From Chthoniobacteraceae bacterium (GTDB taxonomy: Bacteria > Verrucomicrobiota > Verrucomicrobiia > Chthoniobacterales > Chthoniobacteraceae): a stretch of 55,994 bases of DNA. Each line of letters opens with the position of its first letter. The first letter of the stretch is position 1. Under the pieces are notes generated by a model. It searched no databases. It saw only the letters and a program-made list of their open reading frames with translations, and was not told the DNA's origin. This document shows positions 1 to 55,994 of this stretch, piece after piece. The DNA lies in the NCBI GenBank assembly GCA_031409655.1, contig JANNXQ010000090.1, forward strand, positions 1-55,994, given 5' to 3'. Made by a program: the position numbers and the translations under genes.

Positions 1-248
1 ACCGACCGCCAAGAACATCAACCACCGCTCAGCACCGCGCAAAAGACCCAAAATCGCGACCAGCCATCATTGAAAAACCGCCGCCCTCGCACCGCAGAAC
101 GGGCCATTTGCGCCGTTCGAGTTAATCAGCGGTTCCCTAACGCTTTTCAACGCATCACGATGCGTGCCACCGCCGTCGCGGCGGAGGCCAGCGTCGCCAG
201 GGCGCTTGCAGGATTCCCTTCCGCGAGAGGGGCAATAGATTGCCGCGG

Positions 249-1061
249 ATGTCCGATGTCCTTTCAATCCGCCTGCAACGCCGCATCGTCGGGAAGCGCG
301 TGGTCGAGTGCGCGGATGTCGTGGCGGTGGAGGAACCGCTGGAGTTGCGCGTCGAGGGGCGCACGCTGGCGATCATCATGCGCACGCCGGGCGCGGATCG
401 CGAACTGGCGGCGGGGTTCCTGCTGTCGGAGGGTGTGGTCCGGTCGGCGAAGGACGTCTTCGATATCAACCCGTGCGTGGCGCCGAAGGGGCCGGGTGTC
501 GGGAATGTGATCGATGTCGCGCTGACGAAGCCGGGCGCGTTCGATCCGGCGAAATTTTCGCGGCACGTCTTCACGTCGTCGAGTTGCGGGATCTGCGGGA
601 AGACTTCGATCGAGTCGGTGATGAAGCGCCGCCGGCCGTTGCGCGACACGGTGCGCGTCTCGGCGAAAACGCTCCGCGCATTGCCGCGGCTGCTCGAACG
701 CGAACAGACGGCATTCAAGGCCACCGGCGGCTTGCACGCCTGCGCGCTCTTTTCCCGCACGGGTGAAATGATCGCGCTGCGCGAAGACGTGGGACGCCAC
801 AATGCGCTCGATAAGCTCATCGGCCAGGCGCTGCTCGCCCGCGAGACGCCGCTCGCCGGATGCGTCGCGCTGCTCAGCGGACGCGCGTCCTTTGAGATGA
901 TGCAAAAGGCCTACGCCGGCGGCATCGCCGTGGTCGCGGCGATCGGCGCACCGAGCAGTCTCGCGGTGGAATTCGCGCGAGCGGCGGGGCAGACGCTGGT
1001 GGGTTTTTTGCGTGCTCGGACGATGAACGTCTATGCCGGCGCGGAGCGGGTGACGGCGTAG
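249..1061 (+). CDS. fdhD: Formate dehydrogenase accessory sulfurtransferase FdhD
   Basis: Motifs VAVEEPL, MRTPG..ELAAGFLLSEG, SSCGICGK, TGGLHA, EDVGRHNALDK and LSGRASFEMMQKA. ATG at 249 preferred over TTG at 240. Confidence 0.93.
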   Translation: MSDVLSIRLQRRIVGKRVVECADVVAVEEPLELRVEGRTLAIIMRTPGADRELAAGFLLSEGVVRSAKDVFDINPCVAPKGPGVGNVIDVALTKPGAFDPAKFSRHVFTSSSCGICGKTSIESVMKRRRPLRDTVRVSAKTLRALPRLLEREQTAFKATGGLHACALFSRTGEMIALREDVGRHNALDKLIGQALLARETPLAGCVALLSGRASFEMMQKAYAGGIAVVAAIGAPSSLAVEFARAAGQTLVGFLRARTMNVYAGAERVTA

Positions 1062-1070
1062 CGGCCCGGC

Positions 1071-1141
1071 TCTTCCTCCAAACCTTCCTCCCGCTCTGGC
1101 CACGAAAAAGCCAGGGAGGAAGAGAAAGATTAAGAGGAAGA
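1071..1141. repeat. Imperfect pyrimidine/purine hairpin between convergent genes (REP-like or terminator)
   Basis: tcttcctc..cttcctccc-ctggc pairs with gccag-ggaggaag..gaggaaga, between the fdhD and VOC stop codons. Confidence 0.5.
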
Positions 1142-1143
1142 CT

Positions 1144-1554
1144 TCACTCGACGATTGTTGGCTCTTCGGAGAGCTTGATCACGCGACCCTCGGGATCGCG
1201 GAAATTGGTGTAAGGCCCGACGGTCGTGACGACGATCCCGCGCCGCCGCAAGGCATTGAGCACGGCATCGCGATTATGCAGTGCGAGGTAGAGATGAAAG
1301 TAGCTGGTCGTCTCGCCATGCTCACATTGCCGCAGGCAGAGCGGCACTCCGCCGAGTTCCAATTCGCAGTACACGTCCGCCTTTTCGCTGATCACGCGGG
1401 CACCGAGCAGTTCGATGTAAAATTCACGGATGTCCCTCCAGCGCTGTGTGAAGATGGCGAGCGAGTAGCAGACGGGTTTGACGGCGGCGGACCCTTTCCT
1501 GGGGCCGGCGAGGGGCGGCGCGGCAGAGGGTTCGCGGCTGGTGAGTGTGGACAT
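1144..1554 (-). CDS. VOC/glyoxalase-family protein
   Basis: EFYIELLG, HLYLAL and FRDPEGRVIKL, typical of the glyoxalase/bleomycin-resistance fold; 136 aa. Confidence 0.75.
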   Translation of the reverse strand: MSTLTSREPSAAPPLAGPRKGSAAVKPVCYSLAIFTQRWRDIREFYIELLGARVISEKADVYCELELGGVPLCLRQCEHGETTSYFHLYLALHNRDAVLNALRRRGIVVTTVGPYTNFRDPEGRVIKLSEEPTIVE

Positions 1555-1645
1555 GGACCGGGTTTTAGCACCGGGTATGCCCGCATTCTTGAATTTATGA
1601 AAATACCTCCAAGCTTGCCAGTCGCCGGGCGCGGAGGGAGTAGGA

Positions 1646-3082
1646 CTATGGCGCTTTTGTCCCGCCGTCGCGCGTTCCAGCCGCGGGCGTTTTGATCGGC
1701 CAATCGGCGGATTCGCTCCGGGCGAATTTCAAGTAGTCGTCAAGTTTGGCGACGATGTCGGGATGCTCGGCTGCGACGTTGGTCTTCTCCGCGGGATCGT
1801 TCTGCTGATCGTAGAGCGCGAGCGGCGCGGTGAGGCTGCGTTCGCGCAAGCCTTTCCATCGACCCTGATAAAGCACTGCTTGCGAAAAGCCGCGCTCGTG
1901 AAATTCCCAATACAAGAACTCGTGCTTCGCCTGCGCGGCGCCTTTGCCGAGCAGGGTGGGCGCGAAACTCACGGAGTCGCGGCCTTCGGGAAGTTCCGCG
2001 CTGGCGAGTTCCGCGGCGGTGGCCATCCAGTCGCCGAAGTAAGCGACGTGCGCGCTTTCCACTCCGGCGGGCACGCGGCCCGGCCACCATGCGATGCACG
2101 GCACGCGGATGCCGCCGTCGGTGAGGCTGCGCTTGATGCCGCTGTAAGGACCGGCTGGCGAGAAGCGCGTGAGGTCGTGATTGCTCTCATCGTGCGGGCC
2201 GTTGTCGCTGGTGAAAATCACGAGCGTGTTGTCCGCGAGCCCCTGCTTTTTCAGCTCCTCGAGCATGCGCCCGACATAGCCATCGAGGAGCGTGATCATT
2301 TGCGCCTGACCCTTGTCTGGATTCGGCCAGGTCTCCTTCGCGTAGTCTCCATAGCCGGGCACTTCCGCGCCGTCCTTCAGCGCCTTGGTGCGTTCGTTAT
2401 TCGCGTGCGGCACCACCATGCTCCAGTAGAGGAAAAAGGGGCCACCCTTGTTTTCCGCGACGAACTTCAGCGCCTCATCCGTGAAGAGGGCGTCGGCGAA
2501 AACCTTCGGCTCCGTGGCGTAGCCCGCGCCGGATTCACCGACGTGCGTGACGACATTCGGCAGCGCCACGCGCTCTTCATTTCGCCAGAGGAAATCCGGG
2601 AAGTGATTGTGCGCATGTTGCTGATTCAGGAAGCCGAAGAAATAGTCGAAGCCCTGCCTGCCGGGTCGACCGACCTCCGCCGCGCCGATGTCACCGAGTC
2701 CCCACTTGCCGATCAGCGCCGTCTTGTAGCCCGCTTGCTGGAGGACCTTCGCGACCGTCGTGTCTTCCGCTCGCAGTGCCTGCGCCAGCCCGCCGCCATT
2801 TCCCCGAACGCGGGTGCGGCCGTGGTGCTGACCCGTCATGAGCACGCTGCGCGACGGCGCGCAGACCGTCGCCCCCGAGTAGAAGTGCGTGAAGCGCAAT
2901 CCCTCGCGCGCCATGCGGTCGAGATTCGGCGTCTGCGTGACCTTTTGCCCGTAGCAGCCGAGATCGCCGTAGCCGAGGTCGTCGGCCAGGATCCAGATCA
3001 AGTTTGGCTTCTCCGCGGCGCGGCTCGGCGTGAGCGCGGTGCAGACGAGCGCGGCGAGCAGGAAACGTAGCGGGCGAATCAT
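1646..3082 (-). CDS. Secreted arylsulfatase (formylglycine-dependent, family S1)
   Basis: Signal peptide; [27 protein letters not shown] and FTSDNGP motifs. Confidence 0.95.
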
Positions 3083-4668
3083 TGGACCGGCGCGGCTTTT
3101 TTCCCGCCGCCTTTGCGCTGACCTTCCGGCACGGCTTCGCCTTCAAAGGGCTGATTGCCATGCGCCTTGCGCGGTGGCTCCGTAGTTTCCTGATAGAGCG
3201 CGCGCAGCTTCGTCAGTTCCCCGCGGAGTTGGTCCACCGTCTTCGCGTAAGCCGGATCGGTGAAAAAATTCTGCGTCTCCAACGGATCTTTCTCGCGGTC
3301 GTAGAGCTCCCAGTCATCCACGTCGGGCTTGTAGAAATGCACGAGCTTGTAGCGATCCGTGACCACGCCGTAGTGCGGGCGCACGCGGTGCGGCACGGGA
3401 TACTCGTAGTAGTGGTAGTAGAAGCTGGTCCGCCAATCCGCCGGGCGCTCACCTTTGAAAAGCGGCACGAGGCTCGCGCCCTGCATGTCCGCGGGTTTCG
3501 GCAGACCGGCGAGGTCGAGAAAGGTCTCGGCAAAGTCGAGGTTCGAGACGAGATCGCGATTCACGCTGCCGGGCTTGGTGACGCCGAGCCAGCGGACGAA
3601 GAGCGGCGTGCTCACGGACTCCTCGACGATCCACCGTTTGTCGAACCACCCATGCTCACCAAGGTAGAAGCCCTGGTCGCTGGAAAGCACCACCACGGTG
3701 TTCTCCGCGAGACCTTCGTCTTCCAATGTTTTGAGCAAACGTCCCACGCTTTCATCCACGGCTTTCACCGTGGCGAGGTAATCGTGCATGTAGCGCTGAT
3801 AGCGCCAGCGGACGAGCTCCTTGCCCGTGAGATTCATTTTTTGAAAGGCCGCGTTACGCGGTTCGTAGTAGGCATTCCACACCGCGAGTTGCTCGGCATT
3901 CAGACCGCCCGGCTGCACGAGCTTCGCGTCGCGCTGGGTGAAAGTCTTCTCGATGGTCATGTCCTGATCGCGCCACGCTTTGCCGCGTCCGCCGCCGTAG
4001 TCGTCGAACAAAGTCTCGGGCTCGGCATGCACCTTATCTTTGTCCCAATTGAGATGCCGCAGCGCCGGTTCCCACTCGCGGTGCGGCGCCTTGTGCTGGG
4101 TCATGAGGATGAAAGGCTTGGTCTTGTCGCGCTTCTTCAGCCACTCGATGGAGTCGTCGGTGATCAGGTCTGTGACGTAGCCATCGTGCTCCACCTTCTC
4201 GCCCATGCGGATCATCACCGGGTTGTAATACACGCCCTGGCCGGGAAGGATATTCCAGTAATCAAAGCCCGTCGGATCACTTTGCAGGTGCCACTTGCCG
4301 ATGATCGCCGTTTGGTAGCCGGCTTTCTGGATGAGCTTCGGGAAGGTCTGCTGCGCGCCGTCAAAGGTGCTGTTCGAGTTATTGTAGAAGCCATTCAGGT
4401 GGCTGTATTTCCCGGTCAGAATCGTCGCGCGGCTTGGGCCGCAGATGGAGTTTGTGACGAGGCAGCGATTGAAGCGCATCCCTTCCTTCGCGACCCGATC
4501 GAGGTTCGGCGTTTCAAGCAAGTTCCGCTTTTCGCCGTAGGCACTGATGGCTTGCGTCGCGAGGTCATCGCAGAAGATGAAAAGGACGTTCGGGCGCTTG
4601 GTGTCGGCGGCGAGAGCCTGCGCGGTGAACGCGGCGAGACAGAGGAGGTGGAGGAGGGTGGATTTCAT
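3079..4668 (-). CDS. Secreted sulfatase (family S1)
   Basis: Signal peptide; [26 protein letters not shown] and [16 protein letters not shown]. Stop overlaps the next ATG. Confidence 0.95.
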
Positions 4669-4697
4669 GGAGAGGGAATAGCGGATGGGGATCGGAT

Positions 4698-6368
4698 TTA
4701 CTTTTTCTTACCACGCTTAACCGTGCCGTTGCGGAGGTCTTCCGGCGAAACCGCACCTTCCGCGTCGCTCACCGGCCCAGCCATCGGCGGCGTCTCAAAG
4801 AACTTCCCGCCATTGATGACGCGCGGATCGTCGGTGCGCTGTAGTTCGCCCATCAGCCGCTTCTCGAGTTCCGCGCGGACCTGCGCGAATGCCGGATCGG
4901 TCGCCACATTGCGGACTTGCTGCGGATCGGTCTTGAGATCGTAGAGTTCCTCGCGGGGACGCCGGCCATACGCCAGCTCGTAAGCTGCCCGCCATTTCGG
5001 ATCATTGCGCCTGCTCACGAGCCAGGCCTTCGTCGGGCCCGAGTCATCATCGGGGAGAGTGGCGCGCGTATTCTCCGTGAGTTCGGTGGCGTCCGGTGGG
5101 TTCGGGCCGTCGAGGCGATAGGGTTCGCCGAGCGGCCAGCGGTCGGGTTTGAAGTTCACAATGTAGAGATGATCGTGCGTGCGGATGGCTCGCTGCGGAT
5201 AGGGCAGGAAGCCTTCGCGCGCATTTTCCACATGCCGCTCGCGACCGATGAAGACCGCCGTCCGCGCGGGATCGACCTGGCCGGATTTTTCCGAAGTGAG
5301 CAGCGGCACGAGACTGCGACCGGTCATTACGGCCGGCGGCTTGAGCCCGGCGGCTTCGAGGAAAGTGGGCGCGAGATCCGGCAAAGTGGCGAGATCGTCG
5401 AGCACGCGCCCGCCCTTCGCGCCGCCCCAGCGGAGCGCCAGCGAGACCCCCGCGCCGAAGTCGTAGAGATTGCATTTCCCATGGGGAAAGCCGGGCGCGC
5501 CGTGATCTCCGCTCATCGCGATGAGCGTGTTGTCGAGTTCGCCGATGGCTTCGAGTTTCTTCATCAGCAACCCGACCGTTGTGTCGTAAGCCATCGCTTC
5601 GCCAAAGGAGTCCGCGAGATCTTCGCGCACCTCTGGCACGTCAGGGAGAAACGCGGGCATCTTGCCTTTCAGATCGTCCGGGTTCAGTCCCCAGAGCGCT
5701 TTGCCCGAGCCCTTGATCCACTTGCGATGCGTATTCGTCGGCCCAAACCAGAAGGCAAACGGCTGCCCCGGCTTCCGATCCGCCAGGAAGGCGTCGAAGT
5801 TCGCCAGCACCTCGGCGTAGAGCTCCTGCTTCGCGGCCTCGAGCGGCTTCCCCGCCGCCACGAGTTTGGTCACGTTTTCCGAGAAGTCATTGAAGCGCCG
5901 CCCGGCCTTTTCATACGCGTGCTTCTGTCCGCCGATCGGCGCATCTGCGGGCGTGCCGGGGCTCCACACTTTGTACATCTTGCCAAGATGGTAGCCCGAC
6001 TCCTCCAGCAGGAGCGGCCACGCGGGAATCGTCGGATCCCACACCGCGCCGCGCAGAATGGAGCCACGCCCCGTGCGCCAGAAATGCTGCCCCGAGAGCA
6101 GCGCACTGCGGCAAGGCGTGCAGCTCGGCGCGGACACAAAAGCACGGCGGAAAAGCACCCCCTCCTTCGCGAGTCGATCGAAAGCCGGCGTGGTGATGAT
6201 GTCGTTGGCCGTCCCCGGCCCATCGAGCTTTGCGTAAGCACTGGCGTGCCTTCCCCAATCATCCGCGAAGGCCATGAGAATATTCGGACGCTTCGCCTCC
6301 GCCGCAGAACTGAAGCCGGATGAGAGGCAAAGAAAAACGCCGCAGAGGGCGAGGAATCGGGAGGTCAT
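4698..6368 (-). CDS. Secreted sulfatase (sulfamidase-like S1; CTPCR motif)
   Basis: Likely start MTSRFLAL at 6368 (ATGA overlap with the upstream gene). [25 protein letters not shown] and EELYDL. The longer 899-aa ORF extension overlaps another gene. Confidence 0.93.
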
Positions 6369-9300
6369 GGCGGTGGGGAAGTGGGAGCGGATGGGTGCCG
6401 AGGAAGAGGCGGGGGGAGCACGGTTTCTTTGACCTTCCGCCGAAAGAATCCGCCGCTGCTGAAATTTCCCCAGCCAGTGCGCAGCCAGCGGATGAGCGCG
6501 GCGGCGAGCCAGAGTGCCCAGACCAGCATCGAGAGGCGATACCACCAGATGGAGATCGACTGGCAGCCCGGTTGCGGGAGCAGTGTGTCGGCGCGCGCCT
6601 GGAACCAGCGCAGCACCGTGCGGCTCGAGCCATTGCCGCTGATGAACATCTCGGGATTTCCGAGCAGGCCTTCGCCGACGGCGCTGATGAGGATGCCGAG
6701 CGCGATCGCGGTGAGGCCGATGAGCACGACTTGCAGCGTATTGTAGGCGGGGTGGCTGAGCTTTTGAAAAGCGGCGTCGCCGCGCCAGGCGAGCAGGAAG
6801 AGCCAGCCGATGACGGCGAGACCGGCCGGCAGCGGCACTTGCGTCAGCCCGATGACGAGCAGCATCCACTCGATGGTCCGCAACGGCGAAAGCCCCACGC
6901 GGCCGAGCGCGAGCGCGGCGAGCAGGGAGCAGACGAGGATCACCCAGAAGCGCACGGCGGGTCCGCGCTGCGGGCCATCCGCCCAGAGCACCCAGCGATC
7001 TCCGGGCACGGTGATGACGGTGGAAATATTCGCGCTCTCGACGGGCAGCCGCACCTCTTCCGCTCGCGCGCGATTGCCGAGCTCGGCGTTGATTTTCCAC
7101 CCGACGGAGACGGTCTGCTCGCCGGGCCGCAGCGGGACGATGAGCTTGGCGCCGTCCTTCCGCACGGGGATCGCCTTGCCGGAATGTTCGAGCTTGGTGA
7201 TCTCGGCTTCGGCGGGGAGATCGATGAGAAAATCTTCGCCGAGGCTGCAGCGGAGGGAGAGCTCGAGCGTGGAGACGCGCTGCCTTTTTCCGAGGACGAT
7301 CTCGTGCGTGCCGCGACTCACGGTGACGGTCGCGCCGGCGATGGCTTCGGGCCGGCTGATCGCCAGCGTCGCGCTTTCGCCGGGCCACGGTTGCCAAGTC
7401 GGGATCAAATCGCCGCCGCCCGCGCGGATGGTTTCATTGTTCGTTACGGGTGCTGGAGCGTCGCCTGCGAAGACGGGCGCGAGGCCGGCGATCGCGACAT
7501 TCCAGACCGGGGACGCGACGAGTTGCCAGCGCTCGACCCACGCATCTTCGGCCCGCGTCGCGAGGGTGATCGTGTCGCTGACGGCCAGTCCGCTTTCCCA
7601 AGCTGCCGACTGATCCTGCGCGCCGATGCGCACTTCGATGAAGCCGTCTTTCACCACGGCATTTGACGTCAGGACATTTTCGCCCGGCAGCAAAGGCACG
7701 CGCAACGCGATCGCTTTGCCCAGTGGCGAAAGTCGCGAGACGGTCGTGCGGACCTGCCAGATGAGACCGAGCTCGAGGCTGCGATTGATGACGGCGATCG
7801 TCTGCACGTCCTGGCGGTCGTAGCTCGCCTGGCCGGCGGCGGTCTTTTGTTTCAAGGCGAAGAAGACCTGTGCTTCCGGCGCACCATCGGGACGCACGCC
7901 GGTCACGGTCCAATCCGGCGCGGTGATCGTCACGCGGCGCGGCTTGAGGGAAAAGGTCCACTCCCATTCGGTGACAGCGGCGAGCATTCCCTCGACGCGT
8001 ACGCGATGGACCCCAGCCGGCACTACGACCCACAGGAAGCCGTCTTCCCGACGCAGCGCGACCTCGGGCAGATCATCGAGAAACACCGAGACCGGCGACC
8101 ACGCTGGCAGCCGGCCTGGCAGCGGCACGGCGGTGCGAATGGCGCAGTGAATCTCCGCGTCGATGGTCACGCGCCGGTCCTTGAGCGTGAGCGCGACGGA
8201 GGGAATGTCGGCGGCGGTTGGGTAAGCGTCGGAGGGTTCGAGGAGGCGCTGGCGAAGCTGCTCCATCGTCGCCTTGTCGGGCACCTGTGCGTGCGCCGAA
8301 GCTGGCAGGAGCGCCAGCGCGAGCAGCGCCACCGCGGCCTTCGCGGCCGACGTCGGCGGCACTGAAGTCGTGACCTTCCGCACGCGCAGGAGCACTGCGG
8401 AAAGCGCGAGCAGCATGATGACCCGCGCCGTCGTCAGCCCGCGCTCCACGGCCAGTGAGATCAGGATCGGCTGCACCTGTTGCGCGGCATTCACCGGACC
8501 ATTCCAGCCAAAGCTCACCGTCCGCCATTTCCACTCCGGCACGCCAGGCCCGGTCTGAATGCGCGCCTTCGCGTCGTAGTACAGGTTTTCTTTCGAGACG
8601 GCTTGCTTGCGAATCGTCGAGGACATGCCAAAGCGGGAGGAGCGATCGTATTCCCCCCTGGACTCGTCCGCGGCGGGCGCTGCGGGGGCATTCTGTTGCT
8701 CGGAAACGGCAGCAGTGTTCACGGCGAAATCTGCGCTGCGCGAGCCGCCAGGGAAGGTCGGCGCACCGACCCGCTCGAGCTGCGGATAGAGCGCCTGCTG
8801 CACTTGCGCGGCGATGAAGGGCACGAGCACGCCGATGAAACACGCGAGCGCGAGCCATTTCCCCGCGACCACGAGCCGCTGCCCCCAACCCGCCGGCACC
8901 ACGCGTTGCAGCGCGAGTGGCACGAGCAGGATGAGCCAGATATAGCGTGGCGCGCCGGGCTCATGGAAAGAGATGCCGAACGCGAGAAAGGCGAGTACTG
9001 CCGCGCCGAAGCCCCACATGCGGAAGACCGCGAGGGTGAAGATGAGCAGCAGGAAAAGATCGAGCAGCGTCCACGCGGTGAGCCAGTCGCCATTCACCCA
9101 ATCCGCGCCGAACAAGGCGAAGAGCCGCCAGCCGGGCGGGAGATTGAGTGTGACCTGGAGCGCGTCCGCATCCGAGCGCCAGCCGGTGGCGGGCATCTGC
9201 TCGGCGCGGGTCATGCGGCCGGTGGCTTCGAGATTCAGACTGCGCGTGCGAATCTCCACGCCGGGCGCGCCGTTCTGCGGATTGCGCGTGATGAGCTGGC

Positions 9301-10501
9301 CCGCGCCGCCGCTGCGCACCGAGCCGAGGTCCTGGCCATCCGCCGCATCGAGCCGCCAGATCTGCTGCATCTGGCCGGTGATCGCGTCGCGGAAAGTGAG
9401 GCCGCGTCCGTTTTCATCCAGCCACCACTCGCGGGCGACGCTCAAGCCTGCGGGCTTTTGCTCGCCCATGCCGCGCATCCGCTCCTCGATGCGGAAGGGC
9501 GTCGCCGTCTCCCAGCGATACACGGGCAGCTCGCGCCAGCGGTCGGGGAAGGTCGTCTGCGAGACATCGATCGCGGGCAGGCCGACGATCTCGACGATGC
9601 GGAAATCGGGGCGCGCTCGGAAGGCGACGAGCTGCTCCGCCGCCGCGGTTTTCGCTGCTGCCGCGTAGCGGATCTCCGTCGGATTATCGAAACGGAATGC
9701 ATCCACCTTCACCGTCCATTTGCCCGCGCGGACCTGGGCTTTCATCCGCCCCGCGTCATCGACCGCCACCGGGATCGGGCTCTCGACGGCGGAAAGTTTC
9801 CAGCCTTCCGGCAGGATCGTGCTCAGATCTTCCTCGCGGCTCTTACCCGAGACCGTGAGCTCGATCTCCGTGCGCAGCCACAGGGGGTTGCCGTCCTCGA
9901 TCGCACTGTACATTTTCACGGCCAGGAAATCCTTGTCTGCCTCGCCCGACGCGCCGTCGCGTTTCAACCACAGAAATCCTTCCGCATCCCAAGCCAGCGT
10001 CTCCACTGGCTTGCCGTCGATGAGCAGCACGAGGATGCCGATCTCCCGCGGCACCGCGAGGCGCTGCGGGATATTCGCCCAGCGATACGCGCCTTCGATC
10101 CGATGCGTGCCCGCCAAGATCTTCACCGCCGGCCCGCCGCCATGCTCGACCACCGGCGCGAGCACGCCATCGACGCGCACCTCCACCGGCCATACTTCCG
10201 CCCCGCCCGGCAGCGGCGCCCACGTTTCATGAAAAGCCGTGAGCGCGACGTCGAACCGCCCACCCGTGCGATCCACCTGCAAGCCGGCGCGCGACGGCCA
10301 GAGACAGAGATGCTTCTTCGCGTCCGAGTACGGCGTCGGGCAAAAGTAGTGCGCATCGTTCCAAGTCGCCCATCCTGTCCAGGCTTTGAGCGGATTCGGG
10401 ATCTGCCGCGCGGCGCTCTCCGGCGCCTCTGCCGCAAAGCAGCGCGCAAGCTGCAGCGCGAGGAAAGTGAAAACAAGGAGGAGCGAACGGAGAGGTGTCA
10501 T
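6365..10501 (-). CDS. Large (~1378 aa) multi-pass membrane protein of unknown function, internally duplicated
   Basis: Start MTPLRSLLL with a signal peptide. Two beta-rich regions are each followed by a hydrophobic multi-TM block; Pro-rich tail. Confidence 0.85.
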   Translation of the reverse strand: MTPLRSLLLVFTFLALQLARCFAAEAPESAARQIPNPLKAWTGWATWNDAHYFCPTPYSDAKKHLCLWPSRAGLQVDRTGGRFDVALTAFHETWAPLPGGAEVWPVEVRVDGVLAPVVEHGGGPAVKILAGTHRIEGAYRWANIPQRLAVPREIGILVLLIDGKPVETLAWDAEGFLWLKRDGASGEADKDFLAVKMYSAIEDGNPLWLRTEIELTVSGKSREEDLSTILPEGWKLSAVESPIPVAVDDAGRMKAQVRAGKWTVKVDAFRFDNPTEIRYAAAAKTAAAEQLVAFRARPDFRIVEIVGLPAIDVSQTTFPDRWRELPVYRWETATPFRIEERMRGMGEQKPAGLSVAREWWLDENGRGLTFRDAITGQMQQIWRLDAADGQDLGSVRSGGAGQLITRNPQNGAPGVEIRTRSLNLEATGRMTRAEQMPATGWRSDADALQVTLNLPPGWRLFALFGADWVNGDWLTAWTLLDLFLLLIFTLAVFRMWGFGAAVLAFLAFGISFHEPGAPRYIWLILLVPLALQRVVPAGWGQRLVVAGKWLALACFIGVLVPFIAAQVQQALYPQLERVGAPTFPGGSRSADFAVNTAAVSEQQNAPAAPAADESRGEYDRSSRFGMSSTIRKQAVSKENLYYDAKARIQTGPGVPEWKWRTVSFGWNGPVNAAQQVQPILISLAVERGLTTARVIMLLALSAVLLRVRKVTTSVPPTSAAKAAVALLALALLPASAHAQVPDKATMEQLRQRLLEPSDAYPTAADIPSVALTLKDRRVTIDAEIHCAIRTAVPLPGRLPAWSPVSVFLDDLPEVALRREDGFLWVVVPAGVHRVRVEGMLAAVTEWEWTFSLKPRRVTITAPDWTVTGVRPDGAPEAQVFFALKQKTAAGQASYDRQDVQTIAVINRSLELGLIWQVRTTVSRLSPLGKAIALRVPLLPGENVLTSNAVVKDGFIEVRIGAQDQSAAWESGLAVSDTITLATRAEDAWVERWQLVASPVWNVAIAGLAPVFAGDAPAPVTNNETIRAGGGDLIPTWQPWPGESATLAISRPEAIAGATVTVSRGTHEIVLGKRQRVSTLELSLRCSLGEDFLIDLPAEAEITKLEHSGKAIPVRKDGAKLIVPLRPGEQTVSVGWKINAELGNRARAEEVRLPVESANISTVITVPGDRWVLWADGPQRGPAVRFWVILVCSLLAALALGRVGLSPLRTIEWMLLVIGLTQVPLPAGLAVIGWLFLLAWRGDAAFQKLSHPAYNTLQVVLIGLTAIALGILISAVGEGLLGNPEMFISGNGSSRTVLRWFQARADTLLPQPGCQSISIWWYRLSMLVWALWLAAALIRWLRTGWGNFSSGGFFRRKVKETVLPPPLPRHPSAPTSPPP

Positions 10502-10634
10502 AACGCTTAGGGTGGGGAGAATAGGCCGATGCGATTTCACCCCACCACCGATTCCGGCGCGAGACAAAGCCGCGCGGACATTGACCTCCTCGGCAGTGCT
10601 AGCAGATGCTCCGCGTGCAACCCGCATTCGAGCC

Positions 10635-11168
10635 GTGATCAACCCCCACAGCGGAGAAGTCAGCTTCCACGATGGCCTACGCATCACGGCCCAGGCCGCC
10701 ATTGCGGAAGTCCTCGCCCTCCTCGAGATCCCCGAGGCCCTCTGGAGCGACATGCAGATCGAGGGCTGGCGGCACTACGGACTCGGCCCGCACATTTCCG
10801 ACTACGGAACCTTCTCCGTGGAGGCCACCATCGATGACACGCGCCGCGTGGCCGCTGTGCATCTCAGCCACGTCCACGCCTTCTACGAAGCCGCCACCCC
10901 CGAAGACTCCGAGCGGCACCTCTTTCACGAGAGCATCGTCGCGCGCGACCTTTTCGGGCAGCGCGAATTCTCCTGGGGCTGGGTCTATTGCCGCTACGAT
11001 CCGCGCACCCTGAGGGATTGGCTGGTCGTGGTTTACTCGCCCTTTGCCGCCGTGCCCTTGCACGAGCGCGAACGCCTCCGCATGCTGCGGGAGCAATACT
11101 TCCCGCTGTCCCGCCCCCGGCCGAAACCCTCGGGCGAGCCGGCGCGACGGTCGAATTTCTTTCCATGA
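10635..11168 (+). CDS. Hypothetical protein
   Basis: Protein-like composition ([13 protein letters not shown]...[14 protein letters not shown]). Stop overlaps the downstream sulfatase ATG (ATGA). Start uncertain; GTG at 10635 chosen. Confidence 0.65.
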
Positions 11169-12730
11169 AACGCACCCTCCTCCTGCTCACCACGCTGCTT
11201 GCCGCGCTCGCCGCCCACTCGCCCGCCGCGACTGCGCCGCCGAATATCCTCTTTGCCATCGCCGATGACTGGGGCGCGCACGCCAGCGCCTACGGTACGC
11301 CATGGATCAAGACCCCGGCCTTTGATCGCGTGGCTCGCGAAGGCCTGCTCTTCAATCGCGCCTACACCCCGAATGCGAAGTGCGCGCCGTCCCGCGCCTG
11401 CATCCTCACCGGGCGCAATTCCTGGCAGCTCAAGGAAGCAGCGAATCACATCTGTTACTTCCCGGCGGAATTCAAAGGCTGGGGCGAGGCGCTCGCGGAG
11501 CACGGCTGGTTCGTGGGGCACACCTTGAAAGGTTGGGGACCGGGCGTGGCCATCGACGCCCAAGGCAAGCCTCGGCAAATGACCGGCGTCCCTTTCAACA
11601 AACGCAAAGCAGAACCGCCGACGCCGGAAATCAGCAACAACGACTACGCCGGAAATTTCACCGACTTCCTCAATGCCGCGCCCAAGGAGCAGCCGTGGTG
11701 CTTCTGGTATGGCGCCATCGAGCCGCATCGCGGTTACGAATTCGGCTCCGGCGTCGCGAAGGGCGGGAAGAAACTCAGCGACGTCGATCACGTCCCCGCC
11801 TTCTGGCCCGACAATGAAACCGTGCGCCACGACATCCTCGACTACGCCTTCGAGGCCGAGCATTTCGACCGCCATCTCGGTCGCATGCTCGCGGAGCTGG
11901 AAAAGCGCGGCCTCCTCGAAAACACCCTCGTCATCGTCACCGCCGATCACGGGATGCCCTTCCCGCGGAGCAAAGGAAACGCCAACGCCCTCGCGAATCA
12001 CGTGCCTTTCGCCGCCATGTGGAAGCAGGGCATCGCGCGCCCCGGCCGCGTCATCGACGACTACATCAGCTTCATCGATCTCGCCCCCACCCTCATCGAA
12101 GTCGCCGGTCTAAAGTGGGACCAGACCGGCATGGCTGCCTCGCCCGGTCGTAGCCTCACCGAGATCTTCCGCGCAGAGCGCGGCGGGCAGGTCATCGCCG
12201 CGCGCGATCACGTGCTCCTCGGCAAAGAGCGCACCGACATCGGCCGCCCGCAGGACGCCGGCTACCCCATCCGCGCCATCCTGCGGGGCGGCTTCCTGTA
12301 TGTGCAAAATTTCGAACCCACGCGCTGGCCCGCCGGCAATCCCGAGACCGGCTACCTCGACACCGACGGCGGCACCACCAAGACCTTCATCCTCGACGCC
12401 CACCGCGCCAGCCCCACCGACCCCCATTGGGCCGCCTGTTTCGGCCAGCGTCCCGCCGAGGAATTCTACGATCTGCGCACCGACCCCGATTTCACCCGCA
12501 ATCTCGCCACCGTCCCCCAAGCCACCTCCGACCTCTCCGCGCTCCGAGAAAAAATGCACACCGAACTCCGCCAGCAAGGCGACCCGCGCATGGAAGGGAA
12601 CGGCAAAGTCTTCGACGAATACCCCCACGCCAACCGCGGCTTCGTCGGCTTCTACGAACGCTTCATGGCCGGCGAGAAACTCAAAGCCGGCTGGATCGCG
12701 CCGACCGACATCGAGCCACCCAAACCCTAG
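11165..12730 (+). CDS. Secreted sulfatase (sulfamidase-like S1), paralog of 4698..6368
   Basis: Start MKRTLLLL with a signal peptide; [25 protein letters not shown] and EEFYDL. Confidence 0.93.
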
Positions 12731-12749
12731 CCACGAGCCACCGAGTCTC

Positions 12750-12860
12750 GGTGGATGGAGTGCTCCGCCGCGCCATGGCCCCGCAGCGCGCCAGCGCCTT
12801 TTTGAAGAGAGAACCCTGCGGCAAAATTTTTACCAGCGCCCTCTGAGCGAGTCATCCACC
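12750..12860. repeat. REP/MITE-like element with terminal inverted repeats
   Basis: GGTGGATGgagtGCTC at the left end and GAGCgagtCATCCACC at the right end, between convergent genes. Confidence 0.5.
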
Positions 12861-12864
12861 CCGC

Positions 12865-13620
12865 CTACAGCTCCACGTCCGGATACGGGATGAAGGTATA
12901 ACTCGGATCGATCGGATCCTTCTTCAGCGCATCCGGGTTCAGGAAAACCTTCCGTTTCATCGCCACCACATGCCCATCGCAGAAGAGGAAATTTGCCTCC
13001 CCATCCGGCGCCGTGCGCGAATCTCCACCCCCAAAAAACGTCCGCACCTCCCCCGGCACGATCGAGGCCACCCCATCCGCCCGCTCCGCCATGAAGACCG
13101 TCGCCGCCGTCCGTTCGATCCGCGAGATCTTGATCGTCTTCGCGTTTGTCGTGCTCAGGTAATCATTCATCCCGTAGCAAAAAAGAAACGGCTGCGCGCT
13201 CTTCCCCTCCGCCACCGGCACCGCCGGATTGATCCACATGGACTTATCGCCCGCCTTCGGCGGTTTCGCCGCCGTCTCCGGATCACTCAGCGGCCGCTCC
13301 CCCACATACGTCGCCAGCCGATTAAACCACGCATCCGTATCCGTCACATCCGTCGCCCCGCCCGAGACCCCATCCGAAGGCAGCGTCCCATCAAAATCCG
13401 CCAGCGAACTATTCAGCGCCGTCCCCCACTGCTTCAGATTATTGATCGACGTGGTTTGATTCCCGCGATTGCGGATGGAACCGATGACCGGAACCATGAT
13501 CGACATGAGGATCGCAATGATCGCCATGACGACGAGGAGTTCGATGAGCGTGAAGGCGTCGGCGGAACGCCGGAATTTTGGACGCGAGGCGAGGACGATC
13601 GGGAGTAGTAGGCGAGACAT
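12865..13620 (-). CDS. Prepilin-type N-terminal cleavage/methylation domain protein (PVC type)
   Basis: AFTLIELLVVMAIIAILMSI, NNLKQWG, YGMN and a C-terminal ANFLFCDGHV motif. Confidence 0.92.
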   Translation of the reverse strand: MSRLLLPIVLASRPKFRRSADAFTLIELLVVMAIIAILMSIMVPVIGSIRNRGNQTTSINNLKQWGTALNSSLADFDGTLPSDGVSGGATDVTDTDAWFNRLATYVGERPLSDPETAAKPPKAGDKSMWINPAVPVAEGKSAQPFLFCYGMNDYLSTTNAKTIKISRIERTAATVFMAERADGVASIVPGEVRTFFGGGDSRTAPDGEANFLFCDGHVVAMKRKVFLNPDALKKDPIDPSYTFIPYPDVEL

Positions 13621-13688
13621 GGCGGTAGAGATTGCTCAGCAATCTTTACAATCCCGCGGGCAAAATGCAAAGGGGGCTTGCGGGCGTC

Positions 13689-14714
13689 TTAGCGCGGCCG
13701 GGCGGTCGCAGGGCGCTCTTCGATCACGTAATCTGCGAACAGATACTCCCGGCCGCCACGCAGAAAGATCAATTTTACCGTCTGGCCGACGCCATTCAGA
13801 TAGAGCCACTTTTGAAAGTCCGCGACGGAAGTGATGCGGTTGTAGCCGAGTTGCACGAGCACGTCGTTTTCGCGCACACCGAGGCGGCCGGCGGGGCTTT
13901 CTGGCCAGATGTATTCGATGCCCACGCCGCCGTTGTGTCGCTTCGGCGTGGGGAAAAATTTTTCCTCCTCCGCGGTCAGCGGGCGCACGGCGAAGCCGGT
14001 CCACGGTGAGCGGAGGCTGCGCCGTTGTTTCAGGCTGTCGTAGATATTGAAGCAGAGGCTGATCGGCAAGAGGTGGCGCTCCCCGGGGTCTTCGACGTGG
14101 CCGGGCGCGGCGGGCGGATGGTAGCCAGTGTAGAGTGCGACCACGGCGCCGGTCTCAGCGAGGAAGACGGGACCGCCGATCGCTTCCGGGCCCAGTGCGA
14201 TGTGGGCGCGGAACATCGTGGAGCTCAGGCTTTCCTGGTAGCACTGGCGCGTGTTCAGGCCAGTGACTTCGCCGTCTGCGAACGACACGTTGGTGCCGTT
14301 GACGCTCGCTGCGGCGCGCAATCTCGTGCCGGTCGAGATCGGCAGCGCGCGGGCGTCGGCGGAAGCGGCGAGCGGCGGTGCGCCTTCGATCTTCAGGATG
14401 CCGACGTCGATCGTCGGTTCGACGCCGATGACTTCCGCGGGAAAGGCGCGAGCAGGGTCCGCGGCGCTAGTGACGCGGAAGTGGGGGAGCAGTCGGCCGG
14501 TCGCGGGATCGACGAGGTTTCGGTAGTTGGTGAGGAGGAAGCCGTCGGCTTCGACGATGTAACCGAGCGCCTGGCTGACGCGCGCGCCGGGTTCGCCCCC
14601 GCCGCCCGCGGCGTGGCCAGCGATGTGGACGATAGTGGGTGGCAGTGGCGCGGCGCGGACAGTCGCCGCGAAGCAGCAACCGATCAGGATGACCGCGGCT
14701 GCGCGGAGCGTCAT
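13689..14714 (-). CDS. HtrA/S1C-like trypsin-fold + PDZ protein with a degenerate catalytic triad
   Basis: Start MTLRAAAV. GYIVEADGFLLTN, DVGILKI, IGGPV; PDZ-like SPAGRLGVRENDVL. His and Ser positions are substituted. Confidence 0.8.
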   Translation of the reverse strand: MTLRAAAVILIGCCFAATVRAAPLPPTIVHIAGHAAGGGGEPGARVSQALGYIVEADGFLLTNYRNLVDPATGRLLPHFRVTSAADPARAFPAEVIGVEPTIDVGILKIEGAPPLAASADARALPISTGTRLRAAASVNGTNVSFADGEVTGLNTRQCYQESLSSTMFRAHIALGPEAIGGPVFLAETGAVVALYTGYHPPAAPGHVEDPGERHLLPISLCFNIYDSLKQRRSLRSPWTGFAVRPLTAEEEKFFPTPKRHNGGVGIEYIWPESPAGRLGVRENDVLVQLGYNRITSVADFQKWLYLNGVGQTVKLIFLRGGREYLFADYVIEERPATARPR

Positions 14715-14731
14715 GGGTTTTCGTCGGTCGC

Positions 14732-15250
14732 TCACGGTTGAAAGGTCTGGTTGAATGGGTTCACTTCGGTGCCACGCGTGATGCGGATGAAGCCATGCTG
14801 CGTGGCACCGTGACATTCGTTGCACGCAGCGACGACCCGATCGAAGGCGGAGAGCAACTCGTCGCGCGAAGCAGCGGGCGTGACGCGCGTGGCCTCGGCG
14901 AGCGCGTCGTAGGCGGGCAGCGCGAGGCGCTCGATGAGCACGGCGACTGGCAGCTTCTCATACTCAGGTGCCTCGCGCTGGATGGTCCTCAACTGCTCCA
15001 GCGACTCATGCACATAGAACGCGGCGAGCGGCGCGTTCCCGGCGTCGGCGGACAGCGCGAGCTTGTGCGTGAGCGTTTGCAGTGTGGCCATCAGAGCGGC
15101 GAGTTCAGGCTCGAAGGGCGCTTCGACGAGCGGTTTCAGGCCCGGTGTCTGCACCGCTGGCGCCGGACTTTCCGCCTGGGCGAAAAACCACGTGCCGAAC
15201 CCTGCGAGGAGCACGCCACAAAGGACGACGATGGCGAGGCGGGAACGCAC
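14732..15250 (-). CDS. Monoheme c-type cytochrome, cytochrome c'-like helical bundle
   Basis: N-terminal signal/anchor, helical body, and a single C-terminal CNECH (CxxCH) motif. Confidence 0.7.
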   Translation of the reverse strand: MRSRLAIVVLCGVLLAGFGTWFFAQAESPAPAVQTPGLKPLVEAPFEPELAALMATLQTLTHKLALSADAGNAPLAAFYVHESLEQLRTIQREAPEYEKLPVAVLIERLALPAYDALAEATRVTPAASRDELLSAFDRVVAACNECHGATQHGFIRITRGTEVNPFNQTFQP

Positions 15251-15256
15251 TGCGCT

Positions 15257-18200
15257 TTACTGGAAGCGGACGCGCCAGAAAAGGCGGGGCGTCGCGACGG
15301 GATCGAAGGTGCCGATATATGTCACGCGCTCGAAGTCGCCGAGATCGGTGACCGTGGCGGAAAGTTGCCAATTCAGGATCGTCGTCCAACTGCCGTCGGC
15401 CAGCGTGGTCGAGGTCTGGATCGCAGCAGTCTCGGGGACGAGGGCTTTCGGTCGGTCAAAGACGATCGTCACCGTGTTCGTGTCCAAGTCCGCGGTGACC
15501 CCGACCGGCGCGTCGTCCGCATTGAGCGGATTTCCATTGAGCAGGAACTCCGCGTAGTTATTGCGTTCGTCGCCGTCCGGGTTGGCGGTCGCACCGGAGA
15601 TGGCCGGGTTCAGGAGTTGCGCGATGGTAAAGTTCAAAAGCTGCCACTTGCTGAACGAGGTGGCGCCAGGCCCGAGGAAGATGCCGTCGGCGAATTGCGG
15701 GATGTCGATGAAGGGATTCCGATTGCCCTGCGCATAAGTGGTCCCGCCGACGGTGACCCCGCCGTAGATCGCATTGTTCCGCGAGCGTTCGTAGTCGCTC
15801 GGCAGGGAGGCACGGTGCCACGCGAGTAAGGTCGAGAGGACGCCTTGCGTGCCGACCGGTGCGGTGTTGTTCGCGAGGAGGAGATCCGTCGTCAGCGCGT
15901 CGGAGCCGTCGTAGCGCGTCATCATGTAGAGCTGCGCGCGGGCGACGACGCCCTTGTCGCGGTCGAGTGGCTCCCACGAATCGTTGTCCTTGAAGGACTC
16001 GGGAGCGAACGGATCGCTCTGGAGATTCGCGCTTTCGTCAAAGGGCAGATTCGAGCGCAGGCTGTTCACGGTGTCCTTGGCGGGAAAGAGATGATGTAAG
16101 TCCGAATAGTCCGCACCTTCATCGCCCACGCCGTCGCTGCGCGGCCAGACGTGCTCGCGATTCCACTGGCTCGAAGTCTTCGGCAGGTTCGCCAGCGAGT
16201 AGAGCAGACGCACCGCGGTGCTGTCGCCCGCCGCTTCGTCGATCACTCGCATGAGGTCGTCGATGATGCCGTAGTCGAGGATGACGTGGTCATCGATGAT
16301 GTTTTGCAGCGCCGTTTGCAGGGCCGCGCCGGTGAGTCCCTGCGCGGGAGCGTAGTAATTGGCGAGGCTGGTATTCGGCGGCAGATCGACACCGGTGAGG
16401 GTGAGGTTCACGAAGACGAGATGGTGATCCGTTGCTCCGAGGGAGCCGGTGATTGGGTCGCCCGCGCCAGGCCAGAAGACGCCGCCACTTTGCACCGTGA
16501 GGCCAAAGGCGGACGGCAGCGCGTAATCCACACGCACGCCGCCGCTGAAGGCTGCGGTGTCGTCGGGCTGCGGCCCGCTGCCGCCTCCGGGAACGAATGC
16601 GCTATTCACCAGGATATTGGCCGGAATCGGAGCGCCGCCAACCGTGGCCACTCCGCCGATGAGCTGCTTGATCGCCGGGTCGGTGCTGTCGCCCTCGTTG
16701 TTATCCGCATTTTGGTCGCCGACGATGATGAAGCGCGAGTTCACCGGCAGGCCGCCGGAGGCCGTAGCGGGCGTCTCCGTGTCGTCGTAGATGTAGGCCG
16801 AGTTCGCGGGCGTGATGTAGTCGGACCAGAAGCGGATTTCGTCGCTGTTCCGTCGGCCATTGTGATCGACGCCGGTAATCCACGGCGGGCCTTCGTCGAA
16901 GACCGGCGGCGTCGGATGGCTGGCGAGAATGTGGACGGGCGTGCCGTTCACAAGCACGGGCACGTCCATGTGCGTCTTCGAGGAAAGGCGGAAGACATTC
17001 AGTTCGGCCGGCGAATACCAGTCGGCGGGGCCGGCGCTGTTCGGGTTATCCGGCAGCAGCGCGCCGGGCATGTCTTTCCAGAGGAATTTCTGGAAGGTGC
17101 GCGCGTTCGCAGTGTCGATCGGAAACTTCGACAAGACGACCATGCCGTATTGCCCCGGATGCAGGCCGAAACCGAACGCGTCTTCGCCATAGCCCGTCGC
17201 GCCCGGTGTGGAGACGACGGTGCCGTTGTTATCGAGGTCGAAGCCGGAGTGGACGCCCGTGTTCACCGGCGCGAAGAAGGCATATGGATAATAGACCGGC
17301 GCTTCGCCGCTCTGGCCGACTTCGAGATAGTTTTCCTGGAAGCGCCGCACCGCGCGCCCGGCGTCGTCGTAATCGAACTCATTGAGCAGGATCACGTCCG
17401 GGTTGTTGCGCTGGATGATCCGAGCGATGTGCTGCGCGTTCGTGTTACTCACCGGCGTGGCGAGGTCGTTGATCAGCGTGCTGGCCGTGTCGCGGTAGAG
17501 CGAGGTGTTGAAGGTCGCCGCCTTGAAGTTATTCGAGAGGGTCACGCCGGTGTTGGTCACGTTGATCGTGATGGTGTCGAGCGTGACGTTCGTGCCGTCG
17601 AAAGCCTGGAGCCGCAACTCGTGCGTCGGCTGGGTTGCCGCGCTCAGGGCCGCCGGATTCGCGAGCGTGATCACGCCGGTATTCGGGTTCACTTTGAACG
17701 CGCCCTTCTCCAGCCCGCGCTCGAGGAAACAAAGCTGCCCGCCTTCGTAGAGCGTTTTCGCGGAGATGAGACCGTTGGTGATCGAATGCGCCTGCACGTC
17801 GAAGAGGAAGAGCGTACCCACGGCTTCGCCGAAGAGCGCCGAGACGTCGATGATGCCGGACGATTCCCAGTTGCCGAAGTCGCCGGTGTTGCCATCGGTC
17901 GAGCCGAGCGGGAGCACCGTCGAGCGATCGGTTTGCGCGACGCGCACTGCCTGGCCCGTCGTTGCGTTAAGGCGCCAGATGGAAGTCTCCTCGCCCGCCG
18001 CGCCGAAGGTGCCGGTCTGGTTCGACTGATCTTCCTGCACATAGATCGAGCCGTCGTCCGCCCAGTCGAGATTGTCCGGGCAACGCAGACCTTCCTCCGG
18101 AGTCATGAATTGCCCGCCGCCCGCGTCGTCGCCGTCGTAGAGGATGCGCAACGCGCCCGCCGTCGGGACGCCAGCGGTGAAGTCGATGTCGATGATGTAA

Positions 18201-21200
18201 GTATCGCCCCAGTTATCCGCCGGAAAGAGCGAGCCGCGGCCCGTCGACGCGAAGGCAACGATGCTGCCGTCGGTCGGGCTGGTGGAAAGATCTTCGGGCC
18301 GTGAGAAGGAGAACGCGCCGAGCGAATCCGCTTCGATATGCAGGGTAGTGTCGTTCTTGTAGCCAGCCGCGTCGTGCCCAACCATGCCAACGGCCGCGGC
18401 GTTCTTCGCATCGATCGCTACCCAGGTGCCCGCGCGCGTCGCGCCGGTGCCGTTGAACTGCTGCGGCGTGGTGTTCCCATTCGTCGCTTTCCACACGTAA
18501 AGCTGGCCGCCGCTCAGACCGTTGCGCTGGATGAAATTCGCGCCGACCGCCGTGTCTTTTACGCCAACGTAAAGGTAGAGCGGCGTACTCTGCGCATCGT
18601 CGCCCAGGAGGAACGCGACGTGCGTCGTCGTGCCGGTATCGACGAGCGCCGCATTCTCCCACGAGCCGCGACCCAGGTCCGGGAGCGCCCAGAAGTCACC
18701 GTTGGAAGTATCAAGCGCCCAGTAAGTGCCCCCGTGAGGATGACCGAAGGAGGTCGCCGTTTCCTCGCCGGTGATGTAAATGCGATTCACCAGTCCGCGG
18801 CCCGCACCGAATAGATTCGGCTCGAAGAGAGACGCCGAGCACATGCGGTCCAGCCCGCCGAGTTCCAGCTGGCTCGGGCTCGTCACGACCGCGCCATTGC
18901 GGTCATACATCCGCGCGATCGCCAGGCCGGCATCGACGACACGGCGGCTTGCCTTGTCGATGTCGAAGTAAGTGATCCGCGCGCCGCCTTTGTTCAAGAT
19001 CGTGCCATTGCTGAGGGTGAAAGGATATCCCGCCGTGCCGGTCGTCGGCACTTCGATCTCGTGGTTCATGAACACGCGCACCGTGTTCGCATTGAGCGAA
19101 TATGCCCCAAGCCCGTCCGGGGTGCCGACCGGCGAGAAGTTGCCCGCGCTGCTCGCGTTGAGCGCGCCCGTCGCGCCTTCCAGCGTATCGCCGATGGTCC
19201 AGATCGGATTCACCACATAACCTTCGCCCGGCTCGCCCTTCATCAGCGTGCTCCCGCCGCTGCCGCCGAGGATCGCATACTTGATGCCTTCCTTGCCCAG
19301 CACCGCCGGATTGAGCGAGCCGACCACCGTGCCCGCCGGCGCATTCTGCGAGATGCTGAATGGCCCAACGTTCGTGATCGGCGGCTGCGCCGTGCTGAAG
19401 TTCCAGGTCGTGGTATCTGCGATCCCCGCAAAGTCATTCCCCGACACGTCCTCGATTGCCCCAGGCGTGATCTGCACATAGTAACTGCCCGCGGAATCCA
19501 GCGGACTCGCCGGATCGATCGTCACCGTGCCCAGATTCACCGTGACCTGCGCGCTCGCGACGCTGATCGTCTCGAAGGCCGAGCTATCCGCACGGAAGAT
19601 CGTGATCGTCCCAGCACCCTTCTGAATCAACTCGTTGAAGGACACCTTGAGATTTGACGAAATAGGCAGCCCGCCGGACCCGTCCGCAGGCGTAAAGAAC
19701 GCCACCGTCGGCGGCGTGGTATCGACGCCGGTCGTCTCTGTGACCGTGAACTTCAACTGCGGATCGCCCGGATCGAAGGTGTTGCCTTTGCCCGAGAAGG
19801 TGATGGCGTCCGGCGCGTTCACCGCCGCAAGAATGATGCTGAAATCCTCGCCCGTATTCAGCCGCGAGATCAGCGCGGAGGCCGCGGCGCTGAGATTCAG
19901 GGTGAAGGTGTTGAAAGTCGGGTCCGTCGGCGTCGGCGTGTAAGTGAACTGCCCGAGCGAGATCGGCGCGAACGTGTATTGCGCCGGGTCGATGCCATTC
20001 GGGAACGTCGAGTTGAAGGTCTTTCCGGCGGAAGAATCCGTGGTCAGGAAAAACTCGAGCTGCGTGCCCGTGGTGAAGCTGCGATTGTTTTGCCGCAGCG
20101 TGAATTCGAGCGAGGTGATTCCGGTGATCGTCGAAGCACCGGACAGCCCGAAGTCCAGCTTGGTAAAGTTGAATGTGCCAAAGCCATAAACCGCGAACGT
20201 GCCCTGCCCGCTGCCTTCCCCGTAGTAGTCCACTGTGGCGCTGGATCCCGTCTGCGTGACGCGCGTCTGCGTCGTGAAGGTCTCCGTTGCCGTCGGCTGA
20301 GCGGACGGTGCAGCCGTGGTGAAGTTCCAAGCCGCTGCGCCGCTCAGGCCCACGTAGTCGTTACCCGCAAGGTCCTCAATTGCGCCCGCCGCGATCTCCA
20401 TATAGTAACCCGTCGAGTTCGCGAAGTTCGTGGAGGGCGTGATCGTCACCGCCGCGCCCGAAACCGCCACCTGCGACGAGGCGATGGCGATGGTTTCAAA
20501 AGCCGTGCCATTGCTGCTGCGCCGGAGGACGATGTTCCCGCTCGCACCCTTCTTGACCGCCTCATTGAAAGTGACCGTCGGCGTCGCCGTCACCGGCACG
20601 TTGGTCGCATTGTCGAGCGGCGCGAGGCCGGTGACCAGCGGCGCGACGGTGTCCGCAGTGACGGTGGCGCTGACGAGCAGGTTGTCGATGCGGTTGTTGC
20701 CGCTGCTCGAAGTCGCACCGCTCACTATGTAGCGGAGCCGCACATTGGCCTGACCATCCACGGCATTGATTGCACTGAGATTCACCGTCGCGACGGCAAA
20801 TGTTGTGGACGTTGTCGCTGTATTGACACCCGCAATCGTCGTGAAAGCTCCGCCCCCCACGCTATAAGACCAGACTCCGCTGCTGAACCCAGTCCCCGTG
20901 CCGCGCGTGGCAAAAGTCACAATCGGATCGGCATGGTCGGCGAGATTGAGCTGCAACTCAACGTAGCTGCCATTTCCCGGAAACGGTGCCGCAGAACCGC
21001 CCGCCACGAGGCTCAGAGACTCCTCCGCCGGATCGCTCCCCTGCACATTGATCGTCGAACCAGCAAAGTCATCCACCGTGCCGAGATAACCGGTGAGCGA
21101 GAGCGTTCCCGTTCCCTGACTGGCTGGGATGGAGGTGGGCACACCTCCAGTTCCGGGGTTGCTGGCGGTGGCGATCGAGAGGGTGTTGAAGCTCCAGTAC

Positions 21201-21352
21201 GCGACGGTCTCCGCGCGGAGGAAGCAAGCGGAGACGAGGAAAAGACACGCCAGAAGCGAGGTGTGCCATGGTGATCCGAAGGGGCGGGTGAGGGGGTAAT
21301 GTGGTTGGTTCATGAGGCGGGTGAGCGCGGGAGAGTGGGAAGATGCGGGCAT
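15257..21352 (-). CDS. Giant secreted multidomain phosphoesterase/nuclease: 2x Ig-like, cadherin-like, PhoX-like, EEP, endonuclease I and C-terminal domains
   Basis: Signal peptide (..SACFLRA-ETV). Two DT.xP...WNFxT Ig repeats. PhoX-like motifs PDGLG, FMNHE, CSA, WEN, RPED, PDNLD, QED, WESSG and VQAH. EEP motifs ATFN, LLNEFD, SHPTPPVFD, GDQNAD and DHHLV. Endonuclease I motifs WNREHVWPRS, DLHHL, NSLRSN and QGNRNPFID. Alternative start at 21313. Confidence 0.88.
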   Translation of the reverse strand: MPASSHSPALTRLMNQPHYPLTRPFGSPWHTSLLACLFLVSACFLRAETVAYWSFNTLSIATASNPGTGGVPTSIPASQGTGTLSLTGYLGTVDDFAGSTINVQGSDPAEESLSLVAGGSAAPFPGNGSYVELQLNLADHADPIVTFATRGTGTGFSSGVWSYSVGGGAFTTIAGVNTATTSTTFAVATVNLSAINAVDGQANVRLRYIVSGATSSSGNNRIDNLLVSATVTADTVAPLVTGLAPLDNATNVPVTATPTVTFNEAVKKGASGNIVLRRSSNGTAFETIAIASSQVAVSGAAVTITPSTNFANSTGYYMEIAAGAIEDLAGNDYVGLSGAAAWNFTTAAPSAQPTATETFTTQTRVTQTGSSATVDYYGEGSGQGTFAVYGFGTFNFTKLDFGLSGASTITGITSLEFTLRQNNRSFTTGTQLEFFLTTDSSAGKTFNSTFPNGIDPAQYTFAPISLGQFTYTPTPTDPTFNTFTLNLSAAASALISRLNTGEDFSIILAAVNAPDAITFSGKGNTFDPGDPQLKFTVTETTGVDTTPPTVAFFTPADGSGGLPISSNLKVSFNELIQKGAGTITIFRADSSAFETISVASAQVTVNLGTVTIDPASPLDSAGSYYVQITPGAIEDVSGNDFAGIADTTTWNFSTAQPPITNVGPFSISQNAPAGTVVGSLNPAVLGKEGIKYAILGGSGGSTLMKGEPGEGYVVNPIWTIGDTLEGATGALNASSAGNFSPVGTPDGLGAYSLNANTVRVFMNHEIEVPTTGTAGYPFTLSNGTILNKGGARITYFDIDKASRRVVDAGLAIARMYDRNGAVVTSPSQLELGGLDRMCSASLFEPNLFGAGRGLVNRIYITGEETATSFGHPHGGTYWALDTSNGDFWALPDLGRGSWENAALVDTGTTTHVAFLLGDDAQSTPLYLYVGVKDTAVGANFIQRNGLSGGQLYVWKATNGNTTPQQFNGTGATRAGTWVAIDAKNAAAVGMVGHDAAGYKNDTTLHIEADSLGAFSFSRPEDLSTSPTDGSIVAFASTGRGSLFPADNWGDTYIIDIDFTAGVPTAGALRILYDGDDAGGGQFMTPEEGLRCPDNLDWADDGSIYVQEDQSNQTGTFGAAGEETSIWRLNATTGQAVRVAQTDRSTVLPLGSTDGNTGDFGNWESSGIIDVSALFGEAVGTLFLFDVQAHSITNGLISAKTLYEGGQLCFLERGLEKGAFKVNPNTGVITLANPAALSAATQPTHELRLQAFDGTNVTLDTITINVTNTGVTLSNNFKAATFNTSLYRDTASTLINDLATPVSNTNAQHIARIIQRNNPDVILLNEFDYDDAGRAVRRFQENYLEVGQSGEAPVYYPYAFFAPVNTGVHSGFDLDNNGTVVSTPGATGYGEDAFGFGLHPGQYGMVVLSKFPIDTANARTFQKFLWKDMPGALLPDNPNSAGPADWYSPAELNVFRLSSKTHMDVPVLVNGTPVHILASHPTPPVFDEGPPWITGVDHNGRRNSDEIRFWSDYITPANSAYIYDDTETPATASGGLPVNSRFIIVGDQNADNNEGDSTDPAIKQLIGGVATVGGAPIPANILVNSAFVPGGGSGPQPDDTAAFSGGVRVDYALPSAFGLTVQSGGVFWPGAGDPITGSLGATDHHLVFVNLTLTGVDLPPNTSLANYYAPAQGLTGAALQTALQNIIDDHVILDYGIIDDLMRVIDEAAGDSTAVRLLYSLANLPKTSSQWNREHVWPRSDGVGDEGADYSDLHHLFPAKDTVNSLRSNLPFDESANLQSDPFAPESFKDNDSWEPLDRDKGVVARAQLYMMTRYDGSDALTTDLLLANNTAPVGTQGVLSTLLAWHRASLPSDYERSRNNAIYGGVTVGGTTYAQGNRNPFIDIPQFADGIFLGPGATSFSKWQLLNFTIAQLLNPAISGATANPDGDERNNYAEFLLNGNPLNADDAPVGVTADLDTNTVTIVFDRPKALVPETAAIQTSTTLADGSWTTILNWQLSATVTDLGDFERVTYIGTFDPVATPRLFWRVRFQ

Positions 21353-21435
21353 GGCGCACCGGAGACGCGGGTGAGCCGCGGGGCGGGTGCTCTAAACGTG
21401 AGGGGACTTTCTCCGGGTGACCGGTCGAGCCCCGT

Positions 21436-23427
21436 TCAGGCGCGGAGGGTGGCGAGGCCGGAGTGGCGGTGGGCGCGGCGAGCGACTTGTTCCCGGCGCC
21501 GTTCCCGCCAGCCGGCGATGCCGAAGAGGGCAAGGGCCGCGAGCGTGCCGGTGGGCTCCGGCACCGGGACGACTTCCCCGAGAGAGCCGACAAAGGTTCC
21601 GGTGCCGAGGAAGCCGGTGCCCGCGCCGCTGAAGAAGCTGATCTGGTCGAGCTGCGCCGAGGTGAGCGACGAGCTGTCGCTGCCGAAAAGCAATTGATCG
21701 GCGCCGCCGCCGGTAGTGAGTCCGGCCCAGTTATAAATGGAGAGGGTCGTGCCGACGGCCCAGGTGGCGAGCTGGCTTGCCCCGAAGTTGAGGACGGCGT
21801 TGCCGGAGGCGAAGTCGATGATCGAGTTGGCCGCGAGGGTCAGTGCGCCGGTACCAGGAGAGGAACCTTCGGTCACGTTGCCAAAGAATGCTATGGTGCC
21901 GCCGCCGAGCGTGACGGTTGCGGAATCGTTGATGCGGTTGGTGGTGCCGGTGTTGCTCAGGAGAAGGGTGCCGCCGGAGTTGACAGTCACGCCGGTCGTG
22001 CTGCCGAGCGCGTTGTTGGCAGCGGCTTCCAAGGTGCCAGCGCTGACCGTGGTTGTTCCGGTGTACGTGTTCGAGCCCGTAAGAGTCAGTTTCGCCGAGC
22101 CATTTTTTGCCAATGCACCGGTACCTGTAATCGTACTAGTCAGAGTGGAAACTGCGCCAACGCCATAAGTGCCATCCGTCGTCTGATTTACCGTGAGCGC
22201 CGTTCCGTTTAGTGTGACGGTTTGGGTTTGAGTCCCGGAAACCGCGGTGAATTGGCTGGTTAGTCCGCCAATGGTTTGTGCGCTGTTGTTCAACGTTAAC
22301 GCGGTGTTGTTCGTTGCGGTCTGAAACATGGTCAGCGCGCCGGTACCCAAGGACGAGCCACTGTTGACGGTCACGGTGCCATTACCGATCTGGGTGCCGC
22401 CGGTAGCCGTGTTGCTGGTGCCGCTGAGGATCAGATTTCCCGCGGCTTGCTTCAAAAGCTGGCCAGAGCCAGACAGGTTCCCGGCAAGAGTCAGACTGCC
22501 CGATGGACCATTGGCTTCGATGCGCGCAGCAGCATTGATTGCAATGTTCTGGTTCATCGTCACCGCGATGTTGCTCGTTTGCAGGTCAATGGCGGGGTTC
22601 GTGGTGGCGGTCGGATTGATCGTGACAGTCTGGCCAGAAGAACCAAATGTCCCGGCCGTAGAAAAGCGAAGCCGCCCATCCCCACTGATGGACATGTTTC
22701 CGGTAGTTGGCAGCGATGTAGATGCACCAAAACGGAGTTTTCCGGCCCCTGAGATATCGATGCCACCGGTAAAGGTGTTCGCGCCCGTGAGAATAAGATC
22801 ACCGGTGCCTGTGCCGAGGACGCCCAACTTGCGTGCCCCTCCAATCTCATTGATAACCGAGGAAATCGCGACATTGCCGGAGCCGGTTATCGCGACATTG
22901 TTCGCAGTTGTGTTCGTCAGTTGGAGGGCCATCGTCTGATTGCCCGAGCCTTGTATATTCTGAATGGTGAAGCTCTGACTGCTATCGTTCTGGAGAATGA
23001 CGTTGGAGTTGGCTCCGATGGTCGCGCCCAGCAAGCGTAGAGTCCCCGTTGCACCAGAGGTTCCCGAGCTGTTTCCGACGATAAACGCTGCGGCGCGGGC
23101 TGAGGTTACTTGGATGGCGGCGGCCTCCTGGACGCGTTGGCCATTCACTTGCGTGCCGGCGTTAGTCGTGCTGTTGAAGTTTATCCCCACCCCGGTGGCT
23201 GCCGTCGGGTTTGTGCCAAACTGTGCTACTTGGCCGGCGGTCGGGACCGCACTACCTGTCCAGTTCGTTCCGGTAAGCCAAGCGGAGCCACCTGCGGAGG
23301 ACCAAAGAACCTGAGCGTGCGAGGCGCTGACGCCTGCAAAGGCGGCGATAGCGAAGGTGAGGAAGTGGCCGCGCGGGGTGCGGGCACGGGCACGATTAGG
23401 AAGGAACAAAGAGGGCGTCGTCGTCAT
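21436..23427 (-). CDS. PEP-CTERM surface protein with autotransporter-associated beta-strand repeats
   Basis: Signal peptide; LILTGANTFTGG, LILSGTSNTATGG and LTLTGSNTYTGTT repeats; C-terminal VPEP-TM-WRERRR. Confidence 0.92.
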   Translation of the reverse strand: MTTTPSLFLPNRARARTPRGHFLTFAIAAFAGVSASHAQVLWSSAGGSAWLTGTNWTGSAVPTAGQVAQFGTNPTAATGVGINFNSTTNAGTQVNGQRVQEAAAIQVTSARAAAFIVGNSSGTSGATGTLRLLGATIGANSNVILQNDSSQSFTIQNIQGSGNQTMALQLTNTTANNVAITGSGNVAISSVINEIGGARKLGVLGTGTGDLILTGANTFTGGIDISGAGKLRFGASTSLPTTGNMSISGDGRLRFSTAGTFGSSGQTVTINPTATTNPAIDLQTSNIAVTMNQNIAINAAARIEANGPSGSLTLAGNLSGSGQLLKQAAGNLILSGTSNTATGGTQIGNGTVTVNSGSSLGTGALTMFQTATNNTALTLNNSAQTIGGLTSQFTAVSGTQTQTVTLNGTALTVNQTTDGTYGVGAVSTLTSTITGTGALAKNGSAKLTLTGSNTYTGTTTVSAGTLEAAANNALGSTTGVTVNSGGTLLLSNTGTTNRINDSATVTLGGGTIAFFGNVTEGSSPGTGALTLAANSIIDFASGNAVLNFGASQLATWAVGTTLSIYNWAGLTTGGGADQLLFGSDSSSLTSAQLDQISFFSGAGTGFLGTGTFVGSLGEVVPVPEPTGTLAALALFGIAGWRERRREQVARRAHRHSGLATLRA

Positions 23428-24006
23428 GGGGATGAGTACCGTGGTTGGTCTATGGATGCGGAGATAGAGAGTGGTTGCGGTTCCCAGTCAGGAGGGGGAC
23501 GGCGAGTGCCGCATTGACTGGACTGATGCTTTTCGCTTGAGACGCGCAGTTCTTAGGCGACCGCTCGCACCGCGATCAACGTTGCAACTGTAACTTTACC
23601 GAGACGGGCTGACGACGTTTGTGCCGATTGTTTGACGGTGTTGAGCGAGAAAAAATTCTCGTGCGCAAACGAGGCTTGATGGAGATGCGGTTACTGCGAA
23701 CGCAGGAGCATCGAAAGGCTAGTGCGCCGTCCTTTCGACAAAGGCCGGCCCATCGGCGTGAACGGGTTTCCGGTCGCAGTGGGGCCGGGTATGAGCTTTG
23801 CGAGGCGAACATCCTGCCTGGAAATTCGGAAAGGTTTTCGCGGAACCGATCGCTCGCGGTCGTAACGAACGATGCGGACCTGGTAACAGGCAGTTCATTC
23901 CCAATTCTCGTAGTGCCCGAACGGTCGCTTGCCGGGCTTGATGATGCCGAGCTGCCGTGTTGCGCGAGTCGCAGGTTGCGGAGCCGCTAAGCAGCGATGC
24001 GGTGCC

Positions 24007-24459
24007 TTAGCGCATCGCCAAGGCGGTATTCTTGTAGCGCGGATCGTCGGTGACATCTTCACCGAGCCACTGGGGCGGGACGAAGGCGCGGCACTCGTCC
24101 TCACTTTCAAATTCGACTTCGGCAACGACGAGTCCGTCGTGTTTGTCGTGAAAGATATCGATTTCGACGATGTGTTTTTCGAAGGGCAGGTGGCAGCGGG
24201 ACTTATGAATCCGACGGCCCTCGGTGAGCGGCCAGAGGTCGGCGAAATCGGCGGCGGTCAGGGCAATGGTCACTTCCTCCCTGGCCATTCCATCGCGCAG
24301 CTTGACGGTGAGCGAGTGATCCTCACCGATGCGCCGGAGACGCACTTGCCGGTTGCCGGGCTCGTAGGCAAGGTATCCCTGATGGATCTCGGCCCGTGGT
24401 GCGCCGGCAAATTCGATGAGCGGAATTTTGATGAGGAACTTGCGTTCGATCTCCAGCAT
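24007..24459 (-). CDS. CYTH-domain protein (triphosphate tunnel metalloenzyme)
   Basis: Start MLEIERKFL (ExExK); IHQGYL, VRLR, AEVEF and WLGEDVTDDPRYKN. Confidence 0.9.
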   Translation of the reverse strand: MLEIERKFLIKIPLIEFAGAPRAEIHQGYLAYEPGNRQVRLRRIGEDHSLTVKLRDGMAREEVTIALTAADFADLWPLTEGRRIHKSRCHLPFEKHIVEIDIFHDKHDGLVVAEVEFESEDECRAFVPPQWLGEDVTDDPRYKNTALAMR

Positions 24460-24646
24460 GAGGCGACAAGGAAAATGGGCGGGGAGGGTGTGGCAAAACC
24501 GGGTCCGAATCTCAGATCGGCTGGTATCGGCGGTCGTGCGGATTGCCGAGCGTGCCAATGTAACTTTTTGATGGCAGCGTGGCTCCCTCATCATGGCGGG
24601 GAATGGGCTTGGCACCCAGCGATCGGCACCCCGATGATTTCCTTTT

Positions 24647-26638
24647 ATGGCCCGCCAATACATGCTCCACCGCCACGCCGCGCCTCCAGGGCCGCGGATC
24701 GACTTTGCCGCGGAGCTGAATGCGCAGCAGTGTGCGGCGGTGACGGCGGCGCCGGGGCCGGCGCTGGTGATCGCGGGGGCGGGGAGTGGGAAGACGCGGA
24801 CGCTGACGTATCGGGTGGCATATCTGATCGAGAATGGGATCTCGCCGCAGAATATCTTGCTCCTCACTTTCACGAATAAGGCGGCGCGGGCGATGCTGGA
24901 CCGGGTGGCGGGGCTGCTGCCGACTGATATGACGGGACTGTGGGGGGGCACTTTTCATTCGATCGGGAATCGCATCCTGCGGCGCCATCCGGTGGAGGCG
25001 GGGTTTGCGCCGGGTTTTTCGATCATGGACAGGGAGGATCAGCAGGATCTGCTGGATGCGGTGATTCCCACTCTGGGCTTTGATCCGAAGGATAAGCGGT
25101 TTCCGAAAGGGGAGGTGCTGGCGGATATCTTCAGCTTTTCGCTGAATACGGGGCGGAGTATCGAGGATGTGCTGGTGGAGAAGTATCCGCACTTCCTCGA
25201 ATTTTCCGAGGAGATCGCGGCGGCGCAGCAGAAGTATGAGGCGAAGAAGAAGCAGGCGAACTCGCTGGATTTTGATGATCTGCTGGAGAAGACGCTGCTG
25301 CTTTTGCAAAAGGACGCGGCGATCGCGGAGCGCTATCAGCGGCAGTTTCAATTCGTGCTCGTGGATGAGTATCAGGACACGAATCGCATCCAGGCGGATT
25401 TCATCGACATCCTGGCGAAGCATCATCGCAATGTGATGGTGGTGGGGGACGACGCGCAGAGTATCTATGCGTGGCGCGGAGCGAATTTTCAAAACATCCT
25501 CGATTTTCCGAAGCGTTATCCGGAGGCGCAGGTCTTTAAGATCGAGACGAACTACCGGAGTGCGCCGGACATCCTGGAGGTGGCGAATGCGGCGATCGCG
25601 GGGAATGTGAAGCAATTTAAGAAGGAGCTGGTGAGTGTGCGTCCGGCGGCGGCGATGCGGCCGGCGCTGGTGCCGCTGGGGGATTCGAGTCAGCAGGCGC
25701 AATTCATCGCGCAGCGCATCCTGGATCTGCGGGAGGAGGGGTTGGAACTGCGGGAGATCGCGGTGCTTTATCGCGCGCATTATCACTCGATGGAGGTGCA
25801 GATGGAGCTGACGCGGCACGGCATCCCGTATCAGATCACGAGTGGGCTGCGTTTCTTCGAGCAGGCGCATGTGAAGGATGTGGCGGCGTTCCTGAAATTT
25901 GTGGTGAACCCGCGCGATGAGGTGGCGTTCAAGCGGATGGTGCGGCTGCTGCCAGGGATCGGGAATCGCAGTGCAGATCAGCTTTGGACGAGCCTGGAGA
26001 AGGCGGAGGATGCGGCGGGCTACGGCGCGCTGCTCGTGGGGATGAAGGTGCCGGCGAAGGCGCAGAAGGCCTGGGAGCAACTGGCGCACACGCTGGAGGA
26101 GATCGCGCCGGGGCGGAAGCCGAACCCGCCGGCGGAGATGATCCACAGCGTGATCGAGGCGATCTACGCGGACTATGCGCAGGCGAAGTTTCCCAACTAC
26201 GAATCGCGCCGCGAAGACCTGAACACGCTGGCGAATTTTGCGAAGCAGTATGAGAACGCGGGCGACTTCCTGGACCAGCTCGCGCTGCTCACGAATCTCG
26301 ACAATGAAGCCTCCGCCGGGACGGACGACGACGAGATGGTGACGCTCTCCAGTGTTCATCAGGCGAAGGGGCTGGAGTGGAAGGCGGTCTTCGTGATCTG
26401 GATGAGCGATGGGATGTTTCCCAGTATGCGCAGTCTGGAAAGTGCGGACGCGATCGAGGAGGAGCGCCGGCTTTTCTACGTGGCGGTGACGCGGGCGAAG
26501 GATGAGCTGTATCTCACGTATCCGCTCCTGCGGCTGAATGCGGGCTACGGGGAGATGATGCAGCGGCCGTCGCGCTTCCTCGGGGAACTGCCAAAGGGGC
26601 TGCTGGAGGAATGGCAGATCGGCGGCGCGAGCTGGTAG
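24647..26638 (+). CDS. UvrD/PcrA/Rep-family SF1A DNA helicase
   Basis: AGAGSGKT, TFTNKAA, VDEYQDTN, VGDDAQSIY, NYRS, HQAKGLE and EERRLFYVAVTRA. Confidence 0.95.
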   Translation: MARQYMLHRHAAPPGPRIDFAAELNAQQCAAVTAAPGPALVIAGAGSGKTRTLTYRVAYLIENGISPQNILLLTFTNKAARAMLDRVAGLLPTDMTGLWGGTFHSIGNRILRRHPVEAGFAPGFSIMDREDQQDLLDAVIPTLGFDPKDKRFPKGEVLADIFSFSLNTGRSIEDVLVEKYPHFLEFSEEIAAAQQKYEAKKKQANSLDFDDLLEKTLLLLQKDAAIAERYQRQFQFVLVDEYQDTNRIQADFIDILAKHHRNVMVVGDDAQSIYAWRGANFQNILDFPKRYPEAQVFKIETNYRSAPDILEVANAAIAGNVKQFKKELVSVRPAAAMRPALVPLGDSSQQAQFIAQRILDLREEGLELREIAVLYRAHYHSMEVQMELTRHGIPYQITSGLRFFEQAHVKDVAAFLKFVVNPRDEVAFKRMVRLLPGIGNRSADQLWTSLEKAEDAAGYGALLVGMKVPAKAQKAWEQLAHTLEEIAPGRKPNPPAEMIHSVIEAIYADYAQAKFPNYESRREDLNTLANFAKQYENAGDFLDQLALLTNLDNEASAGTDDDEMVTLSSVHQAKGLEWKAVFVIWMSDGMFPSMRSLESADAIEEERRLFYVAVTRAKDELYLTYPLLRLNAGYGEMMQRPSRFLGELPKGLLEEWQIGGASW

Positions 26639-26707
26639 CAGCGTTCCCTTTTTTCCAGCGCGCGGTCTTCGACTCTAAAACGCAGCGCCTTCGCCGGTCC
26701 CTTCCTC

Positions 26708-29700
26708 ATGACACGTTCCCGCTCCTGCTCCGTGGCCCTCGCCGCGCTCGTTTCCTTCGCCCACGCTGCGGAGTTTCCCACGCCGCCAAATACGGAGACG
26801 GATCTCTCGCGGCCCTTGCTGCCCGCGGTGGAGGCGGCGGCGAAAATGACGGTGCCGGCGGGCTGCCAGGTGACGGTCTTTGCCGCGGAGCCGGACGTGC
26901 AAAATCCCATCGCGCTGGCCTGGGATGCGCGCGGGCGGCTGTGGGTGGCGGAGAACTACACCTTCGCCGAACGCGCGGTGCGCTACGACCTCAGTCTGCG
27001 CGATCGCATCCTCATTTTCGAAGACACGGATGGCGACGGGCGCTTTGATCGGCGCACGGTCTTCGCGGACGATCTGCAAATGCTCACGAGCATCGAAGTC
27101 GGGCGCGGCGGGGTGTGGGTGATTGCCTTGCCGCAGGTGCTCTTCATTCCCGATCGCGATGGTGACGATGTCGCGGACGGGCCGATGGAGGCGGTGCTGG
27201 AGGGCTTCCACGCGCCTCTGCAGAATCATCACAACATCGCCAATGGGCTGCGCTTTGGCCCGGATGGCTGGCTGTATGGACGCTGCGGTGCTTCCGGTCC
27301 GGCGGAGGTGAAGGTGGTGGGTGGCGATGGCGAGGCGATCGCGGTGCGCGGCGGGATGTGGCGGTATCATCCGGGGCGGCACGCCTTTGAGGCGATCACG
27401 AGTGGTAATACGAACCCGTGGGGGCACGACTGGAATGAGCACGGCGAACTTTTCTACGTGAATACGGTGAACGGGCATCTCTGGCACGCGGTGGCGGGAG
27501 CGCACTTCGTCCGCGCGCACACCATCGATCCAAATCCGCGCGCTTACGGGCTCATCGATCAATGCGCGGATCACTGGCACTTTGACACGGCGCAGGACTG
27601 GACGAAATCGCGCGACGGCGCGGCGAATGCGCTCGGCGGCGGGCACTCGCACATCGGCGCGATGGTCTATCTCGGCGACAACTGGCCGGCGGAATATCGC
27701 GGTCGGCTGCTCACGCTGAATCAGCACGGGCGGCGGGCGAATGTGGAGATCCTGGAGCGCGCGGGTTCGGGCTATGTGGGTAAGCATGGCGTCGATACGC
27801 TGATTGCGGCGGACCCGTGGTTCCGCGGATTGGACCTCACGTATGGGCCGGACGGCGGGGTCTATGCGTCGGACTGGAGCGACACCGGCGAGTGTCACGA
27901 CGCGACCGGGGTGCATCGGACGAGCGGACGTATTTTCAAGATCACCCACGGCGCGCCGCAGCGTCCGGTGATCGGGGATGTCGCGAAGCTCGGGGTGGCC
28001 GAATTGGTGAAGCTGCACACGCATCCGAATGAATGGTTCTCGCGGCAGGCGAGGCTGGTGCTCGCGGAGAGGCCGAGCGCGGAGGCGGCGGCGGGATTGC
28101 GCGATTTGTTTGCGAAGGGCGCGGACCCAGTGGTGAAGCTGCGCGCGCTCTGGACGCTGTATGCGATGGGCGCGACGGACGAAGCTTTCCTCACCGCGCA
28201 AATGGACCACGCGGATGAGCACGTGCGCACCTGGGCCGTGCGGCTGCTCACGGATGCGTGGCCGCTGGATACGCTCACCTCCGGTCGGCCAAAGGTGGAG
28301 CCCGCGGCGGACGCAGCGCGGAAGCTCCTGCCCGCGCTGGTGCGCAGTGCGCGGGAAGATCGCTCCGGGCTGGTGCGGCTGGCGCTGGCCTCGGCGCTGC
28401 AGCGGCTGCCGCTCGATCTCCGCGCCGAGGTCGCGGGCGAACTCGTCGCGAACCGGGAGGATGCGGAGGATCACAATTTACCGCTGCTCATCTGGTACGG
28501 CCTGATCCCCGTGGAGCCTGCGGCATTGGTGAAAGTCGCCGCGCGTTGCGAGCTGCCGCTGACGCGCCGTTACCTCGCGCGCCGGCTGGCGGAGGATCTC
28601 GAGACGAAGCCCGCGCCGCTCAATGATCTGCTCACGCAAGCGACCCGCTACGAAGACTTCATCGCGGGGATCGCCGAGGCGCTCACCGGCTGGCGCAAGG
28701 CGCCCAAGCCCGCGGTGTGGGAGACGCTCGCCGCGAAGCTTTCCACTGCACCCGATGCTGCGCTGCGCGATCGGGTGCGGGAGTTGAGCGTCGTCTTTGG
28801 GGATGGTCGCGCGCTGGACGACGTGAAGAAGATCGCGCTCGATGGGAAGGCGGAATTCGGTGCCCGCAAGGCCGCGCTGCAGACGCTGATCGACAATCGC
28901 GCGCCCGATCTGCGGGCCATCTGCGAGAAGGTGCTCGAGACGCGTTTCCTCAATCCCGTCGCCGCGCGCGGGCTCGCGACCATCGACGATCCGGCGATCG
29001 GTGCGGTGCTGGTGAAAGCTTACCCAAAGTTCCACCCGACGGAGCGCGCGCAGCTCATTGGCACACTGGTGTCGCGTCCGGCGTATGTGCGGGCCTTGCT
29101 GGATGCCGTGGCGGCGGAGCGCATCCCGCGCGCGGACCTCTCCGCTTTTCACGCCCGCCAGATCCGCAGCTTCAGCGATCCCGAGCTCACGAAGCGCCTG
29201 AGCGCAGTCTGGGGCGAGCTGCGCGAGTCCGGTGCGGACAAAAAGGAGCTGATCGCGAAATGGAAGCAGGTGCTGTCTCCCGCCGCGCTCGCTGCCGCTG
29301 ATAAAAGCGCCGGACGCGCGGTCTTCACGACGGCCTGCGCCACCTGCCACACGCTCTACGGCGCCGGCGGCAAGCTCGGCCCCGATCTCACCGGCTCAGG
29401 CCGCGACAACCTCGACTACCTCGTGGAAAACATCGCCGACCCGAGCGCCGTCGTGAGCGCGGATTTCCGCATGACCGTGCTGCACCTCAAGGACGGACGC
29501 CTGCTCAACGGGATGGTCACGGCCAAGACCGACCGCACGCTGACCCTGCAAACGATGACCGAGAAGACGACCGTCGAGCGCCGCGAGATCGAGAAGATCG
29601 ACGAACTGCCGATGTCCCTGATGCCGGAAGGATTGCCCGAGGCACTGGGGGAAAAGCCGATGCGCGATCTCATCGCTTACCTGATGCACCGGACGCAGGT

Positions 29701-29722
29701 GCCGCTCCCGACCGGGAAGTAG
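26708..29722 (+). CDS. PVC-type heme-binding CxxCH protein (beta-propeller dehydrogenase-like + HEAT repeats + cytochrome c)
   Basis: FAAEPDVQNPI, DTDGDGRFD, GPDGWLY and NPWG; HEAT-like repeats; CATCH, GPDL and SLMPEG. Confidence 0.9.
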   Translation: MTRSRSCSVALAALVSFAHAAEFPTPPNTETDLSRPLLPAVEAAAKMTVPAGCQVTVFAAEPDVQNPIALAWDARGRLWVAENYTFAERAVRYDLSLRDRILIFEDTDGDGRFDRRTVFADDLQMLTSIEVGRGGVWVIALPQVLFIPDRDGDDVADGPMEAVLEGFHAPLQNHHNIANGLRFGPDGWLYGRCGASGPAEVKVVGGDGEAIAVRGGMWRYHPGRHAFEAITSGNTNPWGHDWNEHGELFYVNTVNGHLWHAVAGAHFVRAHTIDPNPRAYGLIDQCADHWHFDTAQDWTKSRDGAANALGGGHSHIGAMVYLGDNWPAEYRGRLLTLNQHGRRANVEILERAGSGYVGKHGVDTLIAADPWFRGLDLTYGPDGGVYASDWSDTGECHDATGVHRTSGRIFKITHGAPQRPVIGDVAKLGVAELVKLHTHPNEWFSRQARLVLAERPSAEAAAGLRDLFAKGADPVVKLRALWTLYAMGATDEAFLTAQMDHADEHVRTWAVRLLTDAWPLDTLTSGRPKVEPAADAARKLLPALVRSAREDRSGLVRLALASALQRLPLDLRAEVAGELVANREDAEDHNLPLLIWYGLIPVEPAALVKVAARCELPLTRRYLARRLAEDLETKPAPLNDLLTQATRYEDFIAGIAEALTGWRKAPKPAVWETLAAKLSTAPDAALRDRVRELSVVFGDGRALDDVKKIALDGKAEFGARKAALQTLIDNRAPDLRAICEKVLETRFLNPVAARGLATIDDPAIGAVLVKAYPKFHPTERAQLIGTLVSRPAYVRALLDAVAAERIPRADLSAFHARQIRSFSDPELTKRLSAVWGELRESGADKKELIAKWKQVLSPAALAAADKSAGRAVFTTACATCHTLYGAGGKLGPDLTGSGRDNLDYLVENIADPSAVVSADFRMTVLHLKDGRLLNGMVTAKTDRTLTLQTMTEKTTVERREIEKIDELPMSLMPEGLPEALGEKPMRDLIAYLMHRTQVPLPTGK

Positions 29723-29751
29723 ACTCAATTGGGTGAGCCCAAAACTTAACT

Positions 29752-29802
29752 GGGGCCGAGGGCGGCCCCACTCCTTGCAAGGAGCCGGGGCGCCCTCGCC
29801 CC
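29752..29802. repeat. Paired inverted REP-like palindromes
   Basis: ggggccgagggcggccccactcc-ttgcaa-ggagccggggcgccctcgcccc, between convergent stop codons. Confidence 0.65.
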
Positions 29803-29829
29803 GTTTCAGAAACCACCCTATTGGCGCGC

Positions 29830-30552
29830 CTACTTCGCCGCTTTCGCGTAGCGGTCGCTGACGAAGTCCCAGTTCACCACGCTCTGGAAGGCCTTCACGT
29901 AATCGGCGCGGCGATTTTGGTACTTCAGGTAGTAGGCGTGCTCCCAGACATCGAGGCCGAGGATCGGCGTGCCGCCGCTGGAGATCGGCGAGTCCTGATT
30001 GGGCAGGGATTCGATGACGAGCTTGCCGTCGCGCACCACGAGCCACGCCCAGCCACTGCCAAAGACCTTCATCGCCGTCGCCGCAAAATCCTCGTGGAAC
30101 TTCTCCACGCTGGTGAAGCTTTTCTCGATCGCCTTCGCGAGTTCGCCCGTGGGTTTGCCGCCTTCGTTCTTCTTCAGCGATTGCCAGAAGAAGGTGTGAT
30201 TCGCGTGTCCACCTCCGTGATTCCGCACCGCGGTGCGGATGGCCTCGGGCACGGCGGAGAGATCCTTGAGAATATCTTCCACGGACTTCTTCCCGAGATC
30301 CGGCGCCTGGGCGATGGCCTCGTTCAGTTTGCTGACGTAGGCGGCGTGATGTTTGTCGTGGTGAATCTTCATCGTCTCCGCATCGATGTGCGGCTCGAGC
30401 GCGTCGTAGTCGTAGCCGAGCGGCGGGAGCTTGAAGACGCCTTCCGCCATGGGCGCGGGCGCAGGAGTCTGGGCGGACGAAACGCCGGCCTTCAGCGCGA
30501 GGGCGCCAGAGGTGAGGGCGAGGGTTTTGAGAGCAGTGCGGCGAGTGATCAT
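29830..30552 (-). CDS. sodA: Superoxide dismutase (Mn-type signature) with a Tat signal peptide
   Basis: TRRTALK Tat leader; [23 protein letters not shown] and DVWEHAYY. Confidence 0.92.
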
Positions 30553-30625
30553 AGGAGTCAGTGGTGGTGGTTGAGGTGAAGGCGGAAAGCGCGGGCGAAG
30601 ATGGGACTGCGCGGATGCGGAATCG

Positions 30626-31309
30626 TTAGAGATCTTTCAAAAGGATGTCTTTGAATTCCACGACCATCGGCGGGCCGACATGGATCTGCAGGGCGAGGAG
30701 GCCGACGAGCGCGCGTCCGACGGGATCGTTGTCGGTCAGCGCGATGGTCTTGTGCCCATTCAGCCAATGCTCAATCTGCGTCCCGCGGGCCACGATGCGG
30801 TATTCGTTCCAGTCCTTTTCCTTGTAGTAGCCCTTGTCGATGAACTCCTGCCGGGACCCAAGCTGGCCAGTCACTTGCGGTTTCCCACCGGGCTGCATCT
30901 CCACGATCTCGCCGACGTTTGCGAGGAATTTGCGGCCCCTCTCCTCGTAGAGGAAACCGACTTTGCCCTGCTTGTTTTCGATCTCCGCCTGATAGCCGGA
31001 GAGGACGAATTTCCCGAGATCCTTGCTCCGGTATTGCACGCCGGAGTTTCCGTTTTGAATGCGGAAGCGCAGCTTGATCTCGAAGTCCTTCAGGATGCCA
31101 CCGCGCCAGATGAGGAAGGTGTTCTTAGTCGGGAGCGCCTGGAGCGTGGTCTCGCCGCGGATGACCCCGTCCTGCGCGCTCCAAAAGCGCGCGTCACCTT
31201 CCCACCCCGTCAGATCTTTGCCGTTGAAGAGCGGCTTAAAATCAGCCTCGGCGCGCAGGGCGGGAGCGACGGCCAGCAGTGCGAGGAGGACGAGCTGGGG
31301 GAAATTCAT
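30626..31309 (-). CDS. DUF1080 (3-keto-disaccharide hydrolase-like) secreted protein
   Basis: Start [34 protein letters not shown] and LQIH. Confidence 0.88.
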
Positions 31310-31749
31310 GCCGAACGTGTAGGCGCTGGTCTGGCCGTGGACAAGCTCCGCGCGCGCTCCAGCACGAAGAGCGCGGCGACGGCGGCGAGCATCGCGACAT
31401 CGCGCGCGAGGAGTTGCGGGAAGTGCGTCTGGATCGACTCCGCGGCGCGGAAACAGCCGCACGAGATATCCAGCCCGCGCGACCACGCGCTGATCAGCCC
31501 CGCGAGGAAGATCACGAGCATTCCACCAATGGCCGTGAGCGAGCCGAGATAGAGCCGTCCGGTGAGGACACCGAGCGCGGCGAAAATTTCCACCCACGGC
31601 AGATAGACGCCGAGGAGCAGCGTGGCATCCGGCGGCAGGAGATCGTAGGCTTGGATCGCTTGTACGAACTTCGGCGCATCCCACGCGTGCAGCGCCCCGG
31701 CGTAGAGGAAAATGCCCGCCAGCCCGAAGCGGAGCGTGAGGGTGATCAC
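31306..31749 (-). CDS. MauE/DoxX-family membrane protein
   Basis: Four hydrophobic segments, LPWVE and RGLDISCGCF. GTG start overlaps the upstream stop (GTGA). Confidence 0.85.
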   Translation of the reverse strand: MITLTLRFGLAGIFLYAGALHAWDAPKFVQAIQAYDLLPPDATLLLGVYLPWVEIFAALGVLTGRLYLGSLTAIGGMLVIFLAGLISAWSRGLDISCGCFRAAESIQTHFPQLLARDVAMLAAVAALFVLERARSLSTARPAPTRSA

Positions 31750-32156
31750 TCGGCGCGCCACGATTTCCAGCCTCCTTTCAAGACGTGGACGTTCTCGAGC
31801 TGCAACTCCGTGAGCAGGCGGCTCGCGACGGATTTGCTCGCCTGGCACCTGCCGCCTTCGCAATAGACGACGATCGGTTTGTCCGGATCCCACGCGTTGA
31901 GAAACTGGGCGACGAGTCCGTTCCACTCGTCTTCGTTGAGCAGCACGGCGCCGGCGATGTGACCCTGCTCAAACTCCGCCCGCGGCCGCGCATCGACCCA
32001 CAGCACCTGGTCGCCCCACGCGCGCACCTGCGCCGCTTCCACCTTCGGCACCGGGTCCGGCTGGTGCGTCTTCAGTTGCAGCACGCCGGCCAGGAGCGCC
32101 GGGACGAGCGCGAGCCCGAGCAGCGCGCAGAGCTGGCGGCAGGCGAGGGCGATCAT
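31746..32156 (-). CDS. Membrane-anchored rhodanese-like domain protein
   Basis: N-terminal TM segment; VDAR...FEQGHIAGA, VVYCEGGRC and LKGGW. Confidence 0.88.
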   Translation of the reverse strand: MIALACRQLCALLGLALVPALLAGVLQLKTHQPDPVPKVEAAQVRAWGDQVLWVDARPRAEFEQGHIAGAVLLNEDEWNGLVAQFLNAWDPDKPIVVYCEGGRCQASKSVASRLLTELQLENVHVLKGGWKSWRAE

Positions 32157-32800
32157 TTGATCCGCGCGTAGATCACGTAGCGCCGGGGTGCATCCGCCGG
32201 GAAGTCTGTCTCCACCGTGATCTCCGCGCTTTCCTTCCGGGTGGTGTCCGTGGGGCGGATCGAGATCGCATAGCTGCTGCCCGCCGCGAGCGTCACGAGT
32301 TTCGCCGCGATTTTCGGGTTGGAGGAAGTGATCGCTCTGACCCGCACCTGGCGCCCTGGCTCGACCGCAAAGCGCACGCTCTTCGCCTCCGCCGCCGCGC
32401 CCACGCGCCACCAGACCAGCTCGGGTTCGAGCTTCACGGCGTCTGCGATATTCACCCGCAGCGAGAGCACGGTCGGCGGCTGGCTGGCGTCGTCCGTGGT
32501 CGCCGTGACGCTCACGACGTGCAGTCCCCGGCGCCCGGCGATAGTGAATTTTGCGAGCACCTCGCCGCTTTCGCCCGGCGCGTAGTCGCGCTTCTTGAGC
32601 TGCGCCGCCGTGCAGCCGCACGAGGTCTTGAGCTTGGTGATTGCGATGGACGTGGAGCCGGTGTTCTTGAAAGCGAAGGCCGCCTCGACCGCGGGATCGC
32701 CCGGCGCGCGCTCAAAGCTCCGTGTGGTCTGCTCCCAGCGGAGCTGCGCGAAGCTTGCCGTCGTCGTGAGCAGGAGGAAGAGGAGTGGCCGGAAGGACAT
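32153..32800 (-). CDS. DUF1573-domain secreted Ig-like protein
   Basis: Signal peptide; F.FKNTG...I..LKTSCGCT...PGESG motif. Confidence 0.85.
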   Translation of the reverse strand: MSFRPLLFLLLTTTASFAQLRWEQTTRSFERAPGDPAVEAAFAFKNTGSTSIAITKLKTSCGCTAAQLKKRDYAPGESGEVLAKFTIAGRRGLHVVSVTATTDDASQPPTVLSLRVNIADAVKLEPELVWWRVGAAAEAKSVRFAVEPGRQVRVRAITSSNPKIAAKLVTLAAGSSYAISIRPTDTTRKESAEITVETDFPADAPRRYVIYARIK

Positions 32801-32854
32801 CAGACTTTCGTATCCGCCGCCCGCACGCGTGTCCACCTCGCCACTGGCTGCGCG

Positions 32855-33817
32855 TCAGGGGAGCAGCACGATCTTCCCGAGCGCACCGGGGGACATCACG
32901 GCGCGGTGCGCGCGCGGGGCTTCGGCGGGCGGGATTTCCTGGGCGATGATCGGGCGCAAGCGGCCCGCCTCCAGGCCGGCGATCAGCGCAGCGTGAATCG
33001 CGGCGACGTCTGCTGCGGGTGCATTCGCGAGTACCATGCCGCGGATGTCGGCTTCGCGGAGCATCGTGTCGCGCGGGTCGATCTCCACCTTGCCGCGACT
33101 GCCGATCACCACCACGCGCCCGCCGCGCGCGAGCGCTTTCAAGTCCTTGCCGAGATTTTCGTTGGCGAGCAATTCGATGATCACGTCCACGCCGCGATCC
33201 CCAGTGCGCCCGAGGATCTCCGTCAGGTAATCCGGCGCATGATGATCGAAGACCTCGTGCGCGCCCTGTTCACGCACGAGTTGCCGGCCCGGCTCGGTTC
33301 CGGCGGTGCCGAAAACCGTGAGCCCGTGCGCCCGCGCGATCTGCACGGCGGCGGTCCCCACTCCGCCGCTGGCGCCATGGATGAGCACCGTCTCGCCAGC
33401 CACCGCCTGCCCACGCTGCACCAGCCCGCGGTAGGCCGTGGCGTAGGCCGTGCCGAGCGCGGCTCCCTGGGAAAATGTGACCCGCTCCGGCAGCCGATGG
33501 ACCTGCGCGATTTCGCAGAGCGCAAAATCCGCATACGTGCCGCTCGGTGAACCCGAAGTGTACACGCGATCCCCCGGCTGAAACTCGCGCACCTCAGCGC
33601 CCACGGCCTCGATGACCCCCGCGGCATCCGAGCCCGGCGTGTAAGGCAGCGCCGGCAGCCGTGCGTATTTCCCCGATCGGATGTACGTCTCCACCGGATT
33701 CACCCCGGCAGCTTTCACCCGGATCAGGATCTGGCCGGCCGTCGGCACCGGCGTCGGCACTTCCTGCCACTCCATCTCTTCAGGTTCCCCAAATTGCGTG
33801 ACGCGGATTGCTTTCAT
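32855..33817 (-). CDS. NADPH:quinone reductase (zeta-crystallin/MDR family)
   Basis: MKAIRV, GVNPVE, PGSDAAG and HGASGGVG. Confidence 0.92.
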   Translation of the reverse strand: MKAIRVTQFGEPEEMEWQEVPTPVPTAGQILIRVKAAGVNPVETYIRSGKYARLPALPYTPGSDAAGVIEAVGAEVREFQPGDRVYTSGSPSGTYADFALCEIAQVHRLPERVTFSQGAALGTAYATAYRGLVQRGQAVAGETVLIHGASGGVGTAAVQIARAHGLTVFGTAGTEPGRQLVREQGAHEVFDHHAPDYLTEILGRTGDRGVDVIIELLANENLGKDLKALARGGRVVVIGSRGKVEIDPRDTMLREADIRGMVLANAPAADVAAIHAALIAGLEAGRLRPIIAQEIPPAEAPRAHRAVMSPGALGKIVLLP

Positions 33818-34092
33818 GGGTGCGTTTTTTCCGAGCTTTTCAAAAGCCGGCAGCCACCCGCCACTCAATTCGCGGATGGACTTCCGGCTTCGCGCGATCC
33901 TCCTCGGTTTGCCGATCCGCGCTCCTGCTTTCCCAAAGCGCCCCCAGCCCTCCCCGGCAGACCTTCAGGCAAGGACCAACGAACTGCTCCGAGTGGTATT
34001 AAGATAAGACATCGGATGGATGAATGGACCATGCTCCAGCGTGCGCCGGAGACTGGGCACTCCGCACCGGCACGTGGCTCGACTGATCAAAC

Positions 34093-34237
34093 CTGTCATT
34101 CCGAGCGGAGTCGAGGAACCTAACGCTCATGCGGGCAGCGGCGGTGCGGAGCCTTTCGCGCGGTCAAGCTCCGCGCCGCCGCTGCCCGCGGAGATCGGAG
34201 GTTCCTCGACTCCGCTCCGCTCCGCTCGGAATGACAG
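34093..34237. mobile_element. Long palindromic MITE/REP-like element
   Basis: Terminal inverted repeats ctgtcattccgagcggagtcgaggaacct / aggttcctcgactccgct(ccgctccgct)cggaatgacag enclose an inner stem gcgggcagcggcgg / ccgccgctgcccgc. Confidence 0.75.
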
Positions 34238-34596
34238 CACCTTTCCCGACGCTCCCCTTTGCCCCATGCGCACTCACCATCTGCGGGCTTATCTTGATGC
34301 CATTCGGAACTGCTCCCAAAGGTGCAACTCACCTTTCCGTGAGCCCGGCCTTTCCCGACTGCCTCGCTCCCGCACCGGCGCCCCGCGCCGCGTCTCCACG
34401 CCGGCGGCAAGGTCCGGCATCTCCGCGTGCGTCGGCGGATCGCTGGAGGTGCCGGTGTGGGGCTCCAGCCCGTGCGGATGCGGCGCCGTCCCCGCGCTTG
34501 TTTCCACGGGTTGCGCAGCCGACACGTCTTCTGTTGACGCTGGCGGCGGCAGCCGGGGTTTGCCTTCCGCAGGTGAGACGCATAGAAGCGACGGAC

Positions 34597-37578
34597 ATGG
34601 CTGGCCGTAAGCAGACTTCCACCGCACCCTCGGGGCGCTCTCCCGCGCCAGCCACGGAGGCGGACGTGCGGGTGCGGGTGCTGAAAGGGCACAAGGCCAG
34701 TGTCTTGCGCGTGGCGATGCCGGAGGACGGGCGCTTCGCGCTCACGAGCAGCGGCGATGGCACGGTGCGCCGATGGGCGCTGGCGGAGGACGGGACGGAG
34801 GGGGAGATCGTGTGCGGGGGGAAGGCGTTTGTGGGCCTCGCGGTGACGGCGGATGGCAGCCGCGCGGCGGCGGGGGATGCGGAAGGAACCATCCGCGTCA
34901 TCGATCTCTCCACCGCTCGTGTGCTACGCGAGTGGAAAGGCCATCGCGAGCGGGTGGGCAATGTGGCCTTTCATGCCGGTGGCCGAGAGTTGCTGAGCGC
35001 AGCGGAGGACGGCTATCTCCGCCGCTGGAATGCGGACACCGGTGACAACAGCGCGCAGTGCAGGGTGCCGGAGGGAATGCTCTACGGTGTCGCGGCATCG
35101 GTGGATGGCAGCCGGATCGTCGGTGCGGCTTTGCATGAAGGGCTGGCTCTCTGGTCCGGGCGCGAAGGCGCGAAGCCGGTCATTTTCAAAGAGAGTGTCG
35201 CCATGCAGTCCCCCGTGAGCCTGCCCGCCGATGGCCGCTTCGCCTTTACCGGCACTGGCGATGGCAAGGTGGCGAAATGGGACCTCACCGAGGGCCGCCG
35301 CGTCGCGGCCTTCGAAGGGCACAGCGGCCAGGTGCATACCGTGGCGGTGACGCCCGATGGGCGCTTCTGCGTCTCGGGTGGCGCCGACAAGACCGTGCGC
35401 CTCTGGGCGGCGGAGACCGGCGAGTGCCTCGCCGTTTTGCGCGGTCACGCGGGCTTTGTGTATGGAATCGCCATCACCCCCGATGCCCGCCGCATCGCCT
35501 CGGTCGGTAGCGACAAAACCCTCCGCGTCTGGGACATCCCCGCGCCGATCCTGGCCCGTGCGGCCATTTCTCGGAAGCGCGGGTATGTGAATGCTAAGGT
35601 GGTGCTGCTGGGCGAGTCGAGGGTTGGTAAGACTGGCATCGCCAACCGGATCTGGCACGACACCTGGAAAGTCACCGACAGCACGCACGGAATGGAAGTT
35701 CGGCGCGTGCCGCTCAGCGGGACGAGTGAACATCCCGAGATTGAACGGGAGATGTGGCTTTGGGATCTTGCCGGTCAGCCCGAATATCGTCTCACCCATC
35801 AACTCTTCATGGAGCAGACCGCGCTTGCCGTGGTCGTTGTGGACCGGCAGCGTGATGATCTTTTTTCCTCCGGCAAGTATTGGCAGCAAGCGCTGGGCAA
35901 AGTGGCAAACACGGCAGACAGGCCGTATATCCTCGTGGCGGGGAGATGTGACGAGCCCGGGCAACGCTGCACCGTCGAGGAAATGAAAGCGTGGGCTGTG
36001 CAAAATGGATTTCACGGCCCCATCCTCACTGCCGCGAAGGACGGCAAACACCCTGGCGTGGCGGAACTGCGCGCGCTCATCGAGGAGCTGCTGCCGTGGG
36101 ACAAGCTGGAATTCCGCAGCACGCAGGAAAACTTCCCCGCCCTGAAGGACGCCGCCCTCGCCGTGCGCGAGGCGCAAGACCCCGGCGGCGTGGTGGTGAA
36201 GCCCGCCGAACTCGAAGCCCGCGTGCGCCAGGTCGCACCGCACCTCACTTTCACCCCGGAAGATCTCCGCGCCGTGACGGGTCTGCTCGCCGGCGAAGGC
36301 GTGCTTCACGCGCTACCCTACGGCGACCTCGTGGTGCTCCAGCCGAGCTGGGTGAATTGCTACGCATCCACGCTCGTGAAGCTGGCCGGTGAAGCCGCCA
36401 ACAAACTCGGCCACGTCGCGCTGGCGACCATCCAGCCGGGCAAACTTCCCATCGACGGTACGCCACGGCTGAGCGGGGAAGACGAAGCGCAACTCTTGCC
36501 CGCACTGGTGGCGCTCTTTCTGGAACGGGCGCTCGCCTGGAAGCAGGAGACGGACAAAGGGACGATGCTCGTCTTCCCGAACTACGTGCGCCTGCCCCGC
36601 CCGACGCCGCCGCCGCGTCCCGGACGGACGGTGGTGTATCGCTTCACCGGCCCGCTGGAGGAGATCTACTGCACGCTGGTGGTGCGCCTGCACTACAGCG
36701 GGCTCTTTTGCGAAACGAAGCTCTACCGGCAGGCCGCGGACTTCCGCACCATCACGGACAAACTTGCCGCGCTGACCCTGCGGGAAAGCGGCGAGCGCGG
36801 GGAGCTGGACGTGTATTTCGGCGACAAGCTCGACGCGGATGTGCAAGCGGCCTTCCAGCAATTCGTCCACGAGCACCTCACCGCCAAGGCGACGGACGTG
36901 GAGCGGCTGCGGAATTATTTTTGCCCGAAACCGAAGTGCGGGAAAGAGGCGCTGGATCGCGCCGCCATCGACGCCGCGCGGGCCAAGACGAAGACCGGCG
37001 CGAAGATTTTCTGCGCTCAGTGTGGAGGGGCCATCCTGCTCGATGACGTGCTGGAGCAGCAATTCATCAGCAAGGAAGGCGGCGAAAAAGCAGATGAAGC
37101 TGGGCGCACGGCGGGCGAGAAACAGAACACCGCGTCCATGGAGCAAGTGATGGTCGGCGAAGTGATGGCGCTCGTCGGTGAGGCCGATCAAATCTACCGC
37201 ATCCAAGCCGAGCCCGACGAAGGCGTGGACGGCGAGATCGAGTTCCGCGACACCAAGAAGAAGGCGACCGGCATCACCTTCCGCGTGCAACTCAAGTCCG
37301 GCGACTCGCATCTGAAGCCGCGCCAGGACGGCAGCGAGGTCTTCGCGATGAAGAAGCACTACGAGGGCTATTGGGCGGGAAAAGGGAAGGTGCCGGTGCT
37401 GCTCATCATCCGCACCAGCGATGGGCGCCTTCGCTTCATGAACGCCACCGCCGCCATCCGCGCCGCGCAGAAAAAATCGCCCGGCAAATCCGTGAAACAA
37501 CTCGTCTTCACCGGCGAGGATTTCACCAGGGAAGCGGTGCTCCGGCTTCGGGACGAACGCCTGCCGCGGGCAAAGTAG
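34597..37578 (+). CDS. WD40 repeat - Roc GTPase - COR-like - Zn ribbon - DUF4365-like PD-(D/E)xK nuclease protein
   Basis: About 7 GH...W[DA] WD40 repeats. KVVLLGESRVGKT (G1), STHG (G2), WDLAGQPEY (G3). CPKPKC...CAQC. PDEGVDGEIEF...VQLKSG. Confidence 0.88.
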   Translation: MAGRKQTSTAPSGRSPAPATEADVRVRVLKGHKASVLRVAMPEDGRFALTSSGDGTVRRWALAEDGTEGEIVCGGKAFVGLAVTADGSRAAAGDAEGTIRVIDLSTARVLREWKGHRERVGNVAFHAGGRELLSAAEDGYLRRWNADTGDNSAQCRVPEGMLYGVAASVDGSRIVGAALHEGLALWSGREGAKPVIFKESVAMQSPVSLPADGRFAFTGTGDGKVAKWDLTEGRRVAAFEGHSGQVHTVAVTPDGRFCVSGGADKTVRLWAAETGECLAVLRGHAGFVYGIAITPDARRIASVGSDKTLRVWDIPAPILARAAISRKRGYVNAKVVLLGESRVGKTGIANRIWHDTWKVTDSTHGMEVRRVPLSGTSEHPEIEREMWLWDLAGQPEYRLTHQLFMEQTALAVVVVDRQRDDLFSSGKYWQQALGKVANTADRPYILVAGRCDEPGQRCTVEEMKAWAVQNGFHGPILTAAKDGKHPGVAELRALIEELLPWDKLEFRSTQENFPALKDAALAVREAQDPGGVVVKPAELEARVRQVAPHLTFTPEDLRAVTGLLAGEGVLHALPYGDLVVLQPSWVNCYASTLVKLAGEAANKLGHVALATIQPGKLPIDGTPRLSGEDEAQLLPALVALFLERALAWKQETDKGTMLVFPNYVRLPRPTPPPRPGRTVVYRFTGPLEEIYCTLVVRLHYSGLFCETKLYRQAADFRTITDKLAALTLRESGERGELDVYFGDKLDADVQAAFQQFVHEHLTAKATDVERLRNYFCPKPKCGKEALDRAAIDAARAKTKTGAKIFCAQCGGAILLDDVLEQQFISKEGGEKADEAGRTAGEKQNTASMEQVMVGEVMALVGEADQIYRIQAEPDEGVDGEIEFRDTKKKATGITFRVQLKSGDSHLKPRQDGSEVFAMKKHYEGYWAGKGKVPVLLIIRTSDGRLRFMNATAAIRAAQKKSPGKSVKQLVFTGEDFTREAVLRLRDERLPRAK

Positions 37579-37606
37579 CGTCACGGAAAGAAGGATTCAG
37601 GGCGGT

Positions 37607-37690
37607 GGAGGCGGGAGTGGCGCTACTGGAGGCAGGAGTGCCTCTACTGGCGGAGGGAGTGGCGCTACTGGGGGCGGGAGCGACGTCACG
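37607..37690. repeat. Degenerate 21-bp tandem repeat (about 4 copies)
   Basis: ggaggcgggagtggcgctact / ggaggcaggagtgcctctact / ggcggagggagtggcgctact / gggggcgggagcgacgtcacg. Confidence 0.75.
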
Positions 37691-37804
37691 GGCGGCCGGA
37701 GGAAAATCCCGCGAAGGAGGAGCCAGTCATCGGCTTCCCCGGGCCTGGGTATCGGAGATGGGAGCCGGGTTCCGGAGCTCGTCCGCCGTCTGGGCGGGGA
37801 GGGC

Positions 37805-38177
37805 TCAGCGGCGCTTCTCGATCTCGCTCTGGAGGAGGGCGCCGGGGCAGTTCGACTCCGCGACTTCGCGGTGGGTGTAGAGCGCGGTGCGGGGCAGGCG
37901 ATGCTTTGCGCGCGCATAGGCGAGGAGGCGATCCAGGGCCTGCAGGGCGGCGGGAGTGGGCGGCGTCGATCTCGGCCTGGGTGTGCGGTAAGGGCTGCCG
38001 CTGCTCGCTGGCGGCGGCATTGGCCTGGGCCTTTTCCGCGCGGATGTCGTCGCGGAGTTCCGCGCGCTTTTCCTCCAGGGTGCGAAATTCCCCGAGCAGG
38101 GAGATGCACAAGTGGCCGTCGCGACCGGTGGCGGGAGGGTCAGTCCGTGCATAAGTGCAGAAAGGGAGAAGCAGCAC
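37805..38177 (-). pseudogene. Frameshifted, 5'-truncated N-acetylmuramoyl-L-alanine amidase (Amidase_2)-like remnant
   Basis: HLCISLLGEF lies in one frame; PTPAALQALDRLL...YTHREVAESNCPG lies in another, with the switch near 37965. No N-terminal IxxHH motif was found. Confidence 0.55.
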
Positions 38178-38254
38178 TCTCGCGCCGGTTTCTACTGGAG
38201 GTGAGGATGCCGCTGCTCGTCGGTGGCGCGTCCCACCGGCGTTGACAAAACTCC

Positions 38255-39037
38255 CTACGGGATCTCCAGTTCGGCCCGGCTGTAGAGGGCGCAGCGGCCG
38301 CCGATGCCGACACGCGCGCCGCGGTCTTCACAGAAAAGCTCGCCGCCGCGCAGGGAGAGCTGGCGGGCGTGGAGCTTCGTTTTGCCGAGGCGCTGGCTCC
38401 AGAAGGGGATGAGGGTGCAGTGTGCGGAGCCGGTCACGGGGTCTTCCGGGATGCCGGCGCCGGGGGCGAAAAAGCGGGAGACAAAATCGCAGTCGCGGCC
38501 TGGTGCGGTGACGATGAGTCCGAGGCAATCCAGCCGCGCGAGTTGCGCCATGTCGGGCTTGAGGCCGGCGATTTCATCGGCATCGGCGAAGACCGCGAGG
38601 TAGTCGCGCGTCTTCAGCACTTCGCGCGGGATCCAGCCGAGGCCATCCGCCAGCGCCGCGGGGACGCCAGTCGGCTCCGCTTTCCACGCGGGGAAATCCA
38701 GGACCACGACTTCGCCATCTTGAGCCGCGCCCATCACGCCGCCCTGGGTGTGAAAGTGGATCTGCGGCGCGGCCACCTTGTGCTCGTGAAAGAGGACATG
38801 CGCGGCGGCGAGCGTGGCGTGGCCGCAGAGGTCCACCTCCACCGTGGGCGTGAACCAGCGCAGTTCCCAATCCTCACCGTGCGGCACGACGAAGGCGGTT
38901 TCGGAAAGGTTGTTCTCGCCGGCGATCCGCTTCAGCACTGGATCGGGCAGCCAGCTTTCCAGCAGGCACACGCCCGCCGGATTGCCACTGAAGACGTGGT
39001 CGGTAAAGGCATCGACCTGATAGTAGGGGATTCGCAT
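38255..39037 (-). CDS. PhzF-family isomerase/epimerase-like protein
   Basis: QVDAF...GNPAGV, NLSETAF, EVDLCGHATLA and EDPVTGSAHC. Confidence 0.93.
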   Translation of the reverse strand: MRIPYYQVDAFTDHVFSGNPAGVCLLESWLPDPVLKRIAGENNLSETAFVVPHGEDWELRWFTPTVEVDLCGHATLAAAHVLFHEHKVAAPQIHFHTQGGVMGAAQDGEVVVLDFPAWKAEPTGVPAALADGLGWIPREVLKTRDYLAVFADADEIAGLKPDMAQLARLDCLGLIVTAPGRDCDFVSRFFAPGAGIPEDPVTGSAHCTLIPFWSQRLGKTKLHARQLSLRGGELFCEDRGARVGIGGRCALYSRAELEIP

Positions 39038-39166
39038 GGCGCGGACTTTGGCAAATCGTGGGGCGGGCGGCCAGTTCCACGGATCAGCTTCTCATTCTTA
39101 CCTTGATCATTGCTTGGGCTATTGAGGATCGAGAGGAAGAGGAAGAGGTTGAAGCCGCGCTTTTGC

Positions 39167-40903
39167 TTACTTGAAAGAGATTCCCGTGCGATCCAGCACG
39201 GTGCCGGTGGAGAGCCAGTATTGCGTGATGGACGTTTGCAGTTCCGCATGTGCGGCGATTTCCCGGCTTTGCGCGGCGTAGAGCGTTTTCCGCGTCTCGA
39301 TCACGTCGAAGCTGGAGATCTGACCTTCTTCGAGGCGCCGGTTGGCGATGCGCACGGCTTCCTCGGCCAACGACCGCGACTGCCGCGCGGTCTCCACGCG
39401 CTGGCGGCTCGTCTCGATCCGGCTGATGACGGTATCGACATCGACGCTCACCGTGAGCTCAGTTTGCTTGATCTTCAGCAGCGCCTGCTCCTTGAAACCC
39501 TGAACGGCCCGGACCTGCGCGCGGCTCTGGACATTGCCGAGCGGCAGGGAAAACTGCACCCCGAAGGTCCACTGCGGCGCCTGGGTGTGGTAGGCCTCCT
39601 GGCGGGCGGAGCGGTAGTTGTCGGAGAGCCCGTTGTAGCCGTAGCTGCCGATGACATCGAGCTGCGGCCAGAGCTGATTTTTTGCAAAGCGCAGCCGGAT
39701 GTCCTGCACCTCTGCCTCGGCCACCGCGCCCCGGTAGTCGTAGCGATTCTGGTAAGCCGTGCGCATGGCCCAACTCCGGTCGATGACCGGCACGGCCAGC
39801 GCTGGGACGGGGCGTGGGATGAAAACGCGGCGATCATTTTCCCGCACTTCCTTCGAGATGAGCCGCTTGAGCCGATACTGCTGCTCCATGAAGAAAAATT
39901 TCGAACTGATGAGCGCCTCCTCGTCGATCGAGACCGCCACGCGCGCCTGCTGCACTTCGATCGGCGATATAAAGCCGAGATCCATCCGGCGTTCATTCTG
40001 CGTGACCAGCCGACGGTCTGCGGCGATGGCGTCCTCTTTCACCCGGATGTCCTGCAGTGCGTATGTCATCTGGGTAAAGGCCACCAACACTTGCTGCACG
40101 GTATCGGCGATTTGCTTCTGCCAGGCAAACTCCGCGACCTGCTGGTTTACGCGCGCCGTGCGCACATCGGCCAGATTGGCATCAAAGCCAAAGCCGCGGA
40201 GGAGCGGCTGCTGGATCTCGATGCCACCAAAGGCGCTGTACTGCGGAGTGATCGAACGGTCGTCGCCGATGAAAGTGCTGCGCAGCTTGGTCTGCTGGGC
40301 CGTGAGCGCGAGCCGCATACCCCACGGGGTGCGCGCCTGCAGACTCGTCCCGTAGCGGTCGAGATCCTGATCGAAGACGACGACCTCGCCAGAGGTCGCG
40401 GAATCCTGCGCCGGAGTGATCGGCTGCCCGGTGGCGATCTGAAAGGCGCGGGTGTTTTCTTGAATCGCGCGAATCTGCTCGAGCTGGATGATGCCGCTGG
40501 AGGAGGTGAGATTCGCCGTGTTGTCAGGCCGCTGGGTGGACTCCCGCCCCACGTTGATGGTCCAGGAGGGATCAAAGACGCCGAAGGCAAAATCCTTCCG
40601 CGCCTTCTCGATCTCCACGGCCACGCGGTCGAATTTCACCTCCAGATTATTTGCCAGCGCGGAGGCGATCGCGTCGTCCAGGGTGATGAGTTCCGGCTTC
40701 AGTCCCGGTCCGAAAAAGCCCTGATAAGCATCGGCCACCGTGCCCGAGATTTGGAGACGTTCCGGTGCTTTCTCGGCCGTCCCGATGCGGAAGACTGGCC
40801 GGTACACCACCTCCGGAGTGGCGGGTTTGCGCGGTTTCGCGCCCGCGGAAACGGAGAAGAGCGTGGCAAAAGCGAGGGCGGCGGCGAACCAGCGAGGCGG
40901 CAT
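39167..40903 (-). CDS. TolC-family outer membrane efflux protein
   Basis: Signal peptide; LDDAIASALANN, QPLLRGFG and WPQLD; coiled-coil barrel helices. Confidence 0.87.
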   Translation of the reverse strand: MPPRWFAAALAFATLFSVSAGAKPRKPATPEVVYRPVFRIGTAEKAPERLQISGTVADAYQGFFGPGLKPELITLDDAIASALANNLEVKFDRVAVEIEKARKDFAFGVFDPSWTINVGRESTQRPDNTANLTSSSGIIQLEQIRAIQENTRAFQIATGQPITPAQDSATSGEVVVFDQDLDRYGTSLQARTPWGMRLALTAQQTKLRSTFIGDDRSITPQYSAFGGIEIQQPLLRGFGFDANLADVRTARVNQQVAEFAWQKQIADTVQQVLVAFTQMTYALQDIRVKEDAIAADRRLVTQNERRMDLGFISPIEVQQARVAVSIDEEALISSKFFFMEQQYRLKRLISKEVRENDRRVFIPRPVPALAVPVIDRSWAMRTAYQNRYDYRGAVAEAEVQDIRLRFAKNQLWPQLDVIGSYGYNGLSDNYRSARQEAYHTQAPQWTFGVQFSLPLGNVQSRAQVRAVQGFKEQALLKIKQTELTVSVDVDTVISRIETSRQRVETARQSRSLAEEAVRIANRRLEEGQISSFDVIETRKTLYAAQSREIAAHAELQTSITQYWLSTGTVLDRTGISFK

Positions 40904-41080
40904 CTAGGAGGTCACGAAAGAAGTTGTTGCCCATCCTCAACGCCTTCCCCGCCATCGTCATCATCAATTTCACGCCAATCGGTCGAAGACCGCCGGGAGC
41001 TCGTCCTTTCGAGCGAAAAAAGAGTCTCGCGTGTCGCTCCGTGGCGACTTTGATGGAGGCCCACCTCCAACCGACCCACC

Positions 41081-41722
41081 ATGCGCACCCTCCTCTTCGC
41101 CGCCACTCTCACCTTCGCCCGAGTCCTGTCCGCAGCGGAGCCGGTCTCACTGACCCTGGCCGACTTTACCGACACGAACAACGCCGCGCCCTCGGGCGGT
41201 TGGTCCGCGGAAGGTGACGGCACCATCCATCTCGTGGGCAAAGGCGGTGGCAGCCTGATCTCCAAGGGCGAATACGAAAGCTTCACCCTCGCGTGGGAGT
41301 GGAAGGTGGCGCCTGGTGGGAACAACGGCATCAAGTACTGGGTGACGAAAGTCGGCGGCAAGGAATGGCTCGGGATTGAGTACCAGATGATCGACGACGA
41401 AAAGCACCCCGACGGAATCAAGGGCGGCTCGCACACCACGGGCTCGATCTACGACATCAAAGAGCCCGCGAAAGACAAAGCCGCCAAGGCCGCCGGCGAA
41501 TGGAACATGAGCAAGATCGTGGTCGAGGACGGAAAGATTCAGCACTGGCTCAATGGCCGCATCGCCGCCGAAGCCGATACGAAATCCGCCGATTGGCAGG
41601 AGCGCATTGCCACCAGCAAGTTTAAGAACAAGCAAGGCTTCGCTCCCGGCAAAGGCCGGCTGATGCTCACCGAACACGGCGACGAGACGTGGTTTCGGAA
41701 AATCCGCCTGACCGCGAAGTAA
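41081..41722 (+). CDS. DUF1080 (3-keto-disaccharide hydrolase-like) secreted protein
   Basis: EWKVAPGGNNGIKY, EYQMID, GSIYD, GEWN and HGDETWFRKI. Confidence 0.88.
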   Translation: MRTLLFAATLTFARVLSAAEPVSLTLADFTDTNNAAPSGGWSAEGDGTIHLVGKGGGSLISKGEYESFTLAWEWKVAPGGNNGIKYWVTKVGGKEWLGIEYQMIDDEKHPDGIKGGSHTTGSIYDIKEPAKDKAAKAAGEWNMSKIVVEDGKIQHWLNGRIAAEADTKSADWQERIATSKFKNKQGFAPGKGRLMLTEHGDETWFRKIRLTAK

Positions 41723-41793
41723 CCGCCAGCGCCGTGCTGAGGAAGGCGCGCGGCCGGTGCTTCTTCGCGAAGCTGGCGGCCCCGTTGCGCCCG

Positions 41794-43350
41794 TCAGGAG
41801 ACGCGTTCCAGAATCCGCTCGGTGAGGATTTCCGCCAGGCGCTTCGACATCTGGATGATCCGTGAGCAACTCTCCGCGTGCCAGACGCTGACGTTGCCGA
41901 TGATGTTTCCCGCGACGAGCGGCCCGATGACGTGGCAATCGGGACTCACTTCGTATTCCGCATTCATCCGGAAACCACGCCGGGACGCATTGGGCACACC
42001 GAGGCCGCGCCGGACGAGATTTTGGAGCAAGGGGCAGGAGGCCTTCGTGACTTCCTGAAATCCGGCGCAACTGATCACCATCGCGATCGGGCAGGAGAGA
42101 ACCTGCGCGTCGATCCCCCCGGCTTCCCGATACTCAAACGCAGCGTCACCCGCGCCGCGAGACACGCACTTGAGGAACTTACCTTTGCGCACCTCCAGCC
42201 TGCCGAGGGCAATCAACCGCTGCGCAACGTCGAGGTATTCCGGCCCCGCACGCCGCTGCAGCTTGCCGATTTCCACTCCATCCGTGGTCACAAATTTCTC
42301 GCGTTCCACTCGGTTCAACCGCCCCAGCGCGGTGATGACCCTCCGCGAGATCTCACCGTAGAGGCTGGTGATGCTGATCTTCTCCGCGGTCGCTCTCGCG
42401 ACGTCCTGCTGCACCGCGGTCCGGATGTCTGCTGAGGTGATCGCGCGCGCCTCCGTCAGGGCCGTCAGATGCGTGAGGCAGAAGGTGGGTGGCACCTCCT
42501 GCTCCTCGATGCGATGGGGAAAGGCGGCATCCGGGGAAAGCAGGATGATCTGATCGATCAGCCGCATGGCGCGCTCGGAATTGCTCAGGCTGTAGAGCGC
42601 TTCGAGGGCGCTGGCGTTGGAGCCGATGATCAGCACTTGCCGGTTCGTGGTTTGCTCCAGGCGATTGCAAATGCGCTGGATGTTCGTCTCCAGCGAAGGG
42701 TCATACATGTTGTCGATGAAAGCATCATCGGTGGCCTCGTCGGACTGAAACTGCGCGGCTCCGGAGTAAGGCGGGCTACCGACGGCCAGGATGACTTTTT
42801 CGGCCAGGATGCTCGCAGGCTCCGGCGAACCGAGAGTCAACTGGTGCCGCGCCCCCACGCGTTCGATGTCCTGCACTTCGCTGGAGGAAAATGTGAGTTC
42901 CACGAGACCCCTGGCCGTTGCGCGTTTGCCGAGGGCGGTCAGGCGTTCGTTTTGGTACAAGCCGAAGAGATAGCGCGGCAGGTAGAGGTCGTCCCAAGCC
43001 CCTGCTTTCATGGCTGCGGCGTGAGTGCGAAGCCACTGCGTCGCGAGTGGTCCGTCGGCCTCGGCGGAGTGCTGGAGCAACCGGACGTAGTTGTGGTTCA
43101 GCCACTCTTTGAAGTCCGTGCGCTCCGCCTCCATCGGTAGGAACTCGGCGAGTGAGGAGATCAGCAGCGAAGCGTGTCCCGACCGACCTCCATAAGGCAC
43201 CCCGGCCCAAAACTCGCCGGACTTTTCGACGACAAAGATGCGGATCGGCGTCGCCGGAGGACTCTCCTCAAGAAGCGCGATGAAATGCTGGAGCGTGTAG
43301 GCCGCGGAGATGCCGGCGCCAACGAAGGCGATGTCGTAGCTCGCGCGCAT
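41794..43350 (-). CDS. FAD/NAD(P)-binding protein of unknown substrate
   Basis: DIAFVGAGISA Rossmann motif, GVPYG, LYLPRYLFG, ILAVG and IIGSNASA. Confidence 0.8.
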   Translation of the reverse strand: MRASYDIAFVGAGISAAYTLQHFIALLEESPPATPIRIFVVEKSGEFWAGVPYGGRSGHASLLISSLAEFLPMEAERTDFKEWLNHNYVRLLQHSAEADGPLATQWLRTHAAAMKAGAWDDLYLPRYLFGLYQNERLTALGKRATARGLVELTFSSSEVQDIERVGARHQLTLGSPEPASILAEKVILAVGSPPYSGAAQFQSDEATDDAFIDNMYDPSLETNIQRICNRLEQTTNRQVLIIGSNASALEALYSLSNSERAMRLIDQIILLSPDAAFPHRIEEQEVPPTFCLTHLTALTEARAITSADIRTAVQQDVARATAEKISITSLYGEISRRVITALGRLNRVEREKFVTTDGVEIGKLQRRAGPEYLDVAQRLIALGRLEVRKGKFLKCVSRGAGDAAFEYREAGGIDAQVLSCPIAMVISCAGFQEVTKASCPLLQNLVRRGLGVPNASRRGFRMNAEYEVSPDCHVIGPLVAGNIIGNVSVWHAESCSRIIQMSKRLAEILTERILERVS

Positions 43351-43377
43351 CGGTGGACTAGTCCTGCGAGAAAGTGC

Positions 43378-44010
43378 TCATGGCGCCCTCGTCTTGATGA
43401 TCCGCGCCGGGTTGCCCACGACGGTCGCGTAGTCCGGCACATCGCGCAGCACCACGGCTCCCGCGCCGATCGTACACCAGCGTCCCACTTTCACCATCTG
43501 GATGACCACCGCTCCGGCACCGATGTGCGTGCCTTCACCGACTTCGACGTGACCACAAAGCGTCGCGTGCGGCGAAACATGGACGAAATCGCCGAGCACA
43601 TTGTCATGGTCGATGCTGGCCGCAGTATTGATGAGCACATGCTGCCCGATGCGGGCATCCGTCTGCAAGATCGCACCGTGCAAGACCATCGTCCCCGCGC
43701 CGATCGTCACCGTGGGCGCGATGATGGCGCTGCCGTGAATGGCCGTCCCATACGTCGCGCCGAGGGCGGCCGCCAGTTCCGCCCGGCGTCCATTGTGGCC
43801 CACCGTGATGATCATTGGCGCATCGAGTTTCGGGAAGCCGTCGCCGAGTAAGGAGAGCCCATCGCGCACCTTGACGATGCGCAGCTTGGCCTCCGCCGGA
43901 TGATCATCGAAGACCCCGACCACGCGCACGCCCCGGCTGGTCAGGATGTCCGTGACGACCTTTGCGTGGCCTCCGGCTCCATACAGGTACATGCGATCAA
44001 GCGAGGTCAT
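43378..44010 (-). CDS. NeuD/PglD-family sugar acetyltransferase (hexapeptide repeat)
   Basis: YGAGGHAKV, INTAASIDHD, HVSP, IGAGAVV repeats and VVGNPAR. Confidence 0.9.
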   Translation of the reverse strand: MTSLDRMYLYGAGGHAKVVTDILTSRGVRVVGVFDDHPAEAKLRIVKVRDGLSLLGDGFPKLDAPMIITVGHNGRRAELAAALGATYGTAIHGSAIIAPTVTIGAGTMVLHGAILQTDARIGQHVLINTAASIDHDNVLGDFVHVSPHATLCGHVEVGEGTHIGAGAVVIQMVKVGRWCTIGAGAVVLRDVPDYATVVGNPARIIKTRAP

Positions 44011-44220
44011 GCAAATTGGCGAGAGCGAAAAACAAGAGCGCGCAAGCTATTGATTTGGGGAAAATTTGTCAGGCTGGAATTCTTGTAGGACGCAGACCCA
44101 ATGCTCGTGAAATTGGGCGGAATGTCGGGGGCACAGCTTCCTCTCGACTCCAGCGTTCCCAACGCCCCATTTGAGGGGCGAGCACGACTCCTCGTTCAGT
44201 CCTCCACCTTTGTTCTCCGT

Positions 44221-45291
44221 ATGCCTGTCCATCCCTTCCGCTCCACGCTTCTGGCCGCACTCGGCCTTTTCTTCACGGCTGCGGTCGCCTTTGCTGGCCT
44301 CGCCGATGGCACGCTTGAGATCTATTGGGTCGATGTCGAAGGCGGCGGAGCCACGCTCATCGTCATGCCCACCGGCGAGTCGGTGCTCGTCGATTCCGGC
44401 AATCCCTTCGAGCGCGACCCCGGCCGCATCCATAAGGTCGCCACGGAGGTCGCGGGCTTGCAGAAGATCGATCACCTCGTGACCACGCACTTTCACGCGG
44501 ATCACTTCGGCGGCGCGGCGGAGCTCTCCGCGCTCATCCCCATCGGCACCGTGCATGACAAAGGCATTCCCGAAACGAATCCCGACAACCGCCCGAACGA
44601 CACGCGCTGGCCCAGCACCATCGCACCTTACCGGAACTTCCAAGCCGACCGTCGCCAGGTGCTGCGCGCGGGCGACCCCATCCCGCTGCGGCAGTCGGAA
44701 AAAGGGCCGCCGCTCGCGCTCCGCTGCCTGGCGGCGAATCAAGCCTTCGCCGCTGCGCTGCCGAGGGCCGCGCCCAACCCACTCGCCGCGCAGCACGTCG
44801 CGAAAGCCCCGGACCCGACCGACAACGCGAACAGCGTCGCGCTCCTCCTCAGCTTCGGGGCGTTCCGCTTCTTCGACGGCGGCGACCTCACGTGGAATGT
44901 GGAAGCGGCGCTCGTCTCCCCGGTCAATCGCATCGGCCAGGTCGATGTCTATCAGGTGAATCATCACGGCCTCGATGTGAGTAATAACCCCGTCTTCATC
45001 CACAGCCTCGCACCCACCGTCTCTGTGATGAACAACGGCCCACGCAAAGGCACCGGCGCCGCCACCATCGCCGCGCTGAAAAGTTCGCCTGGCCTGCAGG
45101 CCATGTATCAAGTCCACAAAAACGTGCGCGCTGACGCGGAGAATAACACCGCCGACCCCTTCATCGCCAACCTCGACGCAAACTGCGCCGCGCATTTCAT
45201 CAAGCTGAGCGTCGCACCGGATGGCCGGAGTTACACCGTCACGATCCCCGCCCACGGCCACGCGCAGACCTTCCAGACGAAAGCGGAGTAG
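44221..45291 (+). CDS. Secreted metallo-beta-lactamase-fold hydrolase (ComEC/Rec2-like)
   Basis: Signal peptide; [27 protein letters not shown] and NHHG. Confidence 0.88.
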
Positions 45292-45309
45292 GCTCCCGGC
45301 ATAGACCCG

Positions 45310-48300
45310 ATGAAACCCTGCCTTCTCAGTCTGCTCCTGATCTGCACGCTCTGCCTGCGGACGCTCGCGGTGAACCTGACGGTGGACGCCGCGCAGACCT
45401 TCCAGACGATGGATGGCTTCGGGGTGAATGTGAACTCGCTGAGCTGGGACGATGGGGAGTTGCGGCCGGCGCTCGACAAGCTCGTGGACGATCTCAGCGC
45501 GACCATGTACCGGGTGATCCTCGATGAGATGGATTGGGAGGCGGTGAACGACAACGCGGATCCGAATAGCTTCAACTGGACTTACTACAACGCGATCTAC
45601 GGTGGCCCGAAGTTTCAGGAGCTTTGGAGCACGCTGCGTTACCTGAACAGCAAAGGCATCGAGAGCGGGCTGATGCTGAACTTCATGGGGAAAGGGCCGG
45701 ACTGGATTGGGCCGGCGTCCACGGTCTCGGTCTCGATGGAGGATGAGTTCGTGGAGACGATCGCTTCGGCCGTCTATTACGCGCGGAATTCGGCGGGCGT
45801 CCGCTTCACCCTACTCGCGCCGATGAATGAACCGGACTGGGATGGCATCGAGGGACCGCTGGTGGATCCGGTGCAATACACGCGCATCCTGGCCAAGCTC
45901 GCCGCGCGGCTGGAGGACATCGGGCTCGGCGACATCCGCTTCGTCGGCCCCGATGGCGCGCGCACGATCGCGGACCTTCAAAACTTTGGCGGAGCGATGC
46001 TGGGGAACTCCTCGGTGATGGCGAAGATGGCGAAGTGGGCGATCCACTCCTACGGTCCCAGCGTCAGCGGTGCGTCTGCATTCATCGCCGGCACGCCGTT
46101 TCCGAATCTCCGCTTCTGGGTCACGGAGACGGCGCGCTTCGAGGATGCGCTCGCCCAGCTTGGCGATGGCCCGAGCGCTACGCTCGTTTGGGACGGCTTC
46201 GACGCAGTGTGCAATCACGCCATCCGCGCCGGACGCGGGACCGTGCCACACAACGATCTCGGCAATGGCCCCACCCTCCTCGCCTACGACACCGGCACGC
46301 GCCTCTTCACGCCGCGCCGAGAGTTCTACGAATACGCGCAGCTCTTCAAGTTCGTCGCGCCCGGTGCGGTGCGCATCGGCGGCACGGACAATGATGGGAA
46401 CCTGACGGTGTCCGCTTTCCGCCATCCGGCGACCGGGCGGGTGACGATCATCGGGCGGAATTCCGGCAGCGGCACGATCACCGTCAATGGCACGCTCACC
46501 AATCTCCCCGCTGCGGTCTCCACCTTTGAAAGTTACCGCACGAACTTGTCTTCGAACCTGCAACGCGGGGCGGATGTCCCCGTGAGTGGCAATGCGTTTA
46601 GCCTGACCGTCGCGGGCCACACGGTCTTCACTCTCGCGACGCCAGTGCCGAAGCTCGATACGCACGAAGTGGTGGTCGATGGCACGGGTAAGTTACTCTC
46701 GTGGTTCACGCCGCAGGACCGGGCTTACGCACATGTGGCGAAGTTATCGGCGGATTTCATCAAGGCGGCGATGGTCGGGCCGATCGACGGCGCGAATGGG
46801 TTGCCGATGATTTACACGCACAGCGAATATCATCCGACCACGTTCATCGGCAGCGGCTGGCCCAATCATCCCGCCGGGCGGAACTCGATGCTCGCGGATT
46901 CGCTAATCCTTTACTACGCCTACTCCGGCGACAGCGGGGTGCTCGATGCGGTGCGTGGGCTGCTCGACTACCAGCTCAGCAGCGCAGGCACGACTCCGGC
47001 GAACTACTATTGGGCGAAGGTGCCGTGGAGCGCCTCGGCGGCCAGCAATCCACAATACGGCACGGACAGCATCTCCGAAGGCGTGGGTAACATCGAGCCG
47101 GACAAGTTCGGCGAACTCGGCTTCTTCGGTTACCTGCGCTTTTACCAGGTCACTGGCGAGACCAAGTATCGGGACGCGGCCGTGGCCTGCGCCGATGCGC
47201 TGGCGGCGCACGTCCGCCCGGGGAACACCACGCATTCACCGTGGCCCTTCCGCGCCAACGCGCAGACCGGCGCCATCGTCGAGGAGTACTGCGCGCACGT
47301 CATCGCACCGATCCGGCTTTTCGACGAACTCATCCGCCTGAACCTCGGCAACGTCGCCGCCTATCAGGCCGCACGCACGACTTCCTGGAACTGGCTGATG
47401 ACTTGCCCAATGACGAACAACTTCTGGACGAAGTATTTCGAAGACGTGGGAATCGACGGCAGTCACTCGGGCAATCTGAACCAATACAACCCCGGCCAGA
47501 CCGTCCGCTATTTCCTCGAGCGGCCCGACTTGAATCCGAACTGGCAGGCGCACTCCACAGCACTCATCGCGTGGATCGAGTCGAACTTCGGGGGTACGGA
47601 CAACGGCGAGCCTGGCCTGCAATACGGCGCGCGCGTGATCTCCGAGCAGAACGCCTACAAGTATAAGATGGCCAGCCACACGAGCCGCTTCGCCGCGATC
47701 TGCGCGATGCTCGCGGAGAAGACGGGAGACCCGACGTTGAGAGAGAAAGCCTTTCGCTCACTGAACTGGTGCAGCTACATGGCCCGCAGTTCCGGTTCGG
47801 TCATTGAGGGGCCGTTTAAGTTCATCCAAAACCAGAACAACTGGTACTCCGACGGTCACGGCGACTACATCCGGAACTTCATGCTCGCGATGGGGGCGCA
47901 GCCCGAGTGGGCGCCGGCGAATGAGAATCGACTACTGCGCTCGTCGAGCGTGGTGAAGTCGGTCGCTTACAACCCGGGGAGCATTTCCTACACGACTTAC
48001 GACGCGGCGAGCACCGAGGTCTTTCGCCTTTCCTCCACACCGCTCTCGGTCACGGCCAATGGCACTCCGCTCTCGCAGCGCGTCGATCTAACGCAGGAGG
48101 GCTGGACTTACTCGCCAGCAACGGGAGTGCTCCGCGTGCGGCACGATGCGGCAATGACGCTCGTGGTCATTCATACTTCCGTAAATGTGCGGCCCACCTG
48201 CACGCTGACGAGTCCTGCTGCCGAGGCCACGGTCGCCCCGCCGGCCAGTATCCTGCTGGTCGCGTCTGCCACGGATTCGGATGGCACCGTGGCGAAGGTC

Positions 48301-49596
48301 GAGTTCTTCAGCGGCGCCACGAAGCTCGGCGAGGACACCACTGCGCCGTATCACTTTGCCTGGAGCAATGCGCCCTTCGGGAGCTACACCCTCACCGCGG
48401 TGGCAACGGACAATCAAGACGCGCAGATCACCTCGACGTCCGTCGCGCTCACGGTAGGCGCGGCCAGCAATGTCGCGCTTGGCAGCACCTCGGAAGGAAC
48501 GACGACCGACACGCTGACCGACAATACCGGAGCTTACATCAATGCCTGCCGCTTCCAGGCGACGCAGACGATGACCATCGACAAGCTGCGCGCGAAGGTG
48601 GGAGCGATTGTGGGGAGTTACCAGTGCGCGATCTACGAGGACTTCAATGGCAGCGCGCGCAACCTTCTCCGCGACGGCGGTACCATCACGAATCCCGCCG
48701 AGGGCTGGCACGACTTCCCGCTCACGTCTCCTCTGAATGTCGCCAACGGATCCTTTTACTGGCTCGCCGTCTGGTCCGACGACGTGAATGCCCGCATCAG
48801 CGCACTCAGCTCCGGGGCTATTCGTTACGCTGCGTATCCCTTCAGCACGTGGCCGAGTCCCGTGAATCTCACGGGCAGCGGCACCTTCACTTACTCCATT
48901 TTCGCGACCGGCCCCGCAGGCACGAACGTTGCACCGACTTGCAACGCGGGCAGCACGCAGACGATCACCCTGCCCGCCACGGCAACCCTCAACGGCACCG
49001 CCAGTGATGACGCCCAGCCTTCCGCGCTGACAACGGAGTGGGTCGTCGAGAGCGGCCCCGGCGCAGTGACTTTCGGAAACGCGAACGAGGTCATCACCAC
49101 TGCGAGTTTCACCCAGCCCGGCAGCTACACCCTCCGCCTGCTCGCCACAGACGGCGCGGTGACGACCGCCAGTGATGTCGTCATCACCGCGCGCGATTCC
49201 TTCGCCGCGTGGGCCGCGCGGAACGACGTGCCAGCCTCGGCGCTCGACACGGACGGCGACGGTCTCGGCGGGCTCTTCGAGTACGGCTTCGCCACAGACC
49301 CGACGAGCCACACGCCCGCTCCGTGGTCCGCGCAACTCTCCGGTAATCGACTGCGGCTAACTTTCCCCCGCAACCCAGCGCTCACGGATGTGACTTACAC
49401 CGTGCAAGCCTCCGATGATTTTACCGCGTGGACGCCCATCGCGCGGAGCAGCAGTGGAGCGACGACCCTGAGCCTTGGCGCTTTTCAGGTCCAGGAAGGC
49501 GCTTCCGGTTCCTTGCTCTCGGTGAGCGTCACCGATTCGGCGCCGGTCGCCCCGGAAACGCGCCGCTTCCTTCGGCTGGAGGTTACTTCGCCGTAG
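45310..49596 (+). CDS. Large secreted multimodular glycoside hydrolase: GH30/clan GH-A-like domain, putative (alpha/alpha)-barrel domain, Ig/PKD domains and C-terminal domain
   Basis: QTMDGFG, MNEPD (acid/base), WVTET (nucleophile) and FVAPGAVRIG; a second helical domain; DSDGTVAKVEFF Ig; PKD-like repeat. Confidence 0.82.
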   Translation: MKPCLLSLLLICTLCLRTLAVNLTVDAAQTFQTMDGFGVNVNSLSWDDGELRPALDKLVDDLSATMYRVILDEMDWEAVNDNADPNSFNWTYYNAIYGGPKFQELWSTLRYLNSKGIESGLMLNFMGKGPDWIGPASTVSVSMEDEFVETIASAVYYARNSAGVRFTLLAPMNEPDWDGIEGPLVDPVQYTRILAKLAARLEDIGLGDIRFVGPDGARTIADLQNFGGAMLGNSSVMAKMAKWAIHSYGPSVSGASAFIAGTPFPNLRFWVTETARFEDALAQLGDGPSATLVWDGFDAVCNHAIRAGRGTVPHNDLGNGPTLLAYDTGTRLFTPRREFYEYAQLFKFVAPGAVRIGGTDNDGNLTVSAFRHPATGRVTIIGRNSGSGTITVNGTLTNLPAAVSTFESYRTNLSSNLQRGADVPVSGNAFSLTVAGHTVFTLATPVPKLDTHEVVVDGTGKLLSWFTPQDRAYAHVAKLSADFIKAAMVGPIDGANGLPMIYTHSEYHPTTFIGSGWPNHPAGRNSMLADSLILYYAYSGDSGVLDAVRGLLDYQLSSAGTTPANYYWAKVPWSASAASNPQYGTDSISEGVGNIEPDKFGELGFFGYLRFYQVTGETKYRDAAVACADALAAHVRPGNTTHSPWPFRANAQTGAIVEEYCAHVIAPIRLFDELIRLNLGNVAAYQAARTTSWNWLMTCPMTNNFWTKYFEDVGIDGSHSGNLNQYNPGQTVRYFLERPDLNPNWQAHSTALIAWIESNFGGTDNGEPGLQYGARVISEQNAYKYKMASHTSRFAAICAMLAEKTGDPTLREKAFRSLNWCSYMARSSGSVIEGPFKFIQNQNNWYSDGHGDYIRNFMLAMGAQPEWAPANENRLLRSSSVVKSVAYNPGSISYTTYDAASTEVFRLSSTPLSVTANGTPLSQRVDLTQEGWTYSPATGVLRVRHDAAMTLVVIHTSVNVRPTCTLTSPAAEATVAPPASILLVASATDSDGTVAKVEFFSGATKLGEDTTAPYHFAWSNAPFGSYTLTAVATDNQDAQITSTSVALTVGAASNVALGSTSEGTTTDTLTDNTGAYINACRFQATQTMTIDKLRAKVGAIVGSYQCAIYEDFNGSARNLLRDGGTITNPAEGWHDFPLTSPLNVANGSFYWLAVWSDDVNARISALSSGAIRYAAYPFSTWPSPVNLTGSGTFTYSIFATGPAGTNVAPTCNAGSTQTITLPATATLNGTASDDAQPSALTTEWVVESGPGAVTFGNANEVITTASFTQPGSYTLRLLATDGAVTTASDVVITARDSFAAWAARNDVPASALDTDGDGLGGLFEYGFATDPTSHTPAPWSAQLSGNRLRLTFPRNPALTDVTYTVQASDDFTAWTPIARSSSGATTLSLGAFQVQEGASGSLLSVSVTDSAPVAPETRRFLRLEVTSP

Positions 49597-49813
49597 TCGG
49601 AGTGGGTAAGTCCGGCCCGCATCAGCGTCTGGTTGAGTGTCGCGAGTGTGGTGATCCCGGTCGAGTTGGCGGGTTTTGGAAGGTGGCGTGCTCTGGGGCG
49701 ACGTGTCCCGAGCGGGCTTTCCCCCGGGAAGCGGCAAGAAGGAGAGCGGAAAGGGTGATGACTTCGTCACTCGGCAGGCGAAGATGGGAGTTTTCTGACC
49801 CAGAGTTGAAACC

Positions 49814-51076
49814 ATGAAATCTCTCACCGTCATTCTCACCGTCAGCATTTCCTCCGCTCACGCCGCAGACAGCAACACCGATCGCGTCGCCGCCGTCGTG
49901 AATACCCCTGGTTGCGTCGCTTTCTGGGACTTCGTGAAGCGCGAGCCGGACGGTCCGCATCGTTTCACGGCGCATGTTCCCAACGGCGCGACAAATGACT
50001 TCGCGCTCGATGCCGGGAACTACATCAAGGATTACTGGGGCGAAGGGCGTGAGGCGACGTATGCGGACTTCCCGTTGCTCGGACGCGGACCATTCGGACA
50101 GGCGACTCGCATTCGCAAGGAGGCGGACTCCACGTTTCGCCCGTTCCTCTTTGTGCCGCGCGCGCGGCTGCATGATTCGCCCATCGACATCAAGGGCGGA
50201 GGCAAGTCGGTGAGCGTCGTCGTGTGGGCCATTCGCGAGAGCGGGAATCACGCGCTGGCGGGCATCTGGCATGAAGGCACCGATTTGAATCATGGGGGCG
50301 CGGCGAAAGTCGTCGCGCGCGGCCAGCGGCAATACGCGCTCTTTGCCGGCCTCAACAAGGAAGGCTCGGCCTGCGGGCATGTGTCGGAGAACGGCGCGAA
50401 GTCCTTTGGCCACATCTACGCCATGCACAAATCCAACTCTAACGGGGTCTCGCCCGCCATGCCTGCGGATTCGCCCGCCGAGGTGCTGGATGCTGCGTGG
50501 CAATGCTTCGCCATGACTTACAACCACGAGACCCACGAACTCACCGGCTGGCTCAATGGCCAGGCCACCGGCCGTTGGCAGGAGAACGTACAGAAAGCCA
50601 TTCCGGTCATTCACAACGCCTGGGTGCAAGGCCACCTGCATCGCGAGCCCGGCGTGCAACCCGGCGAAGACTCGAACTTCCCGACCGATCAGTTCTACAA
50701 TCCGCCCGAGGACAAACCCGTCGTCGTGAAATTGCTCAGCGAGACTGCCGACGAGCGCGTGGAATTGCAGGAGTTCCGCTACGCCCGCGTGAAAGTGACC
50801 CAACGCAAAGCCGCCGCCGGCGCCTGGACTACCACCGCCCGCGACCTTCCCGACGTGCGCCTGAATCCCTGGTGGTATCCGCACGACGCGCTCTACACGC
50901 CCGCCAACGACGGCACCGGCGGCCCCTTCACCATCGGCCGCGTCATCCACAGTTCGCGCAGCGTCGGCTTCACGGGATGGATCGGCGGTGTGGCGGTGTT
51001 CAACCGGGCGTTGAACGCGGAGGAGATGACGAAGCTGTCAGCGATTCGAAGCTACCGGCCATTGATGGCCCGGTAA
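49814..51076 (+). CDS. Secreted LamG/concanavalin A-like jelly-roll protein
   Basis: Signal peptide; VAFWDF, WQCFAMTY..WLNG and FTGWIGGVAVFNRAL..EE. Confidence 0.7.
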   Translation: MKSLTVILTVSISSAHAADSNTDRVAAVVNTPGCVAFWDFVKREPDGPHRFTAHVPNGATNDFALDAGNYIKDYWGEGREATYADFPLLGRGPFGQATRIRKEADSTFRPFLFVPRARLHDSPIDIKGGGKSVSVVVWAIRESGNHALAGIWHEGTDLNHGGAAKVVARGQRQYALFAGLNKEGSACGHVSENGAKSFGHIYAMHKSNSNGVSPAMPADSPAEVLDAAWQCFAMTYNHETHELTGWLNGQATGRWQENVQKAIPVIHNAWVQGHLHREPGVQPGEDSNFPTDQFYNPPEDKPVVVKLLSETADERVELQEFRYARVKVTQRKAAAGAWTTTARDLPDVRLNPWWYPHDALYTPANDGTGGPFTIGRVIHSSRSVGFTGWIGGVAVFNRALNAEEMTKLSAIRSYRPLMAR

Positions 51077-51351
51077 AAGATCCAGCGGAAGCCCTTCAAT
51101 TCTCGAAACATCGCTTTGTCGGCCTGAGCGCAATCAGACACCGCGCACTCGCTTCCCGACACCACTTCTCGCGCTGGCCCTTTTCGGTCGGTTGATTGCA
51201 AATCAAAATTCTTACCGTCCATGCAAACCGAACGCTCATGGACCCCTGCGAGGTCAAAGTCGAAGACAAGAGTATTCCGGCCTGCAGGCTCGTTACCAAT
51301 TTTTACGCTTCCTGTAACCTCGTGCCACCGACGGCTCAGGAAGCCGGTACC

Positions 51352-53349
51352 ATGAATCATCCCAGTCCATCATCCTGTCCCAAGTGCGGTGCTTCCATTC
51401 CTGAGAATGCTCCGCAAGGTCTCTGCCCGAAGTGCGTCCTCGCGGGCGCCGCCGCGGTGCTGGACCCGCCGAGATCCCCGTCTGGGAAAACGCCCACGCC
51501 CACCGTGCAGGAGCTGGCGCCGCATTTCCCGGAACTCGAAATCCTCGAACTGATCGGGGCCGGCGGAATGGGCGCGGTTTACAAGGCGCGACAGCCAAAG
51601 CTCGACCGCCTCGTGGCGCTCAAAATCCTGTCGCACGATCTGGCCGCGGATCCCGCGTTCACCGAACGCTTCAACCGCGAGGCCCGCGTGCTGGCGCGTC
51701 TCAACCATCAGAACATCGTGACGGTTTTTGACTTCGGAACGCAGGGTCCGTTTTGCTTCCTCCTCATGGAATTCATGGACGGGGTGAATCTCCGGCAGGC
51801 GATGCGCACGGGCGGGTTCTCGCCAACGGAGACGCTGGTGCTGGTCCAGGACGTCTGCGCCGCGCTGAAGTTTGCCCACGAGAAGGGCATCCTGCACCGC
51901 GACATCAAGCCGGAGAACATCCTGATCGATGCGAGCGGCAGGGTGAAAATTGCGGACTTCGGCATCGCCAAGATCGTCGGTGAAAATGACCGCGAGAACG
52001 TGACCCTCACGCAGCACGGATCGGTGCTCGGCAGTCCGCGCTACATGGCGCCGGAGCAGTTCGAATCGCCGGGTGATGTGGATCAGCGGGCGGACATCTA
52101 CTCGCTGGGCGTGGTGCTTTACGAGATGCTGACGGGCGAGCTGCCGATCGGCCGGTTCGCGGCGCCCTCGACGAAGTCGGCGATGGACGCGCGGATCGAC
52201 GCGATCGTCATGCGCACGCTGGAGAAGGAGCGCGAACTGCGTTTCCAAACCATTGGTGAAGTGAAGACGCGGATGGAGAACGTCACACAATCGCCCGGTG
52301 TCGGGACGACGGAATCTGTGGGTGCCAGCACCGAGGCGCCTGGTGCCGCGCCAGCTCGCTCGACCGCCCGGTTTGCAACGGTCGCTGCCGTTTGCACGGG
52401 CCTCAGTCTGGCGCTGGCCGTGGTCTTCATTCCTGCCTCGATGTTCAGCCTCAAGGTGGATCCCGGGTATTGGATGATAGTGGTCCTTCAACTCGCACTT
52501 TTCCTCGGTGTGCCGGCAATACTGGGGTTCGACTTTGGCGTGCGCGCCGTCCGAGAGATTCGCAGCTCTGGCGGCAAACTGGCGGGCCTCAAGCGAGCCA
52601 TCGCCAGCGTCCTTTCCTGGCCTGCGCTTCTCGTGATGCTCATGGTGTTCAGCGCCATCTCCATGATGTTTGCCGACAACGGTGTGGCCACCGTTTGGCG
52701 GATGTTGCTTGCTGTATTGCTCCTCGTCACCAGCGGGCTCGGCGTGGTGATGATCGTGCGAATCTTCCGGCGGACGCGCGATCACCGTCCGGCGGCGGGA
52801 AGCGTAGGCGCGCACGTCTGGCGATTCGCTGCCACCGCATCGGTGGCCGCGGTTTGCGTCTTCGCTTATGTCCGCGAGGAGAGAGCGACCAGGGAGGCTT
52901 ACCTCGACCCAACCGGAACCAAGTGGACAATCGGCATGGATATCCTGTCTCGGAAAATGGTGGATTTCCGAGTCGTCCGCATCGACCTGGATGGGAACGA
53001 AACGCCGCTGGGCATCGAAGGCACAATCGCCGCGCCGGTTGGCGGAAACGTTCAGGCAGAGTTTACACTCGTCGCCACAAATCGGTGGAAGGAAAGCTCA
53101 CGCCAGAAAATCGAGGCCGGCTACGAAGTCGCCTCGGGGGAGGCCTACAGAAAAAGCGTGTATCTCGATGACCACTGGAAGTTCACTACTTCGGGAAACG
53201 GGCGATCCCAGATGCTCAGCATGAAACAAGACCGGATGGAAGTCGCCACGCGGAGCAACTGGCTCGGGAAAAAGGTGGAGACACTTTACTTTGAGACGGT
53301 CGCCTCCACGCATACCGAACCCGCTCCGGCGGTGGAAAAGCACCCATAG
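51352..53349 (+). CDS. Membrane Hanks-type Ser/Thr protein kinase with an N-terminal CxxC..CxxC
   Basis: CPKCG..CPKC; IGAGGMGAVY, VALK, HRDIKPEN, DFG, YMAPEQ and DIYSLG; several TM helices. Confidence 0.93.
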   Translation: MNHPSPSSCPKCGASIPENAPQGLCPKCVLAGAAAVLDPPRSPSGKTPTPTVQELAPHFPELEILELIGAGGMGAVYKARQPKLDRLVALKILSHDLAADPAFTERFNREARVLARLNHQNIVTVFDFGTQGPFCFLLMEFMDGVNLRQAMRTGGFSPTETLVLVQDVCAALKFAHEKGILHRDIKPENILIDASGRVKIADFGIAKIVGENDRENVTLTQHGSVLGSPRYMAPEQFESPGDVDQRADIYSLGVVLYEMLTGELPIGRFAAPSTKSAMDARIDAIVMRTLEKERELRFQTIGEVKTRMENVTQSPGVGTTESVGASTEAPGAAPARSTARFATVAAVCTGLSLALAVVFIPASMFSLKVDPGYWMIVVLQLALFLGVPAILGFDFGVRAVREIRSSGGKLAGLKRAIASVLSWPALLVMLMVFSAISMMFADNGVATVWRMLLAVLLLVTSGLGVVMIVRIFRRTRDHRPAAGSVGAHVWRFAATASVAAVCVFAYVREERATREAYLDPTGTKWTIGMDILSRKMVDFRVVRIDLDGNETPLGIEGTIAAPVGGNVQAEFTLVATNRWKESSRQKIEAGYEVASGEAYRKSVYLDDHWKFTTSGNGRSQMLSMKQDRMEVATRSNWLGKKVETLYFETVASTHTEPAPAVEKHP

Positions 53350-53351
53350 CC

Positions 53352-54080
53352 ATGCCGGAAAACTCCACAGTCTCCGCCTTTCACGCCACCCGCTGGACGC
53401 TCGTGATGCAGGCGCGGGGCGATTCCCACGAATCCCGCACCGCGCTCAGCGAGCTGTGCGCGGCCTACTGGAATCCCGTCTTTCATTTCCTCCGCCGCGA
53501 GGGACGCAACGACGACGAGAGCCGAGAGCTCGCGCAGGAGTTCTTCACCCGGCTGCTCTCGGGCGGCGGCATCGAAAACGCCGACCCCGAAAAGGGCCGC
53601 TTCCGCTCCTACCTCCTCGGCGCGCTGAAGCATTTCCTCGCCGACCGCAGACGCAGCGAGGGCCGCGAGAAGCGCGGGGGCGGAGCCGTCATCGAGTCGA
53701 TCGAATCAGCCGGCACCGAGACGTCGCCCGGACTTCAGATCCCCGACCCGACGGGCACGATCCCCGATGCCTACTTCGACCGCGAGTGGGCCCTGTCCGT
53801 GATGGACCGGGCGCTCAAAGCGGTGCAAGCGACCTTCGCGGAGTCAGGAAAAGAGAAGCAGTTCGAGATTCTCAAGCCCTGGCTCATCGGCGACACCGAG
53901 AACCTCCCGCAGACCGCCGCCGCCACGGAACTGGGCATGACCACCGGCGCCATCAAGGTGGCCATTCATCGACTGCGAAAGGGCTTCCGCGACGCCATCC
54001 AGGCCGAGATCGCGCAGACCGTGACCACTCCGGAGGAAATCGCCGAGGAACTCCGTTACCTCATCGAGGTGTTGTCGTAA
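53352..54080 (+). CDS. ECF sigma-70 factor of the kinase-associated PVC type
   Basis: FHATRWTLV, YWNPV, QEFF, GRFRSYLL, FDREWA and IKVAIHRLRK. Starts 2 bp after the kinase stop. Confidence 0.9.
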   Translation: MPENSTVSAFHATRWTLVMQARGDSHESRTALSELCAAYWNPVFHFLRREGRNDDESRELAQEFFTRLLSGGGIENADPEKGRFRSYLLGALKHFLADRRRSEGREKRGGGAVIESIESAGTETSPGLQIPDPTGTIPDAYFDREWALSVMDRALKAVQATFAESGKEKQFEILKPWLIGDTENLPQTAAATELGMTTGAIKVAIHRLRKGFRDAIQAEIAQTVTTPEEIAEELRYLIEVLS

Positions 54081-54167
54081 TCGCTGCTGGGAGCAAATGA
54101 CCAGGCCTCGAAACACGGGCACGACTTCGTTTCGAGGAGAGTAACGGCTGTGCTCCGCTGAGCGAGT

Positions 54168-54189
54168 GGGTTTTTCAACAGGCTGTTAG
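54168..54189 (-). mobile_element. Possible isolated insertion-sequence terminal inverted repeat
   Basis: Minus strand reads CTAACAGCCTGTTGAAAAACCC, resembling IS5/IS1182-type ends as I recall them. No transposase is nearby. Confidence 0.35.
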
Positions 54190-54426
54190 TGTGCCTGGTA
54201 TTCAAAAACACCGTGATCGCCCCGGAAACGCAGCCGCTCCGGGGTCTGCTCCTTGGGCGAGGGTTAGTCTGTTTCTGCAAGATGATGTAACTCCCTGACC
54301 TTTCAGTGCCTCAGCCGCGCGGCATCGTGATTGATCCGCGGCGAACTCTGGCAACTGGCCGACTGGGGCAGAGCTGTGGCGATCTCTTCCAAGGTTGTGA
54401 AGAACCGCGAGGTTACGCAGAACAGG

Positions 54427-55071
54427 ATGTTTTTGATCCGCTGCACTCTCCCCATCGTCTGCCTCGCTGCGCTGCTCACCGCGGCGGCTCAGCCAGCCGC
54501 CACGCCAGTGGATCCGCAGCCGCTCGTCGTCAAAGTGATCGAAGCTGCGGGAGGGGCGGATAAGTTACTGCGGCTTTTCCGGATGAAAGAGAGGTACCAC
54601 TTTGGCGCCCTGCCGGAGCCGGCGAGCGGTAAGTCCTCCACGCGCGACTCGGTGCTCGAGGCGCCGGCCTATTGGTGGGTCGGCAAGAAGGATCGCACGG
54701 ATGAGCCAGCGAAATTTGACGTCTGGGCCTGGACGCTGGTGGCACTGACTGACGATCGCTCAAAGATCGAGGTCGTCCCCGATGTCACGGAGGACGGGCG
54801 CTCGGTGTTTGGGCTGCGGGTCAGTGGGACGATTGATCCGCCGCTGGAGCTTTACTTCGATCGGGAACGCCTGCAACTCGTGCGCACGGATTGGCGGAGC
54901 GATATCTACCGGTTCACGGAGTGGAAGGAGCACGATGGCGCGAAGTACCCTGCGCAGACCATCATCTACAAGAAGGTCGGCGGGAAGCCGTGGTTCTACC
55001 ATGAGATCACGGAGATCGAGCGCCTGCGGGAGCTGCCGGTGGGTTTGTCGCGCGACGCGCCGGCGAAGTAA
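54427..55071 (+). CDS. Secreted hypothetical protein (possible LolA-like beta-sheet fold)
   Basis: Signal peptide; VIEAAGG, LYFD and HDGAKYP pattern. Confidence 0.7.
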   Translation: MFLIRCTLPIVCLAALLTAAAQPAATPVDPQPLVVKVIEAAGGADKLLRLFRMKERYHFGALPEPASGKSSTRDSVLEAPAYWWVGKKDRTDEPAKFDVWAWTLVALTDDRSKIEVVPDVTEDGRSVFGLRVSGTIDPPLELYFDRERLQLVRTDWRSDIYRFTEWKEHDGAKYPAQTIIYKKVGGKPWFYHEITEIERLRELPVGLSRDAPAK

Positions 55072-55139
55072 CAAACGCTGGAGCGCAACCAGGCGAAGAA
55101 GCCAAATACCCTGCGATCGGCACTCCGGACTCCGCCCGC

Positions 55140-55994
55140 TCAGCGCGTGCGGCGCCGCCGGAAAAGAAGCAGACCGCCCGTGAGCAGCCCGGCGGTACTC
55201 GGCTCGGGGACGACAAAGGCACCGAGGATCACAGAATTCCCCGAGACGGTGACGGCGAAGGAGCCCGCCCCATCCGCGGTGAAGACGCGGCCACCGATGA
55301 CATTGCTGAAGGCGCCGTTGATTGCGGCATTCGAGGTAACGATGGTGAAACTATCCGCGGGTTGCACGCTGCTCTGGAAGCCATTGATGAAGCTCACGAG
55401 GAGTTCGCCGCCGAGGGTGAGCGGGATCGTGCCGGATTCGCTGAGCAGATCGTATTGCGCCCCTTGGGTGGTGCCGCCGATTTCGATCTCGAGCTTCGCG
55501 GTGCCGTTGAGGGTGAGGTCGCCATTGATCGCGAGAGTGCCTGGTGAGACGCCCGGCGCGATGGTGTCGGAGTTTGTGACGTTGCCAATCACCGTGCCGC
55601 GTCCTTCGAGGCGTCCGCTCGCGATGATGATCGTGCCAAAGGGCGCAAACGAACCGGCGGAGACGGTGCCATTATCTAGCCGGGTAATCCCGCCAGTCTG
55701 CGTGTAACCGCCGGGCACATTGAGGATGCCGCCATTCTTCGTTTCGAAGAAGCCGGTCTGGACGAGACTGGCCGGGGCGACGGTGAGGGTGCGTCCGCTG
55801 ACCTGGGAGGAGATGAGCCCCTGATTGGTTAGCGTCATCGCCCCGCCGAAGTTCTGGCTGCTGCCGATGCTGCCACCCCCCGAAACGCCGAGCCCGGTCG
55901 CGGTGCGGATGACCCCTGTCGGGCCGATGGTGAAGGCACCCGCAGTGCCATTCATCTCCACATGGCGGACTCCGGCGGCGGCCCCTTCAAAGAG
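55140..55994 (-). CDS. PEP-CTERM surface protein, partial (5' end beyond the window)
   Basis: Frame is open to the window edge; IAPGVSPGTL and LEIEIGG..YD; C-terminal VPEPST-TM-RRRR. Confidence 0.9.
   Translation of the reverse strand, partial: LFEGAAAGVRHVEMNGTAGAFTIGPTGVIRTATGLGVSGGGSIGSSQNFGGAMTLTNQGLISSQVSGRTLTVAPASLVQTGFFETKNGGILNVPGGYTQTGGITRLDNGTVSAGSFAPFGTIIIASGRLEGRGTVIGNVTNSDTIAPGVSPGTLAINGDLTLNGTAKLEIEIGGTTQGAQYDLLSESGTIPLTLGGELLVSFINGFQSSVQPADSFTIVTSNAAINGAFSNVIGGRVFTADGAGSFAVTVSGNSVILGAFVVPEPSTAGLLTGGLLLFRRRRTR

Follow-up and report, generated by a model that had tools for sequence, protein, structure and literature searches.

In the window, a stretch of 55,994 nucleotides from a Chthoniobacteraceae bacterium (contig JANNXQ010000090.1), we describe a gene whose product joins a WD40 β-propeller, a Roc GTPase, a COR domain, a putative zinc ribbon and a DUF4365-type nuclease in one chain (Table 1). 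Our analysis makes it probable that this protein is a single-gene abortive-infection receptor of the bacterial Roco kind (AP-GTPase plus COR), in which oligomerisation licenses a non-specific nuclease; this function is predicted. A first-pass annotation had proposed an immune module in which a GTPase switches on a nuclease. The folds, the patchy distribution, the swapping of effectors and a modest excess of TA- or defence-type neighbours speak for this proposal, and none of the outcomes named as refuting it was observed, whereas the way in which the Roco protein from C. tepidum (CtRoco) behaves places activation by GTP in doubt.

Gene model and domain organisation

The start at 34597 agrees with the N-termini of the 17 close homologues compared. 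A longer in-frame ORF from 34129 was rejected, as its extension bears no similarity to the two homologue extensions tested. One Logan contig, from a run (X2) that is possibly the source sample, covers the gene with 0 differences, which makes it unlikely that, in this gene, the mosaic described below is an assembly chimera. Comparison with seven close genes gave dN/dS values below 1 in all five domains. PADLOC and NCBIfam returned no match to a full-length system, PADLOC giving domain-level matches only. No sigma-70-like promoter was found upstream of the gene, and no RNA holder is listed for it.

Table 1 Features of the gene and its surroundings (positions in the window).
Feature	Positions	Strand	Basis and remarks
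Whole gene	34597..37578	+	993 aa; order WD40, Roc, COR, zinc ribbon, DUF4365 nuclease; N-terminal TIR absent
Seven-blade WD40 β-propeller, aa 25-313	34669..35535	+	Pfam, AF2 strands, Foldseek 5yzv E 1.5e-24
Roc GTPase, aa 329-500	35581..36096	+	P-loop Lys345, G3 Asp390/Gln394, G4 Arg450/Asp452
Roc "R-allele" block, aa 342-472	35620..36012	+	Allele-separating residues, AU test, GC3
COR domain (COR-A + COR-B), aa 501-772	36097..36912	+	Fold match to 3dpu/3dpt/6hlu, LRRK1/2
Four-Cys (putative zinc) ribbon	36922..37023	+	Cys776/781/806/809; within span aligned to C-terminal part of CtRoco COR
Long helix from ribbon to nuclease, aa 829-862	37081..37182	+	AF2 model; conserved Glu849
DUF4365/DREN-like PD-(D/E)xK nuclease	37168..37551	+	Pfam, fold; Asp878, Gln898, Lys900 intact
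REP-like nested inverted repeat, upstream	34093..34237	.	Multi-copy; 18 blastn matches in own genome
Broken N-acetylmuramoyl-L-alanine amidase remnant, before PhzF	37790..38140	-	Amidase_2 E 1e-5 on 37808-37990

The WD40 propeller carries a hypervariable top face

The roughly seven WD40 repeats noticed at first pass correspond to seven four-stranded blades in an AF2 model (mean pLDDT 91, pTM 0.85). With the register of blades 2-5 chosen after the entropies had been seen and that of blades 1, 6 and 7 unambiguous, the 21 top-face sites show a mean entropy of 3.04 bits compared to 1.25 at the 268 other sites, and 0 of 100,000 permutations were as high. All nine top-face sites of blades 1, 6 and 7 lie between 2.8 and 3.7 bits. 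The pN/pS ratio is 1.07 at top-face sites, a saturated value close to 1 that does not prove positive selection, and 0.38 elsewhere in WD40. We infer that the propeller, with its hypervariable top face, is a putative sensor.

The same immune role could also be triggered by a fall in cellular GTP, gauged by Roc, or by damage to a guarded host protein, instead of by direct binding of a phage protein; the WD40 domain would then serve as modulator or guard. According to passages of a Roco review, physiological GTP levels may act directly on activity, and the empty form is a dimer (PMC6337361). A few relatives dispense with WD40, a TIR standing directly before Roc in 3 of 148 representatives. However, hypervariability of one face better fits the pursuit of a changing foreign ligand than a fixed metabolite, and we regard this trigger as unlikely.

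Roc alleles are exchanged as cassettes

The Roc GTPase was recognised by Pfam above the cut-off (PF08477, E 3e-19, aa 334-452) and contains all four motifs quoted at first pass; the 60 matches listed from a PDB sequence search include Rab- and Roco-type GTPases, all inside the Roc region. Lys345 is present in 113 of 120 aligned rows and Asp390 in 117, misses being mostly truncated rows. The G4 motif had been called atypical. It does depart from the usual form, but it is not peculiar to this copy: Arg450 is found in 119/120 and Asp452 in 120/120 rows. Degeneration of the GTPase on account of G4 was rejected given this family-wide xRxD motif.

The Roc allele of this copy is a minority one: it has an arginine in the P-loop (Arg342), at the third position past the P-loop Gly, where 15 of the 120 rows have Arg. 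Within the close clade, 21 residues separate 15 proteins with P-loop Arg from 66 with P-loop Gly, and all of them fall within aa 342-472. Moreover, GC3 is lower in codons 301-500 (0.68-0.78) than in six neighbouring genes (0.80-0.83), and an AU test shows Roc and nuclease alleles to be shuffled relative to the COR tree (p≤2e-4). Roc and nuclease alleles thus recombine among relatives in a cassette-like manner.

A diverged COR domain leads into a nuclease

Pfam gave no match for COR, whose sequence is strongly diverged. Nevertheless, the COR-like region suggested earlier was recovered by fold: CtRoco COR is the best match of the model of aa 501-993 (Foldseek E 1e-10), with a VIA Z of 16.3 and an rmsd of 4.1 over 291 aligned residues at 9% identity. 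The protein hence has a Roc domain with motifs G1-G5 and, judged by fold, a COR domain directly after it, as in Roco proteins. The four cysteines of the ribbon are kept in 115-117 of 120 aligned rows, in line with its earlier description, and probably bind zinc. A two-copy complex prediction of the COR-ribbon-nuclease part yielded a score of 0.01 (mark 0.42), which counts neither for nor against assembly.

The C-terminal domain had been likened to DUF4365, and the reading staked on a restriction-endonuclease fold. Pfam assigned it to DUF4365 (E 6e-13), and its fold is indeed of this type: the DREN nuclease of SPARDA provides the best structural matches (Foldseek E 6e-7; 9qcc, 9qbp, 9jsz), and comparison with Hjc gave a VIA Z of 9.9. 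Asp878, Gln898 and Lys900 occur in 113, 108 and 111 of 120 aligned rows, respectively, misses again being mostly truncated rows. Both the fold and the Asp and Q-x-K residues place the domain in the DUF4365/DREN group. The Q/K pair forms the active site of a DUF4365 enzyme (PMC10810196), and DREN alone is monomeric and inactive, tetramerisation being what activates it (PMC12205087).

The family is patchy and swaps its effectors

Effector swapping and patchiness had been named as checks, with uniform conservation in core synteny as the contrary outcome. The slot after COR and ribbon holds a nuclease in 104 of 148 representatives, a TIR domain in 15 and other effectors, CHAT and a nucleotide cyclase among them, in 6; in 23 it is empty or truncated. 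Some relatives bear cyclase, histidine-kinase-type or receiver domains. An N-terminal TIR was found in 18 of 20 N-terminal extensions tested; it is present in most distant members and absent from the clade of this gene. Any match was detected in 23/150 genomes of the same family (close and full-length in one), in 0/3 of the same genus and, at E 1e-40, in 0/400 of a phylum sample, yet relatives reach across six or more bacterial phyla and into archaea. The family is therefore patchy and cross-phylum. Broken copies are frequent, with three remnants in this genome, which also encodes two further LRR-Roc proteins. Ten pattern matches to relatives on viral contigs gave 0 confirmed cases, and plasmids yielded only three distant cyanobacterial matches of ~30% identity, none covering 80%.

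The gene resides among ordinary neighbours

The gene is flanked by qor upstream and PhzF downstream, both on the minus strand and thus opposite to it, as noticed at first pass; the broken amidase between the gene and PhzF corrects that picture. A 76%-identical copy of this remnant lies on contig C66. The REP-like repeat is probably unrelated to the function of the gene. Enrichment in defence islands, another check proposed, came out as a modest excess: with a control drawn from one genome and a list of defence-type families set after the matches were seen, 17 of 61 homologue loci have a TA- or defence-type gene within two genes, compared to 0-2 of 34 in the control sets (Fisher p 0.0004-0.014). 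The other 44 sit among ordinary genes like the present locus, which is not a defence island. No empty site was found in congeners: G096 has qor, amidase and PhzF on separate contigs, and the upstream neighbour of its qor reads as another gene. A single X4 contig links 33921 to 37805 through 40 letters of other sequence (62-letter short side, 85% setting), a weak hint of an empty site.

A role in signalling or in a stress response, with a C-terminal domain for binding nucleic acid or for programmed death unrelated to invaders, would suit a gene that usually stands alone among housekeeping genes, and relatives with the signalling domains mentioned above. We consider this quite unlikely, as the intact nuclease motif and the TIR/CHAT interchange are atypical for housekeeping signalling, and so are the absence from congeners, the frequent broken copies and the allele shuffling. 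Fungal HET-type incompatibility offers a comparison for a toxin restrained by an allele-matched partner. A selfish addiction or kin-discrimination element, held in check by such a partner or by its own sensor, would agree with discrete alleles and with solo mobility, the 14 close homologue loci having no flanking DNA in common. Among 217 homologue neighbours, however, we found neither an antitoxin nor a conserved operon partner, and the model has no secretion or membrane feature, so that such an element appears very improbable.

A possible inverted switch

In the favoured reading, an abortive-infection receptor, the protein would rest as a GTP-loaded monomer, its DUF4365 domain inactive like isolated DREN. 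An invader protein docking on the top face of the propeller would move Roc to the GDP-bound or empty state; COR would then form a dimer or higher assembly, and the long helix would bring the nuclease domains together. The assembled nuclease would degrade DNA or RNA non-specifically and thereby arrest the infected cell. This order of states leans on CtRoco, which the source passages describe as dimeric in its empty and GDP-bound forms and as monomeric with GTP (PMC5714945). As GTP dissociates the dimer in this sole bacterial Roco studied, it may be the GDP or empty state, and not GTP, that turns the nuclease on; the analogy suggests that the GTP-bound monomer is OFF and the GDP-bound or empty dimer ON. 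Gln418, however, takes the position of CtRoco Arg543 in 118 of 120 rows, and the CtRoco nucleotide cycle may thus not hold for the WD40-Roc family.

Under the conventional polarity, a ligand would promote GTP loading, and GTP or the transition state would assemble the active nuclease, as in dimerising GTPases of the GBP1 type. The P-loop arginine of this allele probably lies at the position of the cis arginine finger, which the source passages describe for GBP1 (PMC5084822), and CtRoco Arg543 is missing from the family. Yet this arginine occurs in the minority of rows given above, the protein has a Roc-COR fold, and the sole data available for a bacterial Roco suggest the reverse. We judge this polarity, a variant of the favoured explanation with the same biological role, to be rather unlikely. 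A tentative extension of the inverted polarity is a receptor of LRRK2 type that integrates phage ligand and GTP level, with Roc (GBP-like Arg or Gly allele) as an exchangeable cassette. In that case Roc alleles would recombine freely with three or more nuclease alleles and with numerous sensor faces, implying that both GTPase and sensor are targeted by phages.

Comparison with known systems

The role of bacterial Roco proteins is described as an open question in passages of the Roco review (PMC6337361). A 993-aa Roco protein with a single effector and a cheap DNA-degradation read-out would allow a direct test of which nucleotide state activates Roc-COR, which bears on LRRK2, and the two natural Roc alleles provide a built-in comparison of catalytic mechanisms. 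In the literature searched, largely outside subscription journals, we found no experimentally tested WD40-Roco-nuclease.

According to the passages used here, Kaur et al. 2021 predict that Roc/AP-GTPase plus COR replaces the STAND ATPase in bacterial counter-invader proteins (PMC8195603). Like those systems, which also occur as several paralogs per genome, the present protein has a repeat sensor followed by Roc, COR and a C-terminal effector that varies among relatives, and thus has the AP-GTPase counter-invader core. The sensors in those passages of the main text are LRRs, whereas ours is a rapidly evolving WD40 domain. Propeller forms appear in the supplement, as proteins without LRR: TIR+BetaPropeller+AP-GTPase and BetaPropeller+AP-GTPase+TIR or +Calcineurin, two being titled DUF4365-containing. 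In the first 30 of 41 places with β-propeller rows, neither COR nor a nuclease is annotated. Relative to these passages, what is new is the form without TIR and the mosaicism of domain cassettes.

With C. tepidum Roco, M. barkeri Roco2 and LRRK1/2, the best fold matches of its middle region, the protein has the Roc-COR tandem in common. It differs from the Roco family by WD40 instead of LRR, a COR identity of 9-13%, the extra four-Cys ribbon, xRxD instead of NKxD at G4, Gln instead of Arg543, and a predicted nuclease output in place of a kinase. A bacterial Roc-COR fused to an effector is also known from Runella, where a Roc-COR-CHAT protease cleaves gasdermin and kills E. coli (bioRxiv 2021.06.07.447441, in part). 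This demonstrated toxicity belongs to the Runella protein, a protease acting on the product of a partner gene, whereas ours is a predicted nuclease. In the same source, 0 of 12 gasdermin-protease systems restricted coliphages, which counts against an immune reading.

SPARDA (DUF4365-APAZ plus short Argonaute) shares the nuclease family and the Q-x-K active site. The present protein lacks the guide and the APAZ of that system, and no Argonaute is among the Pfam matches listed for window neighbours and the 217 homologue neighbours; its scaffold is a GTPase, and activation by tetramer or filament is a property of SPARDA. Finally, Avs and bacterial NLR-like STAND proteins follow a similar logic, with sensor, switch and a restriction-endonuclease-fold effector in one chain. 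Their switch is an AAA+ ATPase and ours a Ras-like GTPase, which places the protein outside STAND, and the domain order is reversed, with the sensor N-terminal and the effector C-terminal. If our reading is true, a GTPase-gated class would be added to the STAND-dominated pattern receptors of bacteria.

Structure prediction points to a Roco protein with a nuclease tail

Pfam detects WD40 repeats, a Roc domain (E 3e-19) and DUF4365 (E 6e-13) in the protein, and no COR. A confident AlphaFold2 model built from a 92-row alignment (pLDDT 91, pTM 0.85) begins with seven propeller blades, followed by a Ras-like domain and a middle region in two parts; a small ribbon and a helix of 34 residues then lead to an alpha/beta domain at the C-terminus. 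When residues 501-993 were modelled separately, the top match was the COR of Chlorobium tepidum Roco (CtRoco; Foldseek E 1e-10; Z 16.3, rmsd 4.1, 291 aligned residues), followed by LRRK1/2. The C-terminus matches DREN, the nuclease of the SPARDA short-Argonaute systems (E 6e-7), and Hjc (Z 9.9). By these COR and DREN/Hjc matches, the protein is a genuine Roco whose tail has the restriction-endonuclease fold. The seven WD40 repeats, Roc GTPase, COR-like region, putative Zn ribbon and DUF4365-like nuclease domain read by the first-pass annotation are thus borne out, as is the orientation of the gene opposite to both neighbours, qor and PhzF.

Coordinates of the gene and of features in its genome (G000) and in one family locus (L097)
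Feature	Location	Strand	Description
WD40-Roco-nuclease gene	window 34597-37578	+	993 aa
Tandem repeats	window 37585-37710		five degenerate 21-bp repeats just past the stop codon
REP-like inverted repeat	window 34093-34237		18 matches in genome
COR-B/zinc-ribbon remnant	G000:C130:12239-12946		broken; different ribbon allele (77% to related protein P0019); continues into unrelated TPR-like tail
Remnants of more distant members	G000:C22:8062-8551; G000:C299:32566-34070		broken nuclease and COR-B pieces
Convergent pair	L097:2311-10016		Planctomycetaceae; two family members with a sulfatase gene between

We aligned the protein with 119 of the listed homologs (120 rows; those missing motif residues are mostly truncated sequences). 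P-loop Lys345 is kept in 113 rows, G3 Asp390 and Gln394 in 117 and 118, the four ribbon cysteines in 115-117, and nuclease residues Asp878, Gln898 and Lys900 in 113, 108 and 111. The GRCD at G4, flagged earlier as atypical, does depart from NKxD but is not peculiar to this protein (Arg450 in 119 rows, Asp452 in 120); it is a family signature that retains the guanine-specifying Asp. Gln418 (118 of 120 rows) falls, in an alignment made via a paralog, on the Arg of the CtRoco D-S-R motif, residue 543 by our own count, which is probably the arginine that a review terms essential (PMC6337361). PMC10810196 places the active site of one characterised DUF4365 enzyme at a Q-x-K pair. The gene is real and intact, and it is well supported as a Roco-type sensor-switch-nuclease.

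The same genome encodes two further Roc proteins, L001 (contig C241), an LRR-Roc protein with a helical non-TIR tail, and L002 (contig C215), an LRR-Roc-COR protein that matches M. barkeri Roco2 (E 2e-56) and whose tail looks TIR-like by eye. It also holds three broken remnants of the family, on contigs C130, C22 and C299; fragments of this sort turn up frequently in genomes of the same taxonomic family (L009-L024).

A ligand-triggered oligomer as the likely switch

On its own, DREN is an inactive monomer that tetramerisation activates (PMC12205087). CtRoco forms a dimer in the empty and GDP-bound states and is monomeric with GTP (PMC5714945, PMC11052575). By combining DREN activation with the CtRoco nucleotide cycle, we arrive at the model that we consider most likely, and somewhat favour overall. 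The protein would rest as a GTP-bound monomer, ligand binding to the propeller would shift it toward a COR-driven oligomer, and this oligomer would switch on a non-specific nuclease and so abort infection. We infer all steps beyond the protein's anatomy. The opposite polarity, with the GTP state as ON, would reverse the CtRoco cycle and is rather unlikely.

Effectors are swapped within a patchy family

A search with the COR-ribbon region gave 1,258 clusters at 50% identity. Of 597 pattern matches in GTDB, 566 passed confirmation. The 73 loci retained come from Verrucomicrobiota, Planctomycetota, Acidobacteriota, Cyanobacteria, Proteobacteria, Armatimonadota and archaea. Occurrence is patchy: of 150 same-family genomes, 23 give a match at E 1e-20, with a single close one among them; none of three congeners does (97, 96 and 74% complete), nor at E 1e-40 any of 400 genomes of the phylum, with at most two candidates per genome scored among the matches listed. 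The records L043 and L066 are titled 'uncultured Klebsiella sp.', probably wrongly, as their genes and neighbours look verrucomicrobial or planctomycetal.

Effectors are swapped as well. The first C-terminal domain is a nuclease in 104 of 148 representatives (a set biased toward close relatives), TIR in 15, another domain in six, CHAT and a nucleotide cyclase among them, and absent or truncated in 23. TIR accounts for 18 of 20 N-terminal extensions and seven of seven non-nuclease tails tested. The clade of our protein lacks TIR, and the nuclease is therefore its sole effector. Two to five tandem nuclease domains occur in each of P0257, P0097, P0135, P0141, P0159 and P0169, which would be nuclease oligomers pre-assembled in one chain. 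Five relatives (P0150, P0162, P0167, P0100, P0153) carry an extra fusion to ABC-type (AAA_21) or STAND-like ATPases, and free AAA_21 genes adjoin L040, L095 and L103.

The GTPase domain and the sensor surface vary

The protein carries a minority Roc allele, with P-loop Arg342, Arg417 and Glu453 in 15 of the 120 rows; the majority allele has Gly, Pro and Arg (85 rows). All 21 diagnostic sites lie within residues 342-472, none in other domains, and the minority allele forms one clade in the Roc tree. On the COR alignment, AU tests (30 of 58 rows, LG+G4) rejected monophyly of the Roc allele (p-AU 2e-5) and of two nuclease alleles (1.6e-4 and 8e-6), the allele groups having been defined on the trees of Roc and of the nuclease, which were drawn together with a quick COR tree. 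Each of the six possible pairings of Roc and nuclease alleles was found. In a DNA-level comparison expressed as protein identity bins, locus L038 is 0.52-0.74 identical to our protein in the Roc bins and 0.94-0.98 over the helix and the beginning of the nuclease; in L040 and L041 the pattern is the opposite. These sequence patterns provide evidence that the GTPase domain itself is exchanged as a cassette. In GBP1, the cis finger is the arginine that occupies P-loop position three (PMC5084822), and we hypothesise that Arg342 could be a GBP1-like cis arginine finger.

Across the 58 of 80 close homologs that are full-length, no domain is less conserved than WD40, whose identity averages 0.58 versus 0.78 for COR. 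dN/dS is below 1 in all domains and highest in WD40 against five of seven genes compared. At 21 positions taken, by a register rule, to form the top face, mean entropy is 3.04 bits versus 1.25 elsewhere in the propeller and pN/pS is 1.07 versus 0.38; since the register of blades 2-5 was chosen after the entropies were seen and these sites are saturated, the comparison shows variation concentrated on the top face, not proven positive selection. A trigger by GTP depletion or guard sensing, in place of ligand binding to this propeller, is unlikely.

Most copies stand alone

The 217 nearest genes at 61 of 73 loci (12 short contigs left out) include no conserved partner. Where 14 close loci were compared with this one, the DNA match does not extend beyond the gene boundaries, and homologs are not uniformly conserved in core synteny. 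A TA/defence-type gene (HipA, HicAB, DUF433/DUF5615, HEPN, TIR, AAA_21, CHAT, PD-(D/E)xK, STAND-like or a second Roco) lies within two genes at 17 of 61 loci by our own count, against none, or two if generous, of 34 four-gene sets from this genome (Fisher p 0.0004-0.014). This support is modest because the controls all come from a single genome and the list was fixed after hits were seen. Defence-island enrichment, which had been proposed for testing, is seen as a modest excess of such neighbours, but most copies, ours included, stand alone among ordinary genes. A signalling role outside immunity, which would fit such surroundings, is improbable. A selfish or kin element is a very remote prospect. 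Five further loci have a transposase or integrase only. Y1 (IS200-like) transposases follow two homologs (L062, L064), and at L082 (Magnetospirillum fulvum) a TIR-WD40-Roco-nuclease gene lies within a type IV secretion/conjugation cluster (VirB8, CagX, TraG-like).

Relation to known systems

Proteins of this kind have already been predicted in print: Kaur et al. 2021 (PMC8195603) describe counter-invader proteins built as LRR-AP-GTPase-COR and bearing 24 or more effectors, and the supplement lists 41 occurrences of beta-propeller versions, the first 30 of which are without COR or nuclease. Kaur 2020 and a 2026 preprint likewise propose that an AP-GTPase may take the place of STAND. A Runella Roc-COR-CHAT protein is described as the activator of a gasdermin, and a 2026 TIR preprint names Roc and COR in a legend only. 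The literature searched yielded no experimental test of a WD40-Roco-nuclease. According to a 2019 review (PMC6337361), prokaryotic Rocos are all LRR-Roc-COR, of unknown function, and PMC4316618 likewise defines them by LRR, whereas our protein has a WD40 sensor. To these systems it adds a compact single-effector form, a hidden COR evident from the modelled structure, and evidence of cassette exchange of the GTPase domain.
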